This document shows positions 1 through 64,000 of a stretch of 64,000 bases of DNA, in pieces. The position numbers and the translations under genes were made by a program. The notes under the pieces are model-generated. The model searched no databases and had not been told where the DNA came from. It saw nothing but the letters and a program-made list of their open reading frames with translations. Every line of letters starts with the position of its first letter. The stretch's first letter is position 1. Origin of the DNA: Magallana gigas (lineage: Eukaryota); NCBI RefSeq assembly GCF_963853765.1, contig NC_088858.1, positions 9,114,001-9,178,000 of the forward strand. Reading direction: 5' to 3'.

Positions 1-36
1 CTGACCACAGTATCCCCATTCCTGACCTCTCTTCAG

Positions 37-3000
37 GTGTTTGCCAGTGTCGGAGGCCTGGCCTTGCTGGCAGAGCACCTGCCACTTCTGTACCCGGAGG
101 TCTCACGACAGTCGGTCATGCAGGAGTCAGGGCTGGATCACATGATCAAGAACATGTCTCTTGCTGCTGAAGAATGGTCCATGATAGAACCTTTCCCAGA
201 GGATTTCTATGAGGTAGCGGGGCCGTCTTTTTATTTTGATTCTTGAAAAATATGAAGATTTGTTTAATGTGTATAACTTGACTACTGTATGTTCCCCCCC
301 CCCCCCCAAAAAAAAATATGAAGTGTTTACAAATGATATGTAAATAAAACAAATGTATGTTTTCAGCATTATGAACTATCCCAACCACTGGTATCTAAAT
401 CCAGCAACCCTCCCGTTGCTATGCCAACCATTCCCCCTCATTCCCTGGTCGCCTTTGGTTTGTTTTTGCGACTGCCTGGATATGCGGATGTTCTTCTGAA
501 GGAGAGAAAGAAAGCACAGTGCCTTCTGAGGCTTGTGTTGGGGGTCACAGATGATGGAGATGGGGGTAAGCATATCTAATAGACGCTTCAATGACTGGAG
601 CAGATTTTTGTATAACTTCTTCTTATATGAATTTTTTAAAGGAAGAAGCATGCATTAAAGGGCTCCTACTTTCTCTTGCAGGTCACATCTTGACTTCCCC
701 TATTGCCAGCTCTCTGCCCACCCTGCCTTTCCTGGTTCTGAAGTCCCTGTATGACAGCTCCCCCCTGACTACAGATGATGGAGTGTTGCTGAGGAGGATG
801 TCCCTAGAGATCTGGGCGATACACCTAATACTGGCCTGTCTGTCCGTCCTCAGTCACCACGCCCCAAGGGTGCCAGTCCAGGGGTTCCAACAGGAGGTCA
901 GTGATAAAATTAATACTTGCAATGTAAATACAAGTATATTTCATTTTACTTCTTCATATAACAATGTTATTAGTATTCCAAGATATTTGATTTAAATAAT
1001 ACTTTTATCATGAAAGACATTAATTGACAGAACAACAGGCATTGCCTATGGTAAGTCCTCTCCATAAAAATTTATAGATTTAATGGAACTTGTGAAATGT
1101 GTATCTAATGATGTCTAATGGTTTGTCCTTCAGGCTCAGTTGATCCTGTCTGCCATGCAGTCTGCTAACACTCCGGCCAGTGTTCCTGTACAGACCCAGA
1201 CAGAGGAGAAGTCCCAGCAGTACTGGGCCAAGGGCACCGGGTTTGGGACCGGGTCCACCACCTCCAGCTGGGACGCTGAACAAGCTCTGATGAGACAGAA
1301 GAGTGAGGAGGAGCATGTGGCCTGTCTTCTACAAGTGAGTGAATACTTCTGTACATGTTAATTACATTTAAATCTATTTTCTTTGTTATTATGGTCTTTG
1401 TGTTTTCAGATTGTTGATGATGTTTTATATTAATTGTTTTTGATAGACTTGAAAATGAATGTTTTTGCAGGTACTTGCCAGTTATATAAATCCAGGGGGT
1501 GATGTTCCCAAAGATTTCGAGTCAGAAAACTTTTCTTCACCAGCGGAGAAGTCGCTCCTGCCAGACGTGATATATGAACTGTTGAGTCAGTCATGTATTG
1601 TTCCAGCCATTTCTTCCTATTTGAGGAATGACTCAGTGTTAGATATGGCCAGACACATTCCTCTGTATAGGGCATTGCTTGAGCTACTGAGGGGAATAGC
1701 AGTTACCCCATCTCTTGTCCCCCTCTTGCTACCCCTGGAGAAGGACAATGGACCAGATACAGCCACTTCTGTTGGAGTTTTGCTTGACAAAATGAGAGTC
1801 TGTGTGGATACATATGCAAGCAGGTTAAGGTATGTATATGAACATCTCTTGGCCTTGCAGCAGTATATCATAGCAAACACAGTATAGTGAATGTAAAGAT
1901 TAAAACTGGGACTTCAAGGGTTACCTGACACACCCTAGCAACATATTGTAGTCGTAGGCCAACAAATATCCATCCTCCATTAACGTGTGGATGTTTATCC
2001 ATTAACATTTGGATATTTGTTACCTTTTCTTCAATCTAAGTTGTGTTTATTTTATTCTATTACCGTATATACTCGCCTATAAGTATTGTTCGCCTATAAG
2101 TCGGTTGCCATTTTTCAGGTTCATTTACAAGATTTTGCCATTGACCCTCTTATAAGTCGGGTAATTTTTTCTGGATAATCAGTCTACTGATTGTCAATCA
2201 AATAAGCCCATTTTATCAAGCATTACTATATTCTAGCTAAAAAAATATTGGTGTTTGACCCCTCTGTTGTCATTTGTAGATGCAATGCATTTTAAGTGTT
2301 GGTGTTAAGACATCTATCCTGGATTAATAACTTTCGATTTTGGACGCCATTTTTTTTTTTTATACACTAATGAAAACTTGTCAAAGCTTTAAAAATATTT
2401 TAAATACTATTGAAAATAAAATGATAGTGATTTTGATCCCCTACTGACTGATTAAGATGGTATAGCCCCTTTTAAAAGTGGTGTGTTGGCTTGTGTTGTT
2501 TTAGGTGACATGCCACCTACAGCCACCAATATAGCTATTATCACCTCATGCAGGTGTAATTAATTATGAATAATTATAAAACGATCTTTATTTTTTTAAA
2601 ACAGACCAGCAATTATTCTGGTGTTTAGTTTTTAAGTATTAAACAGAAATTGCTGTTCTGTAATCCAACTAGATCGCTTTTAGACGCCATGTTTTTTAAG
2701 AGTTTTCTGTAAACAGAGTTATCTTTCTTGAAGTTTGTAACTTACGATTTTGGACGCCATTATATTTTTCAAACACTCAATACAACTTGATTATAGCTCA
2801 AAAACTATTTTAGATGCTACTGGAAATAAAATGACAGTGATTTTATCCCCTACTGACTGATTAGGGTTGGTAATTAGCCTCTTAAACTCAGTGTTGGCTT
2901 GTGTTGTTTTAAGTACAGTTATACCTACAGCTATTATCACCTCAGGCGTAAATAATTGCCTGTTTAAATAAAAAATACTTTAAAAAAACTTTTTCATATC

Positions 3001-6000
3001 TTTAAGAAATACAGTTGAAACTTTCAATGTATTTATTAATGTGTTTATCTTTTAGTAATTAAAAAATGAACATGTCAAGTATAGGAATCGCAAGTCAAAA
3101 GTGGGAAGCAAAATGGCACCCAAAAACGAAGTTTTACTCAGTGGAAAAATTTCTGATTGTATGTCATGCCTATAAGTCGGACCCCTACTTTTCATTCAAA
3201 TTTCTTCTCCCAAAATACCGACTTATAAGCGAGTATATACGGTATATGAAGATCGTTGGGTTGATTTGTAGAACCAACAAGGCCAAGAATGGGAATGGCA
3301 ATGTAGCAGAGGAGGAAGAGAATGAAGGACTAGCCATGTTAATACCTAATATCCAGGAAACTGCGAAAATTGTCAAGATTGCTGCAGAGAGGCTACAAAA
3401 GTTAACTGGTACATATAATTAAGAATACATTGACAATTGCATATCATTTTGACAAGTTTTGATATTGATCTTTCTGTCTGTCAATCGTATATCCTTTGCC
3501 TTGAATCCAATTAATTCTTAAATCTAGCTTAAATTTCGAAAACAGAGTGATTTTGGATAAAGATGTAAACTGACTTAAAATCAAATATCAGGGTCAAAAC
3601 AGATCTGCTTGAAGTCCTTCTCATGAGCACATTCTTCCAATCCCCCTATGTGCAAACTGGCTATTGTTGTATCCCTAATGTTTTGTTTCTAGAATCAGAG
3701 AGCAGCAGTGAGGAGATGGACAAGGATAAGGCGGGGCAGGCCGGCCAGGCCAGTGTGGAGGAGCATTACATGACTGTCATGCAGGAGGAGCAATTCGGTG
3801 AGTAGCAAGCTTCACCTAGGTAACATTCTGATGAAGGTCAAACTACTGTAGATTCCTAATTAAACGGAATGAATATCCAAGTAAAATTGTATGAAGTACC
3901 CGTCACAGATTTAAAAATCTCACTTTTATTTACTGAGAGTTAAAAACTAAAAGAGATTAGGGTTAAACTCAGTCACTGAATTCACTCAATTCTCAATCAC
4001 GATTTTATACCGGTGTCATATAATATTTTGATACCGCGAAATATTGAACCCGGGTTCAATATATTATGCGATATTATGAACCCGGGTTCAAAATATCGCT
4101 GCGATATATTGAACCCCCCCATAAAATATTGAACCACGGGTTCAAAATATTATGGCCGCGATATTTTGAAACCCTCTCGAATTTTCACTGCTCTTGGAGA
4201 GGGGGTTCAAAATATTATGGCCGCGATATATTGAACCCCCTTCCTTTTTCCAATTTCCTTTGGAGAGGGGGTTCAAAATATTATGGCTGCTATATATTGA
4301 ACCCCCCTCCTTTTTTTATTGCTATTGGAGAGGGGGTTCAAAATATTATGGCTGCGATATATTGAACCCCCTACCTATTTCCAATTCCTATTGGAGAGGG
4401 GGTTCAAAATATTATGGCTGCGATATATTGAACCCCCTACTGTTTCCAATTTCCTTTGGAGAAGGGGTTCAAAATATTATGGCTGCGATATTTTGAACCC
4501 CCTACCTATTTCCAATTCCCATTGGAGAGGGGGTTCAAAATATCATGGCCGCGATATATTGAACCCCCCTCCTTTTTTTATTGCTATTGGAGAGGGGGTT
4601 CAAAATATTATGGCTGCGATATATTGAACACCCTACTATTTCCAATTCCCATTGGAGAGGGGGTTCAAAATATTATGGCTGCGATATATTGAACCCCCTA
4701 CTGTTTCCAATTTCCTTTGGAGAGGGGGTTCAAAATGTTATGGCTGCGATATTTTGAACCCCCTACCTATTTCCAATTCCCATTGGAGAGGGGGTTCAAA
4801 ATATTATGGCTGCGATGTATTGAACCCCCCTCCTTTTTTGATTGCTATTGGAGAGGGGGTTCAAAATATTATGGCTGCGATATATTGAACCCCCTACCTA
4901 TTTCCAATTCCTATTGGAGAGGGGGTTCAAAATATTATGGCTGCGATATATTGAACCCCCTACTGTTTCCAATTTCCTTTGGAGAGGGGGTTCAAAATAT
5001 TATGGCTGCAATATTTTGAACCCCCTACCTATTTCCAATTCCCATTGGAGAGGGGGTTCAAAATATTATGGCTGCGATATATTGAACCCCCCTCCTTTTT
5101 TTATTGCTATTGGAGAGGGGGTTCAAAATATTATGGCTGTGATATATTGAACACCCTACTATTTCCAATTCCCATTGGAGAGGGGGTTCAAAATATCATG
5201 GCTGCGATATATTGAACCCCCCTCCTTTTTTTATTGCTATTGGAGAGGGGGTTCAAAATATTATGGCTGCGATATATTGAACACCCTACTATTTCCAATT
5301 CCCATTGGAGAGGGGGTTCAAAATATTATGGCTGCGATATATTGAACCCCCTACTGTTTCCAATTTCCTTTGGAGAGGGGGTTCAAAATGTTATGGCTGC
5401 GATATTTTGAACCCCCTACCTATTTCCAATTCCCATTGGAGAGGGGGTTCAAAATATTATGGCTGCGATGTATTGAACCCCCCTCCTTTTTTGATTGCTA
5501 TTGGAGAGGGGGTTCAAAATATTATGGCTGCGATATATTGAACCCCCTACCTATTTCCAATTCCTATTGGAGAGGGGGTTCAAAATATTATGGCTGCGAT
5601 ATATTGAACCCCCTACTGTTTCCAATTTCCTTTGGAGAGGGGGTTCAAAATGTTATGGCTGCGATATTTTGAACCCCCTACCTATTTCCAATTCCCATTG
5701 GAGAGGGGGTTCAAAATATTATGGCTGCGATATATTGAACCCCCCTCCTTTTTTGATTGCTATTGGAGAGGGGGTTCAAAATATTATGGCTGCGATATAT
5801 TGAACACCCTACTATTTCCAATTCCCATTGGAGAGGGGGTTCAAAATATTATGGCTGCGATATATTGAACCCCCTACTGTTTCAATTTTTCCTTTGGAAA
5901 GGGGGTTCAAAATATTATGGCTGCGATATTTTGAACCCCCTACCTATTTCCAATTCCCATTGGAGAGGGGGTTCAAAATATTATGGATGCGATATATTGA

Positions 6001-9000
6001 ACCCCCCTCCTTTTTTGATTGCTATTGGAGAGGGGGTTCAAAATATTATGGCTGCGATATATTGAACCCCCTTCCTATTTCCAATTCCCATTGGAGAGGG
6101 GGTTCAAAATATCATGGCTGCGATATATTGAACCCCCCTCCTTTTTTTATTGCTATTGGAGAGGGGGTTCAAAATATTATGGCTGCGATATATTGAACAC
6201 CCTACTATTTCCAATTCCCATTGGAGAGGGGGTTCAAAATATTATGGCTGCGATATATTGAACCCCCTACTGTTTCCAATTTCCTTTGGAGAGGGGGTTC
6301 AAAATGTTATGGCTGCGATATTTTGAACCCCCTACCTATTTCCAATTCCCATTGGAGAGGGGGTTCAAAATATTATGGCTGCGATGTATTGAACCCCCCT
6401 CCTTTTTTGATTGCTATTGGAGAGGGGGTTCAAAATATTATGGCTGCGATATATTGAACCCCCTACCTATTTCCAATTCCTATTGGAGAGGGGGTTCAAA
6501 ATATTATGGCTGCGATATATTGAACCCCCTACTGTTTCCAATTTCCTTTGGAGAGGGGGTTCAAAATATTATGGCTGCGATATTTTGAACCCCCTACCTA
6601 TTTCCAATTCCCATTGGAGAGGGGGTTCAAAATATTATGGCTGCGATATATTGAACCCCCCTCCTTTTTTTATTGCTATTGGAGAGGGGGTTCAAAATAT
6701 TATGGCTGCGATATATTGAACACCCTACTATTTCCAATTCCCATTGGAGAGGGGGTTCAAAATATTATGGCTGCAATATATTGAACCCCCTACTGTTTCC
6801 AATTTCCTTTGGAGAGGGGGTTCAAAATATTATGGCTGCGATATTTTGAACCCCCTACCTATTTCCAATTCCCATTGGAGAGGGGGTTCAAAATATTATG
6901 GCTGCGATATATTGAACCCCCCTCCTTTTTTGATTGCTATTGGAGAGGGGGTTCAAAATATTATGGCTGCGATATATTGAACCCCCTTCCTATTTCCAAT
7001 TCCCATTGGATAGGGGGTTCAAAATATTATGGCTGCGATATATTGAACCCCCTACTGTTTCTAATATCCTTTGGAGAGGGGGTTCAAAATATTATGGCTG
7101 CGATATTTTGAACCCCCTCTCCAATGGGAATTGGAAATAGGTAGGGGGTTCAATATATCGCAGCCATAATATTTTGAACCCCCTCTCCAATAGCAATCAA
7201 AAAAGGAGGGGGGTTCAATATATCGCAGCCATAATATTTTGAACCCCCTCTCCAATGGGAATTGGAAATAGGTAGGGGGTTCAAAATATCATGGCCATAA
7301 TATTTTGAACCCCCTCTCCAATGGGAATTGGAAAAAGGTAGGGGGTTCAATATATCGCGGCCATAATATTTTGAACCCCCTCTCCAATAGCAATGAAAAA
7401 AAGAGGGGGTTCAAAATATCGCGGCCATAACATTTTGAACTCCCTCTCCAATAGCAATGAAAAATAGAGGGGGGTTCAAAATATCGCGGCCATGATATTT
7501 TGAACCCCCTATCCAATGGGAATTGGAAAAATAGAGGGGGGTTCAAAATATCATGGCCATAATATTTTGAACCCCTTCTCCAATAGCAATGAAAAATAGA
7601 GGGGGGTTCAAAATATCGCGGCCATAATATTTTGAACCCCCTCTCCAATGGGAATTGGAAATAGGTAGGGGGTTCAATATATCGCAGCCATAATATTTTG
7701 AACCCCCTCTCCAATAGCAATCAAAAAAGGAGGGGGGTTCAATATATCGCAGCCATAATATTTTGAACCCCCTCTCCAATGGGAATTGGAAATAGGTAGG
7801 GGGTTCAAAATATCATGGCCATAATATTTTGAACCCCCTCTCCAATGGGAATTGGAAAAAGGTAGGGGGTTCAATATATCGCGGCCATAATATTTTGAAC
7901 CCCCTCTCCAATAGCAATGAAAAAAAGAGGGGGTTCAAAATATCGCGGCCATAACATTTTGAACTCCCTCTCCAATAGCAATGAAAAATAGAGGGGGGTT
8001 CAAAATATCGCGGCCATGATATTTTGAACCCCCTATCCAATGGGAATTGGAAAAATAGAGGGGGGTTCAAAATATCATGGCCATAATATTTTGAACCCCT
8101 TCTCCAATAGCAATGAAAAATAGAGGGGGGTTCAAAATATCGCGGCCATAATATTTTGAACCTCCTATCCAATGGGAATTGGAAAAAGGTAGGGGGTTCA
8201 ATATATCGCAGCCATAATATTTTGAACCAATGAAAAATAAAGGGGGGTTCATAATATCGCGGCCATAATATTTTGAACCCCTTCTCCAATAGCAATGAAA
8301 AATAGAGGGGGGTTCAAAATATCGCGGCCATAATATTTTGAACCTCCTATCCAATGGGAATTGGAAAAAGGTAGGGGGTTCAATATATCGCAGCCATAAT
8401 ATTTTGAACCAATGAAAAATAAAGGGGGGTTCATAATATCGCGGCCATAATATTTTGAACCCCCTCTTCAATAGCAATGAAAAAAAGAGGGGGGTTCAAA
8501 ATATCATGGCCATAATATTTTGAACCTCCTCTCCAATGGGAATTGGAAAAAGGTTGGGGGTTCAATATATCGCGGCCATAATATTTTGAACCCCCTCTCC
8601 AATAGCAATGAAAAAAAGAGGGGGTTCAAAATATCGCGGCCATAACATTTTGAACCCCCTCTCCAATACCAATGAAAAATAGAGGGGGTTCAAAATATCG
8701 CTGCCATAATATTTTGAACCCCCTATCCAATAGCAATGAAAAATAGAGGGGGGTTCAAAATATCGCGGCCATAATATTTTGAACCCCCTCTCCAATGGGA
8801 ATTGGAAAAAGGTAGGGGGTTCAATATATCGCAGCCATAATATTTTGAAACCCCTCTCCAATACCAATGAAAAATAAAGGGGGGTTCAAAATATCGCAGG
8901 CCATAATATTTTGAACCCCCTATCCAATGGGAATTGGAAAAAGGTAGGGGGTTCAATATATCGCGGCCATAATATTTTGAACCCCCTCTCCAATACCAAT

Positions 9001-11210
9001 GAAAAATAGAGGGGGGTTCAAAATATCGCGGCCATAAAATATTGAACCTGGGTTCAATATTTTATGGGGGGGTTCAATATATCGCAGCGATATTTTGAAC
9101 CCGGGTTCAATATATCGCGGGGTTCAAAATATTATATGACACCGGTAATCTCACAATTTAATACAAAACAGCGGGATCACGGAATTAAATACTCTCGTAA
9201 AATAAGGAATTTACAGTAATATACAGTGACATTTGGTTATCTCAGACCGAACGGGTTAAAAAAAAGTTTTGTTATTGGAGAGCTTGAGATGAAGAGGTTA
9301 AAATATTAAAGAAAAAGTGGTTCGAAATTCTAACTCATTCAACATACATGTATCCATGGCATTTGAGTAGAAGACCTTTGAGATATCAATGTTCAACTGT
9401 ACATGTTCATGTGATTTTTCACACTGCATGTGTAGATCTGTGATCATAGGTAAAGAAATTATTTATATGTATTTTCAGGTTCATTTGAGTTTGTTTTGAG
9501 TGATTCAAGTGTGGTAAAGTTTACGTGTTCACACCATTATGAAAATAACGTGAAGGCAGCAGGTGACGTGAGCAATGCTTCTCGCACGCGCCGCCTGGCC
9601 CAGGAAGCCACGACCCTATCTACCTCACTTCCTCTCTCAGGCGGCAGCACTGTGTTTGTCAGGTGTGATGAGGAGAGGCTCGATATCATGAAGGTAATGT
9701 TTTAACACATTGAGACAACCGGGTACTCTGGAATCATTAGAAATCAGGGTGGCTTAGTTTTATTAGGTTTTGAACATAGTCCCTCTCCCACGAACTAGCA
9801 TGCCCAATGAAAAACGAAACAGTTATTATATGCATGTATAATTGCATAAAATCCACAAAATTACATTTCCACCAACCTGTAAGAATTTGACAATCCCCAA
9901 GAGTTGATTCCCATGGATTTAAATGATTCCACTGTATTTTCAATAATTTTATTTCTTTTATAATTCGGTATATTTTTGACATATAAACATGTATTTGAAT
10001 GTGAGTATTTACTGTGATTGTAGGTGATGATAACAGGGCCTTCAGACACTCCATATGAAAATGGCTGCTTCGAGTTTGATGTGTATTTCCCTCCAGATTA
10101 CCCTACATCTCCACCCTTAATAAACCTAGAGACCACAGGGAACCACACCATCCGATTCAACCCCAATCTGTATAATGACGGAAAGGTTCGAATTCCCTTG
10201 ATTTATGTCGACTTCAAAAGTTTTCTTAAATGTGTAGCTAAGTTATATGGTGTTAATATTCTTGTTTTATTTTAAAGGTATGTTTAAGTGTTTTAAACAC
10301 ATGGCATGGAAGACCAGAGGAAAAATGGAATGCTCAGACATCAAGCTTTTTACAGGTTAGTTTATCACCTGTCTTGAACTTGTCTTATTCTTAAAATCAT
10401 TTTTGAATTCACATGCCAGTATGTTTTGATCTTTGTATTGAACTGAAACAACATTAATGGTTATGATTTGACGCTCTCTAGGTGTTGGTATCCATCCAGT
10501 CACTGATTTTAGTGTCTGAGCCGTACTTTAATGAGCCAGGATATGAACGATCTCGAGGGACTCCTTCAGGCACAGCCAGCTCTCGAGAATATGATGCTAA
10601 TATCCGACAAGCTACAGTCAGATGGGCCATGCTGGAACAAATCCGGAACCCAACACCTTGCTTTCGTGAAGTCATCCACAAACACTTCTGGCTGAAGAGA
10701 CACGAGGTTCTAAAGCAGTGTGAAAATTGGATAGCAGAGATGGAGTCATATAGCAATGATAAAAGAACTGGAAGAACTATTGCTCACAGTACTCTGGCAC
10801 TTAAAGTAAGCATCATTCTAATCAATTTAAGAAAAATTCAATACTAGAGTTGATTGGTGTAAAATTTTAATTTATGTAAATAGAGATTTGAATAAAATAA
10901 AAAATTAAAGGAGTTGAGTATTTTGATTCGGTAAATGTACATACATGCATATCTTTTTTTTATCCTTTTATGCATATTTATCATGTCATTACAGAGACAT
11001 TATAACCAGTTAAGAGAGGAAATAGCAAAGATGAAGCCCCCTGAGGGGCTGGAGGACGAGGAAGGGGGTGAGAGCATTGATCCTCAGGGCGTTCACTTCT
11101 CCACCGACTCGGCGTTGTCGTCGGCCATGAACAGTTCCCAGTTAGCCGTCATAGAAAACCTCATCACCGACTCTAATTCCAATTCCGTTCTAGAGGATGG
11201 ATTTTGCTGA
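37..11210 (+). CDS. BIRC6: Baculoviral IAP repeat-containing protein 6 (BRUCE/Apollon), 3' part including the UBC (E2) domain; 5' end lies outside the window
   Basis: Phase-consistent GT-AG exons: 37-213, 367-565, 682-896, 1134-1334, 1471-1829, 3272-3408, 3693-3797, 9479-9693, 10024-10185, 10278-10355, 10482-10805, 10995-11210 (TGA), plus a possible 12-nt microexon at 1039-1050. Peptides match recalled BIRC6: [87 protein letters not shown] (catalytic Cys in exon 10278-10355). AATAAA at 12043-12048. Confidence 0.97.
2063..3242. mobile_element. Non-autonomous TIR DNA transposon (Tc1/mariner-pogo-like) in a BIRC6 intron
   Basis: 22-bp TIR with one mismatch (CCGTATATACTCGCCTATAAGT / ACTTATAAGCGAGTATATACGG), TA on both sides (2061-2062, 3243-3244), repeated subterminal TATAAGTCGG motif, and a diverged internal duplication (about 2325-2570 vs about 2735-2960). 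Confidence 0.8.
4010..9145. mobile_element. Foldback-type non-autonomous element: giant inverted repeat made of about 65-bp hairpin monomers
   Basis: Termini CCGGTGTCATATAATATTTTGA / TCAAAATATTATATGACACCGG flanked by TA (4008-4009, 9146-9147). Monomers run in one orientation to about 7092 and inverted from 7103. The centre is a perfect 22-bp stem (7071-7092 / 7103-7124) around a 10-nt loop. No transposase ORF. Confidence 0.85.
4190..9010. repeat. Tandem array of 65-66-bp monomers with a roughly 523-bp (8-monomer) higher-order period
   Basis: Conserved core TTGGAGAGGGGGTTCAAAATATTATGGCTGCGATATATTGAACCCCC plus 3-4 recurring linker variants. Near-identical shadow ORFs recur at offsets of 523 (4319/4842, 4456/4979, 6221/6744, 6411/6934) and 524 on the right arm (7289/7813, 7543/8067). 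Confidence 0.95.
9224..9399. mobile_element. Short degenerate MITE (CAGT...ACTG termini, TA flanks)
   Basis: TACAGTGACATTTGGTTATCTC at 9222 and GAGATATCAATGTTCAACTGTA ending 9401 are imperfect inverted termini. Confidence 0.45.
9724..9936. mobile_element. About 210-bp MITE, copy 1
   Basis: TACTCTGGAATCATT ... AATGATTCCACTGTA termini. Shares termini and an internal CCCACGAAC motif with the copy at 12194-12411. Confidence 0.6.
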
Positions 11211-12193
11211 CACATTGGAAAACTAGATAACTTTAGAGAAAATCCAGACTATTCCGGCTTCTTGGATTCTGCCAGTGTGACTGGCAGGGGTCCAGAGGGC
11301 CATGTTAATAACTGAAAGCTAGTCATAATACAGAATGTCCAGGCAGTGCTTTCGGCTCTCTTGGGAGCTGTTTGTTCTTGTGATAAGCTGAAATTGTGAT
11401 ATCTGTAACCAGCAGGTCTTGCTGTTCTTGTGTGTGTTCTGTGAGAAATGACTGCAGTGGCTGAGTGCTCATTTATGTGATTTGTGTACAGAGAACAGTA
11501 TTTACCGAGGAGGAAAGATGTCAACTCTTTTTACCTACTCTTGCATTCAAGTCCAATTTTCTTTTTAATGATAGATTTATTGTTTAAAGCAAAGTGATGA
11601 AATCATATTGAATACAATGCTATTTTATTTAATGTACAGAAGAGATCCAGTTAGAACATTGTCTAGTTAGCTATTTATTCTATGTTGATGATTTCTGACA
11701 GGATACTGGCAGCAACAGAATGTTGATTTTATCTCATGCAAATCAATTATGTCGGTTAATGTTCTAAATAGTGCAACTGTGAGATACTGGTAAACATGTG
11801 CATGATTAGAAATTGAATGTGTAGACTTTACATGAAATAAGTTGCATGTAAAACCTTTGGTTGATAATTACTATATTATACAATGTTTTACCAGTAAACT
11901 GTGACTGTTGGTTTAAAATACAGCACAGACACTGTTGACCTCTTGCACACTGTGCTGTGTATGGATCAATGAAATTAATGAAATACCATTTTGGATTTAA
12001 AAATTTGTGGTTTTGTCTCAATCTACATCAAGTGTTCAAATGAATAAATTTAGAGAATTTATGTTATCTCTCTTTTCAGGAAATATTGTCACTTGGATGG
12101 CAAATTGCAATTAATGGTTGTCTGTTTTCATCTATTGTCTTTCATTTGTAAACTTTGAACATTTCATATTCTTTTTTGAAACTACTAAGCTTA

Positions 12194-12411
12194 TACTGTG
12201 GAATCATTTGATTTCCTGGTGGCTTATTTTTTTGTGAAATTCGTAAGTACCTCTCGCCCAAGAATTAACATCTTCCACAAATAAATACATGAGAGTTATA
12301 GTCATATCACCTTTACTAAGTATAAGAAAAATACGAAATTACGTCCCCACGAACCTATAAAATTTCACAAAAATTGCCCCCCCCCCCTCCGAAGTTTAAT
12401 GATTCCACAGT
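12194..12411. mobile_element. About 210-bp MITE, copy 2
   Basis: Perfect 14-bp TIR: ACTGTGGAATCATT (12195-12208) / AATGATTCCACAGT (12398-12411). Confidence 0.7.
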
Positions 12412-12946
12412 TTCGTCTTAATTAGATGCATAAAAAAAGAGTAAGTGGGACATGTATTGCGAAATATCCTCTTCTTTACTTCTTCTACACTTACACTCAG
12501 AGGACTCAGTTTTAGACAACAACTGAAAATTGATGTTATCATTAAAAACAATTTTTGTAGTCCTTGGCATCATGTAGACACTTTGTACATGGTTTTGATG
12601 AGAAGAAAAAAAATCTGTGAAGGTTTTCACTTCAAAATAGGGTCATAAGTAAATGAGAATACATTTTACAGGAAGGTAAATTATTTCAAGAACAATTTTT
12701 ATAAGAATCCTCATTTTACATACAAGCTTTCTTTAGTATAAAAAATTCACAAACATACATAAAACAATTTTGATTTGCTTATATGTACATCTTAGTCATG
12801 TTAATCTTAATTATTAAAATCTTAATAAATAGTGAACGGCATAATTTACATAGAATAAAAATATACACCCTAAAACAACAGCTTTTCACCATGTTCACCG
12901 ATTGTTAAAATTTGACTATTAATACATGTATTGCTATAGATATTAA

Positions 12947-13248
12947 GGATCCTCGACACCCCGTGACTCCTACTTTTTATGACAGTACGTCACAACATGA
13001 CGGTTTTAGGCATTGTGAAACAGTTTATACCACCAAGCTTTCTTGTATATCTCTATGTCCCGAGTTCGAAATCACGGGGTTTTATTTTTATGAACAGCGG
13101 TAAAAATTTTAAAAGTTGATTTTTTCCCCCAAAAAGTTAGATTTTTTGGATCATTTTCAAGTCGAAAACAAGCTAAAAATCCACATCTTTAAGTAATTTA
13201 GAAAAATAAGCTTGCAAGCAGAACTTTTTCCAGGTGTGTGGAGGACCC
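12947..13248. mobile_element. TTAA-flanked MITE (Kolobok/piggyBac-type target site)
   Basis: TTAA at 12943-12946 and 13249-13252. Imperfect TIR: GGATCCTCGACAC / GTGTGGAGGACCC. Confidence 0.6.
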
Positions 13249-14444
13249 TTAAGTACTAAAAGCGTTGGATCGGTGGTGTGTTTTAATCCCACAACGCATA
13301 ATCGCGAGAGGAAGTGGCAAACAATTCAATTTCTCTTTGGATGACTGCAATCCATACATCCTGTATTTTTTTTTTTCGTTTTGCTTCATTTTTGTTGACC
13401 TAAAAATAATTTCACACATGACTAATTTTTTATGAGGTGGTAAATAAACGATTTTTCTATTTGATTATCTTGAAAGGCGATTGACTTTAATTATCTTTGC
13501 GGAAATCTTTAAATTCTTTAAATACGTGCGTAAGTAATGCTATGTAGGGGCATAGGAAATACTGGAACATCGTATGTTCATGTGTGATTAAACTTGTTTT
13601 TTCTTCGACTGAAATCAAAATGTGTTGAAACAATTTTCCCAATTGAAAATCGTAGTTCAGGTAAGTGTAAAGGTCTGTGGGCCAAGAAGAATAGGGGCTT
13701 CAACTCATAGGGACAAAAGTTTTTAGGAATTGCGACGATTCTATTCTGAGAATCTGTACAGTATTTGATAATAAAATGCATTCTGAAAATTCTTTAAAAA
13801 GTACAAGTTTTAAGAATTTTTATTGGATTTTGAGAGATTTCAAATATTGTATGATTTTAAAACGGCGGTTACATTATAATATGGTGTACTTTCATCTACG
13901 TAAATAGACCATAGAAGTTAGGAGGGGTGAACAACACGCGTCAAATCGTTTAAACACGAGTACAAGGTATTTTTTTTTTAGTCCAGTAAAGAAAACTCTA
14001 CATATTTAGCAATATATAATGCAACCCTAAACCCAAACCCCAACTAATCAATTTGACCAGGAGGTACAACTTAATTAAATTAATAAAATTGATTGTTTAG
14101 AGATGTTGTGATACTTGATTTTGATCGAGTAAAATTGTTTTACTCCATCCCTTACCGAACTGATAATAAATATTGCATCAATTACGGCTTTCTATAGAAG
14201 TATAGTCCTTAACATGGCATGCATTCTTTCTTACAGCCGAGATCAAACAAACATACATATGTGGAGGCCATCCCATATAACAACAGCTTTGAAGTACTGC
14301 CTACCGCCCCTCGCGTGAAACTGGACTATAAAATATTGATATTTTTTGTTAAGCTAAATTTTAGCATTTCTTGATTATCCAACATCTGTGTAAAGTTTTA
14401 ATTGATTAGCCTCGTAGCGTTTCCTTGTGTCGCCAAGTTTATAA

Positions 14445-15694
14445 ATGTCTGCGCCAACTACTGAGGACTTTAGATCGCAGGGACTCGGTAAGTAACGTGG
14501 CTGACTTCTATTGTCTTTTTCCAAAAAAAATTTTAGATTTTTTAAAATCTAATCATTTTGTAAAAGACCGAATTTCAAACAACTGAGACTGCAAGAAGAG
14601 AACGAGTTAATGTTCCAAAATGTAGAGATATTCAAATCATTTGGTTCTCTTTTCAGTTCATTTCGCCCCAGCATACTCCTTACTTATTTTTGGGTCTTCA
14701 ACTTCACTTAGTAAACGCTTATGCGATTTCCTTCGACATGGACCAAGGAGGGGAGGTTGTCAAATCTATTGCCAAAGTGTACGTCGGGGGCTTGACGGAA
14801 AACGTGGAGAAATATCACTTGGAGGAGCTATTTGAACGATTTGGGTTAGTTAAAACAGTGTGGATTGCGAGGAATCCTCTTTCTAGGGGATATGCTTTTG
14901 TCACATTTTTCGATCCAAAACATGCAGAGGAGGCAGTTAAAGGATTAAACGGCACGGCCCTGCAAGGATCTAAACTGAAGGTGCAGCTGTCTAAAAATGA
15001 AATTGTGAAAGTAGAAAATGAACACAAAGACAGGGACAGAGACCCGAGGGACCACACCAACCAGCGGAGACATCGCTCGAGGGACCGGAACCAGTACATG
15101 GACCGGAAGCGAGGCAGGTCCGGGGATAGAGATAGATCTCCGATGGACAGGAAGTACGACGATGACCAAGACACACGTGATATCTCATCTCCGACCCTGG
15201 ACCCAGTAGTGATTCAGGAATCCCTGATGTTACGAGAGGCCGTGCTTCGGTCAGGCCTATCGCCGTATTCCTTCATTACAAACTCCCTTCTCCAAACCGC
15301 AGCCCTACCGAGTCTTCCACTTCCGTGTATGAAATCGCCCGCTTTTGGGACAACGTTAAATTACATGCCTTATCCCCACGTTGTGGGCGACACATTCGGT
15401 GACTTGCGCCGACACGGAGACATTTCTTCACAAATGGCCGGTCCGAATATTGTTCTACAGACTTCACGAACTGCTCCCCCCTCCGTTGCGTACACTACTG
15501 CCATGACAGGCATCCGGTCACCCTTCCTACAAGCTTCAACTGCTATTCCTACTCCACAATATCAAAACAGGATTAATCGTACGACTTCGTCTATGAAGCC
15601 ATCTGAATTCATCCCCAGCGGTTGTACCAGTGATCCGGTCCCGCAGATAGGTGTGTGTACATCGCAGGGAAACGAAACTGGCTATCCTTGCTGA
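14445..15694 (+). CDS. SRSF3/SRSF7 (SRp20/9G8/RBP1)-like RRM protein with a short RD/RS segment and a long P/S/T-rich tail
   Basis: Uninterrupted ORF 14690-15694. RRM KVYVGGL...VWIARNPLSRGYAFVTF resembles SRSF3 KVYVGNL...VWVARNPPGFAFVEF. Candidate first exon 14445-14487 (ATG, MSAPTTEDFRSQGL, donor GTAAGT at 14488) joins in phase 1 to the TAG acceptor ending 14711. The first Met of the large exon (MDQGG) is an alternative start. AATAAA at about 15997-16002. Confidence 0.8.
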
Positions 15695-16589
15695 GAGCCT
15701 CCAGACTTATCTAAGACAGTAAAAGCAGCTAGTTTGTATTTTTTCTTTTACAAATGACGAATTTATGGAACTTAATTGTCTTCTTTTGCTATTGTCATAC
15801 TGTAAATTTTTAATTTACTGGATGTGTGTAATTATGAAATATTTATACAAAATGACAAAATTTTGTATTTACACTCACCCAGAAAAACTTAAAATTTACA
15901 ATATGACACTATATATACCAGTATTTTATAGATATGATCGATGAAGTCATATGTTACTGTCAACCTAATGATATAATTATGAAAATATGAAAACTCAATA
16001 AAGTATGGCATGCGCATTTTTTTGTCTTAATAAATTCCGTTTTGAACTATTGATTTTGTGACCTAGCCGTCAGCCTGTTGGCTCACCGTATGCATTCCCC
16101 TGACCAACCTAATCGGATTAGAGTTTTTCTTTTGTCATACAGAGTTAAACAGCTTGGTCCGATGAATTATTGGATAAACAATTTATCATTCATAAATATC
16201 TTAACGTATTCAAAGGACGACTCGTTTGTAGACTTCGACAGTTGCGACAGCTGGACCCGTATCAAAATGCCCAAACAAATAGATATCGAACACTTTCACC
16301 CCCATTGCACGTTCTGAGATGTGGTCTACCTTGTAACCTTGTCCTTACATGCCAGTTATGTGCATATTTAAGGAAAATGATTAATTTATTTTTTTGAACG
16401 AGTAACATGTCCCGACGACCAGGTTATGACGTTTTTTTTGGCTTCTATAACAAATACAATTAATGTCGTCCTAAAGCTGCTGACATTTCTCAAAGAGTTC
16501 CAAGTCGTACAGTAATTATAAGATTATGACTGTATTTTAAAATATATATATATACATATTTTGACAAGAAACATTGCACATAAACCTTA

Positions 16590-17504
16590 TTAATCGTGTT
16601 TACATTCACCATGTTCTTTTTTGTTATTGCGTTTTTGGTAATCCTCAAACAAAGGGTCATAGTACATTGGTAATGGGGCTGGAACAAAGACAGACAATAT
16701 CCAGTACTTCCCAAATATGTCGACAAAGTTTCTATAGTAGGATTTCCCCGTATGCCTGGCTATACCCCTTCTTGCTTCGTGTGTCGTCTGCCCAGAAATC
16801 ACAAGGAGCACGTGCCAGAACCACAACGAGGCTGCAATCATCCCAGCAGTCAGCGAACAATACATCAAGATTACCAGAAACAAGAACTTCTCGTTGGGAT
16901 AGTGTTCTGTCAAGAATCCATAAACTAAATCGTATATAATTGTAATGAAGGTTTGTGGTCCATAAAATGTCGTGTTGAACAGCAACTTCAGGTACATCAC
17001 AATCAGAAACATGCCATAGAATGTTCCCACCATCATGTAGAAACAAAACATCACGAAGTATCTGTGGTTAAAGTACCCTATACAGACGGTCATGAAAAAG
17101 CAGTGGTGGTCCCGCTTCAGAACACAAGCCTCGCACAGATAGCAGTGATGGGTTCTGGCGGGAACAGCCTCGTGACACACGGCGCAGTTTTTGAATTCCT
17201 TGGTCTTCAGTACTTTTTTCTTCAATTCTTGACTTAGTCGGTGGATACTCGTATTCGTTCCCAGAATAAGGACACAGTTCCCCATGGCGTTCATGAAGAC
17301 GAAAGAGATCACAATTTTATGGGATGTGATGGAGTCCGGTTTGTGTGGGTACAGGTTTGGCAAGATCTCAAACCACGCAAGCGCCGTGACTGTAAAAGTC
17401 ACCACCAGGAAATACAGCATGCAAAAGATGCTGCCTAGCGCCATCAGGCGGGTTTGAACCTTGGTCCCCCGACATCGGCACAGTATTCTGATCGCCTGTA
17501 TCAT
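16590..17504 (-). CDS. DHHC-type palmitoyltransferase, most like the ZDHHC22/24 group; single coding exon
   Basis: 304-aa ORF with the cysteine-rich domain CAVCHEAVPARTHHCYLCEACVLKRDHHCFFMTVCIG and about 4 hydrophobic segments. A splice acceptor (TGTTTACTGTTTACAG) lies 9 nt before the ATG, implying an upstream non-coding exon. Confidence 0.9.
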   Translation of the reverse strand: MIQAIRILCRCRGTKVQTRLMALGSIFCMLYFLVVTFTVTALAWFEILPNLYPHKPDSITSHKIVISFVFMNAMGNCVLILGTNTSIHRLSQELKKKVLKTKEFKNCAVCHEAVPARTHHCYLCEACVLKRDHHCFFMTVCIGYFNHRYFVMFCFYMMVGTFYGMFLIVMYLKLLFNTTFYGPQTFITIIYDLVYGFLTEHYPNEKFLFLVILMYCSLTAGMIAASLWFWHVLLVISGQTTHEARRGIARHTGKSYYRNFVDIFGKYWILSVFVPAPLPMYYDPLFEDYQKRNNKKEHGECKHD

Positions 17505-17971
17505 TGCTGGTTTCTGTAAACAGTAAACAGAGACATGTCGTTCTTATAGAATTCAACAAGTTGAGTCTCATTTAAATGGAAAAGATTTACAACCGCTGTC
17601 TAAACACCGGAGTTTAAGACTTTAGTAACCAATATTTAAACCCCTTCTTCAATTCAATAAGTAAACACTACTGGTAGTTTAAACCAACTGTCATTTATCA
17701 CCAACAGGGACCCGTGAGAACCTCTTAATTATAATCAATAACAAAGTTCTTATCCTCTACATGGGTAGCTTGTGTGCAATGGTTTATAGGTAATCGATAG
17801 GACAATCAAAGTTCTAACCGGTCGTCAGCCGTTCTGATGTCTGTTTTAGAATAAATTGTCGTTAATAAATTTCGTTCTTAAGACTTAAATTTTGGGAATA
17901 CTTGCTGCAAAAGAGTAGGGAGTGTTAAAATATAGTTAAAATATAGTTAAAATAGTTAACCTGCGTCAATA

Positions 17972-18838
17972 TAGCTTTTCTGTTCACATTTTGTCCAGTG
18001 TCCGTCTGTCCGTCTTTAAACTTTTTAGATTTTCGACTTGTTCTCTAGAACCACTGGGCCAATTTAAGCCAAACTTTGCACAAGGCATTCTTAGGTGAAG
18101 GGGATTCAAGTCAGTTAGAATAAAGGGCAACGCCCTCTTTCAGGGGGATATTATTAAGAATTACTAATTTGTTGGTATCTTTAAAAAAAAGCTGTAACTT
18201 GTGTGGAAGCAACCTCAGGTAGTCGGTATAGTAGATTCAAGTTTGTTCACCATGATCCCCTGGGTAGGGTGGGGCCACCATGGAGGTCGAATTTTTATTT
18301 TACATAGGAATGCATAGAGAAATATCTTCTTTTCGAAAATCAATTAACCAGAAAAGCTGTAACTTTTATGTAGTGTTATATATGAAGAGAATTCTTTAAA
18401 AATAAAATAAAATGGATGAGACCACAATGGGGATTGGGGTGTCAATATTTACATGGGAAACAAGTTCTCAAAAAAAATATAGTATTATTACTATTAAGCA
18501 AGTGTATTGACATTTCTTGATTATAAGTTGTTTATACTGTGCATGGTCTTTAATTATTCTTGGGCCACACAAGGGGTTCAAAGTTTGATGTAGGTTTTAT
18601 ATTTAATGAACAGTTGTTTAAGATCTTTTTGAAAATGGCATGCAATCTCAATATGTTATATACCTATGAATTCATCCAGGTAAAAAGGGGCTCAACATAA
18701 GTACATTTTGAAAATCTTTAACACAGAATCTATTTTAATTCTCAGCCTTTGTCCCGATATTCTGGATATGCCTTCATCAACGCTGATTTTATTATGTATA
18801 TTGTTAATCGGTGAGCGATGAGGCCCATGTGCCTCTTT
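17972..18838 (+). mobile_element. Non-autonomous Helitron/Helentron-like element with Cg170-satellite-like internal units
   Basis: GTCCGTCTGTCCGTC microsatellite near the 5' end, AGAACCACTGGGCCAATTT..CCAAACTT..CACAA core, and 3' end GGTGAGCGATGAGGCCCATGTGCCTCTT, all resembling recalled oyster elements. Confidence 0.7.
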
Positions 18839-19964
18839 TTTAAAAATATTTAATTAACCATACTATCAATTATAACTTGCATTTAATTTTGAAAAAAAAT
18901 GTATGTTCAAATCTACACAAACAAAACACGTAAATTATACATTAGGCCTAACTGGTTACATATAACTTTTTTTTTACTCTTTTCGTTGGGTAAACAGGCT
19001 AAAAGAATCTAATTTCAATGGTTTACGTGCTGCATCTGTATAACTGAATGCGTTGAATTAAATTTTCTCTATTGTTCATTCAGGACATTCAGAGTCTACA
19101 TATCTTATAGACTTTTAGGCAGGGGTGTAAATAACTTCCTGCTTTTATAGCTGTTTAGGTCTTCGATTAGGATTACATATATATCTAATCTGTAGCTGGC
19201 GAGATTGTTCAGATTAGATTATCGGTTAAGAACGAAAGAAAAGGTTATACCGTCTCTACGTAAAAAATCTAATACTAGAAAATTAGATATGAACAATGAC
19301 TGGTATATTAAATCAGAGATTAATTAAGGTCAAGATCTAGTAAATGAAAGGTGCCTACAGGTTTATGAAATTCAAGATATAATTTTTTTTAATGATACTT
19401 CATAACAATATCTTTGTTTCATAGGGTGTACCGGGGCTTAAAATTTTGGTAAACGCAATGAAAAATCGTCTTTTAATCAACCATTTTCTATGAAATATGA
19501 AGGATAAAATTAAAAAATCTCGGAGTTTTGTCCGTTTTTGACTAATGAAATATAATATCTAGAATGTCTACACTCTCTCCAAAAACGACATTAAACAAGC
19601 TTTTGATCTCCTCTTTAAAATGATTTCAAATTGAATATAGCTACCGGGATTACTTTTCCCGAGATTAAATATAGAATGTCAAAAATTGTTTTATTTTTTA
19701 CATAATTCCTTTAAAGCCGTAAAATATGGGAAAAGTTTCATCAAAGCAATTATGACGTCATAATGGTTCTGGCACCAAAAAGACAGTCTGGAATCATTTA
19801 CTATTTTTTTTTTTATAGATCTTTACCTTAAATCATAATTTTTGCTAAAATGTTCCCGGGGTTTTATCACAAGGGTTTATTTTCTACAAAACCAATGATT
19901 TTAGCGTGACTCGTACCGATTCCAACCACAGGTGCCTGAGTACCGATCCACACCCCTTCCACTC

Positions 19965-20104
19965 CCGCCCTCAACTATAGACCCCGAATCTTTACTCTTT
20001 GTTTCTTTATTTTTCTTTATAAAAGTATACTATTATTAGAAATGTCTTTAAGGGATACTTTAATGAAAAATAAGTAAGGACCCAGGGTCTATACTTGAGG
20101 GCGG
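19965..20104. repeat. 140-bp imperfect palindrome (MITE-like) just upstream of CHAC2
   Basis: CCGCCCTCAACTATAGACCC (19965-19984) pairs with GGGTCTATACTTGAGGGCGG (20085-20104), one mismatch. T-rich and A-rich inner arms are also roughly complementary. Confidence 0.7.
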
Positions 20105-20266
20105 AAGGATGGAAGGGGGAGGGTCGGTCATGTCCTCAAGCTCCTGTGATCCCAGGAATGGTTCCGCTCTTTAGCGTATGCGAATTCGGGGCCTTCGTTA
20201 AATAGTCCGCACAGCTGATTGTTGTAAACATCCGGTGCGTGACAAACTGTCGTTGCGGAGAAAATC

Positions 20267-22788
20267 ATGTGGGTCTTTGGATATGGATCCCTAATATGGA
20301 AAGTGGACTTCCCAGTTAAACGACAGGTGGTGGGGTTTATCAAGGGGTACCAGAGAAGATTCTGGCAGGGAAGCACGGATCATCGCGGGGTCCCGGGAAA
20401 GGTGGGATTGTCCTAAATACAATCATGTCCTAAATAGAAAATTCTAGACTGGTATTGTGCTTTTAAATACTTATTCTTTTGTTAACTTGGCATGGCAGAT
20501 ACGGGAACATCTCGTGATTTTTTCTCCTACATTCATTATACCTTTTCCTTGGTAAAACAAATTTTACACTGAAATTTAATAAATTCATTGATTCATCATG
20601 TTCATTGGTGCCAGATTTATTAGCCGAGTTGCAGTTTCATCATCCTGCTAAACGATTAATTAGAACACTCGATCTACTCAACCAATTTACATTGAGTGTC
20701 GTGAAGAATGATTGAAATCTATATTGTACAATTTATTCCAATACTGTAAAGTCATTTAAAGTGCTTGTGTGCCATGCCAAATTCACAAAAATTAGCTAAA
20801 CATAGTTTAACATATGATAAATTGGATTTATCGAATGATAATTATTGTATACGAACTGCAAACTATAATTAACGATTCACTAACTATAGTTTTCATCTGC
20901 AAAACTATATTTAAATAGAGACATGAATAACTTTGGGTAAGAGTTGTTGATCAAAGTTTACACTCTTGAAACTATATTTATTAAATAAATTTTGTTTTGC
21001 AATCTCAAATGGTTGTTTTCAGTGTAAATGATAGTTTTACACTTGTGAATCATAGATGATCATTAAATATTGTTATTTAACAGTTTATTAACGATTCGTT
21101 TACTATAATTAACGATCCGTTTACTTTAGTTTTTATCTGCAAAACCATATTTAACAGTTGTAAACTATAGTTTACAAATGATAATCTAAGTTTATCTGTC
21201 TGCAAGTAACGTTAACAATAGATTTGGCTGTTAAATCTGTAAACTGTAATTTGCATTCGCTAACTATGGTTAAGAGTTGTTAATCATAGTTTCACACTCT
21301 TGAAACTATATTCATCAGATAAACTATGTTTTGCAATAGCAAATGGTTGTTTTCAGTGTTAATGATACTTTTACACTTCTGAAACACAGATGATCACGTT
21401 AACTATGGTTTACAGATGTAAAACATAGATTATCGTCGTTAACTATAGTTTTCTGTCCGTAAACTATAGTTTACAACCATTAAACCTAGTTTATCGACTG
21501 TGAAACTATGATTAGCTGATTTTTGTGAATTTGGCGTGCCATAGGTTTGATGGATGTGGTCATCTTTAGACTTTATTTAATTGCCTTGTGAAGAAGAGCT
21601 CTAGATAAAGATATCAAAAAACATCCAAAATTAAAGCTAGAATATTTGGATTTTTTCTTTACTTAATGAAAATTTATGTTTAAAGTTTTGAAGAAGTTGT
21701 TGGCTGCATTTTACAAAAGAATGTAAGACCTGACCAAATTAATGAATACTAATGATTTATTCTTATGGCTGGAAAATACAATTATGGGAATCGGAATATT
21801 TGTAAACAAATGGTTTTATGTTGATATTTTTCTTTAAAGATAATTTTACGAGACCGTAAATATTTACGACTTTGTCGTATAAGTTCTTTTGTAAAACTCA
21901 GCCCTGAGGAATAATTTGATGACCATGCAGCCTCTATTGACCAATATAAAGACACATATTTAAAAAAAAAGTAGACTGTTAGTTAATACTCTTAAATATT
22001 TAACGAGTTGATACACAAAATTTTGTATTTAGTACATGCATACCCTAAATATAACATACATCTTGGATATTTTTCTTCTTCATTGACAGCCCGGCCGAGT
22101 TGTCACTCTAATAAAGTCAGAAGATCCAGAGGTGAGAAAGCATTTAAATCACCTTCTCCAAATCTTTTTGTTACAATAGTTTTATTTCTTAATATTTTGA
22201 TTTCTTTTGTTTATTTACATGTGTATAAGTTGTCTTCTCTTCCCCAAATATAAATGTGTGAAAGTTGGACTTGGTAAATTTTAAAAAGGGTAATTTTTAC
22301 CTTTTTTTTCTCATATCAACTGAGTTTTATCTTCCAGTATGTTACAACAACTGATAAACAAGTTTTATAACTTATATTCTCTATTTTCTATTTATCTTTT
22401 ACAACTTTTTTCTATTTCTTACTATTTTTTTAATTTATTTACTACTGAAGTTAGGACCAGTAGAAACTTAGAAATGGCTATTAAAGGTTACTTCTCCAAA
22501 AACTTTAAACAGCCCCAAAAAACCTTAACCTCCTACAGCATTCATGTCCCAGATTCAGCATCAAATTCTTTCAAGTTCAAAAGTAGGTCCAGATGCATCA
22601 TCCATGCAAGTTTATTGAAGATAGGACAAGAAATACCGGTAACTTAGATACTGGTCCTGCACCAAAAACTTAAACCAGGTCTGGACGCCAACGTCGACAC
22701 CCGGAGTATAGCACAAGCTCCCCCAGACTTAATCCGGGTGAGCTAAAAATTGAAAATAAGGTTGGGTGTTTTAAAAATCTTTTTCTAA

Positions 22789-22821
<33 letters not shown>

Positions 22822-23879
22822 TCAAAACATTCATGGGGAAGGGCTTTGAAAGTTTGTTCAAAACAAAGGCCAGTTCTTTAACCGGCGATAATCAAGAAAT
22901 AATGAAGATCCGATGAGGAAATTTAATCTTCTCCTGAATCAAGTAGTCCATGATAACTAAAATTTTCATTAGCTTTCTGATATATAGTAGATGTAAATGT
23001 TTTCAAATCATGACCCTAGGGGGTCAGGAAAGGACCCTAACAGCTTCAAAATTTCATTTAAAAAAAAGTTTTAATTTAGTTAAACATGAATACTTCTTAT
23101 ACAGTATCAAAATATCATGCTAGAAGGTAGATGTCTAAAAATCAGCAATTTTTATTCATTTAAATGGTAACTGAGTTTTGGCTAATGTGCATCTATTTAG
23201 GCCTGAAAAAAAGTTGTGTGTTTAGGGTAACCCGACCTAACCTACAAAAATGCCTCGATCCTACCATTTTTAGATGTTTATTTTTATCCAATTGTGATTT
23301 TTATATTATTTCTATTAAAAACCCATTATTGAATATGACACCAACATACATTCTTAGGATTCATGCAGAAAAAAAATATGATAAAATAAAAAAGATTCCC
23401 TTCCTACCTAACCTAATTTTTTCATCAGTGTTACCCTAAACACACAATTTTTTAAATAGGCCTTAGCAAGAGTGGTTTTGTTATTTTGGATGATCTCCTT
23501 TCAGGATGAAGTGTGGGGAGTAGCTTATGAGATCGCAAAAGATGATGCAGAGTCAGTGAGAGCTCATCTAGATCACAGGGAAAAAGGAGGTTACTCATCA
23601 GTCACTGAGTTATTTCACCCTGATGATGACACACCAGAACCATTCCAGTTGACAATTTACCTGGCCACAGAATCTAATAGTAATTATCTAGGACCTGCAC
23701 CACTGACAAACATCGCCAGACAAATCACAACCTCTGTGGGACCAAGCGGGAAAAACATAGAATATTTGTTAAATCTAGCAGACGCCATGAGAAAAATTTC
23801 TCCCCATGTTCATGATCCCCATCTGTTTGAACTGGAGGCTGAAGTTTTAAAACTTTGTGATACTTTAAGAGACTCGTGA
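20267..23879 (+). CDS. CHAC2: Glutathione-specific gamma-glutamylcyclotransferase (ChaC family, CHAC2-like), 183 aa
   Basis: Exons 20267-20401 ([16 protein letters not shown]...[16 protein letters not shown]), 22090-22131 ([14 protein letters not shown]), 23505-23879 (VWGVAY...LDHREKGGY...[14 protein letters not shown]). All junctions are phase 0 with GT-AG. Confidence 0.95.
20768..21543. mobile_element. TIR element with an internal roughly 330-bp duplication and AACTATAGTT palindromic motifs
   Basis: About 38-bp TIR: GCCATGCCAAATTCACAAAAATTAGCTAAACATAGTTT / AAACTATGATTAGCTGATTTTTGTGAATTTGGCGTGCC. The block GAGTTGTT...CACTCTTGAAACTATATT...AATGGTTGTTTTCAGTG occurs at about 20940 and about 21270. 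Confidence 0.7.
22640..23160. mobile_element. Helentron/Cg170-like fragments in CHAC2 intron 2
   Basis: GGTGAGCTAAAAA terminus at about 22738-22750 and an AGAACCACTTGGCCAATTTCAACCAAACTTGGC core at about 22790. Confidence 0.5.
23200..23462. mobile_element. MITE with TTA target duplication (PIF/Harbinger-like)
   Basis: TTA|GGCCTGAAAAAAAGTTGTGTGTTTAGGGTAAC ... GTTACCCTAAACACACAATTTTTTAAATAGGCC|TTA. Confidence 0.75.
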
Positions 23880-24215
23880 TATGGTATTCTTGCATATTTG
23901 GAGGGTTGATAATCTCTAGCTAAGTCATCAAATGTTAGGTTAAACTAATGTTTTTTTTGTTGGTTATGTGCAAAATGATATGTTTTTAACTGTGTTCATT
24001 CATGATTATTGTAATAAAACAATGAAATGTACAAATAAATATTTTATTCAGTTTTAAGTATACAAATTTGTAAAAAGTTTAACATTGTTACCTGATTATT
24101 TGTAAAAGATTGAATGTGTTAAATTGAGACTATTTTAAAGCACCTTTCATCTATACATAAGAGATATTGCACATAAAAGGAAGACTGTTAACAATCCATA
24201 GGGATGGAAAGGGTC

Positions 24216-25468
24216 ATTAGAACCAATTTAACTAGAGCTTGGACTTTGGGCAGTAGATGACAAACTCCGATTTGATGAAGGCAGGGTCTACTCATGGTTA
24301 ACTGTCCAGTCACTGGTTAATAGATATGAATACATTGTACGCAATGACACTTGCCCGCCTTCATCCAGGTCTGTATATTTCAATTGAAATAAAATCAATT
24401 TCACACAATAGAGCAGTTCTTGGGGGGAAAAAAACTTCTGATTTTTGGGAGTTGATTTTAATCAATTCTCCTATGCACTTACTCTGGAAAACCGAAAGTG
24501 AAACAGAGTTTAGACCTAAGCACAAGTCATCACCGCTGACAAGACTTAGTTCTTGAAAATAATGGAAAAATTTGATGTAATGTATGCTGAAGCATTGTTT
24601 TTCAAGGAAACTTATCTATAAACACTTTGAAAATAGTCAGATTTTATATAATACGAACAATTTAGATATTTTTGTAGTCTCGTGTTCCTACGCCAGAGTT
24701 TAATAAAGTCTCGTTCAACCAGACGCTCTGCTGTCTCCGTAAATCTCCGACAAGCAGAGAGGCTCTCTTGCTTGTCAGAGATTAATGGAGACAGTCGAGC
24801 GTCTGGTTGAACGAGACTAGAATTCAATATCAATAGTGCCTGGATCCATATGATTCTTAGAATTGTTTCGATTACTAATACATAGTTTGAAATCTATATT
24901 TAAATATAACACAACATGATTCATATGAGGTTTCTTGAAATTCTGGTCGGAAAAGTCTAAAAATTCATAAAATAAAAAAAAGCGGAATTCAAATACAGAC
25001 TGGAAACTAATTGCCATGCAAGATAAGTTGATTTTAAAATAAATGATAATCGATAAAGTCAACTCCCTTCAGTACTTCAGTACATTGTTTAAAGTCTGTG
25101 AATATTAGAACCATTTTAACAAAACCTTGGACTTTCAATAGGACGTAGCTACCTATTTCTTGTGTCAAAACAGTTAAAAATGACACTGAATTAGAGCAAA
25201 ATATGCACCAATTGCATAGTCTTAGCTAAAGAACCATACAAATTGTGTTGATTTCAAAGAGCCAAGGCTGAGTGGCCAATGATGAAATAGACAGGGCTAC
25301 GTCATAATGCTGTTTGACACAACTTTACAAAGTCCAAGTTCCTGTTAAAATGGTTCTTAGTGGATTAAAAGAATGGTCAATATTTCACAGCATGTTTTGG
25401 TGAGTAAACTATCTACACTGGTAGTTAGACCCACCCAAAGTCCAAGCTTTTGTTAAAACGGCTCTAAT
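24216..25468. mobile_element. Two nested copies of one TIR family between the CHAC2 and NAA80 3' ends
   Basis: Terminus ATTAGA(A/G)CC.TTTAAC....(G/C)CTTGGACTTT occurs at 24216 and 25104, and inverted ending at 25361 and 25468. Confidence 0.6.
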
Positions 25469-25523
25469 TCAAGTACAGAGTAAAAGGGGATTACATACAA
25501 TGTATAAGAAACTTTTTCTCACA

Positions 25524-28500
25524 TCAGATATCTTTTTTCATCCAAGATATTGCATTGGGGTCCCACCTATCTACTTTTGACTGTCCTTTGAGAAATCTCC
25601 CTATGGGTGGTGGGGGAGGAGGTGGGGGAGCTGCGGGGGCAGATACTACAGACAGTCCTTGATTTGTTGACAAGGAGATTGGATCTTTGCCTCTGCTGTT
25701 CTCAGAGGTGGTATCAGGCAGAAATTTTTGTAGCTGAAATGCGAATAATAAAACTGGTATCAACAATAACTCACAATTGACATAAACAATATCAAATTAT
25801 GCCCATTCAAATATTTTTACTCTACTTTTACAACATACATGTATAATATATGCATGGCATAGATAGTTTCTTAACTGGGTATATGCATATATCAGTTTCT
25901 TAAATCGTACATGTATGTCAATGAATCTTTATGTGCCTGTACTTACAAAGCCCTCTGGTAAGTGGTCAGTGTTCACACCAAAACTGACAATAGGTTCACA
26001 AAATGTGTAGCCCAAATGTTTGTAAAAGTCCTGTTTGTCATGTGTGCTCAAGTAAAGTGTTGTTATTCCCTTTCTGCAAAACAGAGTTAAAAATATTCAT
26101 TATTAATGGAAGAATTTATATGCAAGAACTTGTGATATAAATACATGTAAATATATTGAAATATATTTCAACTTCAGGAGGAACTTCTTTAATCCCAACC
26201 TTTTTACAAACTGTTCTGTTTGCAGCATTATTTTCTTTCCATACCCCTTACCACGCAAATCTTTCCTAACTACAACTGAAATGAGAATACATTAATGGAA
26301 ATAAACATTTGAATATATGTATGAATTTTTTTTTTTTGGCATATCAGTATGATTTGACTTTTATAGGATCATTATAAATGCAAGTTTTCATCTCTGTTGC
26401 TTTATAGAAGGAGTAGTAAAGATACTGATATTAACAAACTTTTTTCATTTTTGTTTCATCAGAACACTGAATTTATGTTAACAAAATCATTGTTGTGATA
26501 GTTTGTGTATGAAGATTAAAGGACATGAATTTCACTCTGTTAAAACCCAGCTTTACCGAGTCATGGATCATGAATGCTGAGATGAATTATCAACTTAAAC
26601 ACTTCCTACTATGTTCTTATCAAATACGGTAATCAATAGCAACAATCTACTACCTGATTCCACAAAAATTGAATCAGGTTTTCCTTGAACTTTTGAGAGT
26701 CTGCAGTGAGCTACAACAGTGTTCACTCCATGGATGTTTCCAAGCAAGATGAGGCAGGTAGGAAAACTATCACAAGATTTCTCTAAGGAATGCAACCTGT
26801 GAAAATGTTTCAGTAGAACAGTACTCTTAATTTCAGAATTTGATTTAAATATGATTTTTCATGAAAGCAAAGTCACTTAAACTGGTTAGGGAATGAAATA
26901 CACATTTTATGATGCTTTTTATTTATCAGATACATTGTGGAATTTTGAACTTGCTTTTTCTCTGGAAAAATTTTTATTTGCGAGAAAAATTTATTTGCCA
27001 ATATATTTGACAACCTTCTTTGCACTCATCCTGAAGTTGGTGCATGAACTCCTTGTGGAAAATCGGGGGAAACCGTGAATCCTATTTTTGGAACAAACCG
27101 CAATACAACAGAACCCACGATATAATGAGAAGAGAGTATACATGTATGTATAGCAACAGGTTGGGACCAATCTCCCAAATGGGATATAATAGCCCGTTTG
27201 GGGTATAAAAGCCCGAATGGGATATAAATTTAAAGTGCAAAAAATAAAAAAATTTGATTTTGAAATTTTTGATATAAATCCGCATTAGAATGGATGAAAT
27301 ACAACAACTTTTGGTAAACAACTTTTTCTGTAGCTGTTCTATTACTGAGATTGATTTGATCCCTCAGTATATCCAAAACTTCTTGGGGATCAATCTTACA
27401 AACTATAGACTGGACATATAGAAAAACTTATTTACCAAAAGTTGTTGCATTTGATTCACATTAATGCTGATTTATATCAAAAATTTCAAAATCAAATTTT
27501 TTTATTTTTTGCACTTTAAATTTATCATGTTTATATCCCATTTGGGCTATTATACCCAAAACGAGCTATTACAGTCATTTTACTGGTAACGAATCAGTAT
27601 GCGGTTTCATCGTGCGTGCAACTATTATTATCGTTTTCCAGTATCGAATCAAGCGCCCTCTATCACTTCTGACCGAATATTTTGGGGCGAATTAATTTTA
27701 AAAATGCACTAGAGGTACATGTCAATAGACTTATAAATGAAGAAGGAAAAATAATTGTGGAATTACGTTATTTAAACAAATAATATGATCGTTATTTTTA
27801 TCCTACAGTATTCCCGTCAAATCAAAACTGGACTTAAACAGTTTTCATTTTGCGTTACTTTATGAAATTGAATTTTCATAAAAACACTTAATAATAGTAA
27901 TTGATGATAAGTAGTTGCCATTTCCCTTTGTTTTGCCCGTATATCTATCAATATATCCAGCCAAATAATACTTCTGTCGCATTGAACCGATACTAGGAAA
28001 ACTACACGTAGTTCTATCTGAAGTCGTAATTTCATTCAAAGCTCAATTATTATTTGATATGATGCATAATCTCATAAAATGGATTATAATTACTAATTGT
28101 CCACTAAAAAGGGTTCAAGAACAAATTTATTTTCAGGTTAGGTTAGTTAGGTTTAATTGTTTTCACACTTTCGTTTTTTCTGCCTTGCACTTCCAGCAGT
28201 TCATATCTCCAGCTGGGTCACCTTTTTAATTTGTAAATAATACGGTAAATAATCGTGCAAATGTAAAACAACTCCATACACAGGTAGAATATTTATTTCT
28301 GTATTATAATAACCTAGCTTGGATTTTTTAGAATCTTAACTTCTTTTTTAACAAAAAGTTTTTCTAAAAAATTATTCGATACTGGCAAATATTCGTTACC
28401 GGTAAAACGACTGTATATCCCATTTTGGAGATTGGTCCCAACTAGCTGCAGGACTGTAGCTCCCGGTCTGAAAAAATTCGGATGGACGACCTGGGAGCTA

Positions 28501-29216
28501 CAGTGCCTCCCATAGTAAAAAACTGCAATTTACGGCGCACAAAAAATTGCGCTAGTTTTGGACTGATTAATCTCATTTACGAACACATTCTGTACAAATA
28601 TTTGATCCCAAAAAATTCCTCGGACATTTTACTACAGATATCGTCACTTCACTTACTTCTGATAGTCTTTTGAACACCATCACCAGCCCTGTGAATTGAA
28701 GTGGTGCAAGTTTGTTTACATTTAAAAATGGCGACTTTCGATCTTGACGTAAATTAACATACTTCATTTTCCGAGGTCGGTTATCATGTTAAGAGAAAAT
28801 CTGAGACAAGTTAAGTGACGATGTCAGTAGTAAATTTGCTGAAGAATTTAATGGTACTATTTTTACAGAATTTGTGTGAAAATAAGGTTAATAAGTCCAA
28901 AACTAGCGCAATTTTTTGTGCGCCGTAAATTGCAGTTTTTTACTATGGGAGGCACTGTAGCTCCCAGGTCGTCCATCCGAATTTTTTCAGACCGGGAGCT
29001 ACAGTCCTGCAGCTAGGTCCCAACCTGTAGCAACGTATTAATCGAGTAAAATTAAAGAAAAGTAAATACAGTATAAAATTAAAAATCAAGCCGAATCTCC
29101 ACTGAGATAGTCAAAATGTACCTTGCAGATTTGCTCCTCTTCCATTCTTCGTTAAGAATATCGGCACACTCATCTATATATTGTTTGTTCTCGTGAAGAA
29201 CCAACAACTTTTCCAT
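25524..29216 (-). CDS. NAA80: N-alpha-acetyltransferase 80 (actin N-terminal acetyltransferase, NAT6/FUS2), 216 aa
   Basis: Exons (transcript order) 29216-29122, 26796-26654, 26275-26200, 26073-25947, 25733-25524; all GT-AG and phase-consistent, 651 nt in total. ECADILNEEWKRSKSARLHSL, GNAT motif VVVRKDLRGKGYG, LSTHDKQDFYKHLGY, a polyproline stretch and C-terminal WMKKDI match recalled human NAA80 (…IFWMEKDI). Confidence 0.93.
27153..29031. mobile_element. Composite TIR element in NAA80 intron 1, including a palindromic sub-element at about 27178-27572
   Basis: Left end GCAACAGGTTGGGACCAATCTCCCAAATGGGATATA. Its reverse complement is rebuilt at 28414-28442 plus 29025-29031 once the inner insertion is removed. 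27178-27330 pairs with about 27420-27572. Confidence 0.7.
28443..29015. mobile_element. Young non-autonomous element with perfect 122-bp TIRs and a 9-bp target duplication (Mutator-like)
   Basis: 28443-28564 is the exact reverse complement of 28894-29015. GGTCCCAAC is duplicated at 28434-28442 and 29016-29024. Confidence 0.9.
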
Positions 29217-29376
29217 TGCTCAATGTTAAAAATAAACATGCTTTCTCAACAAGTTCTGCAGTCAAGAAAAAGCTCTACCGAGACACAGACTTAAGTAATC
29301 ATTTCAGCGCTTAAAGCAATGGATATATTCTCATAATTTCAAACAAATATGAGACCCAGATCAACAGAATACAGGC

Positions 29377-32300
29377 ATGGAAGAAAATATACCAGAACCA
29401 CTTTCTGCGAAGAACAAAAGGTTCTCAATTAAAAATGACTAGAAAAATATTCTAAAGTACATGTTTAATTACTTGCAAATATTTTCATCGATAAAATCGT
29501 TGGAAGACATCGTTTTTACAACTGTATTTCAGCCATTTGGCTTATGTAAATGGCACTCCAAATATCACAAAAATGAGCTAAACACACTATTATCTATCCC
29601 AAGATATCTTCGATTCACATTTTGCTTAATTACTCCAGAGACATAAATAACCTGTTATTCATGTCTCTGATTACTCGATATTTATAAATATCTTAGGATT
29701 CACATAATGTTCATTCAAAAGTATGAAAAATTTCCAAAATTTCTCCGTTGAAACGCCCCCTAGCTATTTAATCAGGTTTCAATACACGGCATTGTGGTAT
29801 TGTGATGTCTACGGGGGTTTTGTATTGCAGCAGACCCATTGAAAAATTGCGCGAGGTATTGCGAGAGACTTCCGAATGGAAAAAAGATGTAAACATTCCC
29901 CATTATAAATCTCTGTAAGAAATTTTTTCGTTCCTGTTAAGTTTTCAGAGTGAAAACTGATAATTTGTCAATGAGGATAGCTTGAAAATTTTCTCTATCA
30001 GCTATTTCAATTGCATTTTTTTCACAGGTATATGTGATTTTTTTAAAAAATTGATCGAATGTGCTGCATTAATATCTTGGGATATGCTATTGGTTAACAG
30101 TGGATAAACTAGGTGTACGCAGAATGTAATGGTGCCCCAAAGCTTAGATGACTGAAAAGCGGTATCGTTTGAATGAACGGAGAAATATGTTTACCTGGAG
30201 TATTTCTTTAATCATTGATAATTATGTAAATTGAAAACGATGTTCAACACTATAATTGACGCATTCTTGTGACGTCATATGTTCTTTTTAATCACGTGAC
30301 ATGCACATTCTAACATTGCAAATGATCTTATTAAATTGCATTAATGCAGGTGATTTATGACATTAAATTATTATAAAAATATCTTAAAGAAAAACTCTTT
30401 GATTCGTCATATACTTAGCAGTTCTTACTTTGGCTTCAAATAGATATTTCTTTTTGCCTCATGATCCTCAAAATATGGCACACTATTACTAATTAAGAGT
30501 GATTAAAATTGGGTTAATTTGTTTGTTTTCCAAGCATGATTTACAGTGATACCTTTTTTCCCCACCAAATTTATGATAATTTTTACCTTTCGCTCAGTCA
30601 AGCTGTTTTTTACATGCATTATAATATCTTCATTCAGTTATTTACATGTAGCAGGTAGGGTCTCCAAACCATTATTTTGTAAATAGTCATTTACCTTAAT
30701 TATAAGAAGCTTTAAAGCTGTTGATTACGGTATCTTTTTCTTTTCAGTTCTTTTGCATATTTCACTATCAGAGACCGCCTTCCTGTAATATTGTCGAAAG
30801 TGGCAGACACAGTTTACAGGAAGAAAACAATTGTCAAAGATATCCATGGAGAGGTATAAAAAAATGTTATATTTACACCAAAATTAGATATGCAGTGCAT
30901 TAACACAGTAGCAGTTTGAAAATGTTTGCCATTTTGAACTTAGAATTTTGTTGTTAAAGACAAAAGTAAAAATGTGCATATCTGAGAAAGTGTTTGATGT
31001 GATTAATTTTTGGGACTTACCATATGCCCTTTTATTGAATTATTTTGTGTATATTAATTTAAATCTCGCCATTCATTATCTGTAGCATTGTCAAATAATG
31101 CTGTGGTGTGGGCTGTGTGAGCTTGCTCACTTCTGCTTTCATTTCTTTACTAAATATAACAGTAACAGTTTCTGGCTGAAAACCATATATAAAATTTTTA
31201 TGGTGGATCTGATTGACATTCAGTTCACACTGCTCCTCGCAAACGGATAGTTGGGGTGAGCCAAAATTTCTTGGCTTGTGAGGATGATTACAAGTCCGAA
31301 ATGCCATCAGATTAATAAATGAATTCATGGCACTTTAATTAACATCACTGTAAAATATGAACTCTTTACATTTTCACCATTAACCGTGTGCACTGCAAAC
31401 AGTAAAAATCATTGTAAGGAACATTGACATGAAATTTTTTTAAAAATATATATCTTATCCCTTGATTACCTTCATTTACCATAGAGGGAACTATTCTGAA
31501 ACTAAAATCTATGTTTTACAGATCTCCCTTTCAAGCAAACTGATTGTTCTTCTCCTTCATTTAAGGATGCCACCGAGGAGCTGAAGTTCATTGCAGGCTG
31601 TATATCCAAATTAAGGAATGAGCTACAGACCAACAAACCTTTGGTGCCCCTGAAGGACAATGGCCCTGACACAGAGGTCTGGAACCTCTCTCTGGCTGAG
31701 CTCACCCAGAGGGAGGGTGGGGAGCCCAAGTGGTTCGTATCTCCCTGGCTCTATGTGGAGTGTTACATGTATCGCAGAATACAGGAGGCCATAGCGCAAT
31801 GGTATGGATTTTCTGGTTTATTTATATGCTTAAGTTAAAAAGTTCATATTTTTTGTGTATTACAAGTATGGTACTATGGGGGATGGGGGTTGGGTGAGGG
31901 TACTATTGAATTTAATTACACAATTCCTATGTATATGTATACAAAAAGAAAATCAAAATGTTGTACATGTATATACCGGTATATGAAATTGTATGTTACC
32001 AGCTCATGTTTAAATCATGTTACCAGCACATTAATGGTACTATGACAGTTGGAAGGAAAAAAAAAATTATTATGTTGTTCATGATGTAGTACAATTTTAC
32101 ACAACTTGGATCCTTTTGAGGAGCAGAAGAAGAAGGCCTTCACAGATTCCGAGGAAGCTACTGAGGTGTTATTACATTACCTGAGACAAATCTCGGAGAA
32201 GGCAGCATCTGCCTCAGATGACGATAAAGAGGAATATCTGCGAGAATTTCTGCAGGTGTGTGGCTTTTGTTTTGTAATGTAGTGGTATCTAATATAATAT

Positions 32301-33343
32301 ATATTTGATCATGTTTATTTTTAGTAACTGAAGAATATATGTACAACTGTGATGATCCTAACAAAACTCTTTGATTGAATAGAATGTGTTTTTGCAAGGC
32401 TATGCATATTGTTTGAAAAAATCATATTAATCAAGTTCATTTTCACCCTGTTTTATTTTCTGGTATTTCATTTTTGCATTTTACATGTACTTGATCATAG
32501 TAAGATTTACTAAAAATTCATTTACTTTGCTTCTACCACTATCCCAAAAAATGAATTTATTATTGAAATATGTGATTGAAATTTCAGATTGCTTTATGGG
32601 GAAATCGCTGTGACCTGTCCATCTCTGCCTCTCAGGAGAACTCGCAGACCGAGTCGATCCTTGATCAGCTGCACCACCTGGAGCCCAACATTCTGGTCAA
32701 CGACACAAAGCAGGTCCTGAGCTGTCTGAGGTCAAATGTCAAGGACAGAGCCATTGACATAGTGCTGGACAATGCCGGATTTGAACTTGTAACCGACCTC
32801 TGTTTAGCTGAAGTTCTTCTAATGTGTGGATGGGCGGATTGTATCCGCATGCATGGGAAAGCAATGCCATGGTTCGTCTCTGATGTCACCAGCAGTGACT
32901 TTGAGTGGACATTTGATTCTCTTGTTAAATCATCAAGACCTTCTATGGCTTACTTTGGTGAACTGTGGAGGCAGCGTTTAGAAAAGAAATCCTGGATGTT
33001 TACCGTTGAAGATTTCTGGACCATTCCTTATGACTTTGCTAAAATGAAAACAAGTGCATCTAGTCTCTATGAGCGTTTTAAAGACTCAAAAATCGTGTTT
33101 TTCAAAGGGGACTTGAATTATAGAAAACTTCTTGGTGATTTAGACTGGAATCCAACCACACCATTTGAAGTCACTTTACGAGGGTTTCATCCCACACCTT
33201 TATGTGCACTACGCACCTGTAAGGCCGACTTGATAGCAGGGTTAGCTGCTGGTCAGAAAGAAACGGTCGAAAAACAGGACAAGAACTGGATGTTAAATGG
33301 AAACTGGGCTGTAATATCTTTCTGTGGAAAGTCTAACCAATGA
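29377..33343 (+). CDS. ARMT1: Damage-control phosphatase ARMT1 (C6orf211, DUF89), 435 aa
   Basis: Exons 29377-29420 (MEENIPEPLSAKNK; weak donor GTTCTC, least certain exon), 30748-30853 (SFAYFTIRDRLP), 31566-31801 (LRNELQTNKP...SPWLYVECYMYRRI), 32090-32255, 32588-33343 (LWGNRCDLS, IVLDNAGFELVTD, WFVSD, FKGDLNYRKLLGD, RTCKAD). 1308 nt in frame. Confidence 0.95.
30270..30300. promoter_or_regulatory. CRE (TGACGTCA) and E-box (TCACGTGAC) pair in ARMT1 intron 1
   Basis: Exact motif matches at 30270-30277 and 30292-30300 in a locally CpG-richer stretch. Function is inferred only. Confidence 0.3.
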
Positions 33344-36300
33344 AACAGTGTCTTTGCTTTTTGAATTCAAAACTACCAGTATTTATATAAAATAGTATGT
33401 CTTTAATTATTTATTGCATACATGTCAATTCTTTTTATTTTTTATACTTACGATGAAAATAAACTAGAATTATAAAATCGCCCAGTTCTTTATGTTTAAT
33501 ATTTGTAGTAAGAGCTTTAGTGGACATGAAATATGTAGGCAAAGATTTTGGTATGTTTAAGCAACGATAAATTACTTCTCAAAAATATTTATTTATAGAA
33601 TTTTACTAAGCCAAATTAGCCATTTGACTTGTGCACATGATTGAGTGACTTGTGATCTCATAATGCAATTAATTTATTTTTATGTGCTCATTATTTACTA
33701 TAGGTGAAGCCATGGTGAACACATTGAGAGAAAAGTATTTTAATTTTTTTTTATCGTGGTGGCATTTCAAGTTCTCTTACTTTACAAGAGTCGTCTATTC
33801 TGTTAGTCTTATTCTTGTTTTACAAATCAATTTTTTTGCTAATATAGTCTGTGTTTGAAATATTTTCTCGGATTGTAAATTAAGAGTGCAACACTTTCCA
33901 TGCATCAATTGCACAAAATAATCGTTTATATATGTAGTCATGCAGATGTTTCTGCAATGACTAACAGAACATTTTTTATACGCAAAATATACGACAAATA
34001 CATGTATTTCAGTAATTGTACAAATATTCTAGTTAATTTTTTTGTAGTAAAAAACCTGAAGAAATAGGGTTCGCGGTTCTTCTCAAGTTTTTGTTATTTG
34101 ATTGCTTTATCTTTTGTAAACTTTTGCCAAGTTTTATTTTTCATTCAACATGGGGTAGCTGATTGGTTTCTACAAACATCGAAGTTTCAAAAGTTATCGT
34201 TCAAGTATTTTTCGATAAAATTGTATCATAATAGGACTAACGAGATTTACTGCCCCCCCCCCCCCCATTAACTAGAGAAAGTAACATTTATATGACTAGT
34301 ATAGGTCCACTTTACTAATAGGATATGTACATATTGCAATTACCAAATTTCAAAGGCCGGTTCCGATTGTGGACTGTACACGTATACCGGTATGTACATC
34401 TCTCAACCGTGGACACCTGTTTCTGCGTTTCTTCTTGTATAATAATAACATTAACTAACAACATCTATATCATTATTATACTATAATATGAATATACATT
34501 TCAACGCAAAAATAATATAAAAGTGCTTGTGATTTCGACTGCAGTATTAATACATCTTTCTATTGCATCGGGTCTTACGAAGAGTCATTAAAAGGAAAAA
34601 AATGTATGAATTTTCTGTTTATTGCTTGGAATATATAAACATAAATATATTGGCTGTCGCCAGTCCACCAGCGTACCCCATCACTCCCCGTTTGAACCAT
34701 TTCCAAGACCCCCGGATGCTGCGTCTCGTCACTTTGGCAATCTGAAACACGGAGAAATTGTGCTTGTTACATGTCTGGTTAGTAAAGTACACCGGTACAG
34801 TATTGTTTTGTAGCAGACGGTGTTTATAATAAACAAATATCATTTATAAAAATGCCAGAATATAAGAATAATTTACATATAGTAGTCTTTGTCTGCATAA
34901 TGCCACTGGGTACATACCCCAAAGTACGTGTTTGGCAACAGTGGAGCGAAAGTTCAAATTAAATAAAAAATATATATTGTCAATTTTTCAAATAATAATT
35001 TTAAAAAATTACTATTCTAATATCGACTTTGACACATGCTGGTATTTAGTGGCATTACAACATGTTACCTATATAACAACAGATACAAGCAGTCAATGGT
35101 TTTAGGCCCCATAATTATCTACATGCTTTTTTACAATTACCACATTCATGCACAACTACCCCACAATACCTGTAAACCTGTTTACATGGCATATGACAAC
35201 AGCGATGTAGTTAATTGAGAGAATATGGAAAAATGCACGTATAACACTGTGAGAACTTGCTCTGAGAATTCCATTGAGATAGTTCAAGAACAATATGAAA
35301 ATACAGCTCTGGAAAAGCTTAAAAAAGAAAGGAAAGGAAAACATCCAAACAAATGATAAAGCCGATTCTTTATTGATCTCAAAGGAGAAAGTGGAAATTG
35401 GGAGCGTTTTCTAGAGTATTAAAACAAAAAATTTCACGAAATACAATATAGAATAAACAAGAGGAAAAATCAATAGGGATGAAATTCAACGTTAGTCATG
35501 CAGGATGCAAGTCCACAATGTGTGCATGCAAAGATTACTAAAACAATATTACCGCAGTTTCCGTTGGCGGATGCTCGTATCAAATTAACAATGTATTTAT
35601 AGACAAAAATGTGCAGCCACTGCATGGAATCCAACTTGAGCGTAAATAATGGCAACCCAGTTAACAGAACTTTCGCGAACTAATAGTCACCAATTTCTGA
35701 TCTTTTAGCGAGGCTCCAGAAATTTCCATATATTCATCAGTCTAAGGAGGTGCAATAAAGCAAGATAATACAATAAATAAATCTCGTTATTTTCCTATAT
35801 CCATCGTAAAAACCCTTCTGTGACCTTACTTTGCAAATTATCTGAGATTCGCTGCTGAAGTTGTTGCTCCTTTATTGATGGAAAAGACTGATCCCTCCTT
35901 AGCAAGCCCTCGTGGAGTTACAGCTAGATGCAAACTAAGTAAGATAGTATGGGGCACTATGATTTCAACTGGGATTGCATCTTAATTAGGATAAGATTGA
36001 CGACATTCTCAAATTGTACAATTTTTTTTTAACATATTATGCATTTTAGTAAAAATCTTGTATTGTGACATAACGGGCAAAATCCATATCTTGTTTTGAA
36101 TACTTCACTCACAGAACAAAACTGGTTAACCGCTTTTATAGACAAAAAGATTATAAAGAGACGATTATTGTTCACTGAATTGTGAAATACAGTCAGTTCT
36201 TACAGTTGCCCTATACATCCATAACCAATCGCTCCCAAAAATAAACCATTTACTGCGTATATTTTTCAAGTAAAACTTGAGAATCTCTTTAAATAAAGGA

Positions 36301-37219
36301 CAACAACCTTGGACAAACTGAGCATATAGCTAGGAGAGGTCAGGTTCGGGTACGGGAGTTCTCTGATTATATCAAAACCTGTCAATCAAAACAGTACCCC
36401 GCTGGTCGGGAGAATGTAAGATCTTCTGCCGTGAGCAAGGATGCGCCGTGCGCTATCACGAACGCTTTCCCCACGGACGATACAATTTTTCTGAATTCCT
36501 TGTATATAAACTACAACAAACAAGTGCTTGTTTAGTTTCAGCCGCATCAAAAAATGGCGCACTTTACAAAGTTTGTAAAAGTTCATATGTACGCAGTCCA
36601 ACCCCTTTGTTCGTTATACTTTTGGTGCCTTCCTTGATGTGAAGTACATGCCATGACGTTGAGCTAATATTCTTAATTCATATCCCGTGAAAAAAGAGCT
36701 TTTTGTTGAATTACAATACTCATTTTATTTTCAGATTAACAACAACAATAAAAAGGTTGGTTTCATCACACGACATTGTTGACTCACCAATCTTATGTAG
36801 TTTGATATTTTCAGAAAAAATAGATCAAAATGCGTTATCTATGCCATTTATAAAAACAAAATGTTTACCCTTTTTCTGGAAATAACCAAAGATGGTCAAT
36901 TGATCTTTATCTAGTGTACCGTTTGACCATACCAATACCCAAAAGAATTTTGAAGACATGTTTTCCTATAGTCTAGAGTGTGCGAGTATGTGTGTGCTAC
37001 CAAAAAATCTTAACAATGATCTTTTTCATGTCTCAGATTCTTGGCAGTGGCAGTGTGTAAAGTGAACATTTTGGTCGAGGAACCGAGATCGCTCCTCTGC
37101 CAACATTGCTTGTTCTCATCTATTTACATAAAGATATTTTATAATATATATACATCTCTGCATAATATATATTTGAAATATATTACACTCATAAAATGCT
37201 CCAAACCTCAGTTTCTAGT

Positions 37220-37858
37220 TCACCGAAATTTCCTTTGATTGACTTGCATTGATGATGTCAGACATGAGAGTCTGCGCAACATTTTCAAAACGTGTACCTT
37301 TTTGCGTCTGCCTTTTTTGTTGGACTTCTTTCTTTTAAAGTCTTTTGCACTGTGAAAAACGGGACTTGTCTCTTCTGCAAGGGTAATCTGAAAGTCTTCA
37401 TCGTCGGAACTTTCGTCCTCGAGTTTCTTGTATCTTTTTTGTGAGTAACTCTGCACAACGTCCTTGACATCACGAGGAACTAGGTCACGACCTTGGTCGG
37501 CGTCCATATAGTCGCGTACAATCTCGTCCTGTTTTTGGTGCTGATGTCTGTAATACTGGTCAGGTCTAGAATCTGAATCACTGTCATTGTTATTTATACT
37601 CTGGGTTATTGCACTGTATGATTTCGGGGTGTCATGATAGTCATGCACTTCAATATGATCTATGATTGCGCATGTGTCTGTATGTGCTGCGCTGCAGTCC
37701 AAAGTCTGCTTCTCAGTATGAGTTTCGCTAACACCTGAAGAATTGTTAACGAAAGAGTCATCTTCACTCTCGTCAAACTGTTCATAATTTCTTCTACGAA
37801 GAAAGTTCAGAATGGAAAAATTTACTGCAGACGAATAATCCCTAATTCGTTGCCACAT
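37220..37858 (-). CDS. Orphan 212-aa protein, predicted largely disordered: acidic body, basic C-terminal cluster
   Basis: ATG with A at -3 (AAAAATGT), 639-nt stop-free frame in AT-rich DNA, coding-like GC content. No family recognised. Confidence 0.65.
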   Translation of the reverse strand: MWQRIRDYSSAVNFSILNFLRRRNYEQFDESEDDSFVNNSSGVSETHTEKQTLDCSAAHTDTCAIIDHIEVHDYHDTPKSYSAITQSINNNDSDSDSRPDQYYRHQHQKQDEIVRDYMDADQGRDLVPRDVKDVVQSYSQKRYKKLEDESSDDEDFQITLAEETSPVFHSAKDFKRKKSNKKGRRKKVHVLKMLRRLSCLTSSMQVNQRKFR

Positions 37859-62919: not shown

Positions 62920-64000
62920 TTGGGAGTAAATGAATATATACATTTTCGCACGTAATGTAGCGATGATAGAGCTTATATATACCGTACGATCCTACACAGT
63001 TTGGGTTAAAATAGAGATTGTTTCAAAGTCAGCTCTATTGGGGTCAAGTCTTCGGCATGTAGGGAGCGATAACGACGCTATCAGCTACGTGTCTGCCGGC
63101 GAACCCTGCCCCTGTTTGTGCTCGGTGTCTGCGTGACTCCTGTGCACACCGACTATTACATTGTATAAGTACGCAAAACATCACGTGCACGTTGACAGGC
63201 AGTCTCCCGTAAAATGTCTGATGAGTCTACAGTTGGGAGTTTTATGACAATGAAAACTATTTCATGAATATCCTCTTTCTCTTTATTCAGCATGAAGTTA
63301 ATAGGTGCCGTTATTGATTACTGAGATTTTTGTTTAATTCTTCGATTATAATTGCGAGTAAAGATCCAAATTACCATGCAATGCTAAATGTTGAGTAATT
63401 TAAGAACGATCATAAATGATAAAAAATGAAACGAATACATGGTATCACTATGGATAAACAAACGTATACATGTAAAACGTTAAATCACTTCACCTATTAC
63501 TCCATCCTTCATTGAAGAAATGGGTTGAATATAAATTTAAAAAAACCCCGATGTCTGAAATGCACAACAGCAAGGGAAAAGTATCTTTTTAAGTTCACAT
63601 CATATATCATATATAATAAAATAACAAATCTTCAACTAAAAACCATATTCAGTGTTCGCCAGAGACAAAAAAGCAACGACAATTATGATTGCAATTCTAT
63701 ACATGTACTTTCATTATCAGTTTTAACTTCCTATTTTACAAACAGCAGAAGGGAAAAAAATTTCGTTTTTGCAAAGATCATACAGGGTTTTTCTTTGTTA
63801 TGTTAAACAAGTTGATTTGATAAGGACTGGTTATTTGTTAACCAGATATTCACCTGTACAATTTAGTTAGGTGCAATTCAGGTGTAAAGCCTAGATGGAT
63901 AATTCTATTCAGAAAAGGATACTTTTACAAAATAGACGGCATTGCCTGCATGAGACCCTGGAGTTGCTGTATGTCCCCTGACCGCGGATTATGATGTTCA

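What the first reader, a model, noticed from the sequence alone, without database searches (positions are those of the whole stretch)
4008..9147. 5.1-kb fractal foldback element inside a BIRC6 intron
Seen: palindromy at three nested scales. TTGAACCCGGGTTCAA units make up the termini, each 65-bp monomer is itself a hairpin (GGGGGTTCAA...TTGAACCCCC), and the whole element is one inverted repeat (left arm about 3.1 kb, right arm about 2.05 kb). It turns on a single monomer with a perfect 22-bp stem at 7071-7124, has TA flanks, and contains no coding or unique internal DNA. Known: foldback transposons have long TIRs built from tandem subrepeats. Inference: this is a loop-less foldback family acting as a mobile satellite seed. 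The BIRC6 pre-mRNA could fold a roughly 2-kb duplex directly upstream of the UBC exons (ADAR or Dicer substrate, splicing effects), and the DNA could extrude cruciforms.
Basis: partly seen in the sequence, partly recalled or inferred. Interest (0 to 1): 0.72.

Follow-up and report, generated by a model that had tools for sequence, protein, structure and literature searches.

The report
Ginger1-type foldback transposon carrying CgiSat24
The 5.1-kb hairpin in the oyster BIRC6 intron is a real, recently inserted, gene-less jumping element of the Ginger1 type, and its two inverted arms are arrays of the published "orphan" oyster satellite CgiSat24; it is a new example of a known kind of element, not a new kind.

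Summary
Window 4010-9145 is one inverted repeat: about 45 forward and 28 reverse 65/66-bp monomers, turning on a 22-bp hairpin at about 7071-7124. The right arm pairs with the left at about 90% over 2 kb.

Parts of the interpretation need correcting.
- The duplicated target is CCGG (4 bp), not TA. All 48 distinct ends in hand are preceded by CCGG, and a nested copy restores its host exactly when one CCGG is kept. The element proper is TGTCA...TGACA (4014-9141). A CCGG duplication plus TGTNR ends is the published signature of Ginger1 transposons.
- The monomer is the published Crassostrea gigas satellite CgiSat24, listed there with no transposon link. About 55 young copies hold apparently all of it.
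- The family is not loop-less. At least 27 genome places hold all or part of a 350-460-bp central loop, and nearly all lie in or beside family copies. Loop-less copies turn at different points.
- This insertion is polymorphic. Contigs from three other oyster DNA studies read straight across the empty site TA-CCGG-TA.

No transposase partner was found. Effects on BIRC6 RNA remain untested.

The scan has already reported sister foldback families in this genome, carrying CgiSat33, CgiSat25 and CgiSat15.

The parts
3693..3801 (+). BIRC6 exon just upstream of the intron that holds the element
   Evidence: PolyA RNA reads of X21 cover 3692-3800. 19 reads carry the upstream exon's sequence before 3692, and depth falls to 0 after 3800. 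The neighbouring exons match human BIRC6.
4008..4009 (.). TA flank: part of the preferred target TA-CCGG-TA, not a duplication
   Evidence: 32 of 48 distinct family ends have TA outside the CCGG. The empty allele reads TA-CCGG-TA.
4010..4013 (.). Left copy of the 4-bp target-site duplication CCGG
   Evidence: 48 of 48 ends are preceded by CCGG. The nested copy in L041 restores its host with a single CCGG. The empty allele has one CCGG.
4014..4137 (+). Left terminus: starts TGTCATATAATATTTTGA, then 32-bp units each centred on the palindrome TTGAACCCGGGTTCAA (4044-4059, 4076-4091, degenerate copy about 4128-4144)
   Evidence: It is 97-100% identical at 41 or more other genome places. It has one more 32-bp unit than the right terminus.
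4138..7122 (-). Left arm: about 45 CgiSat24 monomers (reverse complement of the published consensus), with higher-order periods of 131, 523 and 1569 bp
   Evidence: 15 consensus hits at 3 or fewer mismatches, all on the - strand.
7071..7124 (.). Turn: one monomer's own hairpin (22-bp stem, 10-nt loop) where the orientation flips
   Evidence: The same turn, with the same diagnostic neighbouring variant, is found in copy L035 on another chromosome.
7078..9048 (+). Right arm: about 28 CgiSat24 monomers in the orientation of the published consensus
   Evidence: 4 consensus hits, all on the + strand.
9042..9141 (-). Right terminus, with palindromes at 9042-9057 (1 mismatch) and 9095-9110, ending ...TCAAAATATTATATGACA
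9142..9145 (.). Right copy of the CCGG target-site duplication
9146..9147 (.). TA flank (target preference)
9479..9693 (+). Next BIRC6 exon; the acceptor after the cag at 9476-9478 is inferred from the sequence
   Evidence: Its translation matches human BIRC6 residues about 4551-4614 at E = 6e-20. Sequence.
10024..10275 (+). BIRC6 UBC-domain exon
   Evidence: Pfam UQ_con PF00179, E = 1e-15. The following exon, 10482-10847, matches the BIRC6 UBC structure 3ceg at E = 4e-56.

Best explanation
This is a non-autonomous cut-and-paste DNA transposon of the Ginger1 type with foldback architecture. The element proper runs from 4014 to 9141 (TGTCA...TGACA). It inserted into a CCGG within TA-CCGG-TA and duplicated that CCGG.

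It encodes nothing. I infer that it is moved in trans by a Gypsy-integrase-like Ginger1 transposase encoded elsewhere, and that this enzyme binds the ends and probably the subterminal 16-bp palindromes TTGAACCCGGGTTCAA.

The 65/66-bp monomer looks like a 32-bp terminal unit split at the centre of its palindrome by a spacer of about 25 nt (TTGAACCCCC-spacer-GGGGGTTCAA). Tandem copies of this monomer form both arms, and the monomer is the catalogued satellite CgiSat24. Between copies, arm length changes by whole monomers. The centre is unstable: an ancestral 350-460-bp loop has been lost several times, at different points.

The BIRC6 copy is a recent, unfixed insertion that enlarges a 545-nt intron to 5677 nt.

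Shown: the architecture, the duplication, the ends, the copy number, the identity with CgiSat24, and the empty allele. Inferred: the enzyme, the role of the palindromes, and how the arrays and the centre change.
For: Family:
- 41 or more places match the left 131-135 nt at 97-100% identity on nine chromosome-scale contigs (C1-C9).
- There are 107 ends with at most 1 mismatch and 0 in the reversed-pattern control.
- 19 complete copies (this one plus 18 of the 20 fetched loci) show the same forward-then-reverse architecture, at 1.0-7.6 kb.

Duplication and ends:
- 48 of 48 distinct ends are preceded by CCGG.
- The nested copy in L041 sits in TTGAACC[CCGG]GTTCAA. Removing it together with one CCGG gives exactly the uninterrupted terminus seen in L036.
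- L044 has a paralogous empty site with a single CCGG and no TA.
- Ginger1 is defined by 4-bp duplications that are CCGG in 75% of cases and by TGTNR ends (PMC2836005).

Satellite:
- The CgiSat24 consensus (PMC8268682, supplement) matches exactly at 6 places and within 3 mismatches at 19 places, on opposite strands in the two arms.
- 100 of 100 listed genome hits of a monomer 32-mer lie inside loci bounded by family ends.
- About 55 copies times about 50 monomers comes to roughly 2750, against 2740-2829 monomers in the paper's Table 2.

Polymorphism:
- Contigs of X2, X5 and X6 (three studies) run from the left flank through TA-CCGG-TA into the right flank. X6 continues for 2747 nt. The letters that follow in X2 equal window 9147 onward.

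Array change:
- Sister copies are 95-98.7% identical and differ by insertions or deletions of 64-66, 130-132, 196-197, 260-263 and about 500-525 nt.

Centre:
- Turn points differ between copies, two of them (L043, L031) are perfect palindromes, and L039 keeps a remnant of the loop.
Against: - No autonomous partner with these ends was found, and no Ginger1-type transposase was tied to the family.
The 11-kb copy at C3:23773784-23784753 and the unpaired ends could therefore not be read.
- The internal structure of this particular copy rests on one assembly; no long read across it was available.
- Logan contigs show that an allele is present, not that another is absent. The three samples may also carry the filled allele.
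- Published Ginger1 inverted repeats are 40-270 bp, far shorter than these arms.
- I could not search Repbase or Dfam, so the family may already be catalogued there.
Confidence: 0.85

Rival explanations
1. It is a Tc1/mariner-like element with a TA duplication and CCGG... ends, and the TA-CCGG-TA alleles in other oysters are excision footprints that keep two bases from each end.
For: TA flanks 32 of 48 ends. TA-CC-GG-TA has the shape of a classic Tc1 footprint (my own knowledge of Tc1 and Sleeping Beauty footprints). The empty allele was seen.
Against: - Nested copies in L041 and L043 have flanks ACC|CCGG and CCGG|GTT with no TA, and the host is restored only if one CCGG belongs to the host.
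- L044 has an empty paralogous site GA-CCGG-GT with no TA.
- The same 'footprint' in three of three unrelated samples is better explained as the ancestral empty site.
Confidence: 0.03
2. It is a foldback element that targets CCGG but is moved by some other enzyme: an undescribed superfamily, or an LTR-retrotransposon integrase acting on TG...CA ends.
For: No Ginger1 transposase was linked to the family. Membership rests on the duplication and the ends alone.
Against: The pairing of a 4-bp CCGG duplication with TGTNR ends is reported as specific to Ginger1. Ginger2 prefers RTATAY, and GingerRoot makes 6-bp duplications with TA...TA ends. Ginger transposases are present in molluscs, bivalves included (PMC10294476), and one C. 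gigas satellite is already annotated as Ginger1-related.
Confidence: 0.08
3. It is an assembly artefact or a local inverted duplication of a satellite array, and not a discrete mobile element.
For: Long palindromes are prone to assembly error, and no spanning long read was examined.
Against: The same architecture with the same ends and CCGG duplications occurs at 18 other fetched loci on seven contigs. A precise empty site exists in other individuals. Short-read contigs of other samples hold the terminus sequences.
Confidence: 0.02
4. One reading: in carriers, the intronic 2-kb hairpin acts at the RNA level (editing, small RNAs, altered BIRC6 splicing) or extrudes cruciforms that matter to the host.
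For: The predicted RNA and DNA hairpins are extremely stable. The element sits 212 nt from the splice donor and enlarges the intron tenfold. PolyA RNA reads matching family ends and monomers occur on both strands. The varied centre deletions across copies fit breakage of hairpins in vivo.
Against: There were no RNA reads in this locus's own intron flank, 3802-3999. Reads inside the element cannot be assigned among about 55 copies. The genotype of the RNA sample is unknown, and the allele is not fixed. Nothing indicates selection for the insertion.
Confidence: 0.1

Closest known systems
Ginger1 DNA transposons (Bao, Kapitonov and Jurka 2010, PMC2836005)
   Same: 4-bp target-site duplication that is specifically CCGG; ends follow TGTNR...YNACA (here TGTCA...TGACA); terminal inverted repeats; non-autonomous copies sharing the ends are known.
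   Different: Described inverted repeats are 40-270 bp, whereas here the arms are 1-6 kb of satellite monomers and make up nearly the whole element. No integrase-like transposase (with an OTU or Ulp1 domain) was found for this family.
Foldback elements of Drosophila: FB, Galileo, and Tetris of D. virilis (Dias et al. 2014, cited in PMC8268682)
   Same: Long inverted arms built of tandem subrepeats; arm lengths vary between copies; little or no middle; no coding capacity in most copies; the subrepeats double as a satellite (Tetris).
   Different: They belong to other superfamilies with 7-9-bp duplications (from my own knowledge). Here the duplication is CCGG and the ends are Ginger1-type.
CgiSat24, a 66-bp satellite of Crassostrea gigas (Tunjic-Cvitanic et al. 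2021, PMC8268682)
   Same: The sequence is identical: exact consensus matches in both arms. It occurs on all ten chromosomes, and the monomer count is about the same.
   Different: The paper lists no transposon similarity for it and did not examine its flanks. Here every listed monomer hit that was checked (100 of 100, on C1-C3) lies inside a foldback element with defined ends.
Helentron/Helitron-borne satellite arrays of oysters (Cg_HINE, pearl/CvA; PMC7492417)
   Same: Short satellite arrays are scattered over the genome by a non-autonomous mobile element.
   Different: Those elements use rolling-circle transposition, carry arrays in one orientation in the centre, and have no inverted repeats or duplication. 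Here two inverted arrays reach almost to the ends of a cut-and-paste element.
Other oyster foldback families reported earlier by this scan (carrying CgiSat33, CgiSat25, CgiSat15)
   Same: Same genome and same design: gene-less or nearly gene-less foldbacks whose arms are a published 'orphan' satellite.
   Different: Different satellites, ends and duplications (for example GAGG...CCTC with 7 bp). I did not check those reports myself.

Membership tests
Ginger1 superfamily | 4-bp target-site duplication, specifically CCGG (or CCGT/ACGG) | tested here: met
   48 of 48 ends are preceded by CCGG. The nested copy restores its host with one CCGG. The empty allele has one CCGG. Definition taken from PMC2836005.
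Ginger1 superfamily | Ends follow TGTNR...YNACA | tested here: met
   TGTCA at 4014 and TGACA ending at 9141; the same in all copies.
Ginger1 superfamily | Terminal inverted repeats | tested here: met
   The outer 22 nt are identical and the first 400 nt are 92% alike, apart from one extra 32-bp unit on the left. They are much longer than the 40-270 bp described.
Ginger1 superfamily | Moved by a Gypsy-integrase-like transposase (YPYY, H2C2, DDE, GPY/F, plus OTU or Ulp1) in an autonomous relative with the same ends | tested here: inconclusive
   There is no coding frame in the 20 fetched loci. Peptidase_C48, OTU and Integrase_H2C2 scans of the genome gave no hit inside a family copy. Further copies could not be fetched.
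Foldback-type transposon (structural class) | Inverted arms make up nearly the whole element and are built of tandem subrepeats | tested here: met
Foldback-type transposon (structural class) | Copies vary in arm length, with a small or absent middle | tested here: met
   Lengths are 1.0-7.6 kb, and differences come in monomer multiples. A 350-460-bp loop is present in 5 of 19 complete copies and, whole or in part, at about 27 genome places; it is absent here.
Tc1/mariner superfamily | TA target-site duplication | tested here: not met
   Nested copies and L044 lack TA, and the duplication is CCGG.
CgiSat24 satellite | Monomer sequence matches the published 66-bp consensus | tested here: met
   6 exact hits and 19 within 3 mismatches in the window, against 0 expected.
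Helitron/Helentron-associated satellite | Arrays flanked by Helitron end boxes, with no inverted repeats and no duplication | tested here: not met
   The arrays are bounded by inverted ends and a CCGG duplication.

The most novel reading that the evidence does not exclude
This may be the first Ginger1-superfamily foldback. It would be a currently active lineage in the Pacific oyster whose probable transposase-binding palindrome, which contains Ginger1's own CCGG target, was split and multiplied into a satellite. On this reading the whole of the 'orphan' satellite CgiSat24 is transposon arms. The family inserts into its own terminal palindromes, and the varied turn points of its copies are a natural record of how an animal genome breaks and mends long palindromes.
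Probability: 0.45. Interest if true: 0.55.

Novelty: new member of a known kind. Interest (0 to 1): 0.42.

Why it matters
- It gives an origin and a means of spread to an oyster satellite published without any link to a mobile element. It also adds a non-Helitron route to the scattered satellite pattern of oyster genomes.
- It extends Ginger1, a little-studied superfamily related to retroviral integrases, to a foldback design with kilobase arms.
- The empty allele is evidence of recent Ginger1-type insertion in a farmed species.
- The roughly 55 copies, with their different centres and monomer-step length changes, are usable material for studying how long palindromes are tolerated and trimmed in vivo.
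- For BIRC6 itself, the insertion is a segregating tenfold intron expansion. Its effect, if any, could be tested by comparing carriers with non-carriers.

Tried and rejected
Readings rejected:
- TA duplication and Tc1/mariner: rejected by the nested copy and the paralogous empty site.
- Assembly artefact: rejected at family level.
- Coding capacity: the long open frames in the arrays are stop-poor repeat frames only.

Search for the autonomous partner, which failed:
- There is no coding sequence in the 20 fetched 10-kb loci. L048 is a solo 130-bp terminus next to host exons.
- Peptidase_C48 gave 31 genome hits, none inside a family copy.
- OTU hits are more than 100 open frames of about 2700 aa, which I guess are Helentron proteins.
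- Integrase_H2C2 gave 1497 candidates, most of them probably LTR-retrotransposon (Gypsy-type) integrases.
I did not try to read those letters by another route.

Other steps that led nowhere:
Long-read support and editing could not be assessed.
- Scan notes by place and by sequence held nothing for this family.
- The literature held no paper on CgiSat24 beyond its catalogue entry, and none joining Ginger1 with foldback architecture.


Full report
**1. The observation**

- Tandem Repeats Finder reports a 65-bp array (131-bp dimer) at 4138-7122 and the reverse-oriented array at 7078-9048.
- The repeat finder lists 1318 inverted pairs, with arms up to 404 nt at 91-93% complementarity.
- The non-palindromic spacer serves as an orientation marker. 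By it the element has 45 forward monomers, then 28 reverse ones, with a single switch.
- Aligned outward from the centre, the arms are complementary at 96.5% over 200 nt, 92% over 1 kb and 90% over the entire 2049-nt right arm. About 1 kb of the left arm has no partner in register.
- The centre folds as a 22-bp stem with a 10-nt loop. The 296-nt core reaches -133 kcal/mol as DNA (z = -27), and 996 nt reach -787 kcal/mol as RNA (z = -61).
- The palindrome TTGAACCCGGGTTCAA stands twice near each end, against 0.03 expected by chance.
- The left arm also has higher-order periods of 523 and 1569 bp.

**2. The setting**

- The exon at 1459-1887 matches human BIRC6 residues about 4325-4459 (E = 7e-39).
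- The exon at about 9479-9693 matches residues 4551-4614.
- The exon at 10482-10847 matches the BIRC6 UBC domain (E = 4e-56).
- The exon at 10024-10275 hits Pfam UQ_con.
- RNA reads place an exon at 3693-3801.

The intron therefore runs from about 3802 to 9478. That is 5677 nt, of which 5132 are the element plus one copy of its duplication.

**3. It is a family**

- The left 135 nt match 41 or more other places at 97-100% identity on contigs C1-C9.
- A 24-nt end pattern has 107 matches at up to 1 mismatch, and none for the reversed control.
- I fetched 20 further loci. Eighteen hold a complete copy of 1.0-7.6 kb with the same forward-then-reverse design. One is a solo end and one lacks a recognisable right end.
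- The left arm, which is the side whose terminus has one extra 32-bp unit, has more monomers in 16 of 19 copies. Copies share ancestry, so this is not 16 independent events.
- Sister copies are 95-98.7% identical. They differ mainly by insertions or deletions of 64-66, 130-132, 196-197, 260-263 and about 500-525 nt, that is, whole monomers.

**4. The target-site duplication is CCGG, not TA**

- All 48 distinct ends I hold are preceded by CCGG. TA lies outside it in 32 of them.
- The decisive case is a copy nested in another copy's terminal palindrome (L041). The flanks read TTGAACC|CCGG|TGTC... and ...GACA|CCGG|GTTCAAAATATT. Removing the inner element together with one CCGG reproduces, letter for letter, the uninterrupted terminus of L036. 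L043 has a second insertion at the same site.
- L044 carries a paralogous empty site, ttttga-CCGG-gtctttcc, with no TA.

So the element proper is TGTCATATAAT...ATTATATGACA (4014-9141), and TA-CCGG-TA is a preferred target.

[quoted passage not shown] Both features are met. The related groups differ: Ginger2 prefers RTATAY, and GingerRoot makes 6-bp duplications with TA...TA ends. Ginger transposases are present in molluscs, bivalves included (PMC10294476).

**5. The monomer is a published satellite**

- The 66-bp consensus of CgiSat24, from the supplement of the C. gigas satellitome paper (PMC8268682), matches the window exactly at 6 places and within 3 mismatches at 19. It lies on the minus strand throughout the left arm and on the plus strand in the right arm.
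- The paper lists CgiSat24 with no transposon similarity, at 0.04% of the genome, on all ten chromosomes, with 2740-2829 monomers. It analysed flanks only for the 11 most abundant satellites.
- A 32-nt monomer pattern has 1284 genome matches here. All 100 that are listed (C1, C2, start of C3) fall inside loci bounded by family ends.
- About 55 copies times about 50 monomers per copy comes to roughly 2750, which is the published count.

I conclude that CgiSat24 is, to a first approximation, nothing but the arms of this transposon family. The exact match also identifies the genome as the Pacific oyster or a very close relative.

**6. The family is not loop-less**

- Five of 19 copies have a homologous non-repeat centre of 350-460 bp. 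It occurs in two orientations that are also two sequence subgroups: 96-97% identity within a group and 87-92% between groups.
- A genome search finds all or part of this loop at about 27 places, nearly all of which lie within or beside family copies.
- Loop-less copies turn at different points.
  - The window and L035, on another chromosome, share one turn, together with a diagnostic neighbouring variant.
  - L042 and L047 turn in a hairpin whose loop has the opposite orientation.
  - L043 and L031 have perfectly palindromic centres.
  - L038 turns inside a spacer.
  - L039 keeps about 20 nt of the loop.
  - L032 and L033 share yet another junction.

From this I infer that the loop was lost repeatedly, by breakage and repair at the tip of the hairpin. 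At least one loop-less form has since transposed (the window and L035).

**7. This insertion is polymorphic**

- In DNA contigs of three runs from three studies (X2, X5, X6), a single contig covers the flank, passes TA-CCGG-TA and continues into the right flank.
- The letters that follow in X2 are AATCTCACAATTTAATAC..., which equal window 9147 onward.
- The X6 contig goes on for 2747 nt, and the X5 contig is 8 kb long.
- No listed contig joins this flank to the element.

Contigs show that an allele is present, not that another is absent. The firm statement is therefore that the precise empty allele exists in all three samples.

**8. RNA**

- In a polyA RNA run (X21, about 1% of the run read), the exon 3693-3801 is covered and is spliced normally to the upstream exon.
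- The intron flank 3802-3999 has no reads.
- Reads matching the terminus and monomers occur on both strands, but with many different flanks, so they come from many loci.
- An inverted repeat gives both orientations from any read-through transcript, so the two-strand signal says nothing about double-stranded RNA processing.

The proposed effects on BIRC6 RNA remain untested, and they can apply only to carriers.

**9. Mechanism, with what is shown and what is inferred**

Shown:
- The element has cut-and-paste hallmarks of Ginger1: inverted ends, a CCGG duplication and a precise empty site.
- The family is young and the insertion is not fixed.
- Within elements, CCGG occurs only in the terminal palindromes and once in the loop, never in the arrays.
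- The family has inserted into its own palindrome at least twice.

Inferred:
- A Ginger1 integrase-like transposase supplied in trans moves it.
- The 16-bp palindromes are its binding sites.
- The monomer arose when such a palindrome was split by a spacer and the unit was multiplied.
- Arm length drifts by unequal exchange or replication slippage.
- Hairpin or cruciform processing trims the centre.

I found no partner element.

**10. Comparison and novelty**

- The design matches the Drosophila foldback elements FB, Galileo and Tetris, in which tandem subrepeats in long inverted arms also seed a satellite.
- The transposition signature is Ginger1, whose described inverted repeats are only 40-270 bp.
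- I found no paper that joins Ginger1 with foldback architecture, and none on CgiSat24 beyond its catalogue entry. I could not search Repbase or Dfam.
- Earlier notes of this scan report sister foldback families in the same genome that carry CgiSat33, CgiSat25 and CgiSat15 (I did not check them). The pattern is therefore recurrent in this oyster.

I rate this a new member of a known kind, of moderate interest.

Noticed in passing
L041:303-6669 and L043 (G000:C2:13.73 Mb and C2:54.53 Mb): Two independent copies of the family are inserted into the same CCGG of another copy's third terminal palindrome, giving nested or tandem composites up to 8 kb. The family's own ends contain its target site.
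   Followed up: partly
L034, L045, L049 versus L041, L046 (centres); about 27 genome places: The 350-460-bp central loop occurs in both orientations relative to the left terminus. The two orientations are also two sequence subgroups, which suggests one old inversion rather than frequent flipping. A 65-nt piece of the loop is repeated about 350-500 bp away in several copies. Weak (72%) matches at C7:19415210 and C7:19451652 lie outside known copies.
   Followed up: partly
L044:250-1340 (G000:C6:54.467 Mb): The target region is tandemly duplicated, with one empty and one filled copy side by side (A-CCGG-B then A-CCGG-element-CCGG-B). This may be a trace of aberrant transposition or gap repair.
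   Followed up: no
L036 element 473-1232; L040 element 427-1372: Two unrelated insertions of 760 and 946 bp of non-family DNA sit inside left arms. They are probably other mobile elements.
   Followed up: no
19 complete copies: The arm on the side of the longer terminus has more monomers in 16 of 19 copies. This is either inherited from a lopsided master copy or a real bias in array growth.
   Followed up: partly
genome-wide: More than 100 uninterrupted open frames of about 2600-2880 aa contain an OTU protease domain. By size and abundance I guess they are Helentron Rep/helicase proteins, many apparently intact.
   Followed up: no
G000:C3:23744068-23744598 (-) and C1:40373470 (+): Ulp1-type (Peptidase_C48) domains lie inside open frames of 1866 and 1379 aa. 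These are candidates for transposases with a protease domain (Ginger1 or MULE type). The first lies 30 kb from an 11-kb family copy.
   Followed up: no
window 14690-15694 (+) and 16590-17504 (-): Two single-exon-like open frames lie downstream of BIRC6. One of 334 aa has an RNA-recognition-motif-like start, and one of 304 aa has a DHHC palmitoyltransferase motif.
   Followed up: no
window 48001-50000: There is a local rise in G+C (0.42 against about 0.32 around it) with a strong AT skew (0.16).
   Followed up: no
window 3745 and 3775: All RNA reads of run X21 differ from the window in the BIRC6 exon (C>A and T>C). The three DNA runs do not show these differences, so they are probably strain alleles of that sample.
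   Followed up: no
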